Source: a virus
Lineage: Duplodnaviria > Caudoviricetes
IMG/VR virus record: IMGVR_UViG_3300033405_000003
DNA length: 64,000 nucleotides
Strand: one strand, 5' to 3'
A model generated the notes under the pieces. It ran no database searches. It had not been told where the DNA came from and saw only the letters and a list, made by a program, of their open reading frames with translations. Made by a program: the position numbers and the translations under genes. Shown here piece by piece: positions 1-64,000 of this stretch. Within the stretch, counting starts at the first letter, position 1, and each line of letters begins with the position of its first letter.

Positions 1-68
1 GCGGCGGTAGCCCGCTCTCGCGGGGTGTTCCGGGGGGGGGGGGGTGGCGCGCGGGGGGGGGGGTGGGC

Positions 69-285
69 GGGTGCGGGTCGACGCCGAGCGCTGCGCGGGT
101 CGCGCGGGTGCGGGTCGACGCCGAGCGCTGCGCGGGTTGCGCGGGTGCGGGTCGACGCCGAGCGCTGCGCGGGTCGCGCGGGTGCGGGTCGACGCGGAGC
201 GCTGCGCGGGTCGCGCGGTGCGGGTCGATGCCGAGCGCTGCGAGGGTAGCGCGGGTGCGCTGCGCGGGTCGTGCGCGGGTCGACG
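69..285. repeat. Tandem 37-bp G-rich repeat (GGGTGCGGGTCGACGCCGAGCGCTGCGCGGGTCGCGC), about 5 copies plus degenerate tail
   Basis: Units start near 69, 106, 143, 180 and 217; preceded by poly-G runs at about 32-63. Confidence 0.95.
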
Positions 286-501
286 CTAAAGCTCGACGAT
301 GATCCCGGCGAGCAACAGGGCGCGCTTGATCGATCCGAGCACGTGCGGGGAAACGAGATCGTTCGCGTGGTTGCCCACGAGGGGCGGAAGACTTCGCCCG
401 TTGGGCAGTTTCCACGTTTCGTGGGAGCCCTTCGTGCGGGCGGGTTGGCACCCAAGGGCACGGAGTTGCTCGCGCAAGTCCCGGACTTTCCAGTGTCGCA
501 T
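286..501 (-). CDS. hicA: HicA-family mRNA interferase toxin (71 aa)
   Basis: MRHWKVRDLREQLRALGCQPARTKGSHETWK: HicA size, N-terminal helix and R-x-KGSH motif. Confidence 0.8.
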   Translation of the reverse strand: MRHWKVRDLREQLRALGCQPARTKGSHETWKLPNGRSLPPLVGNHANDLVSPHVLGSIKRALLLAGIIVEL

Positions 502-506
502 TTGGT

Positions 507-1166
507 TTACTCTTTCGGGTTGGGGGTGAAGATCGGGATCGTGTCGCGCCGAACGGGGAGGTGGAACGCGGGGATCGTGTCGTCCGTGTCGCGTCCGGCG
601 GGGAGGTGGAACGCGGGGATCGTGTCGTCCGCGTCGTGTCCGGCAGGGACGTGGAACGCGGGGATCGTGTCGTCCGCGTCGCGTCCGGCGGGGAGGTGGA
701 ACGCGGGGATCGTGTCGTCCGCGTCCGGGCTCGCGTCGTCCGCGTCCGCGTCGTCCGCGTCCGGGCTCGCGTCGTCCGCGTCCGGGCTCGCGTCGTCCGC
801 GTCCGGGCTCGCGTCGTCCGCGTCCGGGCTCGCGTCGTCCGCGTCCGGGCTCGCGTCGTCCGCGTCCGGGCTCGCGGCGGCGCGGGCAAGCTCGCGATCT
901 TCCCGCTCGCGGCGCGCGATCATCCGAGCGACCTCGGCGTCCGCGTAATCCTGGATCGCGTCGATCGCCTCGCCGGGGTGCTCTTCTACGTATTCGGCGA
1001 ATTGCTCCGCGCGCTCGTGCGGGGTTCCCTTGAACGCGTAGCGGACCCGTTTCCAAAGGGAAACGGTCGACGGGTCCAGGTTGACGACGACGGCCTCGTC
1101 GCGCTCCGAACGGGTCTCCCAACCCTTGCGGGCCGCGGCGCTACGGGAGGGGGAAACTTTGCGCAT
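507..1166 (-). CDS. Hypothetical protein with acidic tandem repeats (SPDADDA)n and (DADDTIPAFHLPAGR)n
   Basis: ATG at 1166 just downstream of a sigma54-like promoter; stop 5 nt before the hicA start. Confidence 0.7.
   Translation of the reverse strand: MRKVSPSRSAAARKGWETRSERDEAVVVNLDPSTVSLWKRVRYAFKGTPHERAEQFAEYVEEHPGEAIDAIQDYADAEVARMIARREREDRELARAAASPDADDASPDADDASPDADDASPDADDASPDADDASPDADDADADDASPDADDTIPAFHLPAGRDADDTIPAFHVPAGHDADDTIPAFHLPAGRDTDDTIPAFHLPVRRDTIPIFTPNPKE
555..873. repeat. Coding tandem repeats: about 4 x 45 bp then about 7 x 21 bp
   Basis: GGGAGGTGGAACGCGGGGATCGTGTCGTCC... units and GCGTCGTCCGCGTCCGGGCTC units. Confidence 0.9.
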
Positions 1167-1177
1167 ACGGGGGACCT

Positions 1178-1193
1178 TGCACCCGCCGTGCCG
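1178..1193 (-). promoter_or_regulatory. sigma54 -24/-12 promoter (CGGCACGGCGGGTGCA), probably leaderless
   Basis: GG-N10-GC with GGCAC and TGCA; predicted start site about at ATG 1166. Confidence 0.6.
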
Positions 1194-1232
1194 CCCGCAA
1201 CCCCGCGATCCCCGGCGGCGCGGTCGCGAATG

Positions 1233-1296
1233 TGTGAATCTGAGTACACGGGTAAGTGTGTACTTGAGTACTTGGGTAGATCTGTATCCGGGCACT
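1233..1296. promoter_or_regulatory. Array of eight 8-bp direct repeats (about YGRGTACN) between divergent promoters
   Basis: tgtgaatc tgagtaca cgggtaag tgtgtact tgagtact tgggtaga tctgtatc cgggcact. Confidence 0.7.
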
Positions 1297-1313
1297 TAGC
1301 CCGCGCGCCGGGC

Positions 1314-1329
1314 TGGCCCCCGGCTTGCA
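1314..1329 (+). promoter_or_regulatory. sigma54 -24/-12 promoter (TGGCCCCCGGCTTGCA)
   Basis: GG-N10-GC with TTGCA, upstream of ATG 1376. Confidence 0.65.
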
Positions 1330-1375
1330 TTACCCCCGGTCGCGCGGCGATGCGCGGAAAGGATCGGGTAGGCAA

Positions 1376-2353
1376 ATGGAAGGAACGGCGATCGGCACGG
1401 TGGGCGGAGCGAGCGGGGCGGAAGCGGGGGAGGTCGGCGCACCTGCTTTCGTCCAGGCGATCCAAGCTGAAAACGACAAGCGTGCCCGGACGGGCCGGGG
1501 TCGCGACGACATCCACCGGCGCGGGGCATTCCAGCCGGACCAGTACGAATTTTTCGGGTGGTACTACCTAGGCCTGGGGGGCAAGGCCGGGGTCCTCAAT
1601 TGCTCGGCGCGGGTGCGCGACTTCCTGGGATCCGAAGAGGGGCAGGATTTCAAGGCGCTCGCGTACGGCGATTTCGGCAAGTGCGGGGTGTGCGGGGCGC
1701 GCTTCGCGTGCGGGGAGATCTGGCAACACGTGGATCGGCGCGACCTCGTGCACGTCGGGTGCGACTGCGCGGCGAAGTACAACCTCGTCTCCGGGACGGA
1801 CTGGAACGCGGTCCAGGACGAGCGCGCCCGCGCGCTCAAAGCGCAGTGCACGACGGCGCGCCGCGCTAAATCGCGCGAGCGCATTCTTGCCGCGTACCCC
1901 GGGCTCGCGGAAGCGCTCGCGACGGATCACTACATCGCGCGTGACCTCGCGCGGCGCTTCGAGGCCGAGGGCACGCTCTCCGAGGGGCGGATCAAGCTCG
2001 CTTTCAAGCTGGAAGCGGAAGCGAAAGAGCGCGCCGCGAAGCGGGCCGCGGAGTCGGTCGAGACCAAGATCGCGGCGCCCACGGGCCGGGCAACGGTGCG
2101 CGGGGTCGTGGTTTCGCTGAAATGGCACGAGGGGCAGTGGGGTCCCTCGCTCAAAATGACCGTGAAAGTCGCGACCCCCGCGGGGGTGTGGCTCGCGTGG
2201 GGCACCGCCCCCGCGGAGATCGCGGGGAAGGTGAACCGGGGCGACGAGGTCGAATACGACGCGACGCTGGAAGCGGGCCGCGAAGCTCACTTCGCGTTCG
2301 CCAAGCGGCCGACGCGGGCGAGCGTGGTCAAGCCCGCGACGGTGGGCGCGTGA
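1376..2353 (+). CDS. Hypothetical phage protein with Cys/His zinc-binding motif and possible C-terminal OB-like domain
   Basis: CGVCG...HVGCDC; C-terminal RATVRGVVVSLK...GDEVEYDATL beta pattern. Confidence 0.7.
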   Translation: MEGTAIGTVGGASGAEAGEVGAPAFVQAIQAENDKRARTGRGRDDIHRRGAFQPDQYEFFGWYYLGLGGKAGVLNCSARVRDFLGSEEGQDFKALAYGDFGKCGVCGARFACGEIWQHVDRRDLVHVGCDCAAKYNLVSGTDWNAVQDERARALKAQCTTARRAKSRERILAAYPGLAEALATDHYIARDLARRFEAEGTLSEGRIKLAFKLEAEAKERAAKRAAESVETKIAAPTGRATVRGVVVSLKWHEGQWGPSLKMTVKVATPAGVWLAWGTAPAEIAGKVNRGDEVEYDATLEAGREAHFAFAKRPTRASVVKPATVGA

Positions 2354-2592
2354 GCTTCAGCCCGAACCGCGGGGACCCGGCGCGGGGGGCGCCGGGTCGG
2401 ATCGGGGCTCGCGACGGGATCGGCCCGCGCGGCGCCGAGGTCGCCCCGTGCCGCGCCCGCGCGACCGGGCCGGGGGCAGCTCTCCCCGGCGCGGGCCGGT
2501 GCGCCAGCGGGGCGCGTAGGGGCATTGCGGGGTGCGAAGGGTTGTCGCGGGGCACGTGCGAACCGGGGTTCACGCCCCGCGCCCCCCGCGAT

Positions 2593-2641
2593 CGTGATTC
2601 CGTGTACTTGGGTAGATGAGTACGTTGGCACCAAGGGTGCA
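2593..2641 (+). promoter_or_regulatory. Four 8-bp repeats followed by a sigma54 promoter (TGGCACCAAGGGTGCA, 2626-2641)
   Basis: cgtgattc cgtgtact tgggtaga tgagtacg, same family as 1233-1296; GG-N10-GC. Confidence 0.7.
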
Positions 2642-2682
2642 AGGCACCCGATTGCGCGCACGTCGCGCGGAAGGTGGGCGAG

Positions 2683-4263
2683 ATGAACGACACGGCGAAA
2701 AAGACAGCGGACGCGGGGGAGACGCGGGGCGGCAAGGCGCAAGCCGACGTCACGGCCCTGCTCAAGTCGCGGCACACGTTCCTGTGGGTGACCTCGCTCG
2801 AAGAGTCGCGCGTCGAGCGCGCCCTAGTCGAGGCCGCGGGCGCGGCGACCTACAAGGTCGTGCTGTGGGATTGCGAGCAAGGCCTCACGAATCCGGACGG
2901 GACGCCGGTCGAGAAGATCCAGGACCCCGCGGCGGCGCTCGCGTGGCTCGGGGCGACCTCGGGGCGCGTCGCGCTCGTGATGCGCGATCTCCACGCGTGG
3001 GTGCGCGACCCGTCGCTGCTCCGCTCGCTCCGCAACGCGCACCGCAGGATGCAGGGGTTGCCCCGCGGGTCGGCGCGGGCCGTGATCGCCCTCACCCCGT
3101 CCGGCGAGGTCCCCCCGGATCTCCGCGGGTGCGCAACGGTCCTGGACTGGCCCCTCCCGGACCGCGCCGAGGTCGCCGCGCTCCTCAAAGACACGCTCGG
3201 CGCGCTCGCCGAGGGCACCCCGGCCAAGGCGCTCGCGGGCGACGCTTTCGAGGCCGCGGTGGACGCGGCCGTGGGGCTCTCGGCGAGCGAGGCCGAAAAT
3301 TGCTACTCGCTCTCGCTCGTGACCCGCAAGGCGATCGACGCGGGCCGGATCGCCGACGACAAGCGGCGGATCATCTCCCGGATCCCCGGCCTCACGTGGG
3401 CCAAGCCGGAGCCCCGCGGCCTGGACGCGGTCGGCGGGCTGGATCTCCTCAAGTCGTGGCTCCGGGAGCGGCGCTCCGCGTTCGGGGTCCGCGCCCGCGC
3501 GTACGGCCTGCCCTCCCCGAAAGGGGCGCTCCTCGTCGGCGTGCCCGGGGGCGGCAAATCGCTCACGGCCAAGGCGCTCGCGTCCTACTTCGAGGTCCCG
3601 CTGATCCGCTGCGACGTCGGCGCGATGCGCTCGAAATTCGTGGGCGACTCCGAGGCCAACGTGCGGCGCATGCTGCAAACGGTCGAGTCGCTCGGCCGGT
3701 GCGTGCTTTGGCTCGACGAAATGGAGAAGGCGCTCGCGGGCGGGTCCGGCCCGCAGGGCGACGGCGGGGTCGCGGCGGACGCGCTCGGAACGATCCTTTC
3801 GTGGATGCAAGATCGCACGTGCGAGGCTTTCGTGCTCGCGACCGCGAACGACGTCCGCGCCCTCCCCCCGGAGTTGCTCCGCAAGGGCCGTTTCGACGAA
3901 GTGTGGTTCGTGGACCTCCCCACGACGGCCGAGCGCGAGGCCGTGCTCCGGGCGGCGCTCTCCGAGCGCGGGCGCGACGCGAGCGAGATCGAGGTGCGCG
4001 AGGTCGCGGAAGCGACCGACGGGTTCGTGGGCGCGGAGCTTGCCGCGCTCGTGCCCGACGCGATGTTCCGCGCGTTCGCGGACAACGAGCGCGCCGTCTC
4101 GACGGCGGACCTCTTGCACGCCGCGCGGCAAGTCACCCCGCTCTCGAAAACGGCGAACAAGCGGATCGAAGACTTGCGCGACTGGGCAAAGGGCCGCGCG
4201 CGCCCCGCATCATCCCCCGAAACCACCACGAGCGGCGCCGCGGGGCGCGCGCTCGACATCTAG
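2683..4263 (+). CDS. AAA+ ATPase, Ycf46-like (degenerate N-terminal AAA plus active C-terminal AAA)
   Basis: Walker A GVPGGGKS, Walker B LWLDEMEK, SRH ATANDVRALPPELLRKGRFDE. Confidence 0.9.
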   Translation: MNDTAKKTADAGETRGGKAQADVTALLKSRHTFLWVTSLEESRVERALVEAAGAATYKVVLWDCEQGLTNPDGTPVEKIQDPAAALAWLGATSGRVALVMRDLHAWVRDPSLLRSLRNAHRRMQGLPRGSARAVIALTPSGEVPPDLRGCATVLDWPLPDRAEVAALLKDTLGALAEGTPAKALAGDAFEAAVDAAVGLSASEAENCYSLSLVTRKAIDAGRIADDKRRIISRIPGLTWAKPEPRGLDAVGGLDLLKSWLRERRSAFGVRARAYGLPSPKGALLVGVPGGGKSLTAKALASYFEVPLIRCDVGAMRSKFVGDSEANVRRMLQTVESLGRCVLWLDEMEKALAGGSGPQGDGGVAADALGTILSWMQDRTCEAFVLATANDVRALPPELLRKGRFDEVWFVDLPTTAEREAVLRAALSERGRDASEIEVREVAEATDGFVGAELAALVPDAMFRAFADNERAVSTADLLHAARQVTPLSKTANKRIEDLRDWAKGRARPASSPETTTSGAAGRALDI

Positions 4264-4285
4264 GAAAAAAGGAAAGAGGCACACA

Positions 4286-5182
4286 ATGGTCACCACGAAA
4301 ACCACCGTCACGATCAAGCCCGGAATCCTCGTGTCGCTCAAGTCGAGCGTCACGGGCGGGGTCACCTACACGCGGACGACGCTCGACGCGCCGAAGCTCC
4401 CCGAGTCGATCGCCGCCGAGCCCGCGGACGTCGCCGCGAACCGCCGCGACGTCGAGCGTTGGGAGACGACGAAGATCGTGGAGGACGCGGCCGAGCACAA
4501 GTGCGCGGAGGACGCGCGCAAAAAGGCGACCGGCGAGATCCGCAAGCTCTGCATCAAGTCGGCGTTCGGGCTGATCTGCCCGCTCGCGTACGAGGCCGAG
4601 CTTACCGCCGCGATCGAGCGCGCCCGCGCGACGGCGACCGGCTTCAACGAGACCGCGCGTTACACGCACGTCAGCCTGCACGTGCTCCGCGGCCACATCG
4701 CGTCGAGCGACGAGGAGGCCGTCAAGGCCATCGGGGGCGAGGTGCGCGGGCTCATCGCGCAAATGGACAGCGCGATCGGCAAGCTCGACCCGGAGGCGAT
4801 CCGGGACGCCGCGAGCAAGGCGCAATCGGTCGCCGCGATGCTCGGCGATGAGCAGTCCGCGGTCGTGAGCGAGGCGGTCAAGGCGGCCCGTGCGGCGGCC
4901 CGCACGATCGCCAAGCGCGTGACCAAGGACGGCGAGATCGCGGCCGTCGTGCTCGCCGACATCAAGCGCGGCGCGATCGAGAAAGCCCGCTTCGCGTTCC
5001 TCGACCTCGACGACGCGGCGCCCGTGGCGCCGGACTCGGAGCAGGCCCCCGCCGCGAATGTGCAGCGCGTCGCCGGGCTCGACCTCGACGCGGACGGCGA
5101 CGAGGTGCCCGGCGAGGTGGAGGCCGCGAGCGGCGCGGAGCCCATGACGGCGTTGATCTTCCCCGCGAGCGAGGTGCAGTGA
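4286..5182 (+). CDS. Helical protein of the AAA operon (DUF3150-like)
   Basis: SD GAGG before ATG; helical content, position and LDLD tail; family call tentative. Confidence 0.6.
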   Translation: MVTTKTTVTIKPGILVSLKSSVTGGVTYTRTTLDAPKLPESIAAEPADVAANRRDVERWETTKIVEDAAEHKCAEDARKKATGEIRKLCIKSAFGLICPLAYEAELTAAIERARATATGFNETARYTHVSLHVLRGHIASSDEEAVKAIGGEVRGLIAQMDSAIGKLDPEAIRDAASKAQSVAAMLGDEQSAVVSEAVKAARAAARTIAKRVTKDGEIAAVVLADIKRGAIEKARFAFLDLDDAAPVAPDSEQAPAANVQRVAGLDLDADGDEVPGEVEAASGAEPMTALIFPASEVQ

Positions 5183-5514
5183 TGGCTTGCTTCACGATGA
5201 CCAAGCCCAACCAGACGCTCGTGGAGCGCTCGAAGGAGGTGGCGGCGTCGCTCGCGCGGCTCCGCCGCTACATCGCCGCGGGGCAGGTGCGGATCGTGAT
5301 CGCGCCGAACGGCGCGGTCGCGCTCGACGGGTGGAAGGACCGCGACGACGTGACGGACGTGTGCGCGGTCCGCACGCTCACGGCCGAGGGATCGTGGGAG
5401 CTTCGGCAAGCGGTCGCCAAGGCCGAGGCCATGACGGGGCGCCGCGTGAACCTGCAAGCCACGGCCGCGGGCTGGCACTCGCACGACGGCGGCAAGACCT
5501 GGGGAAAGCACTGA
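5182..5514 (+). CDS. Small phage protein ending HSHDGGKTWGKH
   Basis: Coupled to upstream gene; host-like codon usage. Confidence 0.7.
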   Translation: MACFTMTKPNQTLVERSKEVAASLARLRRYIAAGQVRIVIAPNGAVALDGWKDRDDVTDVCAVRTLTAEGSWELRQAVAKAEAMTGRRVNLQATAAGWHSHDGGKTWGKH

Positions 5515-5521
5515 AAGGAGC

Positions 5522-5791
5522 ATGACCATGGGCGAGCAAGAGAAAGGATCTTTCGTTTGGTGCTTCAACACCGAAGAGGGCGCGCGTGCGTGCGTCGCCC
5601 TCATGGCGAGCGGCGACAACGTCGAGCGCTGGACGGTGTCGCACGGGACGGACGGCGATGGCTGGGACCTCCGCGTGGAGCTGGACGAGTACGGTGTCGC
5701 TTGGGCGCGCGGCTTCGCTTGCGCCTTCGCGCGGCTCACGCCGAACGAGGCTAGCAGCGACCTCGTGCACGCCACGAAGGGCGCATCATGA
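5522..5791 (+). CDS. Hypothetical protein
   Basis: AGGAG SD and codon usage. Confidence 0.65.
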   Translation: MTMGEQEKGSFVWCFNTEEGARACVALMASGDNVERWTVSHGTDGDGWDLRVELDEYGVAWARGFACAFARLTPNEASSDLVHATKGAS

Positions 5792-5933
5792 GTCCGTGCA
5801 GCAACCCCTACTGCAAGGAGGGCGTTTGTCACGGGCCGCGCTCCCCGGAGCCCCACGCGTGCAAGGCGTGTATGGCCCGCGAGTCGCTCGCGGCGGCCGT
5901 CCTATACGTGTCGAGATTGAAAGGTGGTGTGTC

Positions 5934-6458
5934 ATGAGCCTTGAAGAAGGAATTTTCATCCTGTCGCGCACGATCACGAACCCCCGGCCAGACCGCCGCA
6001 CGCGCGACCAATGGCAGAAGGCCAACGAATGGGAGAAGGGGATGCGGTTCGTGATCCGGCGCGCGCACTGGATCGAGCGAGACCGCGCCGAGGCCATGGC
6101 GACCGTGCCGGGGGAGCGGCGCGTATTCGAGCTTCGCTACCTGGGCGAGCGCTACGCCGACTACGTGAACCTCTTCGAGAAGGACGGCATCGTCGAGCAT
6201 GCGCGGGGCAACTTCCCCGACGAAGCGGAGCAGGCCATGCTCGTGCTCGTGACGGCGCTCGTGCGCTCGACCGACCGCGACGACGAGCTTGATTGGATCT
6301 TCCGCTCGCGCGGCGAGCGCATGGCGGACATGGCGGACGGCGTGCTCTATCGCCTCGTCGATCGCGGGACGGTGAAGCTCGACGACATCAGGGCCGCGCT
6401 CGCGGAATGGGACGCCGAGGAAGCGGCGAAAGAAGAGGCCGCGAAGGCCAAGCCATAG
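5934..6458 (+). CDS. Hypothetical protein
   Basis: AGGTGG SD before ATG; codon usage. Confidence 0.65.
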   Translation: MSLEEGIFILSRTITNPRPDRRTRDQWQKANEWEKGMRFVIRRAHWIERDRAEAMATVPGERRVFELRYLGERYADYVNLFEKDGIVEHARGNFPDEAEQAMLVLVTALVRSTDRDDELDWIFRSRGERMADMADGVLYRLVDRGTVKLDDIRAALAEWDAEEAAKEEAAKAKP

Positions 6459-6506
6459 CATGATCGCATGGGGACATGAGAAGATGAGCACGGAGGTCAA
6501 AACGCC

Positions 6507-6782
6507 ATGGGAAAGAAAAAGCAGATCGACGAGCGCGCGCTCCTCGCGCGCGTCAACAGGGCGCTCGCCAAAGACGGGGAGCGCGTCATCCGCTCGCGGC
6601 CGATCCGCGGGAAGTTCCACTACGGCAAGCCCGTCTACCCGCCGGAGGGGCGCTTCTACCGGGTGTCCGGCAAGGAGCGCGTCATGGTCGCCCGCGACGT
6701 CGACCTGTGGGAGCTGGCCAAAAAGTTCGATCTCATCAAGCCGTGGGAGGACTACGTGCCGGTCACCCCAGACGGCCCGTGA
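6507..6782 (+). CDS. Small basic protein, paralog of 13655-13945
   Basis: ERALLARVNRALAKD...VDLWELAK pattern. Confidence 0.7.
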   Translation: MGKKKQIDERALLARVNRALAKDGERVIRSRPIRGKFHYGKPVYPPEGRFYRVSGKERVMVARDVDLWELAKKFDLIKPWEDYVPVTPDGP

Positions 6783-6833
6783 CGCCGCGTTCACGGACCG
6801 CCCGAGGGGCGCGTAGTTCCGCGCGGTTGGCGC

Positions 6834-6879
6834 TGGATCGGCGCGTGCAGATAAAAAGTCCACATGGCCATGAGGCCAA
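6834..6879 (+). promoter_or_regulatory. sigma54-like promoter (TGGATCGGCGCGTGCA) followed by 8-bp boxes AAGTCCAC ATGGCCAT GAGGCCAA
   Basis: GG-N10-GC at 6835-6848; boxes at 6856-6879. Confidence 0.6.
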
Positions 6880-6905
6880 AACTAGGGAAAAGAAAGGGCA
6901 TCATC

Positions 6906-7151
6906 ATGAGCAAGGTAGAGAACGAGCTGGCGATGGCGGTGGAGCGGCTCAGCGTCGCGGCTGCGAACGTGACGCTGATCGCGTGCGTGCTCGTGGAGAC
7001 GCGGCGCGCGGACGTCTTCGACGCGCTCCGCTTGGCGTGCGACGAGATGCGCGAGGCGGAAGGCGCCGTGTGCGAGGCCGAGCAGGCGCTCGTGGTGAAC
7101 ATGATCGGCGAGCGGATCGAGGGCGCCGGGGAAGGCGGGATGGTGTCATGA
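6906..7151 (+). CDS. Hypothetical protein
   Basis: First gene after promoter; ATGA overlap with next gene. Confidence 0.6.
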   Translation: MSKVENELAMAVERLSVAAANVTLIACVLVETRRADVFDALRLACDEMREAEGAVCEAEQALVVNMIGERIEGAGEGGMVS

Positions 7152-7357
7152 CGAACGGAACCGAGAAGACGATCATGGTGTGCGCGGTGTGCGGCTCGGA
7201 GAACGTCCAGCACGCCATGTGGGTGTCGGTCAACACGGGTGACGTGCACGACGATTTCGGATCGTGGTGCAGCGGCGACAACTCGTGGTGCGAGGATTGC
7301 GAGGAGCACACCGACCTCGTCGAGAAGCCTGCGGCGGTAGTAGGGGTGTCGCCGTGA
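7148..7357 (+). CDS. Small zinc-ribbon protein
   Basis: CAVCGS...WCEDC. Confidence 0.65.
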   Translation: MTNGTEKTIMVCAVCGSENVQHAMWVSVNTGDVHDDFGSWCSGDNSWCEDCEEHTDLVEKPAAVVGVSP

Positions 7358-7581
7358 AGCGCGTTTTTGTGAGCAATATCCCCGTTCACGCGTATGTGGA
7401 CGGTTGGGTCGAGGTGCCGGACGGCACGGACCCCGAAGCATTGAACGACGCCATCGCGACGGCGCTCTGCGAGCGCGGTTATTCGGCGGAGTCTTCGACG
7501 CTGGCGGTGGGCGAGACTGACCTCGACGAAGGGATCATCAAGGGCGGCTGGGAGTTCACGACGCCGTTGGAGAAGGTGTAG
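7354..7581 (+). CDS. Hypothetical protein
   Basis: GTGA overlap; codon usage. Confidence 0.55.
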   Translation: MKRVFVSNIPVHAYVDGWVEVPDGTDPEALNDAIATALCERGYSAESSTLAVGETDLDEGIIKGGWEFTTPLEKV

Positions 7582-7583
7582 CC

Positions 7584-8141
7584 ATGAACCAGGTCGAGAG
7601 CTTTGAGCACATGGGCCGGAGGGTGACGATCTACACGGACGACGACGCGGAATCGCCCCGGAGCTGGGACATCAACCTCGCGACGCTGGCGTGCTGGCAC
7701 CGCCGGATGAACCTCGGCGACGTGCGCATCGATGGCGGCGAGACGGAGGACGAGCTTCGCGCGCGCCTCACGGAGGCCGGCGAGGAGGTGCTCGCGGTGC
7801 TCCCGCTCCACCTGTACGACCATAGCGGGATCACGATGAGCACGCGGCCGTTCGGCGACCGCTGGGACTCCGGGCAAGTAGGCTGGGCGTACGTCACCAA
7901 GTCGAGCGCCGAGAAGACGGGCTGCGTGGGGGCCGAGTGGAACGCAGATCGGTACCTCAAGGCGATCGTGGCGGAGGTCCTGACGTACGACATGTTCCTC
8001 CGCGGGGAGATCTACGGATACGAGGTGGAGGACGCGGACGGCGGCGCGCTCGATTCGTGCTGGGGTTTCTACGGCCTCGACGACGCGCGGGACGAAGGCC
8101 GGGAGGCGGCCGAGGCGGTCGCGGCGAGCGAGGCGCCATGA
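7584..8141 (+). CDS. Conserved phage/plasmid early-region hypothetical protein
   Basis: LYDHSGITMST...DRWDSGQVGW...LRGEIYGY...DSCWGFYG motif set. Confidence 0.75.
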   Translation: MNQVESFEHMGRRVTIYTDDDAESPRSWDINLATLACWHRRMNLGDVRIDGGETEDELRARLTEAGEEVLAVLPLHLYDHSGITMSTRPFGDRWDSGQVGWAYVTKSSAEKTGCVGAEWNADRYLKAIVAEVLTYDMFLRGEIYGYEVEDADGGALDSCWGFYGLDDARDEGREAAEAVAASEAP

Positions 8142-8307
8142 GCGCGATTCACCCGGAGCGCTGCGAGTGCGGGACCGCGACCGGCGAGCACGCGGACAGT
8201 TGCCCCGCGATGTTCGGCACGAACGGCGACTGCGAGGTCTGCGGGAGCCTTAGCCCGTGGAGGTGCGGCCACTACGACGACGACGGTAACCTCATCGACG
8301 AGGAGGC

Positions 8308-8772
8308 ATGACGAGCGACGGGCGGACCAAGTGGCGGCGCGAGGGCGAAGGCTACAGCGCGTGGATGGGCAACGGGCTCTACGCCGTCGTGCGCCCGCTC
8401 GTGCGCCATGAGTACAAGCGTCCCGGACGCAAGGGCCGCGACGTCCGCTATTGGCTCGGCGGAGTGGTCGCGACGGGCATCAGCCGCGGGACGTGCCCCT
8501 GCGGCGCGTCGATCTCCGCGACGGTGGACGTGCGTGGGTTCGGGCACGGCTCCGAGGTGAGGCTCCTCGCGGAAGCCAAGCGTCGCGCGCTCTTCGAGGC
8601 GCAGTGCGTCGGCGCAGCCGCGGTCAGCATTACGTTCGACGATTTCGGGTTGCCGTACCCCTCGATGCTGCGGGGGCAGTCGTTGATCACGACGGAGCAG
8701 GCATCGCGCGATGACTCGCAGGCGAAGCCCCGGGCGGCGATGCTCGACCTCGACGACGCGGCGGCACCGTGA
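8308..8772 (+). CDS. Hypothetical protein ending MLDLDDAAAP
   Basis: GGAGG SD and ATGA overlap. Confidence 0.6.
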   Translation: MTSDGRTKWRREGEGYSAWMGNGLYAVVRPLVRHEYKRPGRKGRDVRYWLGGVVATGISRGTCPCGASISATVDVRGFGHGSEVRLLAEAKRRALFEAQCVGAAAVSITFDDFGLPYPSMLRGQSLITTEQASRDDSQAKPRAAMLDLDDAAAP

Positions 8773-8849
8773 ACGGGAGGCCACACCCTGGCAGTGAACT
8801 GCTCGCCACACCACGCGACCCGGACGAGTAATTCTCAATAGTTGATGAT

Positions 8850-8898
8850 TGGCACGCGCGCTGCATGATAAGTTATATGTCCACATGGCCACATGGAC
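8850..8898 (+). promoter_or_regulatory. sigma54 promoter (TGGCACGCGCGCTGCA) followed by boxes ATGTCCAC ATGGCCAC ATGGAC
   Basis: Near-consensus TGGCACG-N4-CTGCA; boxes at 8877-8898. Confidence 0.75.
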
Positions 8899-8920
8899 AT
8901 GGCCGGAAGGAGGCCCGACG

Positions 8921-9166
8921 ATGATGACCCGGTGCTCGCGATTCAAGGTGTTCGGCAAGCTCGACGGCGCCGGCGGCGCGCGGGCCGGCACGGTGCTCAT
9001 CGAGCGCGCGGCCGGCCTCGTGCACGTGCGCCCGCACCGCCGCAAGCGCGTCTACACGATGCCCCTGTCCATGGTCGCGGACATGATCTGCATGCGCATC
9101 CTGATGAACGAGGCGGCCGAGCGCCGCGCCGCGAAGCGCAAGGGCAAGAAGGGCGGCGCCCGGTGA
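8921..9166 (+). CDS. Small basic hypothetical protein
   Basis: AGGAGG SD. Confidence 0.65.
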   Translation: MMTRCSRFKVFGKLDGAGGARAGTVLIERAAGLVHVRPHRRKRVYTMPLSMVADMICMRILMNEAAERRAAKRKGKKGGAR

Positions 9167-9858
9167 GCACGTCAGCGCCGAAGCGCTCGCCGCGCCGATG
9201 GGTGCCGCTCCCGCGCGGCCTCGACGCGCGCGCCTTCACGTTCCGGCGCACGCCCAAGGACGTCGACGGGCGGCGCTTCGACGTCCCGTGCACCGTGCTC
9301 GGCAAGGGGATCTACGGCGCGCTCGGCGGCCGGGCGGTGAGTCGCAAGTGGTACAAGGTTCGGTTCGCGGACGGCAAGGTCGCGGACCGGCACGAGCAGA
9401 ACCTCGACGCGAACAAGCGCGAGCTTCGCGCGGACGGGTCGTGGTCGCCCGGGGTCCCGTTCGTCGGGTCGCACGGGACGGCGTCGGGGTGGTGGTGGCT
9501 CAGCGGCACGGGCGCGCTCGAACGCGTGGCGTCGCTCCACGAGAAGGCCCGCCACGAGGCCGGCGACCCGGCGCCGGGCGAGGGCTGGATCCTGGTCTCC
9601 CCTGACGTCGCCGCCGGCATCGTCGCGCACCGCAGGACGCTCCCGAGCGCGCTCCGGCCCGGGGAGGGCGAGACGGACCGCGCTGAGCGCGAGCGGCGCG
9701 AGGCCGAGCTTCGCGCGCGCCGAGAGCGGAAGGCCGCGCACGCAGCCGCGATGCTCGCCATGCACGAGCGCGCGCTCCGTCGCGAGGGGAAGCTCGTGGC
9801 CAAGTGGAAGGCGATCAAGGCCCGCGCCGACAAGGCGCTGGCCGGGAAGAAAAGCTAA
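9163..9858 (+). CDS. Hypothetical basic protein
   Basis: GTGA overlap; codon usage. Confidence 0.6.
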   Translation: MSTSAPKRSPRRWVPLPRGLDARAFTFRRTPKDVDGRRFDVPCTVLGKGIYGALGGRAVSRKWYKVRFADGKVADRHEQNLDANKRELRADGSWSPGVPFVGSHGTASGWWWLSGTGALERVASLHEKARHEAGDPAPGEGWILVSPDVAAGIVAHRRTLPSALRPGEGETDRAERERREAELRARRERKAAHAAAMLAMHERALRREGKLVAKWKAIKARADKALAGKKS

Positions 9859-9882
9859 AAGTCCACATTGACACGTGGACAG
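9859..9882. promoter_or_regulatory. Operator boxes AAGTCCAC ATTGACAC GTGGACAG (GTCCAC-N8-GTGGAC palindrome containing TTGACA)
   Basis: Same motif family as 6856, 8877 and 13961. Confidence 0.65.
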
Positions 9883-9915
9883 ATCGTGCGCACGTAAGAG
9901 AGAGGAGACGAGAAA

Positions 9916-10884
9916 ATGGACTTCGCGCAGATGATGGTCAGCTTCTACGACGCGGTGGAGACCGCGAACGCGACGGCGGACGCGGCGGCGACGGAGTCGC
10001 CCGCGATCCCGGAGAGCTTCAACCAGACCGAGCGCGTGCTCGTCCGGATGATGCGCGAGAACACGGGCGCGTCGATCCTGGACAGCGGCGGCGCCTACGG
10101 GCGCGCGTGGCAGCGCGCGCTCAAGGAAGACTTCGGCAAGCGCGAGCGCACGAGGCTGGAAGCGAGGGTCGGGAGCTACAGCAACGAGGCGTCGCTCGAC
10201 CTCGACGTGACGATCGACCTCTTCACGTACCTCTCCGAGAAGCTCACGTACGATCGCGCGATGACCCGCCAGTTCGAGAAGTTCGCGAAGCTCCCCGAGA
10301 ACGAGAACGAGCACTGGCTCGGCCTGATGCGCGCGTTCCCGGAGTGGATCGCGGACAAGCGCGGCGAGCGGCTCGGCGAGCACTCGGGAGTGGAGAACTC
10401 GTACAACCACGACTGCTACCTCTCCGGCACGATCCAGTTCGCCTTCTTTGAGCTGGACGGCGAGCCCTATTGCCTGCTCCAGATCCACGGCGGCTGCGAC
10501 GTGCGCGGCGGCTACACGGCGCCGAAGGCGTTCAAGTGCGACGACGAGTACGCGCTCTTCGACTGGTACCGCGCGACGATCTCGCCCGACTGGGAGGAGG
10601 TGCGGGCCGCGCGCGAGGGCCTCAAGGCCGAGATCGACCGCCAGCCCTCGCTCCGCGCGGAGGACGACGCCGACGCCCGCGCCGAGGCCGCGTCCCTCGG
10701 CGAGGACGTGTGGTGGGACGTCGGCGCCAACGACGACCACGGCGAGGGTTGCCTCGCGCTGGGCGAGTACCCCGCGGTCGAGATCGCGACGCGCGCGGAG
10801 TGGAAGCGCGGGAGCGTGTGCGTGCTTCCGGACGGCCGCGCGCTCTGCCCAGTGACCGGCGCGGTGCTCCGCGCGAGCTTCTAG
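9916..10884 (+). CDS. Conserved phage hypothetical protein
   Basis: ENTGASILDSGGAYGRAWQR and LQIHGGCDVRGGYTAP motifs; GGAG SD. Confidence 0.75.
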   Translation: MDFAQMMVSFYDAVETANATADAAATESPAIPESFNQTERVLVRMMRENTGASILDSGGAYGRAWQRALKEDFGKRERTRLEARVGSYSNEASLDLDVTIDLFTYLSEKLTYDRAMTRQFEKFAKLPENENEHWLGLMRAFPEWIADKRGERLGEHSGVENSYNHDCYLSGTIQFAFFELDGEPYCLLQIHGGCDVRGGYTAPKAFKCDDEYALFDWYRATISPDWEEVRAAREGLKAEIDRQPSLRAEDDADARAEAASLGEDVWWDVGANDDHGEGCLALGEYPAVEIATRAEWKRGSVCVLPDGRALCPVTGAVLRASF

Positions 10885-10900
10885 GGGAGGAGCGATCACC

Positions 10901-11305
10901 ATGAACGCATCGACCAAAAACGACACGTCGCCCGAGACGACATGCGCGCGCGCCGCGCTCGCCTTGGAGGTCTACAACGCGATGCTCGAAGAGACGGACA
11001 CGTTCGAGGGCGAGATCGGGGCGGACATCGCGTACTTCATGGGCGAGGTCTTGAAGGGGGACAAGTTCCAGGCTTGGCTCGGCTCGAACGACGAGTTTGC
11101 GCGCCTCCTCGTGCGCTCGTTCGGGCCAGACCATAGGGTGTGGGGCCACGTGGAGCTGATGAACGACGACGGCGGAGCCCCGCTCCCCGACCGGGTCGCG
11201 ACGGCGGTCGTCGGCTGCGTCGCGAGCGGCAAGAACCTCGGGGACCTCGACGAGGAAGATTACCCGGCCGCGGGTGTGTGGCTGGAAGTCCTGAGGAAGC
11301 TGTGA
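10901..11305 (+). CDS. Hypothetical protein
   Basis: GGAGG SD. Confidence 0.65.
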   Translation: MNASTKNDTSPETTCARAALALEVYNAMLEETDTFEGEIGADIAYFMGEVLKGDKFQAWLGSNDEFARLLVRSFGPDHRVWGHVELMNDDGGAPLPDRVATAVVGCVASGKNLGDLDEEDYPAAGVWLEVLRKL

Positions 11306-11438
11306 AAGCGAAGCGGCAAAACCCGATCGCCGTCGCCATGCGGAAGCGGTACGGGCATGCGGCGACGACGATGCGCGACAGGCGTGACCGGAGATCCAAA
11401 GATCACCGCAAGAGCTGGAAGCGGGAGGAGTGGTGACC

Positions 11439-12194
11439 ATGGCGAAGCGGAAGCAGAAGCAGAACGAAACCGTCCCGAGCAACGTCCTCAAGTTCCGCAC
11501 GCGAGAGGAGCGCGAGGTGGAGCTGCGGGCCGAGTGCCAGGCCGAAGCCGAAGGCGCGCGCATGACGGACGCGCGCGTCATAGAGTTCCCGCTCGACCGC
11601 ATCAAGCCCCGCGGCCCGGTCTTCAACCTCCCCGCGCGCGAGGAAGCGAGCGGCCAGCGCTCGCTCGACTTCGACGGGCTCGCCGCGCCGAAGACGCCGT
11701 GCCCCGTCATCCGTTTGGAGCCGGCGACGCACGCGCAGCGCGCGCGGCGCGCGTACGACCTCTACTGCCGCGCGTCCACGCTCGACGAGGACCCGGCGAC
11801 GTACGACGAAGCGCAAGGGCTCTACGAAGAGGCGCTCCGCTTCGACCCGCTCCTCGCCATCGCGGAGGTGAACCTCGGGAACATTCTTTTCCGTCGCGGG
11901 ATGGATCGCCGAGCGGAGGGACTCTACCGGCACGCGATCGAGGTCCAGCACCACTGCCCGGAGGCGCACTACAACCTCGGCTACGTGATGCTAGAGCGCG
12001 GGGACGCGCGCGCCGCGGCCGAATCGTTCACGACGGCCCTCGCCCAAGACTCCCGCTTCGCGGACGCGCACTTCAACCTCGCGATGGCCCTAGAGCAGAT
12101 GGGCAAGCGCGCCGTCGCCCGCAACCACTGGCGCACGTACCTCGACCTCGAGCCGCACGGCACGTGGGCCGACATCGCGCGCAAGCACCTGTAA
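11439..12194 (+). CDS. Tetratricopeptide repeat protein
   Basis: TPR units AEVNLGNILFRRG, EAHYNLGYVMLERG, DAHFNLAMALEQMG. Confidence 0.9.
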   Translation: MAKRKQKQNETVPSNVLKFRTREEREVELRAECQAEAEGARMTDARVIEFPLDRIKPRGPVFNLPAREEASGQRSLDFDGLAAPKTPCPVIRLEPATHAQRARRAYDLYCRASTLDEDPATYDEAQGLYEEALRFDPLLAIAEVNLGNILFRRGMDRRAEGLYRHAIEVQHHCPEAHYNLGYVMLERGDARAAAESFTTALAQDSRFADAHFNLAMALEQMGKRAVARNHWRTYLDLEPHGTWADIARKHL

Positions 12195-12224
12195 TCCCAA
12201 AAACCCGCAAAAAGAGAGAAACCG

Positions 12225-12362
12225 ATGAACCCGAACCAGAGCCAAGACGAAATCCCGACCGTGCCGTACCTCAAGCTCGCGGCCATCGTGCAGGCGCCGG
12301 ACGACGATGAGGACGAGACGCTGCCCACGTTCTCGTTCCCCGAGGAGCGCGGTGATGAATAG
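12225..12362 (+). CDS. 45-aa acidic peptide (not in the ORF track)
   Basis: MNPNQSQDEIPTVPYLKLAAIVQAPDDDEDETLPTFSFPEERGDE; purine-rich SD; overlaps next start. Confidence 0.55.
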   Translation: MNPNQSQDEIPTVPYLKLAAIVQAPDDDEDETLPTFSFPEERGDE

Positions 12363-12542
12363 GCGCGCGATCGAGGAGAGCGCCAACGTGATGCTCGTCC
12401 GCGGGTGGATACTGGACGGCGTAGGTCCCGCGCGGTGGGGCTGGGCAGTGGTCGAGCCCCTCAAGCGTCGTTGGGTAGGCAAGACCCTCGCGGACGCGGC
12501 GCGCAGCCTGGGCGCGGCCGAGCCCCGGAAGGAGCAAGTCCC

Positions 12543-12845
12543 GTGAAGCCCAAGACCATGAAGGTGTTCGAGTGGTTCCTCGTCGTCGAGGGCCGCGGGC
12601 AGTTCCCCGTAGACATGCTGCGCTACGACTCCGCGTTCCCCCACAGGGAGGAAGACTCGGCGATGTGCAAGCCCGAGCACAGGGAGCGCCGCCGCGTCGT
12701 GCTCTGCCGGCGCGGCGTGAACGAGTCGAGCGGCAGCGCGGCCCGCTGGTCGTCGTTCGGGTGGGCGGTCGTGCTCGCCTCGACGGACGCGGGCGAGGCG
12801 GTCGCCGCCGCGCGCGAGCTGGACGACAAGGGGGCGGCGCCGTGA
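12543..12845 (+). CDS. Conserved phage hypothetical protein
   Basis: VEGRGQFPVDMLRYDSAFP...RWSSFGW. Confidence 0.65.
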   Translation: MKPKTMKVFEWFLVVEGRGQFPVDMLRYDSAFPHREEDSAMCKPEHRERRRVVLCRRGVNESSGSAARWSSFGWAVVLASTDAGEAVAAARELDDKGAAP

Positions 12846-13654
12846 GGCGCGTCCGCGGGGACATCGTGGACGCGCTGGTCGGGCGCAAGATCGTCAAGGC
12901 CGAGTGCGAGCGCTGGAACGGCGCCCGCGAGGGGACGGCCACGCCGATCTGGTGCCACACTTGGACGCTCACGCTCGACAGCGGCGCGAGGGTGAGCTTC
13001 TGGGCCGAGGAGTCCGAGGTCGGCGAGTACGGAGTCGACATCCGCGTGGCGAGGGGCGCATGAGGGGGAAGCTCTCCGAGGCGCAGCGCGGCACGCTCGC
13101 GGCTGTCCACCGGGCGCACGAGAACGGCCAGTGGTTCCGCGCGAGGAGCGGCGGCGAGCGCGTCACGCTGGCGAGCCTCTATCGGTACGGCCTGCTCACG
13201 AGGCGGGTGTGGCGGGCCGGCAAACAGGAAGCCGACAACGCGCACGAGTACAAGCTCTCCGACGCGTTCGTCGAGGAGTGGAAGCGAAAGATCGAATTGT
13301 CGAGGTCGTCGTGAAGATCCGGCGCCGCGCGCGGCCCCACCACGGCGTCGAGACCCCGCGCGAGGCGCAGGTGCGCGAGCGCATCGAGGAGGCGAAGCGC
13401 CGGAGCACGTGCGTCGCGTGGCGCGACGACGAGGGGTACGAGCACAACTACCACGAGCCGAAGGGCGACGGCGGCGGCGCGCGGACGTTCACGTGGGACC
13501 CGAAGCTCCGCCGCAGCGTCTCGCCGGTGGAGTGCGCGCACTGCGGGCGCAAGGGCGTGCTCACCATCTTGGAGGTGGGCGATTATTGGGACGACCCGCT
13601 CGTCGCGGAGAACAAAGCGGCGTCATGAGGCGCCGAGGAGAGAAGGAGACGAAC

Positions 13655-13945
13655 ATGGGAACCAGGACCGAGAGCGATCTCGTGAGCGTGAGCGAGCGGG
13701 CGCTCGTCAAGCGCTGCAACAGGATCATCGCGAAGGACAACCGCAAGCTGATGAAGAACCACCCCGCGCGCTCGCGGGCGGGCAAGCGCCGGCTCACGGA
13801 CCGCGAGAAGGAGTTCGGGACGTTCTTCGTGGTCAAGGGAGGCCCGCGCGGCAAGGTCGTCGAGCACCACGTGGACCTCGAAGAGCTTGGGCGCCGCTGC
13901 GGGGCGCTCGCCAGCTACGAGTACCTGGAGAAGCCGGCCCGTTGA
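13655..13945 (+). CDS. Small basic protein, paralog of 6507-6782
   Basis: SERALVKRCNRIIAKD...VDLEELGR; AGGAG SD. Confidence 0.7.
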   Translation: MGTRTESDLVSVSERALVKRCNRIIAKDNRKLMKNHPARSRAGKRRLTDREKEFGTFFVVKGGPRGKVVEHHVDLEELGRRCGALASYEYLEKPAR

Positions 13946-13976
13946 TTGCATATCAGCTAAAAGTCCACGTGGCCAT
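13935..13976 (+). promoter_or_regulatory. sigma54 promoter (CGGCCCGTTGATTGCA) followed by boxes AAGTCCAC GTGGCCAT
   Basis: GG-N10-GC at 13936-13949; boxes at 13961-13976; upstream of ftsK. Confidence 0.65.
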
Positions 13977-14009
13977 TGATAACCACGAGAGAGTGATTAG
14001 GATAACAAG

Positions 14010-15986
14010 ATGAAAACGGCGAAGAAAGACACGAAGACGGGGGCGCGAGTCGCGGCGCTCGGCATGCTCGGCGGGGCGATCCTGCTTGGGCTCGCGCTTG
14101 GGACGGGGCTCCTCGGCCCGGCGGGGGAGGCCGCCGACGGCTTGCTCTCGGGGCTCGCGGGCGCGGTCGCGTGGCTCCTGCCCGCCGAGATGCTGCTCTG
14201 CGGGGCCGCGCTCGCGCGAGGCCGGGGCTTCTCCCTCTTCCGCCTGCTCGGCGACGGCGTGCTCGCGCTGATCGCGGCTGCGCTGATCCACCTCACGTGG
14301 GATGGGAGCGGCGGGCTCGTCGGCGAGGGCGTCGGCGAGGCCGCGCGCGGCGCGTTCACGACCACGGGGGCGTTCATCGTGGGGTTGCTCCTCGCGGGGC
14401 TCGTCCTCGCCGAGCGCGTGAAGGCGGTGGCCCTCGCGGAGCGCATCGAGGGGATGAGCCTCGGCGGCGCGCTCAGCTCTCTCCGCGCCCGGCGGGTGCC
14501 GGTCCTCCCGGATCACGAGCCGGCGAGCCCGGCGCCGATCTCCGCGTGGACGCGGTACGTGACCGGCGAGTCCCAGGGCGTCGAGACCGAGGACACCGAG
14601 GACGAGGACGCGGGCGGGTTCGTCGCCACCGAGGAAGACGACGAGGACGCCGGCGTGTTCGTCGCCACGGCCGCAGCGGGCGCCGAGGACGACACGTGGG
14701 TGGACGCCCGTGCGGACGGCGCGCGCAACCAAGACGGGCGCCGCCCGAGCGTCGTCTGCACGTTCGAGCTGCCGCCCACGAAGCTTCTCGGCTACACCGA
14801 GAAGGAGAGGCCCGCGGCCAGCGACGCGCAGCTCGACGCGGAGGCGCGCCTGCTCGCGTCCACGCTCGGCGCCTACGACGTCACGGCGAAGATCGAGCAC
14901 GCCACGCACGGCCCGACGGTGACGACGTTCGAGGCGTCGCTCGCGGCGGGCACGAAGCTCTCGAAGGTCATCGGCCTGGCGGACGACCTCTCGCTCACCT
15001 TCGGGCGCAAGGTCCGCGTCGTCCCGTCGCGGCCCGGCTGCGTCGGGTTCGAGGTCGCCAACGAGGCGCGCGCGACGGTCGGGCTCCGCGAGCTTCTGGA
15101 GAGCGAGGGCTTCCGCGCGGCCAAGGAGAAGATGTCCCTGCCGGTCGTGCTCGGCCGCGACGTGCGCGGCGAGGGCGTGTACGCCGACCTCGCGGAGACG
15201 CCGCACGTGCTGATGGCGGGTGCGACGGGCGCCGGCAAGAGCGTGGGGCTCAACGTGGTGCTCGCGTCGCTCCTCTACTCGAAGACTCCCGAGGAGCTTC
15301 GGCTCGTGATGATCGACCCGAAGGTGGTGGAGCTTCAGCCGTACGCCCGGATCCCGCACATGCTCCTGCCCGTCGTGACGGACGCGAGCAAGGCGGTGGC
15401 GGCGCTCCACTGGGTCGCGACCGAGATGGAGAGCCGCTACCAGCTCCTCGCGAAGGCGGGCTGCAAGAACATTGCGTCCTACAACGCCAAATGCAAAGCC
15501 GCGGACAAGCTCCCGCACGTCGTGATCGTCGTCGACGAGTACGCCGACCTCTACGCCTCGCAGGGCAAGGCGGTCGACGCCCTGATCTCGCGCCTCGCGC
15601 AGAAGGCCCGCGCGGCCGGGATGCACATGATCCTCGCGACGCAGCGCCCGAGCGTGGACGTCGTCACGGGCACCATCAAGGCGAACTTCCCGACGCGCGT
15701 CGCGTTCCGCGTGGCGCAGCGGGTCGACAGCCGCGTGGTGCTCGACGAGCAAGGCGCGGAGCAGCTCACGGGGCGCGGCGACATGCTCGTCAAGATGGGT
15801 GGCTCCGACGCCGCCCTCCGCGTGCAGTGCCCGATGATCACCGAGGCCGAGATCGAGGGCGTAACGGCGCACCTCGCGGCCCAGGGCGCGCCCGACTACG
15901 ACGCGGGCGTGCTCGACCCGGCGCCGGCGGAGCCCAAGGAACCGAAGGCGCGCAAGGGCAGCAAGAAAGAGCGCGTGTGGTCGTGA
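14010..15986 (+). CDS. ftsK: FtsK/SpoIIIE DNA translocase with N-terminal membrane region and motor domain, no gamma domain
   Basis: PHVLMAGATGAGKS, MIDPKVVEL, VVDEYADL, LAQKARAAGMHMILATQRPSVDV, GAEQLTGRGDML. Confidence 0.92.
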   Translation: MKTAKKDTKTGARVAALGMLGGAILLGLALGTGLLGPAGEAADGLLSGLAGAVAWLLPAEMLLCGAALARGRGFSLFRLLGDGVLALIAAALIHLTWDGSGGLVGEGVGEAARGAFTTTGAFIVGLLLAGLVLAERVKAVALAERIEGMSLGGALSSLRARRVPVLPDHEPASPAPISAWTRYVTGESQGVETEDTEDEDAGGFVATEEDDEDAGVFVATAAAGAEDDTWVDARADGARNQDGRRPSVVCTFELPPTKLLGYTEKERPAASDAQLDAEARLLASTLGAYDVTAKIEHATHGPTVTTFEASLAAGTKLSKVIGLADDLSLTFGRKVRVVPSRPGCVGFEVANEARATVGLRELLESEGFRAAKEKMSLPVVLGRDVRGEGVYADLAETPHVLMAGATGAGKSVGLNVVLASLLYSKTPEELRLVMIDPKVVELQPYARIPHMLLPVVTDASKAVAALHWVATEMESRYQLLAKAGCKNIASYNAKCKAADKLPHVVIVVDEYADLYASQGKAVDALISRLAQKARAAGMHMILATQRPSVDVVTGTIKANFPTRVAFRVAQRVDSRVVLDEQGAEQLTGRGDMLVKMGGSDAALRVQCPMITEAEIEGVTAHLAAQGAPDYDAGVLDPAPAEPKEPKARKGSKKERVWS

Positions 15987-16486
15987 GCAAGGGATCGATC
16001 CCGAGGAGCCCGACGTGGTGCACCCGGTGCATCGCCAACTCGTCGCGCTTCGCGCGGGGGACGCCCGAGGGCGACCTCGTGCTCGGCCTGACGGCGGTGG
16101 GCGAGCGCAAGCTCGACGAACCGTGCCCCGACCACCGCGGCAAGGACGGCCGCTTCGTCGACTACAAGGGATACGACGCTTACGAGCCGAGCGAGTGGGT
16201 CCTCACGGTCGTCGGCAAGAGGTACAGGGGGTTCGACGGGCGGGTGTACCTCTGCTTCGGCTACGACCCGCGCTCGGGGTTCTGGATGCGCGCGGAGGGC
16301 GAGCCCGCCCGCGAAGCGAACGTGTCGGAGGCCGCGATCGACCGGACGTATCACCGCGTGCGGGAGCCCGCCGCGCCGCCGAGGCCCGCGGTCGAGGAGG
16401 AGATCGCGCCGAGCGAGGACCGCAGGGACTGGGCCGCCGAGGACAAGCACGACCTCGAGAAGGAAGGCGGCTGGGAAGACCCTTGA
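15983..16486 (+). CDS. Hypothetical protein
   Basis: GTGA overlap with ftsK. Confidence 0.55.
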   Translation: MSKGSIPRSPTWCTRCIANSSRFARGTPEGDLVLGLTAVGERKLDEPCPDHRGKDGRFVDYKGYDAYEPSEWVLTVVGKRYRGFDGRVYLCFGYDPRSGFWMRAEGEPAREANVSEAAIDRTYHRVREPAAPPRPAVEEEIAPSEDRRDWAAEDKHDLEKEGGWEDP

Positions 16487-16492
16487 AAAACG

Positions 16493-16538
16493 TGACGGCA
16501 CTTTGCCGTTGACGTGTGACAGTGTGGTGCATTACATT
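16493..16538 (+). promoter_or_regulatory. sigma70-like promoter TTGACG-N18-TACATT with overlapping TGACGGCA boxes
   Basis: -35 at 16509, -10 at 16533, ATG at 16546 (leaderless spacing). Confidence 0.6.
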
Positions 16539-16545
16539 GCAGCTC

Positions 16546-16746
16546 ATGAAGAAGAGCGCGAGCGCCAACACCGCGGCCATCAATCTGCGGGTCCCGCCCG
16601 AGTGGATCGAGACGGCCGACGTCCTCGCGGAGGCCAGCGAGCCCGTGAAGGCGACGCGCTCGGCCATCCTGCGCGCCGCGCTCGGCCGGGGCCTCGCGGG
16701 CATGATGGACGACAGGCACAAGAAGGCCGGGAAGAAGAACCGATGA
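16546..16746 (+). CDS. Ribbon-helix-helix (CopG-like) regulator
   Basis: AINLRVPPEWIETAD...TRSAILRAAL. Confidence 0.7.
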   Translation: MKKSASANTAAINLRVPPEWIETADVLAEASEPVKATRSAILRAALGRGLAGMMDDRHKKAGKKNR

Positions 16747-17387
16747 GCAAGGGAACGAGGAGAGAGGTCACGAGCGACGAGCGCGACGCGATCGTCGCCG
16801 ACTACAAGAACGGCGTGCCGACGGACCAGCTCGCGGCGAAGCACGGGCGGCACATGTCGACGATCCTCGCAATCGTCAAGAGGTCCGGGACCGCGATGCG
16901 CGGCAAGGGTTGGCGCCCGGACGGCGGCGCGAAGAAGCCGAGCAAGCACAGGCGCGCGAACGCGAGCGGCATCCCGGACGAGGAGCGCGAGCGCATGGCG
17001 GCCGACTACGCGGCGGGGATGTCCCAGGCCGACATGATGAAGAAGTACGGGCGGAGCCCCGACGCGATCCGCAACGCGGCGCAGCTCCACGGCGTCCCGC
17101 TCCGCGGGCGCGGGTGGCGGAAGGACAAGCTCGTGATGAAGGCCAGGAAGAAAGGCGCGCGGTGGAAGATGAAGAAGAAGACCAGGCGCGCGGCGACGGT
17201 CGCCGCGTCGATCAGCCACGCGAACAAGGCGCTCAAGAAGGCGCACAAGCAGAACGGCGGGATCACGCGCGCCGTGTCGGCGCTGCTCAAGAGCCTGGAG
17301 CACGAGGAGATTCAAGACCTCTTCGTGGACTTCGGCCGGCGCACGTACAAGGTCACGAGGCTCCGCGTCGAGGAAGGGAGCGCCTGA
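16743..17387 (+). CDS. Basic protein with two HTH-like repeats
   Basis: ERDAIVADYKNGVPTDQLAAKHG and ERERMAADYAAGMSQADMMKKYG. Confidence 0.7.
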   Translation: MSKGTRREVTSDERDAIVADYKNGVPTDQLAAKHGRHMSTILAIVKRSGTAMRGKGWRPDGGAKKPSKHRRANASGIPDEERERMAADYAAGMSQADMMKKYGRSPDAIRNAAQLHGVPLRGRGWRKDKLVMKARKKGARWKMKKKTRRAATVAASISHANKALKKAHKQNGGITRAVSALLKSLEHEEIQDLFVDFGRRTYKVTRLRVEEGSA

Positions 17388-17818
17388 TGCCCGCGGCCCG
17401 CAAGCACGACGACCCCCGCCCGCTCAGGCTGAAGTACATCGAGAAGGTCGACTTCCGGAAGAACGAGTTCACGAATTTCGTCGAGACCTCGGTGGTGGGC
17501 AAGGGCAAGAAGACCAAGAAGCGCGCTCCGCTCAAGCCCGGCGAGGTCGCGTGCCTCGTGTCGTCCTCCGGCAATCAGATCGTGTTCGTCTACGCGCCGA
17601 AGCTCGTGGCCGAGGACGGGGGACGCGGCGCCGAGGAGCGGCCCGTGCTCCACTCCGAGAAGCTCAGGCTCACGAGCGGCGGGCGCTGGCACCCGCTCAT
17701 GCTCGGCACCTACGCCGAGCAGGTCGGGATCAAGCTCGAGGGGATCAAGCTCTTCGAGGAGCACTACGACCAGATGACGCGCGAGCGCGTGCGCCTGCGC
17801 CGCATGCGCGCTGGGTGA
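17387..17818 (+). CDS. Hypothetical protein
   Basis: TGATG coupling. Confidence 0.6.
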   Translation: MPAARKHDDPRPLRLKYIEKVDFRKNEFTNFVETSVVGKGKKTKKRAPLKPGEVACLVSSSGNQIVFVYAPKLVAEDGGRGAEERPVLHSEKLRLTSGGRWHPLMLGTYAEQVGIKLEGIKLFEEHYDQMTRERVRLRRMRAG

Positions 17819-17823
17819 CAGAG

Positions 17824-18066
17824 ATGGGAAAGAAGATCCGCGACATCCCGAGCCTCGTCGTCAAGGTCCAGCTCGCGCTCCACACCTCGGACGGGGCCGC
17901 GGGAGCGCGGTGCCTCATCACGAACGAGGAGCGGACCATCCTCTACGAGACCGAGGCCGAGGACGTCGTGCGCGCGATGGCGGGCCGAGCGAAGGCGTAC
18001 TTCCGCGCGACGCTCAAGGACACGTTCCTGACGCTGGGGGAGGAAGTCCCCGAGCCGGACTGGTGA
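17824..18066 (+). CDS. Conserved phage hypothetical protein
   Basis: VVKVQL...MAGRAKAYFRA...GEEVPEPDW. Confidence 0.6.
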   Translation: MGKKIRDIPSLVVKVQLALHTSDGAAGARCLITNEERTILYETEAEDVVRAMAGRAKAYFRATLKDTFLTLGEEVPEPDW

Positions 18067-18496
18067 CCGCCTCGCCGAGCAGCTCGCAGTTCGCGTAGGC
18101 TGCGAGGTACAAGAGGACCACGAGGCAGAGGATGGCGACACGGCGAAGGACCACGACGCGGGAAGATAGCGGCGATCCGTTCGTCGTGCGGGAGATGCGC
18201 GGGCGCTGGTTCGTGCTCGCGGGATCCGCGGCCGTGAGCGACTGGCCCGAGGAGAGCCAGGCGATCGAGGCCGCGCGGCAACTGAACCGCGAGAACCGCG
18301 AGGGCATCGAGCGGTTCACGGCGGAAGACTTGCTCGTCCCGCTGCACCCCACCGACTGCCGCGAGTGCGGCGGCTGCGGGTGGTGGCAGGACGGGCGGAG
18401 CCGGTGGCCTTGCGCGTGCAACCCGAACCGACTCCCGGCGGGCGAATGTTTCCGCCTCCGGGACGAGAGGCGCGCCGCGCACGCGAAGAAGGCGCA

Positions 18497-18910
18497 GTGA
18501 AGAAGGGCTTCCCGCTCCTCGACAAGTGGGACGGCACCGCGGAGGGCAAGTCGCGCCTCCACCGCGACGCGCAGGTTGTCCTCCGCGCGCTGGCGAAGGA
18601 GCTGGAGTTCAAGAAGAACGAGTTCCGCGTCCGCTCGAACCCGATGGGTCCCGCGATCGGTGGCACCATCCACCTGGAGGCGCCGACGGTGCGCATGTGG
18701 ATCGACGGCGGCTACGGCTTCGCGCCTTGGGGCAAGACGGAGCGCGACCCGAGCGAGCGCGTGGATAGCCATGCGATGGCGCGGCGGCTCAAGGATGGCA
18801 AAGACGTGGACTTCGATCATGATCTCGCGGTGGACTGGGAGCTTCTCTGGGATCCGGCGAAGCTCGCGGAGGTACTCCGGCTCGAAGGATTCTGCGCCGA
18901 CCGGGAGTGA
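18497..18910 (+). CDS. Conserved phage hypothetical protein
   Basis: LRALAKEL...VRSNPMGPAIGGTIHL. Confidence 0.6.
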   Translation: MKKGFPLLDKWDGTAEGKSRLHRDAQVVLRALAKELEFKKNEFRVRSNPMGPAIGGTIHLEAPTVRMWIDGGYGFAPWGKTERDPSERVDSHAMARRLKDGKDVDFDHDLAVDWELLWDPAKLAEVLRLEGFCADRE

Positions 18911-19522
18911 TGGTACGATCGAGGCGCGATGGGTGCGCCGAGTAGACCCGTGATCCACATCATCAACGAGGCCGCGAGCCCAAGCTCGGAGATGACGACG
19001 ACGATGTGGTGCGGCGCGATGTGCGTCGAGCTGTTCGACGGCGGGCGGACGCCCGGGATCGATTACTGCTGGGAGGCGCAGGCCGAGACCTCGACGTGTG
19101 CGGAGTGCATCACCGCGTTCGCGCGGCGGGTGGTCTCGCTTTGAACCCGCGGCCCGGCCGGCGGACCGTGGCGCTCCGGAAGCTCTACGTCTTCACGGTC
19201 GAGCGCCTCGAGACGGTGGACCCGGCGGGCAAGGAGGGATGGGCGAGGTGCGGGATGGTTCTCCTGCCCGACTACGCCACGCGCCGGGAGCTTGCGCACG
19301 CGCTCCTCGTCTTCGGGCTGCCCGCGCCGCAGGCGGCGGACCGCGTCGTCTGGGACTACGACGCGAGCGGGTGGGTGCCGGGGTGCGCCAGCTCGCCGCT
19401 CCCGAGGCCGTGGGCACGAATCCTCCTGCCCGACGGGACGCCGCTCGTCCGGCTCACAGTGGCGGCGAAGAAGAATCTCGCGGAGTTGGGCCGCGGGGAG
19501 CCCTCGGCGTAGAATCCGAAGC

Positions 19523-20266
19523 ATGGCTCTCGTGGAGATTCGGCGTGGGTTCTACCTGGAGACCGAACCGGTGGAGCACGAGCCCGGGTGCGTGCGGCTC
19601 GACGCGGAGCCCGGCCCCGCTTTCCGCGACTACCTGCTGCCGCGCCTCCAGCAAAGCCGCGACGAGGCGAGCGCGGAGGTCCTCGCGGCCGTGCGCGCGG
19701 GCCGGCCGTTCGGGGACGCCGTGCTCGACGCGATCGAGTCGCTCCCCGCGCACAAGACGCGCGCCCTGAGGGAATGGGTCGAGGAGGCGAGGGCGACGCG
19801 GATCTACGCGTACGTCGAGTTCTACGGCCGGAGCCGCATGACGTACGGCCTGATGAAGACGGCAGGCGGCCCGCGGGACAAGGTGCTCGACAGCGAGGAG
19901 ATCGAGACCGTCGGCCTGAGCGACGACTTCGCCACGTTCCAGGATTTCCCAAGTGCGCTCGACGAGCTGCGCAAGGCGGGGCGCCAGGGAAGCTCCCCGT
20001 ACTTCGAGGACGTCCCCTTCGTGCTCGTGGAGAAGAAGCGGGACTATGACGAGGCGCTCAAGGCCCTCGGCATCGCGCCGGAGGACGGGGCGTGGGAGAA
20101 GGCAGGGCTCTACGATTTCCGCGACGAGCCCCCCACGTTCGGGTGGACGGAGGAGGACTACTTGAGCCAGTCGATGAGGGATGAGGCCGAGCAAGCCTTC
20201 GACATGATGTACCAGGACGACGAGTGGCAGCACGTCTGCGAGAGGCTCCTCGAAGGGTACCCCTGA
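19523..20266 (+). CDS. Hypothetical protein sharing a segment with 54562-55029
   Basis: DAVLDAIESLPAHKTRALREWV. Confidence 0.65.
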   Translation: MALVEIRRGFYLETEPVEHEPGCVRLDAEPGPAFRDYLLPRLQQSRDEASAEVLAAVRAGRPFGDAVLDAIESLPAHKTRALREWVEEARATRIYAYVEFYGRSRMTYGLMKTAGGPRDKVLDSEEIETVGLSDDFATFQDFPSALDELRKAGRQGSSPYFEDVPFVLVEKKRDYDEALKALGIAPEDGAWEKAGLYDFRDEPPTFGWTEEDYLSQSMRDEAEQAFDMMYQDDEWQHVCERLLEGYP

Positions 20267-20318
20267 TTCTCTTTTTTTGATTTTACTCGGCCCGGCAACG
20301 GCCGCGCGGCCAGGAAAT

Positions 20319-20342
20319 AAAAAAGGGACGTGAAGCGTCCCT
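20319..20342 (-). terminator. Intrinsic terminator facing the minus strand
   Basis: AAAAAA-GGGACG-tgaag-CGTCCC: hairpin with U-tract on the minus strand. Confidence 0.6.
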
Positions 20343-20536
20343 CGAACTAAGGCGGCGCAACCTCGCGTCGCTACTGGACTTGCCTGCCGGCGTGCCGAGC
20401 GCGCGACGATCGAGAAACTTTTTTGTTGTTGACCGGGCGCGAAAAGAGCCGCTAGAGGAACGAGTGCGTGGCGGCGACTCTGCTTCCACGATCCGGCGCG
20501 GAAACTAGGTAGGGCGCCGGGAACAGCAAAGGGGTT

Positions 20537-21364
20537 TTGACCAAACCGTTCGCGAAAGCAGCCGGCGGGAAGACGAAGCTCGTCCCGACGATCCTGGCAC
20601 ACGTCCCGGCGTTCACGGGGCTCTACCACGAGCCGTTCGTGGGCGGCGGCGCCGTGTTCCTGGCCCTCCACGGCAAGCTCGGCCCGGCGCGTGCGGGCAG
20701 GACGTGGGCGATCCTGAACGACGACAACCCGGAGCTTATGAACGCATACTCCGTGGTGAAGACGAACACGCAAGCATTGGTCCGTAGATTGCAATCTATG
20801 GCAAAGAAGCATTCGAAAGAAACGTATTATTCAATCAGGGGAAAGGAAGAAGAGGAGCCCGTCGCCCGCGCGGCGCGGTTCCTGTACCTCAACAAGACCT
20901 GCTTCAACGGGCTCTACCGCGTGAACGCCGAGGGCAAGTTCAACGTGCCGATCGGCTCGTACAAGAACCCATCGATCGTCGAGCCCGAGATCATGGAGCA
21001 CTGGCGCGGCGCGCTCGCGGGCGCGAAGCTCTACTCCGAGGACTTCTCCTACAGGCTCGCGGAGGCCAAGAAGGACGACCTCGTGTACGCGGACCCGCCG
21101 TACCTGCCGCGGAGCAAGACGGCAGACTTCACGTCGTACACGGCGAACAAATTCGCGATGAAGGACCACGAGAGGCTTGCCAACGCGCTCGCTAATGTGC
21201 ATAAGCGTGGCGCTAAATTCATATGCAGCCAAGGCGACTCGGAGACAATCCGGGCCCTTTACAAGCAATTCATGATCATACCCGTATCGGTGAAGCACAT
21301 GGTGGGCGCGAAGGCGTCCTCGCGGGTGGCGGTGCGAGAACTACTCATCAAGAACTTCGACTGA
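20537..21364 (+). CDS. dam: Dam-family (D12 class) N6-adenine DNA methyltransferase
   Basis: AGGKTKL, EPFVGGGAVF, YLNKTCFNGLYRVN, YADPPY; TTG start. Confidence 0.9.
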   Translation: MTKPFAKAAGGKTKLVPTILAHVPAFTGLYHEPFVGGGAVFLALHGKLGPARAGRTWAILNDDNPELMNAYSVVKTNTQALVRRLQSMAKKHSKETYYSIRGKEEEEPVARAARFLYLNKTCFNGLYRVNAEGKFNVPIGSYKNPSIVEPEIMEHWRGALAGAKLYSEDFSYRLAEAKKDDLVYADPPYLPRSKTADFTSYTANKFAMKDHERLANALANVHKRGAKFICSQGDSETIRALYKQFMIIPVSVKHMVGAKASSRVAVRELLIKNFD

Positions 21365-21372
21365 GAGGGAAG

Positions 21373-21870
21373 ATGGACAGCCTGGACCAAGAGATCAGAA
21401 GCATCATCGAAAGCTCCGCGGAGGAGTTCGCGGCGGCCGTCGCCTCGAGCGTGCTCTCCGTGATCCGGGCCTGCACGCTCGAGGAGCTTGCCGCGGTCCT
21501 CGACGGGGCCGGCGGCGCGCCGCGGAGGGCGGCGGGAACGAAAGGGCACCGCCCGCGCGGGCAGAAGTCCGGCAAACGCGTCCGCCGCACGATGGGCGAC
21601 ATCATGGCGCTCGTCGAGATGATCGCCGCGCTCGTGCAGAAGCGCGAGGGAGGCGCGACGGCCGAGCAGATCCGCACGCTCCTCGGCGTCGAGAGGAAGG
21701 AGCTTCCCCGGGCGCTCCGCGAGGGTCTGAAGACGAAGCTCCTCACGAAGCGTGGGCACAAGCGCGCGACCACGTACTTCGCCGGCGCAGGCGCGAAGGC
21801 GAAGAGCAAGAAGCACGTGGCGCCGAACAAGGCGCACAAGGGAATGAACGGGGCGGCCTCGGCCGCCTAG
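21373..21870 (+). CDS. Basic winged-helix/nucleoid-type DNA-binding protein (myxobacterial-like family)
   Basis: RRT...AEQIRTLLGVERKELPRALREGL...KRGHKRATTYF; paralog at 47228. Confidence 0.7.
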   Translation: MDSLDQEIRSIIESSAEEFAAAVASSVLSVIRACTLEELAAVLDGAGGAPRRAAGTKGHRPRGQKSGKRVRRTMGDIMALVEMIAALVQKREGGATAEQIRTLLGVERKELPRALREGLKTKLLTKRGHKRATTYFAGAGAKAKSKKHVAPNKAHKGMNGAASAA

Positions 21871-21879
21871 GAGAGCACC

Positions 21880-22398
21880 ATGGCAGAGAAAGAGCTGACG
21901 ATCGCGCAGGCGCTGCGCAAGATCAAAGACTTGAAGGGCAAGATCGCGCGCCATAGCCAGAACGCGCAGGCGAGCGTGACGCACAAGACGAAGGACGAGC
22001 CCGCCTACGCCTTCGGCGCCGAGTGGGAGAAGGCGACGACGCTCGTCGACGAGATGATCGATCTCCAGACGCGTGTCGGGACCGCGAACGCGGGCACGAC
22101 CTTCGACTACGAGGGCAAGCGCCGCTCGCTGCTCTGGTGTACGAAGAAGCTCGCGGAGCTGAAGGGCGCGATCGCGTGGCACCAGGGCCTCCAGGTCCGC
22201 GCGAAGGGCAAGACGACCGAGGACGAGATGCAGTGGCAGCGCGTGGCGGGCGGCGGCGCGGAGCACGTCCGCGCCGAGGTGGAGTACACGTGCCACCTGC
22301 CCGAGGCCGAGAGGGCCGCGCGCGTGCAGGCGCTCGAGCAGAAGTTCGCCGAGCTGAACGACCTCGTCGAGACGATGAACCACCGCACGGCCATCTGA
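21880..22398 (+). CDS. DIP1984-like coiled-coil protein
   Basis: LTIAQALRKIKDLKGKI...DEPAY...MIDLQTRVGTAN...LNDLVETMNHRT matches the recalled family pattern. Confidence 0.6.
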   Translation: MAEKELTIAQALRKIKDLKGKIARHSQNAQASVTHKTKDEPAYAFGAEWEKATTLVDEMIDLQTRVGTANAGTTFDYEGKRRSLLWCTKKLAELKGAIAWHQGLQVRAKGKTTEDEMQWQRVAGGGAEHVRAEVEYTCHLPEAERAARVQALEQKFAELNDLVETMNHRTAI

Positions 22399-22415
22399 GC
22401 CGCGCGGTGGAAGGC

Positions 22416-22640
22416 TCCGGGGACGGGAGCCGAGAGGAGAACCGGAAGGAAGAGCAACTCTAGGCTCACCACCTGGATACAGCAGGGAGCGATCCCCGCC
22501 ATACCGCCTATATCGGCACCGGCACCCGCGGTCAGCGGTCAGACGCAGCGAGCATTGAGCACCAAGCCAGCAGCGATCAGGCGCCAGCAGTCAGCAAAAG
22601 CCTCTCCCACCCGATTCGAATCGAAGTTCCCGTCCCCGGA
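22416..22640 (+). ncRNA. Putative structured ncRNA or 3' RNA element with long closing stem and AG(C) heptamer array
   Basis: TCCGGGGACGGGA (22416-28) pairs perfectly with TCCCGTCCCCGGA (22628-40); GGGA-GCGA-TCCC hairpin; AG every 7 nt from 22551 to 22593. Confidence 0.65.
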
Positions 22641-22661
22641 CACTCCCAAAGAGAAGACGAC

Positions 22662-23057
22662 ATGGCAGCAGACACGACGATGACCATCCCCCTCGACCCC
22701 ACGACCGAGCGCGAGTTCGGCCGCACGGAGTTCGCGCCCGAGGAGCGCGAGCGGATGCTCGCGCGCATGACCGAGATCAAGGACTCGTTCTACGCCGCGG
22801 CGCAGCGCGCCGGCCACCACCAGTTCCTCGAGTTCGCGGGCCTCATGTCCGAGTACATCAAGGCGTGCGAGCGGATGCACCGGGCCGGCGTTGACTTCGG
22901 CACGGTCGACGTCGATCTCAAGGAGCACGAGGCCGAGTACATCGCGGAGAAGCTCGACTGCATCTTCGGGCAGGCGCTCGTGGACAAGAAGACGCGCGCG
23001 GCGTTCCTCGGCGCCCTGGCGGCGAAAGGCGGCTGGCCCGACAAGAAGATCTGGTGA
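22662..23057 (+). CDS. Hypothetical phage protein
   Basis: HQFLEFAGLMSEYIKAC...YIAEKLDCIFG. Confidence 0.7.
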   Translation: MAADTTMTIPLDPTTEREFGRTEFAPEERERMLARMTEIKDSFYAAAQRAGHHQFLEFAGLMSEYIKACERMHRAGVDFGTVDVDLKEHEAEYIAEKLDCIFGQALVDKKTRAAFLGALAAKGGWPDKKIW

Positions 23058-23156
23058 GGGGGCGAAGAAGTCGTGACAGGCAACTAGGCCCGTTACGGTG
23101 TGCGTGGCTACACCCTTAGCCACGGTCTGGTACGAGAATCAGGAGACATCCCAATC

Positions 23157-23738
23157 ATGGCAAAAGACAACAAGATGCAGGCAGCACCGGCGGGAACCAC
23201 GGGCGCAAGCGCCCCGAGCAGCCCGGCCGACGACGACATGGTGGAGTGGCACGGTCAGTTCGGCGGCAGCGTCGACGGCTGGTGGGCACCCCCCCCGGAC
23301 GCGACGGCGACGATCACGGGCATCCTCGTGAACTTCGTCGACAAGAACCGGAGCGAGAAGCTCCAGTCCAACTCGCTCGTGTTCGAGGTGACCGAAGGCG
23401 CAGACCACGTCAAGAACGGCGGCTCCAGCAAGGTGCCGGGCGCGAAGGGCGACGGCAAGCTCCACAAGGTCGGCAAGGGCACGAACGTGGCGGTCCCCGA
23501 GTGGAAGCTCCTCATCGGCCTCTGGCCGGCGAAGGCTGGCCACAAGGTGACGATCACGCGCGGGCCGCGCCGCGACATCGGCAAGGGACGCAAGATGTAC
23601 GACATGCCGATCCCGCCGAAGGTCTCGAAGGCGCCGCACCGCCACATCGAGATCAGCGAGGTGCACGGCGTGGGCGACGCGGCGACGGAGAACCTGGCCG
23701 GAGACCCGGGTTTCCAGGTCGACGCGGCGGAGGCCTAG
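23157..23738 (+). CDS. Putative OB-fold ssDNA-binding-like protein
   Basis: GWW...ITGIL...GHKVTIT beta pattern, acidic tail, AGGAG SD. Confidence 0.45.
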   Translation: MAKDNKMQAAPAGTTGASAPSSPADDDMVEWHGQFGGSVDGWWAPPPDATATITGILVNFVDKNRSEKLQSNSLVFEVTEGADHVKNGGSSKVPGAKGDGKLHKVGKGTNVAVPEWKLLIGLWPAKAGHKVTITRGPRRDIGKGRKMYDMPIPPKVSKAPHRHIEISEVHGVGDAATENLAGDPGFQVDAAEA

Positions 23739-23868
23739 GCGAGGTAGATCGGGAAGAGTGACCGCGGGACGCCGAACGCGTTCCGCGGTCGTCCGCCCTG
23801 ATGCCTGGAAGAGGGAGCCGCAACGCGCGACTCCTTCTCCCGGTCACCAGCCAGCGAGAGGATGAGAA

Positions 23869-24357
23869 ATGGGAAAGGACATTTACGTGGCGGGCGCCTC
23901 GGCGCAGATCGAGCAGGTCGAGACGTACCTCGCAAAGCTCCGCGCGGCGGGCTGGTCGATCACGTTCGACTGGACCGCCAAGGTGCGCGAGGTCGGCAAC
24001 GCGTCGCCGGACGACCTGAAGATCCGGCGCGCAGCCGCCATCGCGGACCTGAAGGGCGTCGCCGGCGCGGGCGTGCTCTGGCTCATGCAGCCCGAGCCCA
24101 CGTCCACGTCGACCGGGGCCTGGGTGGAGCTTGGCGCGGCGATCACGAGGCGGGACATCTACCGCGCGATCGAGCGCGAGGGACGGACCGACCCGGAGGC
24201 GACGATGCCGAGCCTCCCCCAGCCGCTCAGGGACGTCGTCGTGGTCGCGTCGGGGGCCTCGAAGAAGTGCATCTTCTCGGACCTCGCGGACCACAAGTTC
24301 GAGTCGCACGACGAGGCGTTCGCGTTCATCACGAAGAACCTCGGCGCCGCGGGCTGA
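23869..24357 (+). CDS. Nucleoside 2-deoxyribosyltransferase-like protein
   Basis: IYVAG, D-L-x-GV and STGAWVELGAA motifs. Confidence 0.75.
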   Translation: MGKDIYVAGASAQIEQVETYLAKLRAAGWSITFDWTAKVREVGNASPDDLKIRRAAAIADLKGVAGAGVLWLMQPEPTSTSTGAWVELGAAITRRDIYRAIEREGRTDPEATMPSLPQPLRDVVVVASGASKKCIFSDLADHKFESHDEAFAFITKNLGAAG

Positions 24358-24795
24358 CGATGGGGATCAAGGTGAGGAGCGAGATCGAGATCTACGAGGT
24401 CGACGGCAAGGAGACGTCGGCGCTGAGCAGCAAGCGCCCGCACGTCGTCGTCGAGTCGCACTGGAACAGGAGCGAGATGATCGTGGTGACCGTGGACGAC
24501 AAGAAGTACACGATGGTGGCGCGCGACCTCCAGTGCGGGATCACGAACGCCACGAACACGGGCAAGCCGTGACGAGCGCCGAGCAGGCGGCCCCCGAAAC
24601 GAGGCGTGCACCGGAGAACGAGTGGCACGAGCGCGCGAACTGGCTGCCGTCCCGCGAGGAGATGGAAGCCTACCTCGCGCGCGAGGTGGAGATGGCGAAG
24701 CAGAACCTCGGGCGCGGCTTCCCGGCGAGCGTCACGCTGCACTCGCCGAGGACGGTCGCGCTCGCGCAGCAAGCCCTGAAGGAGAACGGCACACC

Positions 24796-25209
24796 ATGAA
24801 CGACGTCGAGACGCTGAACAGGCTGAGGGACGAGGTCTACGCGAACGCGAAGGCGCACGGGTTCCACGACGTCGGCCGGACCGTAGGCGACGGGCTCATG
24901 CTCATCTGCACCGAGGCCTCGGAGGCGTTCGAGGCGTACCGCGAGGGCGGCAAGCCCGCCGAGATGCGCTACGAGTGCAAGCACCCGGACGGCGACTGCG
25001 CCGAGGACGCGTCGGAGCGCTGCCCGGGCGCGGACGACCGCGCGGCGTTCCTCCACAAGCCCGTGGGCGTGCCGAGCGAGATCGCCGACATCATCATCCG
25101 CTGCCTCGACTTCGCAGGGGAGCACGGCATCGACATCGGCCGGGCGGTGCGCCAGAAGATGGAGTTCAACCGGACGCGGCCGTTCAAGCACGGCGGCAAG
25201 ACGCTCTGA
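24796..25209 (+). CDS. MazG-like NTP pyrophosphohydrolase
   Basis: LMLICTEASEAFEAYR, SEIADIIIRCLD, KMEFNRTRPFKHGGK. Confidence 0.85.
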   Translation: MNDVETLNRLRDEVYANAKAHGFHDVGRTVGDGLMLICTEASEAFEAYREGGKPAEMRYECKHPDGDCAEDASERCPGADDRAAFLHKPVGVPSEIADIIIRCLDFAGEHGIDIGRAVRQKMEFNRTRPFKHGGKTL

Positions 25210-25211
25210 GC

Positions 25212-27071
25212 ATGGCCGTGGTCCGCGTCGAGCTTGGGGCGGGTCAAGGCGGCGAGAAGCTCGCGCGCTTCACGCCGCTCTCCGGCAGCCCGGGGCTCTT
25301 CCGGCGGCTGCTCGGGCCCTACGGCCTGCGGGCCGGGAAACCGGCCGCCTACATCGTCAGGCTCGACGCGGCCCTCTCGGCGTGCGGGGCGCTCCAGAAA
25401 CGCGGCGTCGAGCTGCGCGCCAAGAGCGACGTGCCGAAGGTCATCGCGGCGTCGGCGTGGCGGTGCAAGGCCCAAGACCTCTACCCGTACCAGCGCGTCG
25501 GGGCCGAGTACCTGCACTCGCGCCGGCGCGCGATCCTGGCCGACCAGATGGGCACCGGCAAGACGCCGCAGGCCCTCTCCGCGCTCGACCCGAAAAAGGG
25601 CGCGCTGATCGTGGTCCCCTCCGTCGTGTGCAACAACTGGCTCAAGGAAGCCACGCGCTGGCGCAAGGACCTCGCGGTCCGGATCTGGAAGGAGCCGTAC
25701 CCCGTCTTCCCCGAGCCCGGCGAAGCGATCATCGTGACGTACCCGAAGCTCCCGTACGAGAAGCTCGAGAGGCGCTCGCGGTGCCCGTGGTGCGGGGCGC
25801 TCTCGGTCGTGCCGCTCGACGACGAGGAGATGGCGGCGCTCGCCGGCAAGCAGGTCGCCTGGACGGACAAATGCGACCCCGGGCGCGGCGGCAAATGCGC
25901 GAAGCCCGACGGCACCATCGCGGCGCGCAAGTTCGCGCAGCAGGGCAACGCGTGGCCGGAGTGGGTGTGGGTCGGCGAGGCTCCCAAGCACCCCGTGCAG
26001 CTCGTGGTCGACGAGGGGCACTACTGCAAGAACAAGAACGCGCAGCGGACCATCGCGGTGCGGACCATCGCGGCGGCGTGCGCCGCGGGCGACGCCGGGC
26101 GCGGATCGAGCGTGTGGATCCTGACGGGGACGCCGCTCCTCAACGAGCCGCCCGAGATCTGGTCGCTCTGCCAGCTCTTCCCCGGGCAGACCGGGAAGTT
26201 CGACGACGGCGCGTGGGACACCTTCGGGGGCTGGAACGCGTTCCTCGAGATGTTCGGGGGGCGGAAGCTCGTCGTCGGGGGCCAGGCCCGCGGGTACGAG
26301 TGGACCGGCGACCCGACGCCCGCGGCGCGGGACCACCTAGGCTCGGTGATGCTCCGGCGCATGCGCGACGACGTCCTGCCGGACCTGCCGAAGAAGACGC
26401 GCCGCTACGTGGACGTCGCCATCCCGAAGCGGATGCTCTCGAAGGACGCGATGCTCACGGACAACCTGCTCCTGCTCTTCCGGGAGTGGTCCGACGACAA
26501 GGTGCTCGCGGAGTGCGCCGTGGGCGGGGCGCTCTCGATGCTCCGCAAGGAGCTTGCGGCGCTGAAGCTCGAGACGCTCCTCAAGCTCGTGAGGGAGTAC
26601 GAGGAGAACGCCGAGCCCGTCGTCGCGTTCTCGTACCACCGGGACCCGGTCGAGGCGCTCGGCGCGCGCAGGGGCTGGGCGTGCATCACGGGCGGCACGC
26701 CGGACGGCGAGCGCGCGGCGCTCGTGGAGCAGTTCCAGAAGGGCCAGCTCCGCGGGCTCGCGGGCACCATCGGCGCGATGGGCGTGGGGGTCACGCTCAC
26801 GAGGGCCGCGAACGTGCTCTTCCTCGACCGGGACTTCGTGCCGGCGAACAACCTCCAGGCCGAGGACCGGCTCGTGCGCATCTCGCAGACCCGCGGCGTG
26901 ATCGTCACCATCCTGAACGCCCTGCACCCCATCGACGAGCGCGTGGCGATCATCCTCGAGAAGAAGGAGCGGCTGCTCGAGGCGATGGAGTTGTCCGAGG
27001 ACAAGACCGCGGTCCCGCCACCGCCGCCGAACCCGAACGGCCCCCTCTTCGACCGGGGAGCAGAGACATGA
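25212..27071 (+). CDS. SNF2-family helicase/ATPase
   Basis: LYPYQ, LADQMGTGKT, VVDEGHY, LTGTP, MLRR, QAEDR. Confidence 0.9.
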   Translation: MAVVRVELGAGQGGEKLARFTPLSGSPGLFRRLLGPYGLRAGKPAAYIVRLDAALSACGALQKRGVELRAKSDVPKVIAASAWRCKAQDLYPYQRVGAEYLHSRRRAILADQMGTGKTPQALSALDPKKGALIVVPSVVCNNWLKEATRWRKDLAVRIWKEPYPVFPEPGEAIIVTYPKLPYEKLERRSRCPWCGALSVVPLDDEEMAALAGKQVAWTDKCDPGRGGKCAKPDGTIAARKFAQQGNAWPEWVWVGEAPKHPVQLVVDEGHYCKNKNAQRTIAVRTIAAACAAGDAGRGSSVWILTGTPLLNEPPEIWSLCQLFPGQTGKFDDGAWDTFGGWNAFLEMFGGRKLVVGGQARGYEWTGDPTPAARDHLGSVMLRRMRDDVLPDLPKKTRRYVDVAIPKRMLSKDAMLTDNLLLLFREWSDDKVLAECAVGGALSMLRKELAALKLETLLKLVREYEENAEPVVAFSYHRDPVEALGARRGWACITGGTPDGERAALVEQFQKGQLRGLAGTIGAMGVGVTLTRAANVLFLDRDFVPANNLQAEDRLVRISQTRGVIVTILNALHPIDERVAIILEKKERLLEAMELSEDKTAVPPPPPNPNGPLFDRGAET

Positions 27072-27271
27072 GCAAGGCGTGGACGGAGCCCGGGCAGTGC
27101 TCGAGCTGCAAGCACTGCTCGATGGACATGGACATGTCGCCGTTCTGCGTGCACCCCGAGGTCTTGAAGTTCTTCCGCTACGGCGTGAACCTCACGAAGG
27201 CCGTCGCGGAGTTCTGCGGGGAAGACCTCAAGCTGCGCGAAGAGAGAAAAGAAGGAGAACAGGATCGATGA
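27068..27271 (+). CDS. Small Cys-rich protein; C-terminal half also occurs at 33678-33781
   Basis: CSSCKHC...FRYGVNLTKAVAEFCGEDLKLRE. Confidence 0.6.
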   Translation: MSKAWTEPGQCSSCKHCSMDMDMSPFCVHPEVLKFFRYGVNLTKAVAEFCGEDLKLREERKEGEQDR

Positions 27272-28062
27272 GCGAGGACAGGAGCGAGGAACTGGTGGTG
27301 CCGCCGTTCGTGCAGATCATCACGGCGGCGTCGCACGCGTTCGGCCGGGCGGCGGACGAGTACGCCATGACGGACGTGCTCTACGGGCTCGACCAGAAAG
27401 GGCGCGTATGGCAATGGATGATCGGGGACCCCGACTGGAAGGGCTCCGAGGACGGCTGGGAGCTTCTCCCGAACACCGTCTACAAGGAGGGCGAAGAGCC
27501 CCCGCCGAAGCCGAGGACCCGGTGAGCGAGTACTTCAAGATCTCGTGCAGCGAGGACGGCGACGTCAGCGTGCACGCGTACACGAAGGAGGAGCTTGTGG
27601 CCGAGCTTGGCCGGAGGACGGAACTCGGCGAGCCGGCGCCGAAGTTCTGCGCGGCGATCCCGGGCAGCGACCCGCAGTACTGGGACGGCAAGAGCGTCGT
27701 CATCAAGGGCGAGATCGTCGTCCCGGCCGCGCGCCGCGTGGTCGAGAGCTGGGAGCTGCCGTGAGCAAGCCGAAGATCACGAAGCGCGAGATCGAGGACG
27801 CGGTCGTCTGGCTCCTCACGCACAAGCAGAAAGAAGTGAAGGACGTGCTCCGGAAATTCCGGAAGCTCGCGCCGAACAAGCAGCGCATGCTCGACAAGAG
27901 GCTCGTCTACCTCGTGTCGATCCTCGACCACTCGCTCAAAGGCAAGCGGGCGCGGACGCGCTGCAAGACCTGCGGCCACCCGATGCACGTGAAATGGTTC
28001 GGCTGCCCGAACCCGATCCCCGACGCCGGCCACGCGGCGGAAGCGAAGGCGCGGAGCAAGAG

Positions 28063-28632
28063 ATGAGGCCGCTCACCCTCATCGCCGCGATGACGCCGGC
28101 CGGCGTGATCGGCAAGGACGGCAAGATCCCCTGGCACCTGCCCGAGGACCTGAGGCGGTTCAAGCGGCTCACGACGGGCCACGCGATCGTGATGGGCCGA
28201 AAGACCCACGAGTCGATCGGCAAACCGCTGCCGAACCGGGCCAACATCGTGATCTCGCGCACCTTGGCTTTCGCGGAGAAGCCCGCCTCCGGCGCGGACG
28301 ACGGCGGCGTCCGCATCATGGCACCGGCGACGGGGATCGTGATCTGCCGGTCCTTCGAGGACGCGCTCGAGACGGCCTACCGCATCGACGAGTCGCCGTT
28401 CGTCGTCGGCGGGGCCGAGATCTACGCGCTCGCGCTGCCGCTCGCGACGAAGCTCGAGATCACGTACGTCGTGAACGACAGCGAGAAGGCGCTCGCGTTC
28501 GGCGGCGAGGGGCTGGTCTTTTTCCCGGGCCTCCACCCGAACCCCTGGGTCTGGCGCTGCGTGCACGCGGAGCCGGCGGCCGAGTCGCCCAACGTCGAGT
28601 TCATGACGTTCGAGCGGAGGACGCAGCCGTGA
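28063..28632 (+). CDS. folA: Dihydrofolate reductase
   Basis: LIAAM...VIGKDGKIPWHLPEDLRRFKRLTTGHAIVMGRKTHESIGKPLPNRANIVISR; GGAEIY. Confidence 0.95.
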   Translation: MRPLTLIAAMTPAGVIGKDGKIPWHLPEDLRRFKRLTTGHAIVMGRKTHESIGKPLPNRANIVISRTLAFAEKPASGADDGGVRIMAPATGIVICRSFEDALETAYRIDESPFVVGGAEIYALALPLATKLEITYVVNDSEKALAFGGEGLVFFPGLHPNPWVWRCVHAEPAAESPNVEFMTFERRTQP

Positions 28633-29452
28633 GCCAGAACCACGAGGGCTACGAGCAGGCGATGCGGGACGTCTTCTCGATCCTCGACGCCCACCGCGCG
28701 CTCGGCGGAAAAACCCGGCAGAACGAGGACAGCCTCGAAGCGATCCGCATCGCGCTAGAGACGCTCCGCGCGACGAACCTCCGGCGCGCCGGAGAGAGGG
28801 AGGCCGCCGATGGGCGTCGTGAGTGAAGACAGCGACTTCGCCAAGGGCGGCGAGCCGTTCGACGTGGGCCGGATGACGTGCATCCGGACGACGGCGAAGG
28901 CCATCCTCGTGGAGGGCAAGCTCCGCGACGGCAGGGTCGGGCAAGTGTGGGCGCCGAAGAGCGTGCTCCACAAGAAGAACAAGCTCAAGAAGAAGGGCGA
29001 CGTCGGCCGTTTCGTCGTCATGACGTGGTGGGGCGAGAAGAATCTATGAAGTGCTGTCACGGAACCGCGGGCTGCCCCGGCGCGGGCGAGAAGCATCACT
29101 GCGAGTCCACGATGGCCGCCCTGAGGAAGCCCGCGAAGAAGCGCGCGCGACCCCGGGGCAAGAGGGCGCTCGAGAAGGAGCAAGCCTCGCTCGCGAAGGC
29201 GCGCGCGCTCTCGGACAGGTTCACGCACGTCCTGAAGAAGCACGCGGGCGAGGGGAAGATGGAGCACCTCGACTCCGAGGCGATGCTCGCGCTCGTCGGC
29301 GCCGGCCTCGCCTCGTTCGCCCCGAGCACGCGGTTCGTGCTCCGCGAGGGCGAGGAGCCGGTCGAGTTCACGCGCGCCGAGGTCCAGCGCGCGGGCGAAA
29401 ACCTCATCACCGACTGGATGCTCGGCGTCTTCGGGAAAGCGTTCGAGAAGCG

Positions 29453-29875
29453 ATGAGCAACGACAGCCCGACGAAGCTGAAGACCTCGTCGCTCTACGGC
29501 GAGATGGGCAAGCTCGTCATGTACATCGTGATCCCGAAGACCCTCAAAATGGGCATCGGGAAAGTCGGCGCGACGTGCGGCCATGCCGCGCAGCTCCTGA
29601 TGCAAGAGTACCGGCGCAGGTTCGACCGGCGCGAGGGCAGCGACTACGACGATTGCCAGACGATACTCGCGTGGCTCGACTCCGATTACGGCAAGATCGT
29701 GCTCGGTGCCAACGATGCGGAGTTCGGCGAAGTCCGCAAGCTGCCAAACATCGTCACGGTGGTAGACATCGGGCTCAAACAAGTCGCGCCTGGTTCGGTG
29801 ACGGCCGTCGGCCTCTGGCCGACGTTTAAGAGCGCCGCGCCCGACATCATCAAAGGGCTAGAGCCGCTCCGATGA
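29453..29875 (+). CDS. pth2: Peptidyl-tRNA hydrolase, Pth2 family
   Basis: MYIVI..LKMGIGKVGATCGHAA, KIVL, VVDIGLKQVAPGSVTAVGLWP. Confidence 0.85.
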   Translation: MSNDSPTKLKTSSLYGEMGKLVMYIVIPKTLKMGIGKVGATCGHAAQLLMQEYRRRFDRREGSDYDDCQTILAWLDSDYGKIVLGANDAEFGEVRKLPNIVTVVDIGLKQVAPGSVTAVGLWPTFKSAAPDIIKGLEPLR

Positions 29876-30429
29876 AGGTCGTGTTCCTCGACTTCGACGG
29901 CGTGCTCAACTCGCACCGCTTCATGCTGGAGGAGCGGCTGCAGGGCAGGACCGGCGTCGCCGGGCTCGACCCGAAGGCCATCGCGCACGTGAACCACATC
30001 TGCGGCAGGACCGACGCCGTGATCGTGGTCTCGTCATCCTGGCGCTACGGCCACACGCTCGGCGAGCTGAAGGATCTGCTCCGCGCGGCCGGATGCACCG
30101 CGGTCGTGCGGGACGCGACGCCGCTGCCGCACGAGATCGCGAACGGCAAGCTCGCGACCGCGTTCGCCGAGCAGGGCATGAGCCTGAGCGAGGAGGAGGC
30201 CAAGAACGTGCTCATCGTCGCGAAGGGCCGAGGCCACGAGATCGACGCGTGGCTGAGGGCGTGGAGCGAGCTGGTCGACATCGAGTCGTTCGTCGTGCTC
30301 GACGACGACTCCGACATCGCGCCGCACGAGGACCGCCACGTGAAGACCGCGTTCCACTCGGGGCTCACGAGCGAGCATGTGCCGTTCGCGCTCGAGATCC
30401 TCGGGCGCCCGTGGAGGTCTCCGTGGTGA
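29872..30429 (+). CDS. HAD-superfamily protein (Swiss Army knife RNA-repair-like HAD)
   Basis: VFLDFDGVLNS, VVSSSWR, RGHEIDAWL, FVVLDDD. Confidence 0.85.
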   Translation: MKVVFLDFDGVLNSHRFMLEERLQGRTGVAGLDPKAIAHVNHICGRTDAVIVVSSSWRYGHTLGELKDLLRAAGCTAVVRDATPLPHEIANGKLATAFAEQGMSLSEEEAKNVLIVAKGRGHEIDAWLRAWSELVDIESFVVLDDDSDIAPHEDRHVKTAFHSGLTSEHVPFALEILGRPWRSPW

Positions 30430-31267
30430 CGATCAGGTGCGCGCGGTGCGGGGCTGACTACGCAGCCGCTACCCCCGACCTCGCGCACAACTTCGCGGGC
30501 TGCCTCGACGAACTCACCCGCGAGCGCGACGAGCTTCGCGCCTACCTCGCGAGCGAGGGCCCCGAGCACCTCCGCGCGGAGAACAAGAGCCTCCGGAGCG
30601 CGCTCGCGCGCTCGGAGAACGAGAAGGCCATCGCGCTCGACAGCCTGTCCCGGGTGCAGGCCCGCTGCACGGAGCTTCTCGAGGAGGTGCGAGCGCTGAA
30701 GGGACCGCGGGCGCCGGGATGAAGGCTTTCCTGCAAAAAGAAGCGCTCGGGATCGTCCTCGCCGTTTTCTTGGCCGTCGTCGTGGCGTGGATTATCATCT
30801 TCGCACCGAGTCTCAAATAGGTTGGGGCGCGGGCAAAAGAAGAAAGAGGTCGGGGCCATGCTTTTCCGCGTGTCGTTCGAGAACAAAACCGACGAGGTGG
30901 TGGATGCGATGTTCCCGAGCGTTGCGGCGCGGGAGGCCGCGGAGCGGCTCGACCTCACCGGGGACAGGACGTGCCGCGTCGTCGGGCCGGACGGCGACGC
31001 GACCCACTGGCGCGTGACCCTGCTCAAGACGTGGTACGCGCGGAGTTTCCTCAATGGGTGAGAAATGATAACCATTGAGCGCCGCTGCCCTCACTGCGCG
31101 GTCCACACGCGGGCCATGGTGATGCTCGTGATCGCCGGGGCCGTCCGGCCGCGGACGTGGGTCTTGTGCCCCGAGTGCGACGAGGTCGGGTTCACGATCG
31201 ACGACGAGCCGGCGGCCGGGCGAAGGCTCGAGGTCGTGGAGGGCGGGCTGAAGGAAGGGTGCGGGTG

Positions 31268-32131
31268 ATGACGCTGCCGAGCTTCTGCAAGTCGTGCGGG
31301 GAACGCCTCGGGGCGATGGACCGCGACTACTGCCCGGCGCCGCGCTGCCAGGAGCGCGCGCGGGCGGACGCGATGCGGGCGCGCAGGCCGCGCATCCTCG
31401 ACGACTTCGAGTACGACGCGGGCGGCATGCCCAAGGAGCGCCTGCTCGCGCTCCTGGCGGAGGACGCCAAGAAGTACGGTTGCGACCCCTCCGGTGAGGC
31501 TGTGAGCGACCTCGGGCACATGACCGACTTCGTCCTCCTCACCGAGAAGGTGAAGAAGCACCCGTGGGACGACTGCGCGAAGTTCCTCGCGGAGCGCGAG
31601 GAGATCAAGCGGAAGATCGAGGGGGCGAGGAGGAAGGCTCGGGCCGAGACCCGCAGCAAGTCGATTCCCTTCGCCGGCGGGCGTTTCGAGAGTGCCCCGA
31701 TCGCGGCGCGCTCACGCCCTTACTCGACTTTCGGGGGGTCGTACGAGGGAACGGTCCCTGACCGCTACGGCCTGGACGCCCGGCCACCGCAAGCGGTGTT
31801 CGAGGACGCGATCAAGTTCGGTCCCGTGGTGATTGACTCCGACGAGACGAGGGTCTTCCAAGCAGCGCCGCAGGCGTACTTCCAGGGGACGCACCTCCTC
31901 GTCAGCCCGAGAATCGCGCCGGTGTTCGTGCTCTGCGACCTCCGCGTCGGCACCATGAGTCAGTTCAGCTTTGGCCCGATCCCGATGACGGCGTTCACGG
32001 AGTACGCCGTCGGCATCACGCTCGGGATCGATGCGGTGACCCCGGGCATCCTCCTTACGTTGATGGTGCGGAACATCTCGCCGTCGCCGAGCACGTTCGA
32101 GGCTTTCCTCAGGGGAAAGGTCATGCGATGA
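31268..32131 (+). CDS. Two-part hypothetical protein: zinc-finger-like N-terminus, beta-sandwich-like C-terminus
   Basis: CKSCG...C; C-terminal alternating hydrophobic strands. Confidence 0.6.
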   Translation: MTLPSFCKSCGERLGAMDRDYCPAPRCQERARADAMRARRPRILDDFEYDAGGMPKERLLALLAEDAKKYGCDPSGEAVSDLGHMTDFVLLTEKVKKHPWDDCAKFLAEREEIKRKIEGARRKARAETRSKSIPFAGGRFESAPIAARSRPYSTFGGSYEGTVPDRYGLDARPPQAVFEDAIKFGPVVIDSDETRVFQAAPQAYFQGTHLLVSPRIAPVFVLCDLRVGTMSQFSFGPIPMTAFTEYAVGITLGIDAVTPGILLTLMVRNISPSPSTFEAFLRGKVMR

Positions 32132-32769
32132 GGCTCGTCACCGCCACGCCGAACGCGCTCTACTGCGACACCGACCAGGTGCTCACGCCGGTAGCTTGCG
32201 CGCTGCTCAAGTCGAGCGGCATCCGCGGCGTCTGGCGCTACCTCTCGGGCCTCTCGCCGACCGAGCGCGACGCCATCCTCACGAGCGGGCTCGAGCTGTA
32301 TTTCGTGAACTACGCCCACGCCGCGGGCTGGACGCCGTCGGCGGCCGGCGGCCTCGCGGACGCGGAGCGCGACCTCGCGCGGCTCGAGGCGCTCGCGATC
32401 CCGGTCGGCGTGCACTGCGTTTTCGACCTCGAAGGCCCGGGCGGCACGGAGAGCGAGGTCGTGGCGCACGTGAGCACGCACGGCCACACGATGTGGGGGG
32501 CGAAGTACCTGCCGGCCCTCTACGTCGGGGAGGGCTCGATGCTGACGAGCGCGACGCTCTACGCCCTGCCCTCGATGCTTTACTGGCACTCGTGCTCCCA
32601 GCTCCGCGACGGGCCGAGCGGGCTCGAGCCCCTCTGCGGCTACGCGGTCCAGCAGGGCCGGCCGTTCGAGGTCGTGCTCGACGACGGCGCGGGCACCAAG
32701 GTCACGATCGACTACGACTACGTGGACGAGGACTTCAAGGGCAGACTGCCCATCGGGGTCGCTGCATGA
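32128..32769 (+). CDS. DUF1906/Rv2525c-like glycoside hydrolase (putative peptidoglycan hydrolase)
   Basis: D...GIRGVWRYL...LSPTE...G-x-ADA...VFDLEG...LYVG pattern. Confidence 0.65.
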   Translation: MRLVTATPNALYCDTDQVLTPVACALLKSSGIRGVWRYLSGLSPTERDAILTSGLELYFVNYAHAAGWTPSAAGGLADAERDLARLEALAIPVGVHCVFDLEGPGGTESEVVAHVSTHGHTMWGAKYLPALYVGEGSMLTSATLYALPSMLYWHSCSQLRDGPSGLEPLCGYAVQQGRPFEVVLDDGAGTKVTIDYDYVDEDFKGRLPIGVAA

Positions 32770-33084
32770 ATGCCGTCATATTGCCGTTGACGATCCGGCG
32801 CCGCGTGGACTACGTTTGCCATTCGCGATGGCGCCCCCCAAGCACACCGTCGAGGGCCGCACGATGACCTTCGACGAGCGCAACAAGATCCACGGCGCGA
32901 TCGAGCGCCACGCGGAGCGCGCGGGGCTCGAGGCCGAGACCGGCGGCGGGTTCCTGAAGACCATCGGCGACGTCGAGGATGAGGACGACCACTGGGCCGT
33001 CCCCGTCATCATCCGGATCCCGAAGCGGTTCGTCCGCGGCGACTAGGCGCTGAAAACAACAAGAGAGAGAAAGAGAGAGCACCC

Positions 33085-33360
33085 ATGGCATCGGAGCTGA
33101 TCCACGAAGCGATGACGACGCCGTTCGACGGCAAGCACTGGATGGCGATCACCGACGAGACCGGCGACACCAAGATCATGTGGTCGAAGGACAATGAGGA
33201 GGAGATCGAGAACGCCCGCCGCAACTTCAACGACATGAAGAAGAGGGGCTACACGGCCTTCCGCGTCGTCGGCAAGGCGGGCGAGCCCGGCGAGCAGATG
33301 AAGGAGTTCGACCCCGACGCCGAGCGCATCATCTTCACGAAGCCCCAAGCGGGCGGCTGA
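33085..33360 (+). CDS. Small protein with C-terminal Gly-Gly
   Basis: DETGDTKIMW...ARRNF...GYTAF...FDPDAERIIFTKPQAGG-stop. Confidence 0.8.
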   Translation: MASELIHEAMTTPFDGKHWMAITDETGDTKIMWSKDNEEEIENARRNFNDMKKRGYTAFRVVGKAGEPGEQMKEFDPDAERIIFTKPQAGG

Positions 33361-33362
33361 TC

Positions 33363-34878
33363 ATGCCCCTCGTCGGCGGCCAGGTGGCAGAGCCCATTCA
33401 CGGCGCGCAGCCGATCAACGCCGGCGCCGGCGTCGGCTACCAGTGGATTGAGGTTGACGGCGGGACCGGCTACGGGCAGGCGCTCATCATCGCCCAGACG
33501 ATCACGACGAGCGCGGCGAGCACGACGACGAACATCATCACCATGGAGGCCCAAGGCATGAACGCGGACGCCTGGAGAGAATGGAACGCGGTCTACACGC
33601 TCACGGGCGGGACCGGCTGCAACCACTGCGTGACCAAGTACGAGGCCACCGGCTGGCCGTTCAACGTCACGTATATCACCGCTGGGGGCTGAATCTCAGC
33701 AAGGCGGTCTCGGAGTTCTGTGGAGAAGGCTTGAAGCTTCGTGAGCCGCGCGAGACGAAAGACGAGGGTGCGCCGCAGTGAGAATTGAGCAGAAAGGAGA
33801 TTGGATGGACGTCAAGATCGATCAGGGTGAGATTGAGCAGGCCGTGATGATGTGGCTCGAGAACAAGCACGGCATCTCCATCACGAAGGTGAGCGAGGGT
33901 GCCCACGGTGGTTCGAAGGCTCAATGGATGGCCATGCACAGCGGTGCGACGGTCGGAATCGGTGCGGTCACGGTCACGTTCACGAACGTGCGCGGCGCGC
34001 CGCTAGCCGGCCCCTACAGAACACCCAGTACCACATGACTACGTGCCCGAATTGTACTTTTAGTCACGTGGCCACTTGCGCGTGGTGCCGCCCGCTGAGC
34101 GACCAAGTTACGACCCGGGGCCCTTTCCCGAGATGCCCGTGGGCAGGGGATGGCGGCGCGAGATCGCCGAGCCGTTCGTGAAGAAGATCGGTTGGGCGCC
34201 GAGCGGCATAAAGTTCGGAAGCGGCCCTCTCGTCGATGGCCCGGAGGGGATGGTGCGGATGGCAGGGGAGAGGGCGCGCAAGGATACGGGACGGCTGCCA
34301 CGATCAACCACTTCGCGTGGAACGTGTGGAACGACCGCTACGAGCGCATCCACGAGGCGGGCGCGCGCGCCGCCGAGATCCAGCGCTACTCGCGCCGCAA
34401 GCTCTCCGAGGCCGAGCTTCTCGCGGCCCTCGAGCAGGAGAAGAAGGCGCGCGAGGAGGCGGAGAAGCGCGCGGCAGCGGCCCTTGCCGCGGAGAAGCGT
34501 GCGGAGGACCTCCTCCGGCTCTGCCTCTCGCCGCAGCAGATCGAGGACCTCGAGAAGAAGAAGTGCTTCTACGTCGAGATCGAGGGCAAGGCCGGCAAGA
34601 AGGAGCGCTACCGTATCGACCGCGGGAGCCATGGCAACGTCAAGCAGATCGACGAGCGGGGATCCATCATCCGCTCGTTCTGCATCCAGCCGTCGGGCGT
34701 GCCGGCCGGCGACATCCTCCTCACGCAGAAGCTCTGGCTCGAGGCGAGCGAGGAGACGCGCGAGGAGTTCTGGGCGACGGCGAACATCACGACGCTGATG
34801 CGCGAGAAAGACATCCCGCACACGGTGCCGCGCAAGGAGCGGCGGCGCTACGCCGAGGCCCACGGCCTGCTCCACTGA
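33363..34878 (+). pseudogene. Partner gene of the GG protein, apparently split by a ~600-bp insert
   Basis: 5' part has AWREWN; 3' part resumes near 34282 with AWNVWN, coiled coil and FCIQP..VPAGDILLTQKL, without its own SD/ATG. Confidence 0.55.
33778..34038 (+). CDS. Hypothetical protein inside the insert
   Basis: AGGAG SD before an internal ATG; atypical codon usage. Confidence 0.5.
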   Translation: MRIEQKGDWMDVKIDQGEIEQAVMMWLENKHGISITKVSEGAHGGSKAQWMAMHSGATVGIGAVTVTFTNVRGAPLAGPYRTPSTT

Positions 34879-34910
34879 CAATACACACGAGCGAAAGAGA
34901 GAACAGCGAA

Positions 34911-35492
34911 ATGGAGACGATCCGGTTCCAGTGCGATTTCTGCGGCATGAAGTCCGAAGAGGAATCAGTCGCATGGCGTAGACCTCGATGCTCCATCGAA
35001 CTTGTGATGCGGGGCAGCCGTTTTGCCACGGTCTCGGGCTCGCATCCACTCTACGGCCTGCCGCCCGGCGCGGGCGCGACGCCCGAGAGCGCCGAGGACG
35101 AGCGCTGGGCCGCGACGCTCTGCGATCGCTGCATGAAGCGCGTCGCGGCGCTCTTCGGCCTGAACCTCGAGACGCCCGAGGAGGCGCGCTGGCGCCAGAA
35201 CGAGTTCATGCGCCACGTGGCGTCGGAGGCCGCGCGCGCGAACGGCGCGTCGCCCGGGTCCGACATGCGCGGCGTGATGACGGACCAGTTCCCGACGCCG
35301 TCCGTGCCGGACGCGGTGGCGGTGGCGGCGCGCACGTCCCCGTCCGCCCCGGTGAGCGTCATCCAATACGAGACCCCACGGCGGGTCACGTCGCCGAAGG
35401 ACGGCGAGAGCGCGGAGAGCGACGCCGCGCCGGGGACGCTCGAGAAGAACAGCAAGGACAAGCCCGACGCCGACGCCGAAGCACCCGAGTAA
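34911..35492 (+). CDS. Hypothetical protein with CxxC pairs
   Basis: QCDFCG...LCDRC. Confidence 0.55.
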   Translation: METIRFQCDFCGMKSEEESVAWRRPRCSIELVMRGSRFATVSGSHPLYGLPPGAGATPESAEDERWAATLCDRCMKRVAALFGLNLETPEEARWRQNEFMRHVASEAARANGASPGSDMRGVMTDQFPTPSVPDAVAVAARTSPSAPVSVIQYETPRRVTSPKDGESAESDAAPGTLEKNSKDKPDADAEAPE

Positions 35493-35497
35493 GCCAG

Positions 35498-35983
35498 ATG
35501 AGCGACGAGGCGGACTTCCACGTCGAGATCCCTGCCCCGGCGACGCACTGCGCGGGGTGCGGCGCCGAGTACCGCCACATCCAGGCGCCGCACAAGCCGG
35601 CTGGGGTCTCGATGATGATCGCCTGCGACTGCGTGCCCGTCGTGACGCGGGTGGGAAGCACGTCCATCACGCGTCTCGTGCCCCCCAAGCAGCTCGAGGA
35701 GGAGAAGAGGCGCGAGACCGCCATCGACAAGATGAAGAAGGCGCTGCCCTTCATGAGGCACGCGGTCAAGCTCGCGGCGGCGGACGGGGCGGTGCACTTC
35801 GGCATCCTCTCGGTGAGGCCCGACGGCTCGGGGACCGTGATGGCGAAGTTCGAGGCCGCGGAGTTCTTCGACGACCTCGCGCTCATCGTCGGGGCGCCAG
35901 AACAAACGAAGGACGACGAGATGAAAGCGGAGGCGGCCCGCATCCTCGACAATCTCGTCCCCGGGAGCGAAGGTCTAAAGTGA
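35498..35983 (+). CDS. Hypothetical protein
   Basis: Codon usage; CAGCG. Confidence 0.55.
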   Translation: MSDEADFHVEIPAPATHCAGCGAEYRHIQAPHKPAGVSMMIACDCVPVVTRVGSTSITRLVPPKQLEEEKRRETAIDKMKKALPFMRHAVKLAAADGAVHFGILSVRPDGSGTVMAKFEAAEFFDDLALIVGAPEQTKDDEMKAEAARILDNLVPGSEGLK

Positions 35984-35995
35984 GGACACAGATCG

Positions 35996-36790
35996 ATGGT
36001 TAGCGGCCTGCTGCTCCTCGCGCTGGCGGCGGCCCTCGCGATCCCCGCGGTCGTGCTCTGGCGCCGAGTCTTCGCGGGCGCCGCGATCCCCCACGAGCTG
36101 CGCGTGCCGGGGGCCGCGTCCGTCGACACCGCGGAGTGCCGGCTCGCGGTCCACGAGGCGGGGCACGCCGTCGCGGCGTGGTGCTGCACGCTGGTCTCCG
36201 AGGTCACAATCGCGACGATCGAGGCGAAGGACCGCGGCGCGGGATGGGACGGCGGCTTTGTGAACTACACCTACTACAGGACCTACTGGTCCTCGGGCGA
36301 CTGGTGCAAGATGGTCATCGCTCTCGCGGGCGTGGCAGCCGAGGCGCTCGTCTACTCGCGCTGGCGCTCGACGGGCTCCGAGCGCGACCTCCTCCAGGCG
36401 CTCGAGATCGCCGAGGGCCTGGTCGCCAAGGGCGCGGCCGAGCACATCCCGTGGCAGCGCCTCGGCGAGACGCCGGGCCGCGCGCCCGACCTCGGGAAGG
36501 CGTTCAAGACCAGGCCACCAGCCGCCGTCGCCGAGAACCTGAACGAAGGGTACCGGATGGCGCGGCACGTCCTCGGCTCCCACGGCGGGGCGTTCTTCAA
36601 GGTCGTCTCCATGCTACTTGCGAAGAAGAGCACGACGCGCGCCGACATGGAGCAGGTGCTCGGCAAGCGGCACTTCGAGCAGCTCGTCGCCCTCGGGGCG
36701 CAGCTCGAGAGCGTCGTGAACGAGTCGGGCAAGCCTGAGCACTTCAAGCCGAGGTTCGTGCTGCCGCTCCGCAGGAGGAAGGCCGCGTGA
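35996..36790 (+). CDS. Membrane-anchored M41 (FtsH-type) zinc peptidase domain without ATPase
   Basis: N-terminal TM; AVHEAGHAVAA; ALAGVAAE; GSERDL. Confidence 0.8.
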   Translation: MVSGLLLLALAAALAIPAVVLWRRVFAGAAIPHELRVPGAASVDTAECRLAVHEAGHAVAAWCCTLVSEVTIATIEAKDRGAGWDGGFVNYTYYRTYWSSGDWCKMVIALAGVAAEALVYSRWRSTGSERDLLQALEIAEGLVAKGAAEHIPWQRLGETPGRAPDLGKAFKTRPPAAVAENLNEGYRMARHVLGSHGGAFFKVVSMLLAKKSTTRADMEQVLGKRHFEQLVALGAQLESVVNESGKPEHFKPRFVLPLRRRKAA

Positions 36791-37658
36791 AGAAGCGCTC
36801 GAAGATCTGGCCGCTCACGAAGCGCGAGGCGGAGATGGTGAAGTCGCTGGAGAACGTGTTCTGGCTCGCCGCGGCGGTGCTCCTCGGGCTCGAGAGGCGG
36901 GACGAGCCGAACGCCCTCGAGAACGTGAAGAAGAGCCTGCTCGCGCTCCAGCGCGGCGTGAACAACCACTGCCGGCGCTTCGCCGGCGACGCGAACGCGA
37001 TGCGCGAGCTGAGGGGAGCGTACCAGACGCTGGGCCTCAGTCGCTCCCGGATGCGGAGCGCGGCGAGGGCGCTCGCAGCCAAAAAGAGGGTCGGGCCATG
37101 AACGACAGGTTCGCGAAGATCGGCGCGTTCGTCTTCGTCGTGGTCTTCGGGTTCGTCACGGCGGTCACGGCCACGACGTGCCACCGTGAGAACGCGCAAG
37201 CCCCTGCAGCCAAAGACCCGGGCCCGCTCCACGGCGAGAGCCCGATGTTCACCGTCGTGCCGATGAAGGTTTGCACGAGCGCCTTCGGGCCGTTCTGCGA
37301 CGAGTGGGAATGGTGCGGTAGCAGCGCGCCGAAGGTCTCGACGCCCCAGAAGCTCTGGAACGCCTACGCCGCCCAGGGGAAGGACGGGCCCGTGCTCGTC
37401 TGCGAATGGCGGGACAAGAAGGACGAGCGGTAGATGGTGGACTACGACGGCGCCCTCCTCGCGGCCAAACACCGCATGACGAAGGTCCTCTGCAGGGAGG
37501 GCGGCCCCGACCGCAGCGAGATCGCAACCGCGATCGACGAGCTGAATGCGGCTTGGGATGAACTCACGGACTGCCTCGTGCGCCAGGTCGAGGCGCGCGA
37601 CGCGGAGATACGGTCGCTGCTCAACAAGATCGCCGAGTTGAACAAGAAGAGGTGAACG

Positions 37659-38060
37659 ATGAACGCGCTTTACGGACTGTCGATAACCGCGAACAAGAAA
37701 GAGATCCTGGAGACCCTCAAGAAGAACCGCGAGGAGCACAAGACGATCGTCGCCGAGGCCCGGACGGCCTACGTCGACCAGGCGAAGAAGGTCGTCGAGA
37801 AGAAGCTCGCGGCGCTCCGCGAGGGCAAGGTCGTCGCGCTCACCTTCTCGCTCGCGGCGCCGCTCGACTACACGACGGTGTACGACACGGCCATCAACGC
37901 GCTCGAGCTTCACACGGGCGACACGATCGATCTCAGCGCGGATCAGGTCCGAAATCTCGTCAACGACACTTGGGACTGGACACACCAGTTCACGACGTCG
38001 AACTCGATGTACTCCGAGACGCTGAAGAAGAAGCTCATGAACTTCGACCCGGAGGACTGA
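37659..38060 (+). CDS. Conserved phage hypothetical protein
   Basis: LETLKKNREEH...YDTAINALE...WDW. Confidence 0.7.
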   Translation: MNALYGLSITANKKEILETLKKNREEHKTIVAEARTAYVDQAKKVVEKKLAALREGKVVALTFSLAAPLDYTTVYDTAINALELHTGDTIDLSADQVRNLVNDTWDWTHQFTTSNSMYSETLKKKLMNFDPED

Positions 38061-38576
38061 CCGATGCGCGTGGGGATGGCCGATCTGGAGGACCTCGTCT
38101 ACTTCTTCATGAACGCCCCGCTCGACAAGCCCTTCTCGAAGGCGATCCTCGCGAGCGTGCTCTGCAAGATCAACGACGTCCCGGACGGGGACGCCGTCGT
38201 CGCGCAAGACGTGGACGCGTGGCTCGAGAACACGAAGCAGAAGCTCCACGCCGCCGGCCGCAGGATCCCATGAGCGCCGCCCCGTGCGCGGAGTGCGGGA
38301 CCGTCGACGAGCGCGGCCCCCACACGGCCCAGAACTGCCTCGGCGTCGTCAAGCATCGCGAGGCGCAGCTCGCGGACAAGCTCGCGGCGGCGGAGGCTCG
38401 CGCGAGGACCTCGGAGGCGCGCACCCTTGAACTCGAGAGTAGGTTCCCCGTGACGGCTTGCCCAAAATGCGGGTCGCTCGCGAAGCGCGGCGCGCCGCAC
38501 GTGCACGGGTTCGTGACCGGCTCGCACGTCAAATACGAGTCGTGCGACGGGCTCGCCGTCTGAGCGCCGTCCCCGG

Positions 38577-38607
38577 TTGACGCGTGGCGATCGAACGTAT
38601 ATATCCT
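38577..38607 (+). promoter_or_regulatory. sigma70-like promoter TTGACG...TATATC/TATCCT, leaderless to GTG 38614
   Basis: Intergenic AT-rich -10; similar CGTATATCCTTG at about 45780. Confidence 0.55.
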
Positions 38608-38613
38608 TGACCC

Positions 38614-38799
38614 GTGCCAAAGACCGCGCGCAGCCACCGCTTCAACATGATGATGGCGAAGCCCGAGTTCGCCATGCTCAAGGCGCTCGCCGCCGCCGAC
38701 GGGATCAGCGCGTCCGACTACGTGCGGCAGTTCGTCCATAGGGCGTACCGGGAGCACCTGAGGGGCAAGGCGGCGAACGACGCCGGGAAGCGAGGATGA
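38614..38799 (+). CDS. Ribbon-helix-helix regulator
   Basis: RFNMMM..PEFAMLKALAAADGISASDYVRQFV. Confidence 0.7.
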   Translation: MPKTARSHRFNMMMAKPEFAMLKALAAADGISASDYVRQFVHRAYREHLRGKAANDAGKRG

Positions 38800-38803
38800 C
38801 GAC

Positions 38804-39295
38804 ATGAGCGAGCAAGAGAAGGCGCAGGGCCGGGACGACCGCCGCGAGAGGCCGGCGTGGACGAACTGCAAGGAATTCAAGGCAAGCGTCGGGCAGCTCG
38901 AGCTGTGCGTCCGCGTGTCGCGCTCGGGCGACTACGTGCCCAAGTACAACATCACGGCCGGCCGCAGGCGCCAGGACGGGACCGTCGGGATGAGCATCCC
39001 GATCTACGCGCGCGGGCGCGGCAAGATCGAGATCGCCCGCGTGGGCGAGGTCCTCGCCAAGCTCGTGAAGGAGGCGGAGGACTGGATCCACAACGAGACG
39101 CAGTACCACGAGGACCAGCTCATCGAGGACAAGGTGAGGCGCGAGCAGAAAGGGATGAAGAGGGACGACAAGCCGAAGGGGCTCGGCGCGCTCGGCAAGA
39201 TGGACGCGGCGAAGCGCCAAGCCGCAGCGCCGCCGCCCGCGCCGCCGGACGCGAAACCCGCGGAGGCGATTCCGACTCCCGCGGAGACCAAGTGA
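38804..39295 (+). CDS. Hypothetical protein
   Basis: GAGG SD; codon usage. Confidence 0.65.
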   Translation: MSEQEKAQGRDDRRERPAWTNCKEFKASVGQLELCVRVSRSGDYVPKYNITAGRRRQDGTVGMSIPIYARGRGKIEIARVGEVLAKLVKEAEDWIHNETQYHEDQLIEDKVRREQKGMKRDDKPKGLGALGKMDAAKRQAAAPPPAPPDAKPAEAIPTPAETK

Positions 39296-39846
39296 GCGGC
39301 GGGGGCGACGCTACCCTCCGCTCGGGCACCGAGCGCGACCACACCGAGGACTGCGCGATGACGCACGCCGCGCGCGGCGGCGGCAACCCCTACTCGGTCG
39401 CGTGCACCTGCGACGAGCTTCTCATCGCGGATGTCACGCTCGTCGCCCGGGCCAACGACCAGGACGTCCTCCGCGTCCGCATGCGGAGCGGCAGCTCGCT
39501 CCTCATGTCGACGCGCCATTTCGAGCGGCTTGCGCGCGCGACTCACGCGGAGCTGGGCAAGTACGAGCTGATTGGCGGCGGCACGGGCGTGCACTGGCCG
39601 GACCTCGACGAGGACATCTCGATCCGCGGGTTCGTTCGCTACGGCAAGTGGGAGGCGGGGGTCACGGCCGAGGAGGCGATGCCCGACATCAAGTACCTCG
39701 TGACGGAGGAACGCCTCCGCAGCATCGCGAACGGCGGTCCGTTTGCGTTTCACGAGCGCGTCGCCATGGCCCGCGAGCTTCTTCGCTGGAGGGCCTGGCA
39801 CGAGAAAGGCGTCTCCACCGCGCCCGTGGCGGTGGCGAGGAAGTGA
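39292..39846 (+). CDS. DUF2442-domain protein
   Basis: RLARAT..EL..YELIGGGTGVHWPDLDEDISIRG. Confidence 0.8.
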   Translation: MSGGGDATLRSGTERDHTEDCAMTHAARGGGNPYSVACTCDELLIADVTLVARANDQDVLRVRMRSGSSLLMSTRHFERLARATHAELGKYELIGGGTGVHWPDLDEDISIRGFVRYGKWEAGVTAEEAMPDIKYLVTEERLRSIANGGPFAFHERVAMARELLRWRAWHEKGVSTAPVAVARK

Positions 39847-40673
39847 TGGGCATCCGCATGGCCAAGCAGTCCGCGACCAAGGAGCTGAAGGACTACGTCG
39901 AGGACGTGTGCGAGGCGCTCGGCAGGAAGAGCGCCCTCGTGACGGACGAGTCCACCGTCGGCGACTTCCTCGAGATGGGCGAAGGCCCGCACCGCGTCCG
40001 CAAGGGGAGCACGGGCACGTGGGTCAACATGCCCGGCGACCCGGAGGTCAAGAAGCGGAACGACCAGAAGCTCGCGCTGGCGACGGACCTGCTCGGCGTG
40101 CCGGTCGAGCGCGGCGAGACCATCGTCGCGATCGCGCGCCGGCTCCGCGACTTCACGAGGGGAGGCAAGTCTTGACGCCGGCGGAGAAGAAGCTCGCCAG
40201 CGCGCTCCTTCGAATGGCGGCCGAAGAGTTCGGCAACTACGGCTGTAACGACTTCGACCTCGTGGAGGATGGGAAGATGACCGCGAAGGAGGCCGACGCG
40301 CTCATGAAAACCTTCCACGAGCGCAGCGGGTCGCCGGACGACTACGAACCGGGAGACACGAACCTGGGGGATTTCGTGGCGATGGATTTCCTCGCCGACC
40401 TCCTCGAGCGCGAAGCCAAGAACGAGACGAAGAAGGAGAGGCGTTGATGGGTTACCAGATCCGATACACGGACAACCAGGGACGGGCCCGGGTGCACGAC
40501 TATCGCGGCTCGATCGCGGGCGCCGAAGGGTGGGCGCGCCAGCTCTCCAAGGACAACGGCGGCACGCGCGCCGAGGCCGTACATATCGCCGATACCCACC
40601 ACGACGCCGCGCCGCAGGGAACGGTGACCCACGTCATCACGGTGGGCGACGACGCGGTGCTCGGGAGGCCGAA

Positions 40674-41483
40674 GTGACGGAGCGAAAGGTCCGCCTTTTC
40701 CCGGAAGACCTCGCCAGCAAGCCAGAGTCGAAGAGCGATCCCATCGCGCTCATCGACCTCGACAGCACGGTGGCGGATTACGACAAGGCGCTTCGCGAGG
40801 TCATGCGCTCGCTCGAGGCGCCGAACGAGCCGGCGTACGCCGACCGTTACACGAACGGGGCCGAGCCCGCGTACATCGAGGCGCGCCGCAAGCTCGTCCA
40901 GCGCCAGCCTGGCTTCTGGCGGAATCTCGAGAAGATCCCGCTCGGTTTCGAGGTGGTGGATGAGCTTCGCCGGGCGGGCTTCAAGCTCCACGTGCTCACG
41001 AAGGGCCCGCAGAAGAACGGCGCGGCCTGGGGTGAGAAGCTCGAGTGGTCGCGCGAGCACCTGCCCGACGCGACGGTCACCGTCACCGGCGACAAGAGCA
41101 TCGTCTACGGCCGGGTGCTCGTGGATGATTTCCCGCCGTATTTCCTCGCGTGGCTCGCGAACCGCCCGCGGGGCCTCGTCATCTCGGTGGCCCACCCGTG
41201 GAACGAGGGGTTCAAGAAGGACGGCGCGCAGGCGCACCCGAATGTGCTCCGGTACGACGGCACCGACGTCATCGAGCTGCGCGAGGCGCTCCGCCGCGCG
41301 CGCGACCGCGAGTCCGGCGCGCCGCTCCACATGGCGGGCCCGCCGAAGGCTGGCCGTTGCGAGGCCTGCGACGGCAGCGGGCGGACGGAGCGCACGGACA
41401 TCCTGCCGGCCGGAGTGACGTGCCCGATCTGCAGGGGTACGGGGACCGTGCAGCCGGGCATGCAGTTCAGGGTGATGGGCTGA
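40674..41483 (+). CDS. 5'(3')-deoxyribonucleotidase (NT5C-type HAD) with C-terminal CxxCxGxG zinc finger
   Basis: LIDLDSTVADY, FWRNL, EKLEW, DKS...VLVDD, PWN; CEACDGSG and CPICRGTG. Confidence 0.85.
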   Translation: MTERKVRLFPEDLASKPESKSDPIALIDLDSTVADYDKALREVMRSLEAPNEPAYADRYTNGAEPAYIEARRKLVQRQPGFWRNLEKIPLGFEVVDELRRAGFKLHVLTKGPQKNGAAWGEKLEWSREHLPDATVTVTGDKSIVYGRVLVDDFPPYFLAWLANRPRGLVISVAHPWNEGFKKDGAQAHPNVLRYDGTDVIELREALRRARDRESGAPLHMAGPPKAGRCEACDGSGRTERTDILPAGVTCPICRGTGTVQPGMQFRVMG

Positions 41484-42025
41484 TGGGCGGTGCAGCGAAG
41501 AAACCGACGCTTGACGAGGTCGTCGCGCGCGTCTCCACCGAGGTCTACAAGACGACGCAGTTCTTCGAGGCGCTCGAGACCGCGGGCCTCATCGACGGCA
41601 ACGGGCACCACATGCGGCAGAAGGTGGCCGCGTTCGCCGCGGACCTCGTCCGCGAGCGCTGGAACGAGAAGGCCACCGCGGACGACGTGATCGACGTGGT
41701 CGTGGACGCGCTCAAGGACGACCCCATCTTCGCCAAGGCCGCTGAGATCTACAACAAGGTGATGGGGGACCGCATCGACTTCAAGGTGGGCACGTTCACC
41801 GTTCGGGTGTGGGACGGGATGGATGGGTGCTGGTCGGATTGCCACGAGGCGACCGGCGTGAGCGGCCCCGAGGCGCTCCTCGCGTGGATGGAGCGCACCG
41901 AGAGCGGGACCAAGCGCGTGAGCTTCAACGAGATCGACTACTACAAGATCTTTCCGTCGGACACACGCATGCACTGGAACGGCGCCGAGGGACGCGAGAT
42001 GTTTCGGGGCGGCGAGGAGGATTGA
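41483..42025 (+). CDS. Hypothetical protein
   Basis: TGATG coupling; codon usage. Confidence 0.6.
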   Translation: MGGAAKKPTLDEVVARVSTEVYKTTQFFEALETAGLIDGNGHHMRQKVAAFAADLVRERWNEKATADDVIDVVVDALKDDPIFAKAAEIYNKVMGDRIDFKVGTFTVRVWDGMDGCWSDCHEATGVSGPEALLAWMERTESGTKRVSFNEIDYYKIFPSDTRMHWNGAEGREMFRGGEED

Positions 42026-42430
42026 GCAATGGAAACGACCGAGAGGGGCATGATCTTGTGGGCCGAAGGGACGTGCGAGGCGCCCGTGCCGGATTCGGCG
42101 CCGGACCTCGTCGAGCTTTTCCCAGAACTCGAGAATGACGGGTTCACCGACGACGAGATGGAAATGGTGCGAGAGGCGCGGGCCCCGCATGACCCGAGCC
42201 ACCCGAACCATCGCGCGTACTGCCCAGGCTGCCCGGCGTGCGACAGGGAGCCGTGACCGATGACGTACACCAAGGAGATGCGCGACCAGATCTCGCAGGA
42301 AGCGAAGGGCAAGAAGGTCGAGTCGCTCATGTGGGAGCCGGAGGAAGGCTACTGGGTCATGACGTTCGAGGACGGGAGCGAGATCAGCTTCCGGTTCATG
42401 GCGGAACTCATCTGACGCGGAGGAAGAAAA

Positions 42431-42958
42431 ATGGAACCCAAGAAAGAGAGTGCGGGGGTGGAACGCTGCGAGGTCGTTGTCGACTCGAACCAGGTCGAGA
42501 ATTACAGCCAACGCGGCTACAGGACGATCGAGATACGCGAGGAGGACGTCTCGACGACGCAGTTCATCAACACGCAGGAGATCCTGCCGAACACGAGCTA
42601 CCCGACGCAGATCACCAAACAGGTCCCCGTCACGTTGAGGGTCCTCCGGTTCCACATGGTGAAAGACGGCGGGAGCCGCATCGCGGAACTCACCGAGCTG
42701 GTCGAGGCTATGAGGTTGAACGAGGAATCCCACGCGAAGAAATCGGCGGAGCACGACAAGACCATCGCTGGGCTCAAGTCCTCGTCGGAGTCGCTCACCC
42801 GCGACATCGAGCGACGGCGCGCGGACCTCGAGAAGGAGCTGAAGCTCACGGCCGAGCTGCGCGAGCGCCTCCGCAAGATGGAGGGCGACATCGCGAAGTT
42901 CAGGAAAGAGATCGGCGAGCAGCGCTGGCGCGAGATCACGAGCGACGCGCAGCCATGA
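42431..42958 (+). CDS. Coiled-coil hypothetical protein
   Basis: GGAGG SD; heptad-rich C-terminal half. Confidence 0.65.
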   Translation: MEPKKESAGVERCEVVVDSNQVENYSQRGYRTIEIREEDVSTTQFINTQEILPNTSYPTQITKQVPVTLRVLRFHMVKDGGSRIAELTELVEAMRLNEESHAKKSAEHDKTIAGLKSSSESLTRDIERRRADLEKELKLTAELRERLRKMEGDIAKFRKEIGEQRWREITSDAQP

Positions 42959-43317
42959 GTGAGAGCCTCGACGGCGTCGCGCGCATCGCCCTCGAGAGGG
43001 AGCGCCAGAAGAAGGACGAGGGCTACGACGACGCGCACGACGACGAGCACGACGATGGCAGCCTCGCCATGGCGGCGGTCTGCTACGCGGCGGCTGCGGG
43101 GCAGGCCGTCTACCGCCATGAGGCGGACGCCCTCTCGGAGACCTGGGTGGACCCGTGGCCGTGGGACCGGAGGGGCGACAAGCGACCGACCACGGGGATG
43201 GGGACACTCAAGAAGACCACGGACGCGGAGAAGCTCGACCTGCTCGTCAAGGCTGGCGCGCTCATCGCGGCCGAGATCGACCGGCTGCTCCGCAAGCGCG
43301 ACAGGAGCAAGAGATGA
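42955..43317 (+). CDS. Conserved phage protein (ERxRQ...HDD...WPW...LVKAGALIAAEIDRL family)
   Basis: Recognisable widespread phage motif set. Confidence 0.75.
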   Translation: MSESLDGVARIALERERQKKDEGYDDAHDDEHDDGSLAMAAVCYAAAAGQAVYRHEADALSETWVDPWPWDRRGDKRPTTGMGTLKKTTDAEKLDLLVKAGALIAAEIDRLLRKRDRSKR

Positions 43318-43886
43318 CGCCGCGTTACTTCATCGATGCCGAGTTCCACGAGTCCGGCTACGGCCGGCCCATCGAGCTGATCTCGCTCGGCGTCGTGTGC
43401 GACGACGGGCGCGAGTTCTACGCGGTCGCGGGCGACGGCTGGGACAAGGAGACGGTCAGCGACTGGCTCAAGGAGAACGTCCTGCCGCACCTTCACTCGT
43501 GCCACGCCTGCATGGACGTGCCGGGCAGCGCGCAGGTCTACGGGCCGAGGAGCGAGATCGCGAAGATGCTCGCCGAGTTCATCCAGGACGAGCCGGGCGG
43601 CGACAAGCCGGAGATCTGGGGCTACTACAGCGACTACGACTGGGTCATCCTCTGCCAGCTCTTCGGCCGGATGATCGATCTCCCGAAACACTTCCCCAAG
43701 ATTTGCCTCGACATCAAGCAGCGCTGCATCTCGCTCGGTAACCCGAGGCTCCCGAGGCAGGAGTCGCACGCGCACAACGCGCTCGCGGACGCGCGGCACA
43801 ACAAGGTCATGTTCGACTTCCTCACCGCGACCGAGGCGGCAACCACCAGCAATGTCCTCCTCGCCGAGGGCAGGAGCAAGCGCTGA
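43314..43886 (+). CDS. DEDDh 3'-5' exoribonuclease (Rv2179c/DUF5051-like)
   Basis: YFIDAEF, IELISLG, YDWVILCQLFG, HNALADA. Confidence 0.85.
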   Translation: MTPRYFIDAEFHESGYGRPIELISLGVVCDDGREFYAVAGDGWDKETVSDWLKENVLPHLHSCHACMDVPGSAQVYGPRSEIAKMLAEFIQDEPGGDKPEIWGYYSDYDWVILCQLFGRMIDLPKHFPKICLDIKQRCISLGNPRLPRQESHAHNALADARHNKVMFDFLTATEAATTSNVLLAEGRSKR

Positions 43887-44169
43887 TGGACAAGACCAAG
43901 ACCCACGACTGGCTCTTCTCGATCAACACGTGGAACGTCCCGTCGAACGCGGACGGCTCGAGGGGCACGCTCTGGAGGACGGAACCCGGCTCGAACCTCG
44001 ACCTCGACCCGGCGAAAGTCGCCGAGGACATCGCGCGCAACCGCGTGCTCCAGCAGGACTCCGTCATCTGCCTGACGGAGGTCTCGACGGGCCGACGCTA
44101 CGAGGTCGTCGTCAAGGCGACGCACACAATCACGCACAGCACGACCCAGTGCCGCGAGGTCGGGCAGCG

Positions 44170-44850
44170 ATGACGGCGGCGACAGCAGAGATCGTTGTGG
44201 AGTTCGTCAAGGGAAGACCGGATCTCGAGGCCACCGTCCGCAAGAAGATGACGGACGCGTTCCGCGCGCCCGAGGAGTACGCGCCCGTGTGCGCCGACCT
44301 CGTGAAGGAGGCGCTCTCGGACGTGACCGACGGCGAGAAGGCGCTCCTCGACAGGATGCGCGGCAACGGCAATGTCGTCTGGGAGGACGTGGCACGGGCG
44401 TTCGGCGCCCCCATCGACCGCGCGCCGCCCGCACAGAACGAGGAGGCGAAAACGCCGCGCTTCGACTGGGAGAAGGCCCGCGTATTAGGCGCCGCCCTCT
44501 CGAGGGAAAGCTCGGCGCTCTCGACGTCGCTCGCCGAATTCGAGCGACGCGTCGTGGGACTCGACCTCGGCGTTGAAGCTACGGTGGAGATCGACAAGGA
44601 TAACCAGCTTCGGTTCGGCAAGCAGAACGGCAAATGGGGCCTCTACGTGGTGATGACAGGGCCGAACGGCGGGCAGTACGCCCTCCACAACGCGCCGAGG
44701 GCCCTGTGCATCGGCGCCGCGCACCAGCTCGTCGCCCTCCTCGCGCGCCTCGTCGAAAATGGCGAGCGGACGCTCGAGGAAGTGCGCGCGGCGAACGAAG
44801 GCGCAATCGACGCGATCGAGATCGCAGGCGAGGTCGAGGATGAGCGTTGA
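44170..44850 (+). CDS. Hypothetical protein
   Basis: ATGA overlap; long ORF. Confidence 0.55.
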   Translation: MTAATAEIVVEFVKGRPDLEATVRKKMTDAFRAPEEYAPVCADLVKEALSDVTDGEKALLDRMRGNGNVVWEDVARAFGAPIDRAPPAQNEEAKTPRFDWEKARVLGAALSRESSALSTSLAEFERRVVGLDLGVEATVEIDKDNQLRFGKQNGKWGLYVVMTGPNGGQYALHNAPRALCIGAAHQLVALLARLVENGERTLEEVRAANEGAIDAIEIAGEVEDER

Positions 44851-45883
44851 CGACGCGGACGAGCGCGAGCCGTGGTGGACCTGGCGCTGGGACACTCTCG
44901 AGGTGAGGGGCGCGACCATCCCGTACGCGCGGATCAAGCGCTGGCGCCGCGGGTCCCTCCTTACGGTCTATCGCAAGGAGTCGGCAGGCGACGTGGCGTG
45001 GTGGGTCTACTTGCCGTTCAATATCGGGTTCGGGTTCTCGCACCCGACCAAGGAGAGGTGAGATGCCGGTGACGCTCGACGACGACGAGGTGCGCGAGCT
45101 GCGCGCGCTCCTCCACGACCTCCACAGGAACCCTTTCTCGGGCGGCGAGATCAACGCGATGGGAGGCCTGCGCTCGGTGCTGCCGAGGACGCTCCTCGAC
45201 AAACTCTGCGTCCAGATCCCGGAGAACAAGACCGCGGAGGCGCTTCGCGCCGTGGACACGAAGGGCGCCGCCCGATGATCTGCGAGAAGTGCAGGGGCGA
45301 GGGGCAGAGGAGCACCGTGGAAATCGGCCCGAGCTTCACGACCGCGGCGATGGGGCGCACGTTTTACGACGAGGAAGGCGCCCACCACCGCCATGACCCG
45401 AACACGACCACGACGGAGTACTCGTGCTCGCGCGGGCACAAGTGGCAGGAGCGCACGCGGAGCGCGTGCCCCTCGTGCGCGTGGCCGGAGCACGAATGAG
45501 CCGACCGACGATCTTCTGCAACGCGTGCGGCGTCGAGGTCGACATCGACCGGTCGATGGGCGGGAGCTTCCTCGGCTACCGCGTGTGCTCGCCCGGCTGC
45601 GCCCGGGAGGCGCGCTGGCGCGACACGCTCCACATCATGAAGAAGGACTACCGGCCGGACCCGGAGCCGCTCGCGGGCGGCGCCTGGGACACGGAGCCCG
45701 GGACGAAGAACGCCGGTTAGGCCATAGCCAGACGACCGAACGAGCGATTTTTCGACTCGCTTGTTGGAAGGGATTCGCCCGTATATCCTTGTAGCCGAGC
45801 TAGAGCGAGAATCGGCTGAATAGGTGCAGCCAGTTCTCTGGATCATCGACCGAGCAAGGTCCCAGAGACACGAGGAGCGCACC

Positions 45884-46513
45884 ATGTCAGTCCAATCGAA
45901 CACCGGGACCGTCAACCCGACGGCGAACGCCCAGCAGATCGTGGCCATGCTCGGGAGCGGGCCCTTCGACAACCTCTCGGCGTACGTGCAGGGAGGCTCG
46001 ACCGGGTCGTACCTCTTCCGGCTTTTCGCCATCGTTGACGGCGTTCAGGTGCTCGTCGCGCGGGCGAACATCCTCGCCTCCCAGGCCGCGTCGCTCATCG
46101 CGTGGCAGCAGGACGGCGGCGACAGCACGATCATCTCGGCCGCGGGCGAGGCGTACATCCTGACGGTGCAGTCGAACTCCGCGGGCGCCTCGGACCCGGT
46201 CACGGTCACCCTCGCGGGCGTCGACGAGTTCGACACGGCCCCGGGCGAGCAGGCGGCCGAGAGCTTCACGCTCGCGGCCGGCGCGACGGGGACTATCGGA
46301 CCGTTCCAGGGCTTCTCGCAGGCGATCGACGTCGGCGTCGACCAGACGCTCATCACGTCGCCCATCACGGTCTCGGTCCTCGCGGACTGCGGGCCGGGCT
46401 CGGTGCAGGCCGTCGTCAAGAGCGTGACGCTCCGCGCCGGGATGAGTCGGCGTGATATCTCTACGCCACAACCGGGACAGACGCCGGACGAAGGAAAGGC
46501 GGAACCATCATGA
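45884..46513 (+). CDS. Beta-rich, possibly virion-associated protein; 5' part of an interrupted gene
   Basis: GAGGAG SD; Ser/Thr/Gly/Ala-rich; composition changes near 46440. Confidence 0.55.
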   Translation: MSVQSNTGTVNPTANAQQIVAMLGSGPFDNLSAYVQGGSTGSYLFRLFAIVDGVQVLVARANILASQAASLIAWQQDGGDSTIISAAGEAYILTVQSNSAGASDPVTVTLAGVDEFDTAPGEQAAESFTLAAGATGTIGPFQGFSQAIDVGVDQTLITSPITVSVLADCGPGSVQAVVKSVTLRAGMSRRDISTPQPGQTPDEGKAEPS

Positions 46514-47709
46514 CCGTGCTTGATGTCCTCTGCATGATTGGCCTCATCGCATCGACTGCGGCACTAGTCCAGTACCACTGGTCGATTCGGAGAATTACCA
46601 CGCGTGCGCGACTCGAGACGTCTCGCTTCCCGCTTTTCGCTGCGCGGGATCATCTCGTCTACCTCGTTGCAAGCGAACAGGTTCGAGAAGACGAGCCGGC
46701 ATGGGGCAACATCTACGCGAGCATAAACTCGCTCCTGGGTTTGCATCAGAGCCTGCACCTATTCGACATCGTCAAGCAATACACGAGCTACCTCGCACGC
46801 CTCCGAAACGATCAGGAGTTCGCGCGCGAGGCGCTTCTACTTGAACGCGAAGAGAAAGAACTCTCGACGCGCGCTCCCTCCTTCGCTGAGGTCAGAAGGG
46901 AGATTGACGGCGCACTCCACCACCTCATCAAGTGCCGCACCAGCACCTGGCACATGCTCTTGATTGCTGGCTTCCTCGTCGTGCTGGCGATGGTCGTCGT
47001 GGCGTTCCAAGCGAACGCGGCAACCGCGAAGTTTGTGGGCAGCACGATGTTCGGCAAACCAAGCTCGAAGTACATGCGTGCTTTCGCCCTCCAATTCGCA
47101 GAGTGACCGTCACGGTGGCAGGGCGCGTCGAATTCCAGATGCACGCGATAGTTCGACCCCAAACTGCTTCGCGGACTACATGTCGTCAATCGATGTGCGC
47201 ATTATGGAAATGCGCTGAAGCGCCGCGCTAAGCGTCGCAACTAGTTAAATCTTGCTGCCACGCTTCTTGTGCGGAGCGGTCCTTGAGCTTTGCACCGCTC
47301 ACGAAGTACGTAGTCGCGCGCTTCTGACCGCGCTTCGAAACGAGTTTCCTTTGGACCGCTTCGGCGAGTGGGCGGGGAAGTTCCCGTCTCTGAATACCAA
47401 GCTTCGTGCGGATGTCCTCCGCCCGGAGCCCTTTGGGGTTCGAGCGGACGAGGCTGACGATACGCTCAAGCATCCTCTGGATGTCCCCCTCCGAGCGGCG
47501 GTGCAGGCGACCGCGGGCCGCGCGCGCCGGTGTGTGCCGGGCAGCGTGCCCGTCATGACCGCGAGCGTGGACGCTGCGCCCATCGTGCGACTCGCGAAGG
47601 AGTAGTGGCGTGTTGGTTGTGTCCTGGGCGCAGAACGGGCACTGGCTGTCCTCCTTCACATAACCCAAGCCCTGACGCGGACCGCACCCAGTGGTCCGCA
47701 CATCCTGGC
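46436..47709. mobile_element. Lower-GC foreign insert (membrane protein gene plus partial DNA-binding gene); boundaries approximate
   Basis: Codon usage shift; imperfect inverted ends GCCGGGATGAG / CACATCCTGGC; no transposase seen. Confidence 0.45.
46510..47106 (+). CDS. Membrane protein with N- and C-terminal TM helices, atypical codon usage
   Basis: VLDVLCMIGLIASTAALV and MLLIAGFLVVLAMVVVAF. Confidence 0.7.
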   Translation: MTVLDVLCMIGLIASTAALVQYHWSIRRITTRARLETSRFPLFAARDHLVYLVASEQVREDEPAWGNIYASINSLLGLHQSLHLFDIVKQYTSYLARLRNDQEFAREALLLEREEKELSTRAPSFAEVRREIDGALHHLIKCRTSTWHMLLIAGFLVVLAMVVVAFQANAATAKFVGSTMFGKPSSKYMRAFALQFAE

Positions 47710-47713
47710 TCAC
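47228..47713 (-). pseudogene. Partial paralog of the 21373-21870 DNA-binding protein (start uncertain)
   Basis: RLHRRSEGDI...GLRAEDIRTKLG..RRELPRPL...KRGQKRATTYF; N-terminal half not homologous. Confidence 0.6.
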
Positions 47714-48174
47714 CGCCGAGCCTCCAGGGCGGCGCGACGGTGCTCACCGGTACGCGCTGGCTCTTCGGGACGTGCGGTATCTTCGATTCCACGCCGGGCG
47801 GCCCGGGCGGCCAGAACCCGAACGGCGACGGCCTGCGCGTCACGCCGGGGGCAGACGGCGCGGTGACGTTCACGGACACGGACAGCACGAACCAAATTTG
47901 GGGCATGGGCAACGCGGGCACCGGTGTGTTCGTCGGCACGAACGGGAGCTTCCAGTTCGACCCGTCGGTGAACCCGACCCCGCTCTCCGTGACGGGCGCG
48001 GCAGGGAACTTCAACCTCGCGTCGAACGCGGCCGGCGGCTCGTTCTCGCCGACGACGGGCGGCGTGCCTGTAGGCCCGTTCGCGAACACGTGGCCGAACC
48101 TCTTTGGAGGCACGTTCCCGAACGAGGTGGCGTTCAACCCGATCTACAACGCCTGGCTCGCGCCGTTCCACTGA
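47710..48174 (+). CDS. Gly/Asn/Thr-rich beta protein fragment, possibly the 3' part of the 45884 gene
   Basis: Phage-like codon usage resumes; no SD/ATG at its 5' end. Confidence 0.5.
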   Translation, partial: SPPSLQGGATVLTGTRWLFGTCGIFDSTPGGPGGQNPNGDGLRVTPGADGAVTFTDTDSTNQIWGMGNAGTGVFVGTNGSFQFDPSVNPTPLSVTGAAGNFNLASNAAGGSFSPTTGGVPVGPFANTWPNLFGGTFPNEVAFNPIYNAWLAPFH

Positions 48175-48689
48175 CGACCGACTGAGGAGCCGCGGGTGGT
48201 TATGCTACGCGGCACATGCCGCGCAGACGCAGAGCCGCGCCCGAGGTCTGGGACGCGTCGTACTTCGCGCTCGCCTCGGCGTGGCGGGTCGCGGGCCACC
48301 TCTTCCCGCGCGCGCTTCGCGTGCGCTCTCGGCCCGTGACGCTCTCCCCCGAGGTCATCGACGCTGCGGCGGCGAGCGGCATCGAGCCGATGGCGCTCTC
48401 CTCGGCGCTCCTCTCGTGCGGGCACTTGGTGCTCGTGCCGCGCGAGCTGGAGCGAAGGCCGCTCGTGCCCTGCTACAAATGCTGGGCGCAGGCGGGCGGC
48501 CGAATCGCCGGGATCACTTGCTCGTTCTGCGGCGTCGCGCACGAACCCGACGTGCCTTGCATGAGACCTCATCTGGAACGATAATCTCCCCGAATCCCGA
48601 ACCCAGGTTCGCCGTCACCGGACTCCCCCCCCCCCCGGGCCATGGCGGCCGGGCCCGGGATTCACTAACCAAGACGGGGCACGAGGAAC

Positions 48690-48926
48690 ATGGGCTTCTT
48701 GAGCAAGATCAAGGCGAGCGAGATCCTGCCGGCCGCCATCGGCGCCGTCGGCGTCGTCTACTACGCCCTGCAGGCTCACGCGCCCGAGCCCTCCCCGGGC
48801 TCGCCGTCCTACGAGCGGCGGATGAACGAATGGACGAAGCACGTGCAGACGGGCCAGCTCCTCGCGACCGCGGCCCTCGCGACGGGAGTCCTGATCGCCA
48901 GGTTCCGCAAACCGACGAGGGCCTAG
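48690..48926 (+). CDS. Small two-TM membrane protein
   Basis: Two hydrophobic helices; GAGG SD. Confidence 0.65.
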   Translation: MGFLSKIKASEILPAAIGAVGVVYYALQAHAPEPSPGSPSYERRMNEWTKHVQTGQLLATAALATGVLIARFRKPTRA

Positions 48927-48929
48927 GCC

Positions 48930-49184
48930 ATGACCAGCGTCCCGTGGTCGACGACGGTCCTGCTCTCGGTGCTCGCGGCGTGCGCCTCGGTGCTCGCGTG
49001 GAAGGGCGTCATCTCGAGCCACATGATCAGCGGGATGATGGGCGCCATCGTGGGCTACATCGTCCGGCAAGGGTTCGAGCAGGTGAGCGTGATGCGCGCG
49101 GCGGCGCGGGCGCGCGACTCGGGCGAGAAGGCGGCCAAGTTCGGGGCTGAGGCCCCCACCAACCCCGGCAAGAAGAACGAATGA
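48930..49184 (+). CDS. Small two-TM membrane protein (holin-like topology)
   Basis: Two hydrophobic helices and charged tail. Confidence 0.6.
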   Translation: MTSVPWSTTVLLSVLAACASVLAWKGVISSHMISGMMGAIVGYIVRQGFEQVSVMRAAARARDSGEKAAKFGAEAPTNPGKKNE

Positions 49185-49459
49185 GCGGGGTGAAGGACGA
49201 CAAGGACCTCGCGCAGGAGAAGCTCGGGGCGCTCGAGTTCCCGCTCGGGCGGTACCAACACTACAAGGGTCCCTTCTACCGCGTCTTCGCCGTGTCGATC
49301 GACGAGGAGACGCTCGAGCCCCTCGTCCACTACGAGTCGCTCGCGCACCGGACGTCCTGGACGCGGAAGATGTCGAACTTCACCGAGACGGTGGCGCTCC
49401 CGTCCGGCGAGAAGAAGGCGAGGTTCCAGTTCGTGGGCTGGGCGGCCGGATTGAAATGA
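49181..49459 (+). CDS. DUF1653-domain protein
   Basis: GRYQHYKG..YRV....DEETLEPLVHYESL...WTRKMSNFTE. Confidence 0.85.
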   Translation: MSGVKDDKDLAQEKLGALEFPLGRYQHYKGPFYRVFAVSIDEETLEPLVHYESLAHRTSWTRKMSNFTETVALPSGEKKARFQFVGWAAGLK

Positions 49460-49673
49460 GCAGCGGCGATTTCTTCTGCGAGGAGCACTCCGCCTGGAAC
49501 TGCGCGTGCGCCCATCTGCCCGGATCCATCACGACGAGCGGCGGCGGGGCGGCGCGCAAGAAGGGCGAGCCCGCGAGGTACTTCACGTTCCAGGACGTCG
49601 ACGGCAGCCTCGCGGACGAGAGCGTGACGTTCCCCGGACCGAGCGCGTCCGAAGAAAGGTGATAGAGAGGATC

Positions 49674-50174
49674 ATGCTCAAGAAGATCACGAAGGTCCTC
49701 GCCGTCGTCCTCGGCCTCTCGATCGTCCCCGCCGCCGGCGCGTGCTCGGCGTGGACGAGTTTCCTCCAGAACCCAGCGGGCGCGATCTCGACGCTGCTCC
49801 AGTACGTTCAGATCTTCCTCCAGACGGCAGCGGCGATCTGGGCGATCATCTTCCCGCTCATCCCCGCCGCGTCCCAGGCGCAGGCCCAGGCCGAATACGA
49901 GAACGCCGTCTACACGATCTCGCAGGGCGAGGCCGCGCTCGAGGACGCCATGAAGGCCGCAGCCGCGGCCGGGCAATCGAGCCCGAACTTCTCGCAGCTC
50001 ATCGCGAACATCCAGGGCGCGGTCGACGCGCTCGCCGGCATCATCAGCAAGTGGGGCGGAGGCAGCGCCCTCGGAGACGCGGGCACGCTCGCGACCGTCT
50101 CGCCCCGCGGGGCCACGGCCGCGCAGATGGCCGAGCTTGCGCGCGAGCAGGGCGTCATCCACGCGTGGAAATAA
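49674..50174 (+). CDS. Putative lipoprotein
   Basis: MLKKITK, hydrophobic stretch and AGAC lipobox. Confidence 0.65.
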   Translation: MLKKITKVLAVVLGLSIVPAAGACSAWTSFLQNPAGAISTLLQYVQIFLQTAAAIWAIIFPLIPAASQAQAQAEYENAVYTISQGEAALEDAMKAAAAAGQSSPNFSQLIANIQGAVDALAGIISKWGGGSALGDAGTLATVSPRGATAAQMAELAREQGVIHAWK

Positions 50175-50212
50175 TCTCGCGCATAGACCGTGATTCAGAC
50201 CGAGGAGAGACC

Positions 50213-51598
50213 ATGCACAGGTGCCACAACTACCACCGCATCCACCCGCGCCTGCGCGGCGTCCGCCTCGGGGCCCGGGTCGCGAGGACGAGCTTCCCGA
50301 GCGGCACGCTCTCGCCCGCCGAGATCCTGACCGCGTACGGCTTCAAGCAGAACCAATTCGCCGGGATGGCGAAGACGCCGATCAAGCTCGGCGTGGGCAG
50401 CCTGGGCGGCGCGGTGGTGCAGGCCGACATCGACAACAGCGTCGCGGCGTGGGGGATGCTCGCCCCGAAGATCACCGTGCGCACCGTTGGCGGCGCGACG
50501 CAGGACCCGACTGATGCGGACTCCTGCACGGAGAACATGCTCGATCTTCTACCCACGATGGCCTTCACGTGGTGGTGGCTCACCGGCACCGCGGCGGATC
50601 TCACGATCTGCTTCGGGCCGAACGCGTCGAACGGCATGACGCTCGTGACGAACGATCTCGTCGCGGCAGGGTGCAAGGTCGCGAGCTGGTCGTGGGGCTC
50701 GGCCGCGGACCAGTGGGATCCGACGGAGCGCGCGGCGCTCGCCGCGGCGTTCCAAGCCGCAGCGCAAGCGGGCGTCACGTTCTGCGCGGCGGCCGGCGAC
50801 AACTCGATCGATGACGGCACGTCGTCCCCGTCGGCCGACTACCCGTGCTCGGACCCGTGCGTCTGGGCGGTGGGCGGCACGAACCTCCAGATCAACCCGG
50901 ACGGGAGCCGCGCCGGCGAGTCGGCGTGGGGCGACGGCCAGCCCGGCGACGAGGGCGGTGGCGGAGGATACGACCCGACCGTGCCTGTGCCGCCATACCA
51001 GCAGGGCGTGATCCCGGCGAGCGCCCCAGGTCGCGGCGTCCCCGACACCGCGGCCAACGCGGACCCGAATTCGGGGTGGCAGATGTCGGCCAACGGGAGC
51101 TGGACGGTCGTCGGGGGAACGAGCGCGTCCTCGCCGTTCACGGCCGCGCTCATCGCCGTCGCGAAGGCCGTCGGCGGAAACGCCGCGGGCCTCCTCACGC
51201 CCGCCATCTACGCGTCGCGCGCGACCGCGTTGAGCGACATCACGACAGGCTCGAACGGCGACCCGGCGGTTCCGGGGTGGGACCCGGCGACAGGACTCGG
51301 CTCGCCGAACGATGGTGGATTCATCGCGGCGCTCGGGAGCAGCGCCCCGGCGCCACCCACGCCGAACCCGCCGCCACCGAACCCGCCGCCGGCGCCGAAT
51401 CCACCGCCAGCCCCGAACCCGCCGCCAGCCCCGAACCCGCCGCCAGCGGCAAGCGTCCACAAGTACCAGGCGGTCGCATGGGCAGCGGAGGGCATCGCCC
51501 AGAACTGGCGTCCCGGCGCATCGCTCGCGAACGCGCAGAACTGGGCCGGCCAAGGACTCGCGCAGCGCTGGCCGCAAGGAGGCAAGAAGAAACCGTGA
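50213..51598 (+). CDS. S53 (sedolisin/kumamolisin) serine-carboxyl peptidase with Pro-rich linker
   Basis: ENMLD, SWSWG, AAGDN, AVGGT, RGVPD, GGTSASSP, DITTGSNG, GWDPATGLGSP. Confidence 0.9.
   Translation: MHRCHNYHRIHPRLRGVRLGARVARTSFPSGTLSPAEILTAYGFKQNQFAGMAKTPIKLGVGSLGGAVVQADIDNSVAAWGMLAPKITVRTVGGATQDPTDADSCTENMLDLLPTMAFTWWWLTGTAADLTICFGPNASNGMTLVTNDLVAAGCKVASWSWGSAADQWDPTERAALAAAFQAAAQAGVTFCAAAGDNSIDDGTSSPSADYPCSDPCVWAVGGTNLQINPDGSRAGESAWGDGQPGDEGGGGGYDPTVPVPPYQQGVIPASAPGRGVPDTAANADPNSGWQMSANGSWTVVGGTSASSPFTAALIAVAKAVGGNAAGLLTPAIYASRATALSDITTGSNGDPAVPGWDPATGLGSPNDGGFIAALGSSAPAPPTPNPPPPNPPPAPNPPPAPNPPPAPNPPPAASVHKYQAVAWAAEGIAQNWRPGASLANAQNWAGQGLAQRWPQGGKKKP
51355..51450. repeat. Coding repeats of about 18 bp (PNPPPA)
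   Basis: CCGAACCCGCCGCCAGCC-like units. Confidence 0.8.
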
Positions 51599-51990
51599 CG
51601 CCCTGGCAGAAGTTCAAGGCGTGGCTCACGGCCCACTCCGACTTCATGAACAGCGTCGTCTTCCTCGCGGCGATGGCGCACGTCGGATGGGCGACCATCA
51701 TCGTGCTCGCGCCGCAGTTCGTCCTCGGAACGGATCTCAAGCTCGCGACTTGGACGAGCATCATCCTCACGGCGTTCGCGGCTGCGAAAGAGTTTATCTA
51801 CGACGCCAACATCGAGAGGCCCGTGCAGTCGACGAAGGACAACGTCCAAGATTTCGTCGGGTATCTCGGCGGAATCGCGCTCGCGTGGATCCTGATCGGC
51901 TTCTCGATCCACTTCCACGCGCACGGAGCCGTGACGGTGCCCGGCGTGGCGCGCGACAGCAGCGCGGCGGTGGTGCTCCTCGGGAGGTGA
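51595..51990 (+). CDS. Multi-TM membrane protein
   Basis: Three hydrophobic segments; KEF..D motif. Confidence 0.6.
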   Translation: MTPWQKFKAWLTAHSDFMNSVVFLAAMAHVGWATIIVLAPQFVLGTDLKLATWTSIILTAFAAAKEFIYDANIERPVQSTKDNVQDFVGYLGGIALAWILIGFSIHFHAHGAVTVPGVARDSSAAVVLLGR

Positions 51991-52234
51991 CGATGCTGAG
52001 AGTGACGATCGAGTACGTCCCGAACGGCGACGAGATGCGCCGGCGCGTCATCCGCGTGATGACCATCACCAACATGACGAACCTCGCCGACAAGTCCGAC
52101 TACGAGGTGCACGTCCTCGGCGAGCGACACTCGCAGAAGAAGGACGGAGTCGTGCGCGGGCACGAGCGGAAGAAGTTCGGCCCCTGGGCGCTCGCCATGC
52201 GCGCGATCAAAGCGCTCAAGCTCGACCTCGAAGG

Positions 52235-52837
52235 ATGATGGACGAACAAGACGACACCACCCGCGCGGAGCCGAAGATCGTCGTGATCGACGAGGCGAAC
52301 GGTTACGAGCTTTGCGTGCCCGAGAACGGCAAGCGCCCGCGCGACAGCTTTTGGCGCAGGAAGGCGGACGCGGGGAACGTCGCGGCGCTCGTCACGGCGA
52401 TCAAGGCCGCGCGCCCGGCGCCGGAGCCGCAACCGGATCGCATCGACGTTGCACGCCTCGAGCCCGAGCTGCGCGCGGCGGCCGAGCCCGGGCCGGAGGA
52501 GCCGGAGCCGGAGGAGCCTAAGAAGACCTGCATCGACTGCGGGGACGAGCTTGCGCTCTCCTCCTTCTACCCGAACGCCCTCGCGAAGGACGGACGCCAG
52601 TCGCGGTGCAAGCCGTGCGACAAGAAACGCCGCGCCGAGTACAACCAGGGCCTCCACGTCAAGATGAGTGAGCGGCGCGCCTACGATCTCGAGGTCGCGC
52701 GCAAGCGCGCGCTCGAAGCCCAAGCAGCGGCGCAGGCGAAGCTCGCGGGGGACGAAGAGGCGCCGCCCCACTCGGCGGTCGTCTACACGTACAAAGGCGT
52801 CCGCGGTGGCCCTTTGATTTTCGGTTACGTGAAGTAG
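52235..52837 (+). CDS. Hypothetical protein with zinc finger of the type found N-terminal to phage HNH proteins
   Basis: KTCIDCG...F......DGRQSRCKPC. Confidence 0.6.
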   Translation: MMDEQDDTTRAEPKIVVIDEANGYELCVPENGKRPRDSFWRRKADAGNVAALVTAIKAARPAPEPQPDRIDVARLEPELRAAAEPGPEEPEPEEPKKTCIDCGDELALSSFYPNALAKDGRQSRCKPCDKKRRAEYNQGLHVKMSERRAYDLEVARKRALEAQAAAQAKLAGDEEAPPHSAVVYTYKGVRGGPLIFGYVK

Positions 52838-53424
52838 ACTGGAGCTGGAGCAGACGATGGGCTTCGAGGAGACGCGCGAGGATTTCTGGGGTGGCCGCGG
52901 AGACTCCTCCCACTCGCGGGAGAACTTCCTGAAGACGGCCGTCAAATGCGGCGCCGTGCAGACCGGGTACTGGAACGGGCACGAGTCCCCCTACTACGGC
53001 GCCCACTCGCACGCCGAGTCGCTCGCGGCGGACGGCCTGCTCAAGCGCTGGGAGGGGCCGTACCGCGTCCGCCAGATCCTCGAAGAGGAATCGATCTGGA
53101 TCCCGACCGAGGCCGGCAAAAAGATGGCGGAGGGCTCGTGACGACCACGTCGCCCGCGATGGCCCCCGTGCAGGCGTACGCAAAAGCGCTCAGCCTCCGC
53201 GGCAAATGCGAGCACGCCTTCGACGAAGACCCGAACACCGAGGTGGGCAAGGTCATCGGGACGCCGGACGAGAGCTTCTTCTTCGTCTACGTGATGACCG
53301 GCGACGCGGGGTTCAGGAGCCGCAAGATCGCGCGCACAAACATAGTCATCGCCTCGGCGCGGGGCGTTGAGATCCACGGGCCCGACGAGGAGGCCATCGC
53401 GATGATCCTCGGAGGCGGCGCGCG

Positions 53425-53727
53425 ATGACCACCATGATCAAGTACCCCCACATCGAGCTTCGCGTCTCGGTGCACGGCATGGGCGAGGAATTCTTCGTCG
53501 CCGGCACGAACGTCCCGGTGCGCCGCATCTACGACTGGTTCCGGCGCGGCGTGCCCGCCGAGACGCTCATGAAGCGCTACCCGCAGCTCGGTCCTGCGAA
53601 GGTGCTCTCGGCGCTCGCGTTCGCGCACGACCACAAGGACGTTGTCGAGAAGGACATCGAGCGGGCAGAGCAGGCCGCGAGGGCGGAGACGATCCCGCCG
53701 CCATCGTCCAGCGCGGCGCGCCCATGA
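53425..53727 (+). CDS. DUF433-domain protein
   Basis: G....AGTNVPVRRIYDW...G...E.L...YPQL....V..AL.F. Confidence 0.8.
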   Translation: MTTMIKYPHIELRVSVHGMGEEFFVAGTNVPVRRIYDWFRRGVPAETLMKRYPQLGPAKVLSALAFAHDHKDVVEKDIERAEQAARAETIPPPSSSAARP

Positions 53728-54561
53728 AGAAGGCGAGAGTGCTCATCCTCGGCCCGCTCGCCGGCACCTACCGCGGCGGCCAAGAGGGTCGCATGATGCG
53801 GACGCACGCGATCTACGAGGACGCCCCCAAAGCGTTCTGCGGCTACAAGGGCGAGGGGCTCGTCGACGAGTTCGGGGCGAACCCCGAGGACGTCGTGCCG
53901 ACGTGCCCGCGCTGCCGCGAGGTGTTCGGCAAGAGGCTCGCGCGCGGCATCATCGAACCCGTGGAGGCAAAGTCATGAGCACACTCGACGCGCGGCTCAC
54001 CGCGGCGATGCACGACGCGATGGAGGAGCTTTCGAAGAAATCGCTCCTGCAGATACAGACCGAGACCGCGATCACGTGGACCGGTCGCGCGATCGCCGCC
54101 TACAACATCTACATGCACACGCAGAGCCTCGCGGACCTCACGGCGGCCGAGGAGTTCGCCCACGAGGGGCTCGAACACGCAGCCCTCGCCGGGCCGCACG
54201 TCTACATGAAGATGCTCGAATGCCTCCACCAGGCGAAAGTCGCGGTCTCAGCGGTGCCGCCGACGAGCGTTTGACATGGGGACCTACACTGCGATCGTCG
54301 ACACGTGCATCTTCGTCCTGCTCCTCTGCTGGGCGTGGATGGACAGGAACAACAAGTACTTCAAGTGAGCCCTCCCGAGGTCCTTCCGCCGCCGCCCGGC
54401 ACGTTCACGATCGAGCTTCGCTTCACGCCGGACGACGATCCCGAGATCACGTGCATCGTGTGCGGCCGGGACAAGTGCGACCTCTCGGCGACCGTGCGCG
54501 ACCGGAGGGGCTGCCGCGTGACGATGGGCAAGCACACGGGGTGCACGTGGGTGATGGTGAA

Positions 54562-55029
54562 GTGAAAGCGCGCACGGACTTCGAGAAGATGATGCTGCCG
54601 ATCCTCGAAGCCTCGGAGGACGAGGAGGCCTCGCACCTCGTGCTCGACTCCTGGGACCACCGCCAGCTCGAGGACGCGGTCCTCGACGCCATCGAGTCGC
54701 TCCCGGCGCGAAAGACCGTGCGACTGCGCCTATGGGTGGGCAGGTTCGACGACTACTTGAGGTGGCTCCAGCTCGAGAAGCGGGGCTTTCGGGTCGAGAA
54801 GCTCTGGTCGAGCGAGCTGCCCACCAAGCACGACCAGTTCATCCTCTGGATCCCGTCGAGGGGGATGGAGACATACCTTGAATTCGGCGAGAGCGACGGC
54901 GTCGGCCCGCTCGTGGGTGCCGCCGTGGGAGCCCTCGCCGTTCACTGGCATTGGAGGGGGGAAGACGTCGAGAACTCGCCGCGAGGGGAACGCGGCGTGA
55001 GGTTCTTAGTCGACCGCGGCGCGTTCTGA
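54562..55029 (+). CDS. Hypothetical protein sharing a segment with 19523-20266
   Basis: DAVLDAIESLPARKTVRLRLWV. Confidence 0.6.
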   Translation: MKARTDFEKMMLPILEASEDEEASHLVLDSWDHRQLEDAVLDAIESLPARKTVRLRLWVGRFDDYLRWLQLEKRGFRVEKLWSSELPTKHDQFILWIPSRGMETYLEFGESDGVGPLVGAAVGALAVHWHWRGEDVENSPRGERGVRFLVDRGAF

Positions 55030-55081
55030 CAGTTCTTTTCGCGTTTTGGGTCGACTTCCGGGTGCGTGGTAATCTCAGGGC

Positions 55082-55294
55082 ATGGGAATCTTCGGCGCAC
55101 TCTCAATCGTCGTGTTCGTGCTCGGCCTCGCAATCTACCTCTTCTGCAGCGGGGGAATCACGAAGGCGACCATGGCGCAAGTCGGGCGCACCATGTTCTT
55201 CTGCGGCCTGCTCTCGTGGCTCATGAGCGCGGGCGCGCAGAGCTGCACGATGGGCGTCGCGAACGGCGGCGGCGGTTCAGCCCAGCACCACTGA
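55082..55294 (+). CDS. Small two-TM membrane protein
   Basis: Hydrophobic helices; GRTMFFCGL. Confidence 0.65.
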   Translation: MGIFGALSIVVFVLGLAIYLFCSGGITKATMAQVGRTMFFCGLLSWLMSAGAQSCTMGVANGGGGSAQHH

Positions 55295-55313
55295 GCGGAG
55301 GACCGAGCCCGAG

Positions 55314-56336
55314 ATGGCGAACCCGCACTTCTTCGGCACGCCGCTATCGGACGGCGCTTTCGACGACATCATCGACGACCTCCGTCGCGCGGGCCTCACG
55401 TGCACCGCGGAGAGGCCGAGCTTCGTCCACTGCTCGGGGCGCGGCGCCAAGTTCACGATCGTGCACGACGTCGAGGGCGGGATCCGCGCGTACCTCGTGG
55501 ACGCCGGCGGGCTCGGGGAGGGCGCCTGGGCCCTCGTCGATCCCGTCCTGATGCGGACATTCCGGACCGGGTTCGCGGACGAAGACTGGGACCTCGGCCT
55601 CGACATCTGCAGCATGCAGCCGTGCCCCTACACGGACGTCGACGGCAAACCGACGATGTACGCGTCGGGAAGGCCCGCAGGTCACGTCGGCGGCGACGAG
55701 TCGATCGACACGACCGGCAAGTTTTTGAACGCCGACGGATCAAGCTCGTGGCCCGGTGCTTCGGGTCTGCTCGATGACGGATGGACTGGTCCCTCGCTGC
55801 CGGGTGGTTACCCGCAGCGCGACGCGATGGAGAGGTTGCACGGCAAGCCGCACGCGGAGGTCATGGCCGACCATGCCCGGAAGACGGAGGCGCTGCGCGC
55901 GCAGCGCGGGGCGAAGGTCGGCGCCGAGTGCGTCGGCGCGTTCTTCTACGACGCGGACCTCGCGAAGTTCGGGAACGCCTTCAGCCCGTTCGTGCAGACC
56001 AACTCCCCCGCGTGGGCGAACCTCGCGCTCCAGCGGCCGTTCCAGGACCGGTACAGCCCCCGCTACGACAACCAGACGTGGGCGGACTGGATGGGCATGA
56101 GCGACGAGTGGGTCGGCGCCTCAGGCCCGCAGATCATGGGCGACGCGCGCGAGGTCGGAGGGGCGGTGGACACGCGGGCGCTCCTCGCGTCCGCCGCGAT
56201 CGTCGGCGTGGCCGCGCTCTTCGCCACGCGCAACAAGGAGCACTGGCTCGAGATCTCGGCGGCCGGCGCCGCAGGCGTGGCGCTCGTGTGGGGACTGTCG
56301 GCGTCGCGATCGGGGCGCCTCGGCCCGCCGCGATGA
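55314..56336 (+). CDS. Hypothetical protein with C-terminal TM pair and repeated VG(A/G) motifs
   Basis: GGAGG SD; two terminal hydrophobic helices. Confidence 0.65.
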   Translation: MANPHFFGTPLSDGAFDDIIDDLRRAGLTCTAERPSFVHCSGRGAKFTIVHDVEGGIRAYLVDAGGLGEGAWALVDPVLMRTFRTGFADEDWDLGLDICSMQPCPYTDVDGKPTMYASGRPAGHVGGDESIDTTGKFLNADGSSSWPGASGLLDDGWTGPSLPGGYPQRDAMERLHGKPHAEVMADHARKTEALRAQRGAKVGAECVGAFFYDADLAKFGNAFSPFVQTNSPAWANLALQRPFQDRYSPRYDNQTWADWMGMSDEWVGASGPQIMGDAREVGGAVDTRALLASAAIVGVAALFATRNKEHWLEISAAGAAGVALVWGLSASRSGRLGPPR

Positions 56337-57557
56337 GGTAAGCTCCACACCATGGCGAGAAGCAGGAAGACCCACCACGAGCCCGCCGCGGAGCTTCGGT
56401 GGCGGAGCAGGCAGCGGCCCGGCGCGATCATGAGGCCGGCCACGTTCGAGCGCATCGTCCGCAAGACGATGGCGCGGTACGGCATCGGCCGCGCGCGGGC
56501 GGAGAAGATCGCCGGTCGGGCGTACTGGACGACGGTCAAGGCCCGCTATCGGCACGCGACGCACGCCCGCACGCGGTGACCGCGACATGCCGATCGGACT
56601 GTCCAAGGCCGAGCGCCTGGCCATGAAGCTCCGCAGCCGGTGCCTGCGCGAGCTGAACACGAGGAAGGGCTCGGGCGCGGGCGCCACCTACTTCAAGGTC
56701 GACGCGGTGGACAGGAGCAACCTGATCCAGGACGCCTGGGAATTCGTCGTCGAGGAGAGGCAGATCTCGAGGACCGGTTACAGCTCGAAGGCGATCTGGA
56801 GGGGGCACATCATCGTGAACCAGGACCTCGACGTCCTCTTCGACACGTACGGCTGGTCGGAGGCGAAAGAGGGCAGGAACGCGGTGCCGCCCGACCTCCG
56901 CGAGGTCCTCTCGTGCGCGCTCCGGGGGCCGGGTTGAACCGCGCCATGCTCGTGCCCGACCGGAGCGGCGAGCCGCACGACCCGCTCGAGGTCGCGGACG
57001 AACTCGACCACCTGGGCGACCGGTCGCAGGCGGACAAGGGCGAGGCGCTCCACGACGCGGCCGACGTCATGCGCGGGCTCTACGTGCGGGCGCTCCTCGC
57101 GTCGGCGGACTCGCCGTGGCCGCTCCCCGACGTGCTCAAGAAGCTCGCCGACGCCGCAGACCACTTGCTTAACGACCACGCGTGCGACGCGCACGGCCAC
57201 GAGGGGCTCATGCAGGCGCGCGACGCGGCGCGATCGATCCTCGAGAAGATCGCGAAGGCGAACGCCCGATGAAGATCGAATGCCGCGACCACGAGCGGGT
57301 CGAGTGGGAGGGCCACGTGGTCTGCTCGGAGTGCGAGCGCGTCTACCAGACGAAGGACGACGCGCTTCCGCACTTCGCGCCGATGGTGTGCGCGTGCGGC
57401 GCGAAGCTGATGCCCGACAAGGACAACGGGAGGAAGAAATTCTCGGCGCGCTCGTGCTGCCCCGAGTGCTTCGAGGAGCGGATCCAGAAGCTCCATTGAG
57501 CTTGATGACGGCGACTTGACGGCAGCACGCGGGAGCGTTAGTTGTATAGCCAAGGCT

Positions 57558-57755
57558 ATGCAGAACGGCAACCGCGCCATGACGAGGCAGTTCAACTTCC
57601 GGTTCTCGGACGAGGCGTTCGAGCAGCTCGAGACGCTGTCGGCGGTCATGGGGATCAAGATGGCCGACGTCGTCCGCACGCTCGTCGCGCGCGCGTACAG
57701 GCAGCTCGACCAGGACGCGATCCGCGCGGTCAGGAGACGACGGGAGAAGACATGA
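57558..57755 (+). CDS. Ribbon-helix-helix regulator
   Basis: RQFNFRFSDEAFEQLETLSAVMGIKMADVVRTLV; TTGACG promoter at 57516. Confidence 0.75.
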   Translation: MQNGNRAMTRQFNFRFSDEAFEQLETLSAVMGIKMADVVRTLVARAYRQLDQDAIRAVRRRREKT

Positions 57756-58210
57756 AGATCGGAGACCTGAAGAAGCTCATCGCCGCCGTCCCCGACGACG
57801 TTGAGGTCGTCCTGACGGGCCGCGACCACCACTACAGCCGCGTCGGGCGCGGCTCGAAGGTGGTGAAGGCTGAGGACCACGGGGGTGGCGCGCGCGAGCG
57901 CCAGGACCTCGCGATGTACTACGGCGAGGAGCACCGCGGCTCGAGGACGTCGAGGATCGTCGTCGTCTTCTGGATCGACGACGGGAGGTACTGAGATGGA
58001 GCCGCGCGACATGGACTTCCTGGACGGCGTGTGCGACCTCGGCGAGCGCCTCCTCGGCGACGAGCCCGACCGCCTCCGGGTCGCGGCGCTCCTCGTGCTC
58101 GCCGCGCGCAAGGTCCTCACGGACGGCGCCGAGGTGGACGAGGAAGCCTTCGACGACGCGGTGGACGCGGCGATCGCGCTCGACTCCGCCAGGCGAGAGG
58201 ACCTCAACTG

Positions 58211-58780
58211 ATGAAGGACGTCTATTTCAAGCTCGGCGACGCCATCCAGGAGGTGCAGAAGACGTGGTCCACCGCGGAGACCATCGCGGGGCTGCTCCAC
58301 GACGCGCAGCGGATCGTCCTCGACTCCGAAGACGCCATCAAGAGGGCGCAGGCCGGCAGCCCCGTTCCGAAGGTCCTCCGGCTCGCCGAGATCATCGAGA
58401 AGCTGAACGTCTCCCCGAAGGGGCTCGAGCTGCCCGTCCTACTCGACTTCCCCGCGATGGAGGACAGTGGCGGCGAGATCCCCTGGGTGCACCCGACGTC
58501 GAGCATGGACTCATACCGCGGCTACTACGAGGACCTCGCCATCGGCTGGGCGGTCTCGAAGGACTACAAGGACGCCGCGCCGAAGGCTGGGGCGCTCCGC
58601 GAGGCGCTCCGCTCCGCCGTCGGCTCGACCTACGGCGGATGGAAGGGCGGCGAGTTCACGATGCGCGAGGACTCGCGCGTCTGGATCGCGAACTCGGGCT
58701 ACTCGACCGGCCTCCAGATCATCGAGGTCCTCGAGCGGTCGTACGCGATCTTCCTCCGGACCTGGAGAGAGAACCTATGA
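58211..58780 (+). CDS. Conserved phage hypothetical protein
   Basis: SYRGYYEDLA...GSTYGGWKGGEFTM...VWIA. Confidence 0.7.
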   Translation: MKDVYFKLGDAIQEVQKTWSTAETIAGLLHDAQRIVLDSEDAIKRAQAGSPVPKVLRLAEIIEKLNVSPKGLELPVLLDFPAMEDSGGEIPWVHPTSSMDSYRGYYEDLAIGWAVSKDYKDAAPKAGALREALRSAVGSTYGGWKGGEFTMREDSRVWIANSGYSTGLQIIEVLERSYAIFLRTWRENL

Positions 58781-59419
58781 CGGCCGAAAGAAGGGCGATG
58801 ACCGTCGCCGAGCTGATCGAGAAGCTCAAGGTGCTGCCACCCGACCTGCCGGTTTACTCCCTCGCGGATTCATGCGGCTGCATCGGCTACGACGTCATCG
58901 AGGTCGCCCAAGAAGAGGACATGCCTACCGGCTACGGCCCGGACGGCAACACCAAGCTGTACAAGCGCATCGTCGCGCTCCAATCGGGGGACCGTGAGTA
59001 AGATCAAAACGACGACGAACGTCTACGTGACGGAGACGGAGCTATGGCCGGACTACTTCGTCCGGGAAGCCACGGACGCCGACGACCACAACGTCATCAA
59101 GATGGACACGGAACTCTTCGAGCGTTACCGCGCCGCGCACTCAGCCTTCCACGAGCTGCGCGACGAAGTCCGGACGGCGATCTTCAAATCGGGAGTCAGG
59201 CTCTGATGCCCAGGAACAAGCAGCCGTTCTACCACCGCATGGAGGTGCTCTTCACCGCGACCGAGGATCTCTCGGAGGAGATGAACACCAAGAAGTTCAA
59301 GCGGGCGCTCGCGCAGTTCTTCAGGAGTACGCTCGGCAAGTCGCTGAGGGGCAGCGTGGAGTACGACGCGCCGGTCTCCGCAGAGCCCGGGGACCCGCAC
59401 GACCTCATGTAGGAGACGG

Positions 59420-59947
59420 ATGATGGCCAGGAAGAAGAAAAACGCGACGCTCTCGGGCCAGACGGCGAAAGTCGACTCCATCGCGAGCCGGCTCCGCGCG
59501 AAGGCGGAACCCGACCCGTGGGAGACGGGGGAGGTCGTCGTGGCCGAAGCCGCGGAGGCCGCGAAGACGAACGCGTCGATCCTCGAGAGGTACCACTGGA
59601 AGGAGGTCCACGCCCCGAGGGGCTGGTACCCGACCGTCCCGGGCTCCGAGCTTGTCGGCTTCTACGGCGGCCGGACCACGCGCAGGAGCACGTACGGGCA
59701 GTACGACGTCATCCTCGTCCACGTCCCCGCGCGCGGCTCGTTCATGGTCTCCGGCACGAAGCTCATGCAGCTCGTCGACGCGGCGATGATCGACGTCGGC
59801 CACCCCATCCGCGTCGTGTGGGAGGGGCACCAGCCCCTCGGCATCAACGCCGCGACCGGCGAGGAGAAGAAGATGAAGCTCTTCAAAGTGCTCGTCGCCG
59901 AGGGTGAGCCCATCGACGCGGCGGACCTGCCGAGGGTGTCGCAATGA
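59420..59947 (+). CDS. Putative OB-fold ssDNA-binding-like protein
   Basis: W.P...G.ELVG.Y...SGTKL...VGHPIRVVWEG...MKLFKV. Confidence 0.5.
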   Translation: MMARKKKNATLSGQTAKVDSIASRLRAKAEPDPWETGEVVVAEAAEAAKTNASILERYHWKEVHAPRGWYPTVPGSELVGFYGGRTTRRSTYGQYDVILVHVPARGSFMVSGTKLMQLVDAAMIDVGHPIRVVWEGHQPLGINAATGEEKKMKLFKVLVAEGEPIDAADLPRVSQ

Positions 59948-60968
59948 CATCCAAGTCCCAGACAGTCGTGGACTGGATCGAGCGCGAGGTCGGCAAGCGT
60001 TTCCCGGACGGCGAGACGCTCCCGGCCGGTCAGCTCCGGGTGCGGGTCGCGATCCTCTGCTTCGATCTCCTCGAAGCCGCGGCGGGCGCGACCAACGTCG
60101 TGGGAGAGGGGACGAGGTTGCCGACGAGCCGCGACCAGGAAAGACTCACCGCGGCGAAGAAGGCGCTCGCGCTGGGCGAGCCGGCGACCGAGGCGGAGGC
60201 GTTCGAGCAGCTCGAGGAGCTTCACGACGCGATCCGCGCGCTCCAGTCGACCGACGACCTCGGCAGCGAGGAGCTGAACGCGAGGGCCATCCGCGACATG
60301 GACGACCTCATCGCGAAGCACGAACAGCTCAAGAAGCGTCTCGACAAGGGCGCGCGAACGAGGCCTTGACATGATTAGACATGAGACGATCGAAGTATCG
60401 GGAACGGTGCTTTACTGCGACGGCTGCAAGAAGCGCGGACCCGAGTCGGCCTACGACAACGTGCAGGACACGTGGGACCAGGCCGAGATGATGGGCTGGA
60501 CCCAGACGGACGACGACCGCGACCTCTGCGTGGAGTGCACGAAGAAAAAGGAGGGCGAAGAAAAGCCGTCCAAGAAGAAAGGTCAGCGCTGATGGGCGAA
60601 ACTGACAAGCCCCAGATACTGCGCGTGAAGAGCATCGCGAGCGGCCGGAGCCTCGATCCCCGCATCCACGGCGAGTGCATCTCGCTCGTCGCGGACGTGG
60701 ACGACGAGGACGCGCACTTCATGATCCCGCAGGAGTCATGGGAGAAGATCGTGCGCAACGCCGACTGGTTCAGGGAGCCGCGCGCCCCAGAAGAGAAGAC
60801 ATATGCCCAGGACCTCGAGAAGACGCTCAAGGCCCACCGCGTGCTTGCGCGCAAATGCGCGCAGTGCGGCGGCGAGCTGGCGTACCCTGGCGCGATTTAC
60901 TGCGGCGCCGGCTGCACGGCGCGAAGCGAAGCGCATGAGCCGCTCGGGTTCAAGGACACGGAGCCGCG

Positions 60969-61721
60969 ATGAGTTACCCCTTTCCCCACGAGCCGCCCAC
61001 CATCGAGCGACGCGGGCGCGAGGCGAGGTCCCGCTGCAAGTGCGACGAGTGCGAGCGGGAGGACGCCCGGGCGGTCGTCGTGTTCAACGTCGTCGCCGCG
61101 GGCTCGGAGGAGAACTACGACGGCACGCACTCGGTGTGCAGGCGCTGCCTCGAGAACGCGCTCGCCATGCTCAGCGACCCGGACCTCGTCAAGACGAGGA
61201 CGCCGCTCACGAACAGCGAGCACGCGGCGCGCAAGCTGGCGACGGAGGCCCACGGCTTCCAGAAGTACGACTCGGGCACGGAGCCCTACGTGGTCCACCT
61301 CGCCGAGGTGCGCGACGTGCTCGTCGAGTTCGGGTGGGGCGGCGACACGGAGCTGCTCGTCGCGGCGTGGCTTCACGACATCGTCGAGGACACGCGTGTC
61401 ACGAGGGCTTCGATCGAGGAGCAGTTCGGCGGGCGCGTCGGCAAGCTCGTGTGGTCCGTGACCGGCGAGGGCAAGACGCGCAGGGAGCGGAACGAGGACG
61501 CCTACGCGAAGATGGTCGAGCACCCGGACTCGATCATCCTGAAGCTCGCCGACCGCATCGCGAACGCGCGGGCCTCGAAGCAGACGAGCCCGGACGACCT
61601 CTTCCTGATGTACAAGTCCGAGCACGAAGCCTTCAAGGGGAGGCTCCACCCGGACAGCAGCCTCGTGCCGCGAAAGGACGCCATGTGGGTAACCCTGGAC
61701 CGCATCTACGGTGAGCCATGA
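60969..61721 (+). CDS. HD-domain (p)ppGpp hydrolase-like protein (Mesh1/small alarmone hydrolase) with N-terminal CxxC extension
   Basis: AHGFQKY..GTEPYVVHL, AAWLHDIVEDT, LKLADRIAN. Confidence 0.85.
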   Translation: MSYPFPHEPPTIERRGREARSRCKCDECEREDARAVVVFNVVAAGSEENYDGTHSVCRRCLENALAMLSDPDLVKTRTPLTNSEHAARKLATEAHGFQKYDSGTEPYVVHLAEVRDVLVEFGWGGDTELLVAAWLHDIVEDTRVTRASIEEQFGGRVGKLVWSVTGEGKTRRERNEDAYAKMVEHPDSIILKLADRIANARASKQTSPDDLFLMYKSEHEAFKGRLHPDSSLVPRKDAMWVTLDRIYGEP

Positions 61722-62527
61722 CGAAAGTGCGCGAGCGGCAGTACCGCGTCAGGTGGACGCTGGTTGAGAAGCACGAGGGCTTCATCACGGACGGCGACCA
61801 GGACGGCGACGCGTGGGAGGGCTCGAGGAAGTCGGCCGACAGCCTCGCAAAGGAGCTGGCCAAGATCGAGCGGCGCGAGCGGGCCGGGTTCACGTACAAG
61901 GTCGTGCCGGTGAACCCCGTGAAGCCTGCCAAGAAGGCGTCACCGTGACCCTCGGCGAGCTTTCCGAGTTCGTCGGGCCGCGGGGCGCGATCAAGCTCGC
62001 GTGGAACCGGCGCGAGGGCTGGTCGCTCTTCGTGGTCACGACGGACGGCACCACATAGGCCGGCAAGACGCAGGACGGCGACCTCGACGTGTTCGTGGGG
62101 CGCGCGCACGCGGCGCTCCGAGCCGGAGCGGCGAAGTCATGACCAAGGCCGGCGAGAACATGCGCGCCGACCCGCTGCGCGTCAAGCACGCGGACCTCGA
62201 GCGCTACAGGGACACGGAGAGCCCGTACAGGAAGCTCTGCCCGGCGTGTCGGAAGGGCGCGATGATGGTGCACCGAGACCCCGGGTCCATGGTGCTCTCG
62301 AGCGTGGACCGCTGCACGTGGTGCGGCCAGACGGTCGTCTACTCCGACGCGTTCATCAACGGCGAGCCCGTGGCGCACGCGGAGAACGACCCGAGCTGAG
62401 GGGGGGGCTTGCACATGCACCACAATGCGTTACAGTGGGAGTTAGGTAACGTTATGAGCGCGATCATCTACACCGCGGTCCTCGTCGTCTCCGTGCTCGT
62501 GGCGGCGGCCGGGAGAGGCCCGGTCTC

Positions 62528-63130
62528 ATGAAGACGAACCAAGAGCACCCCGGCATCCTCGCCCTGCGCGAGATCCTCCGCAGGATGCGCTCGGACGACC
62601 AGGACGGCTACTCGGACGTGGGCGAGGATGGCAAGTTCACGGGCACGGCGTACTTCAGCGGCCGTGGCCTCGGGATGGCGACGCCCGAGCAGCTCGACGC
62701 GCTCTTCGACCTCGCGGGCATCGTGCCCGACCCGATCGCTGTGAACGGCTCGTGCTCAGAGTGCGTCCACGGAGACGCCCGCGGCGGCGACCTCGGGTGG
62801 GGCCGGCCGTGCTGCGGCTGCTCGCGCCCGAAAATGACGCACTTCGTCCCCCTCGCGTCCGTCAAGGACAGCGCGCTCCGCCTCACGGACGACCAGGCCC
62901 AGATGCTCGGCAATCTCCTCGGGCGCGTCCCCGGGGAGAAGAGGACCTGGTGGGCGACCGGCATCGTCACGGCCAAGCAGTTCTCCGGCGCCTGGAACAA
63001 GCAGATCGACCACTGCTACCGGATCCGCGAGGCGATGAAGGAGCGCGGGCTCATCTCGGGCATCGACGACCGGGTCACGAACAAGGGCGAGCGCGCGCTC
63101 GCGCTCCACAAGCGGAAGCGGGCCGCATGA
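62528..63130 (+). CDS. Hypothetical Cys-containing protein
   Basis: Codon usage; CSECVH...CCGC. Confidence 0.6.
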   Translation: MKTNQEHPGILALREILRRMRSDDQDGYSDVGEDGKFTGTAYFSGRGLGMATPEQLDALFDLAGIVPDPIAVNGSCSECVHGDARGGDLGWGRPCCGCSRPKMTHFVPLASVKDSALRLTDDQAQMLGNLLGRVPGEKRTWWATGIVTAKQFSGAWNKQIDHCYRIREAMKERGLISGIDDRVTNKGERALALHKRKRAA

Positions 63131-64000
63131 CGTCCTTGATCTGTAGCGGTTGCGGCTGCTCGCTTCCGGCGGGCTACCGCGCATGCGACGGTGATAACCG
63201 CCACCAACCGGTCGGCGAGAAGGGCAAGGCGCGCCCGAAGACGACCTTCGAGATCCTCGACGCATGCCGCGTGACTCCTCCCAGCGCCGAGGTCGTGGAC
63301 GGGCAGAGAAGCTCGCGCCTTTGAGAGCCTTGATCGGCGGGCTCCCGCAGACGGGGCAGGCGTTCTCCCCCGCGAAGATCTCGACGGCCCGGAGCAGCGT
63401 GAGCATGCGGGCGTTGCGCCTCGTGCGCCATTCGGCCTGCTGGGCCTCGGTCTCCTGGATCGCGAGGACGGCCTGGGCGACGTCTTTCGACGACGCAGCG
63501 AGGACGCGCAGCGCTTCCGTGTGGGACCCATCTATGCTCACGTCCGATGCCTCGAGCGGGGAGGGATCGGCGGCGGCGTCTCGAGGAGGGCGTCGATCCA
63601 GGCCTTGCCCGCCATGAAGAAGAACCACGCGGGCGCGCGCAGCAAGGCGCAGCTCAAGAAGATCTCGGGCGACCTCGACAGGCTGGCGGACAGCGTCGCG
63701 TCCTGCCAGCCGCTCTTCGAGAGCGGCGAGGTGGTCCTCGTGCCGATGGGCGACCGCTGGGGCATCCAGGTCAGCTCGGAGCTGATCGAGGCGCTCGGCA
63801 CGGACGCCGTCCTCAAGTTCGTCACGAGGGACAAGACCCGATGAAGCTCGCCGAGGACGTCGAGCGGCTCGAAGCGGAGAACCGCAAGCTCAAAGAGGAG
63901 CTTGAGGAGCGCGATGCGGCGCCGAAGTCCGACTCGTTCTACGACACCAGCGTCCGCGCGGTAGAACGGCCTCGATCGCTCCCTCGCCGGCGGCCGTCAT

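Follow-up and report, generated by a model that had tools for sequence, protein, structure and literature searches.

Genomic context of the element

The window considered in this study, which is the whole 64-kb stretch of viral DNA that was analysed, displays a GC content of 68 % and is densely occupied by genes on its plus strand. An interruption in that arrangement follows the open reading frame at positions 21880-22398, which has a GC3 of 0.95 and encodes a helical protein of 172 amino acids that resembles the DIP1984/DUF6847 family. The next 263 bp (22399-22661) are free of genes, and the subsequent open reading frame extends from 22662 to 23057. A gap of approximately 260 bp had been described at this location in a first-pass annotation of the same DNA, and that description is borne out by the present analysis. 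The possibility that the gap might itself be a coding sequence was considered and ruled out, since no reading frame could accommodate both a 7-nt periodicity and indels whose lengths are not divisible by three. Searches of a phage collection returned no DNA matches, and also none for the protein by tblastn; a search of a plasmid collection likewise returned no matches.

The features recognized within and around the gap, in order of position, are the following:

21880-22398, plus strand: gene for the DIP1984/DUF6847-like protein (172 amino acids, helical), the proposed partner of the RNA
22380-22410, plus strand: P0, a hairpin across the stop codon (inverted repeat of 12 nt, 92 % complementary)
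22416-22640, plus strand: structured non-coding RNA core, delimited by the outermost bases of its closing stem (218 bits with covariance model R1)
22416-22430, plus strand: P1, 5' arm of the closing stem (inverted repeat; helix 1 of the alignment)
22434-22455, plus strand: P1a and P2, 5' strand of an irregular extension of the stem (helices 2-7)
22460-22476, plus strand: P3, a small hairpin of variable sequence (minimum-energy fold)
22482-22499, plus strand: P4, a hairpin with a GCGA loop of the GNRA type at 22489-22492 (helices 8-9)
22514-22525, plus strand: two CGGCAC units, the position of which is occupied in relatives by repeated (C)GAY triplets or hexamers
22525-22545, plus strand: rail block A, three heptads, the first bearing CG (22527) and the other two AG (22534 and 22541)
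22549-22597, plus strand: rail block B, seven heptads of the form U-N-A-G-C-N-N, with AG starting at 22551, 22558, 22565, 22572, 22579, 22586 and 22593
22600-22622, plus strand: P1a and P2, 3' strand, containing most of a palindrome at 22612-22623
22626-22640, plus strand: P1, 3' arm of the closing stem (located by mapping the alignment onto the window)

Architecture of the RNA

The element, which is about 225 bases in length, is closed by P1, a stem of 15 bp that includes a single G-U pair and begins 18 nt past the stop codon, leaving 17 nt between the two. The first-pass annotation had proposed a closing stem of 13 bp, extendable to 15, and a stem of that description is indeed present. Beyond it, and by way of internal loops, positions 22434-22445 pair with 22611-22622, and positions 22452-22455 pair with 22600-22604. 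Together, P1, P1a and P2 form a covarying rod of about 30 bp that ties both ends of the RNA to one another, and that encloses a loop of 144 nt composed of two small hairpins and a single-stranded tract of roughly 100 nt, hereafter referred to as the rail.

Several additional details of the early description can be judged against the pattern of covariation. The GNRA hairpin that it reported is found in the loop (P4), as is a second small hairpin (P3). The palindrome that it listed, CGATTCGAATCG, is present at 22612-22623, but the covarying structure places that sequence in the 3' strand of the rod, paired with 22434-22445, and not in a local hairpin. An inner pairing of GAGAGG with CCTCTC was also suggested at that time; covariation favors in its stead the pairing of GAGC with GCCUC (22452-22455 with 22600-22604).

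In P4 (helices 8 and 9), 77-82 % of the aligned positions are paired and compensatory changes are evident, such as the replacement of GCAGGGA by CATGGG. In a comparison of close relatives, the GG/CC pairs of P3 are replaced by AA/UU in one locus (L005), and that hairpin is missing or substituted in some relatives. The predicted fold energy of the gap is modestly below that of shuffled sequences (z -2.9), and when the alignment was scanned for long-range helices, pseudoknots included, P1 alone was returned. Four further helices placed within the rail by RNAalifold (helices 10-13), which consist of GC/GC pairings between repeat units, were regarded as artefacts. Across the stems, G-U pairs outnumber A-C pairs by 62 to 12, which indicates that the folded molecule corresponds to the transcript of the plus strand.

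The heptad rail

The rail of the window copy is composed of three plus seven units at an exact pitch of 7 nt, with a phase shift of 3 nt between blocks A and B. A periodic array of AG(C) at that pitch had been reported in the first-pass annotation; the array is present, is preceded by three further units upstream, and greatly exceeds what is expected by chance. On both strands of the 64-kb window there is a single run of seven AG dinucleotides at 7-nt pitch (the next best run contains three units), and seven units never arose in 20,000 first-order Markov simulations of the gap.

When 190 such units are compared, the A and the G are found to be present in 100 % of them, the U located two positions before the A in 56 %, and the C that follows them in 63 %, while the remaining positions of the heptad (U-N-A-G-C-N-N) and the spacers between motifs vary freely. 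Conservation that is restricted in this manner to A-G, C and U fits the action of a ligand that reads short motifs at periodic intervals. The order of parts is also constant: a (C)GAY run (examples from relatives are CGATATCGACAC and ACGACGACGAC), three heptads of which the first contains either AG or CG, a variable linker that adds approximately 1 to 13 nt, seven heptads, and finally the 3' strand of the stem. Individual departures from the pattern were also noted. In a few loci the final unit contains AC or AU rather than AG, and in another locus (L025) two units are replaced by a hairpin.

Conservation of the gene and RNA across related loci

The protein encoded in the window has 37 close homologs, and a profile constructed for its branch finds 671 representative clusters. 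DNA surrounding these homologs was drawn from public assemblies, JGI metagenomes, IMG/VR and genome bins, and the 29 distinct loci that offered enough downstream sequence, some of which are classed as viral, were then read. Although those loci span protein identities of 30-84 % and GC contents of 30-68 %, all 29 display the same arrangement, in which a stretch devoid of genes lies behind the gene and contains an element closed by a stem and bearing a heptad rail, the latter located 130-320 nt past the stop codon. An inspection of the DNA downstream of homologs for a stem and a heptamer array, which had been put forward as a check on the original proposal, thus recovers both in every locus. Five or more in-phase AG dinucleotides in succession were observed in 23 of the 29 downstream regions, as compared to 3 of 570 control windows taken from the same loci; in the remaining loci, strict phase is broken by single-base insertions.

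The closing stem was identified in these loci by a search that made no use of a structural model, which returned stems of 10-23 bp with unrelated sequences; for three loci (L017, L018 and L034), in which the automatic search chose the wrong arms, the stem was assigned by eye. A covariance model (R1) built from seven close sequences (A4) yields exactly one full-length match per locus in 19 loci, each at the expected place. It also yields a single match, next to the gene, in each of three whole IMG/VR records, one of which is a complete phage genome of 74 kb with terminal repeats, indicating that the module is not limited to very large genomes. A search with R1 gave no significant match in L017, L018, L019, L020, L026, L033 or L034; those loci (L017-L020, L026, L033 and L034), together with L036, L037 and L161-L163, were judged by the stem-and-array search and by eye.

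In the alignment to R1, which is fitted to the model and as a result favors the structure (but was preceded by the model-free stem search), 91.1 % of cells form standard pairs, and an offset of the 3' partners by one to three columns lowers that figure to 30-49 %. Double changes are found in 39 of 46 pairs, and none of 500 shuffles reached the observed values. The closing stem, for which covariation had been named in advance as a check, displays compensatory changes at 14 of its 16 pairs (helix 1) with 98.6 % of its cells paired. The remaining helices of the rod (2-7) are 75-97 % paired, and compensatory changes are present in all of them.

An all-versus-all comparison of the open reading frames in these loci further demonstrated that the DIP1984-like gene is the only one common to every clade. 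A D12 methyltransferase gene located upstream, as well as genes for a protein of 190-210 amino acids and for an SNF2 helicase located downstream, are syntenic solely within the lineage of the window. The locus in the window combines the three marks of a heptad-rail class: the element comes directly after a DIP1984-like gene and shares its strand, its closing stem covaries, and it contains a single-stranded row of UNAGC units at 7-nt pitch. The sequence comparisons support the view that gene and structured RNA are the two parts of one conserved module. In the genome of phage T5 (AY543070), neither a match to PF20935 at E-values up to 1 nor six consecutive AG dinucleotides at 7-nt pitch were found, although a more remote homolog or another type of unit might exist there. 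In a reciprocal scan of viral contigs with the pattern AGC-N4 repeated four times and followed by AG, the matches listed included pure 7-mer tandem repeats and CAAGCNN arrays; a DIP1984-like open reading frame was present in 0 of 80 loci among the matches listed, an outcome that is neutral with respect to linkage.

Ends of the RNA and its genomic neighborhood

Just 5' of the element, the P0 hairpin is formed by codons of the conserved NHRT motif, at the C-terminus of the protein, which pair with the first bases past the stop codon. Most relatives retain the hairpin, and its arms display compensatory or wobble changes, such as that from CACCG/CGGTG to CATCG/CGATG in L007; it could represent either a processing site or a stabilizer of the 3' end of the messenger RNA. 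At the opposite end, a T-rich tail lies directly 3' of P1 in 16 of 23 relatives and is absent from the window copy, while two relatives (L017 and L036) possess a separate canonical terminator just past the element. For the window copy, neither promoter-like nor terminator-like sites were detected. The spacing of 17 nt between stop codon and P1, together with the lack of a detected promoter, indicates that the RNA is probably derived from the gene's own transcript.

The genes that follow the RNA differ from one locus to another. In the window, the 3' neighbors are small open reading frames. A homolog of the major vault protein is encoded 3' of the RNA in L004, L034 has an RNase P RNA in that place, and in L027 and L033 tRNA genes are located downstream at a distance of no more than about 1 kb; on another contig, the RNA is followed by a PTH2 gene and an HNH gene. 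The tRNA genes, RNase P RNA and PTH2 found in relatives offer a hint of a connection to RNA or translation biology.

The upstream protein

The protein encoded upstream of the RNA was compared to curated families and to experimentally determined structures. It matches Pfam DUF6847 (PF20935) with an E-value of 0.0035 and 17.8 bits against a cut-off of 27, and NCBIfam DIP1984_fam (NF038048) with an E-value of 1.1e-5 and 25.7 bits against a cut-off of 70. Each match covers its full length, and because neither cut-off is reached the protein is filed as a distant relative of DIP1984/DUF6847 and not as a member. Three of its homologs (P0037, P0140 and P0057) score 33.7, 32.3 and 27.8 bits, respectively, above the cut-off of Pfam.

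An AF2 model computed from 37 sequences (pLDDT 93.8) is predicted to contain a helical bundle and two beta hairpins, in the manner of 3KDQ, the crystal structure of a Corynebacterium diphtheriae protein with no assigned function. That structure is the only strong match, and ranks first with VIA-align (Z 14.6, rmsd 2.6 Å over 149 of 152 residues; the next match has Z 8.9), and Foldseek likewise aligns the two with an E-value of 3.3e-4 and TM scores of 0.75/0.84, such that the fold common to the window protein and the DIP1984/DUF6847 family (the members of which are often annotated as 'septicolysin') extends over the full length. The assignment to DIP1984 that was originally made from a motif consequently stands at the level of the fold, in agreement with the weak full-length HMM matches, and falls short at the level of the curated cut-offs. 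The nearest clusters in the ESM Atlas are labeled 'DIP1984 family protein' and 'putative Septicolysin', in addition to clusters of viral hypothetical proteins.

The protein is also predicted to form a symmetric homodimer, with a score of 0.73 (the best of three controls scored 0.00), and in three runs the contacts agree to at least 98 % and the partner pLDDT is at least 90. Among 30 proteins solved as one-chain pairs, 20 attain the same mark as this prediction, versus 1 among 23 solved as single chains; since the relative in 3KDQ was solved with four chains, the result may in part stem from prior exposure of the prediction method to that structure. The predicted interface is formed by residues 32-38 and 134-140. 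Two motifs that are invariant down to 30 % identity, TIxQALRRIKxLKG near the N-terminus and LNDxVExxNHRT at the C-terminus, lie outside of it. The N- and C-terminal helices are antiparallel, and the two motifs should therefore be adjacent; in the model they likely make up a candidate RNA-binding surface, a conserved patch that comprises R13, K16 and K19 on the N-terminal side and N167, H168 and T170 on the C-terminal side. No RNA-binding annotation is attached to the DIP1984 fold in Pfam or PHROGs. A potential 2H-phosphoesterase-like site composed of two HxT motifs was considered and dropped, as one of its histidines (H35) is not conserved in distant homologs.

Comparison with known RNA-binding systems

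Two bacterial regulators, TRAP and HutP, are natural points of comparison for a protein that might read AG at regular intervals. TRAP, which acts on the Bacillus trp leader, is a ring of beta-sheet subunits that binds 11 (G/U)AG sites separated by spacers of 2-3 nt, with the number of sites equal to the number of subunits. The element described here resembles its target in that many evenly spaced, AG-bearing sites are presented on single-stranded RNA, but differs from it in having spacers of 4 nt and ten units; moreover, no match to the TRAP family was found for the upstream protein or for the few neighboring genes that were scanned.

The resemblance to the hut system is closer in layout. HutP of Bacillus subtilis recognizes XAG triplets at the hut terminator that are separated by spacers of 4 nt, and hence have a 7-nt pitch, and that fall into two blocks with a linker between them (PMC2425495). 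The same spacing and block arrangement are found in the present element, and in both systems the gene lies directly upstream of the RNA, that of the regulator in the case of hut. The likeness extends to the protein in a more conditional sense: HutP is an oligomer in which each subunit binds one triplet, and the binding of the upstream protein to the rail is suggested here by their association in sequence. The two proteins nevertheless have different folds, HutP being a D3 hexamer that binds 3 + 3 sites, in contrast to a DIP1984 fold, a predicted dimer and 3 + 7 sites. No HutP chain appeared among the structural matches, and no Pfam match to HutP was found. The hut sites span the stem of a terminator, whereas those described here are located in the loop of a 225-nt RNA tied together by a rod. 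No ligand is known for the present system. Nor was a terminator gating a conserved operon found, as the downstream genes vary by clade and no terminator-like site was detected in the window. The unrelated fold, the placement of the sites in a loop, and the lack of a conserved operon indicate that HutP and TRAP are analogues of this system and not members of the same family.

A different type of similarity is observed for the Y RNAs that accompany Ro60, which are structured RNAs of about 100-250 nt, have ends that are paired in a long stem, and are encoded beside the gene of their protein partner. The heptad rail, however, has no counterpart in Y RNAs, and no match to them was found in Rfam by sequence or model. 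More broadly, none of the families of Rfam 15, RAGATH-27 (RF03100) among them, matches the element (at E-values up to 10 in the window region, by gathering score in the whole window, and at E-values up to 1 in 12 related loci), which is the outcome expected of a novel element under the scan that had been advised for this purpose. Among papers on DIP1984, DUF6847 or 3KDQ, none was found that ties the family to RNA, and the text of a survey of structured RNAs in viruses (PMC10690425) describes no such motif, although the element could be among the unnamed candidates of that survey. As judged from its sequence and predicted pairing, the heptad-rail RNA located behind a DIP1984-like gene is an uncatalogued class of RNA.

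A proposed protein-RNA particle and competing explanations

The co-travel of gene and RNA across deep divergence, the tied ends of the RNA, the fixed pitch of its motif and the fixed count of its units are best fit by a self-contained module, composed of the gene at 21880-22398 and the RNA at 22416-22640, that makes a protein-RNA particle; we hold this reading with somewhat more belief than doubt. To a similar degree, the strict linkage between the two makes the upstream protein the plausible and, on balance, probable reader of the rail. In such a particle, the RNA would be transcribed along with the gene, would be freed by cleavage near P0 and, in most relatives, would be ended by P1 and the U-tail. 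The rail would then receive multiple copies of the DIP1984-like protein, which probably dock on it in the form of symmetric dimers, with each site reading one A-G(C) in the way that HutP and TRAP read NAG triplets. Because the count of units is fixed at 3 + 7, a particle with a set stoichiometry appears more likely than an open-ended sponge. Several observations weigh against the proposal: the split into three and seven does not match a simple symmetric oligomer made of dimers; strict linkage might be explained by co-transcription alone; the copy in the window lacks the U-tail, and no promoter or terminator was detected for it; and we know of no RNA-binding activity for the DIP1984 fold.

That last point also bears on an alternative that appears unlikely to us, in which the RNA would act in trans to sequester, as a sponge or decoy, some other NAG-reading protein of the host or of the element itself, and the upstream gene would be linked to it by co-transcription or as a chaperone or stabilizer. 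Phage RNAs that titrate host factors are known, and the rail conserves AG(C) alone, for which any NAG-reading protein would provide an explanation. A decoy for an unlinked protein is difficult to reconcile, however, with a gene and RNA that remain together down to 30 % protein identity and over GC contents of 30-68 % while the other neighbors all change; a fixed number of units would be unusual in a sponge, and the few neighboring genes scanned include no match to the TRAP or HutP families. It is distinctly unlikely, in turn, that the element is a switch acting in cis in the manner of HutP or TRAP, with P1 and the U-tail as an intrinsic terminator and a protein bound to the NAG rail setting the balance of termination and read-through, or autoregulating its own messenger RNA. 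The order of parts is hut-like, with a regulator gene, an intergenic stem with XAG at 7-nt pitch, and further genes beyond (PMC2425495), and both the T-rich tail found right after P1 in most of the relatives compared and the P0 hairpin over the stop codon would suit such a role. Against it stand downstream genes that are unrelated between clades (an RNase P RNA comes next in L034, and tRNA genes are nearby in L027 and L033), the separate terminators of L017 and L036, and the absence of a U-tail from the window copy. In addition, the rail lies in the loop and not in the arms of P1, such that its binding would not obviously open that stem, and a rod of about 30 bp that joins both ends is typical of stable RNAs.

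Two further explanations are considerably more difficult to sustain. The first-pass annotation had raised the possibility of a toxin paired with an RNA antitoxin, similar to a type III system, in which the repeats would neutralize a toxic protein; this we regard as very improbable. A small, two-part module of protein and repeat RNA on mobile elements is what that reading would lead one to expect, and relatives annotated as 'septicolysin' are reported to be located on small Acinetobacter plasmids beside toxin-antitoxin genes. Nevertheless, no match was found with PADLOC and the protein has no nuclease fold or motif, the RNA is located 3' of the gene and not 5' as in the order of ToxIN, and the units measure 7 nt instead of about 36 nt and are embedded in a larger fold rather than in a processed tandem array, such that the early suggestion finds no support. 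An element that acts at the level of DNA, such as a set of origin iterons or a packaging or recombination site, is scarcely credible. Short periodic repeats flanked by an inverted repeat do also occur at origins of replication, but the excess of G-U over A-C pairs in the stems points to one transcribed strand, the compensatory changes maintain pairing and not sequence, a 7-bp pitch does not match the helical repeat of DNA, and the orientation of the element is always that of the gene.

Implications of the module

If the module does produce a protein-RNA particle, it would offer an initial indication of what a widespread but functionally unassigned domain does. The domain accounts for 671 representative clusters in this branch alone, in addition to the wider DUF6847/'septicolysin' family in bacteria, and is represented by a crystal structure, 3KDQ, that has been unexplained since 2009. 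The RNA would represent a new structured class for phage biology, and its recognition would constitute a third independent case of the periodic reading of NAG, after TRAP and HutP, with a bearing on how such recognition evolves.

A more speculative extension, which we consider a long shot, is that dimers of the DIP1984 fold, loaded on the ten sites of the rail, would form a new RNA-protein machine of fixed stoichiometry in phages and other mobile elements. Each 7-nt unit (U-N-A-G and so on) would mimic a leucine tRNA at its 7-nt anticodon loop, in which U33 precedes the NAG anticodon, and the machine would serve in trans either to decoy host enzymes by which anticodon loops are cut or modified, or as a platform for them. 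Were that the case, the module would be connected to the tRNA genes, RNase P RNA and PTH2 gene found near it in some relatives. The pattern of conservation on which the proposed particle depends is easy to read, with ten units in which A-G(C) alone is fixed, and is directly testable by mutation, by determination of stoichiometry, and by structural analysis.

Conserved elements in and next to the heptad RNA

Just 5' of the heptads (the units repeated at 7-nt pitch in the loop of the heptad RNA), in the window and in relatives, sits a run of (C)GAY units that may constitute a second binding or nucleation site, and the preceding DIP1984-like gene has a hairpin across its stop codon:

window 22514-22525: run of (C)GAY units at 3- or 6-nt pitch, conserved and at the same position in relatives
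window 22380-22410: hairpin at the end of the DIP1984-like gene, stop codon included

The run reads CGGCACCGGCAC in the window, ACGACGACGAC in the homologous locus L027 and GATGACGATGGCGA in the homologous locus L019. The 5' arm of the hairpin is formed by the codons for the conserved NHRT motif, and most relatives share this hairpin, with changes of the compensatory or wobble kind; it may act as a processing or mRNA-stabilising element.

Genomic neighbourhoods

Within the window itself, four further genes were recognisable, while family matching returned no result for most other open reading frames, and neither tRNA genes nor Rfam families were found across the whole 64 kb:

window 14010-15986: FtsK/SpoIIIE-type translocase
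window 20537-21364: D12 N6-adenine methyltransferase
window 24975-27071: SNF2-type helicase
window 49742-51598: subtilase-like protease

Among the homologous loci, L034 (an AT-rich relative on a 52-kb IMG/VR contig) has its heptad RNA followed, after a few dozen bases at most, by an RNase P RNA, and clusters of three tRNA genes lie approximately 1 kb or less downstream in L027 and L033. In one distant relative, L004, the gene directly 3' of the heptad RNA encodes a protein homologous to eukaryotic major vault protein:

L034 3301-3639: RNase P RNA, bacterial class A, complete (254 bits)
L004 714-2600: VWA-domain protein, upstream of the DIP1984-like gene
L004 4985-7537: major vault protein homolog, 850 aa (MVP_shoulder, E 1.3e-32; Vault_3, E 3.6e-9)

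The setting of L004, in which a vault-like shell protein adjoins a non-coding RNA on an unclassified 198-kb contig, is uncommon.

Other heptad arrays in viral contigs

A separate pattern scan of viral contigs (AGC-N4 four times, then AG) recovered arrays of CAAGCNN heptads, including:

L059 6246-6354, - strand: CAAGCNN heptad array
L082 942-1006: CAAGCNN heptad array

Among the matches listed, these arrays comprise 8-15 consecutive units, arranged in some as two blocks, and no DIP1984-like open reading frame was seen near them; they may belong to another kind of periodic-repeat element, either RNA or DNA.
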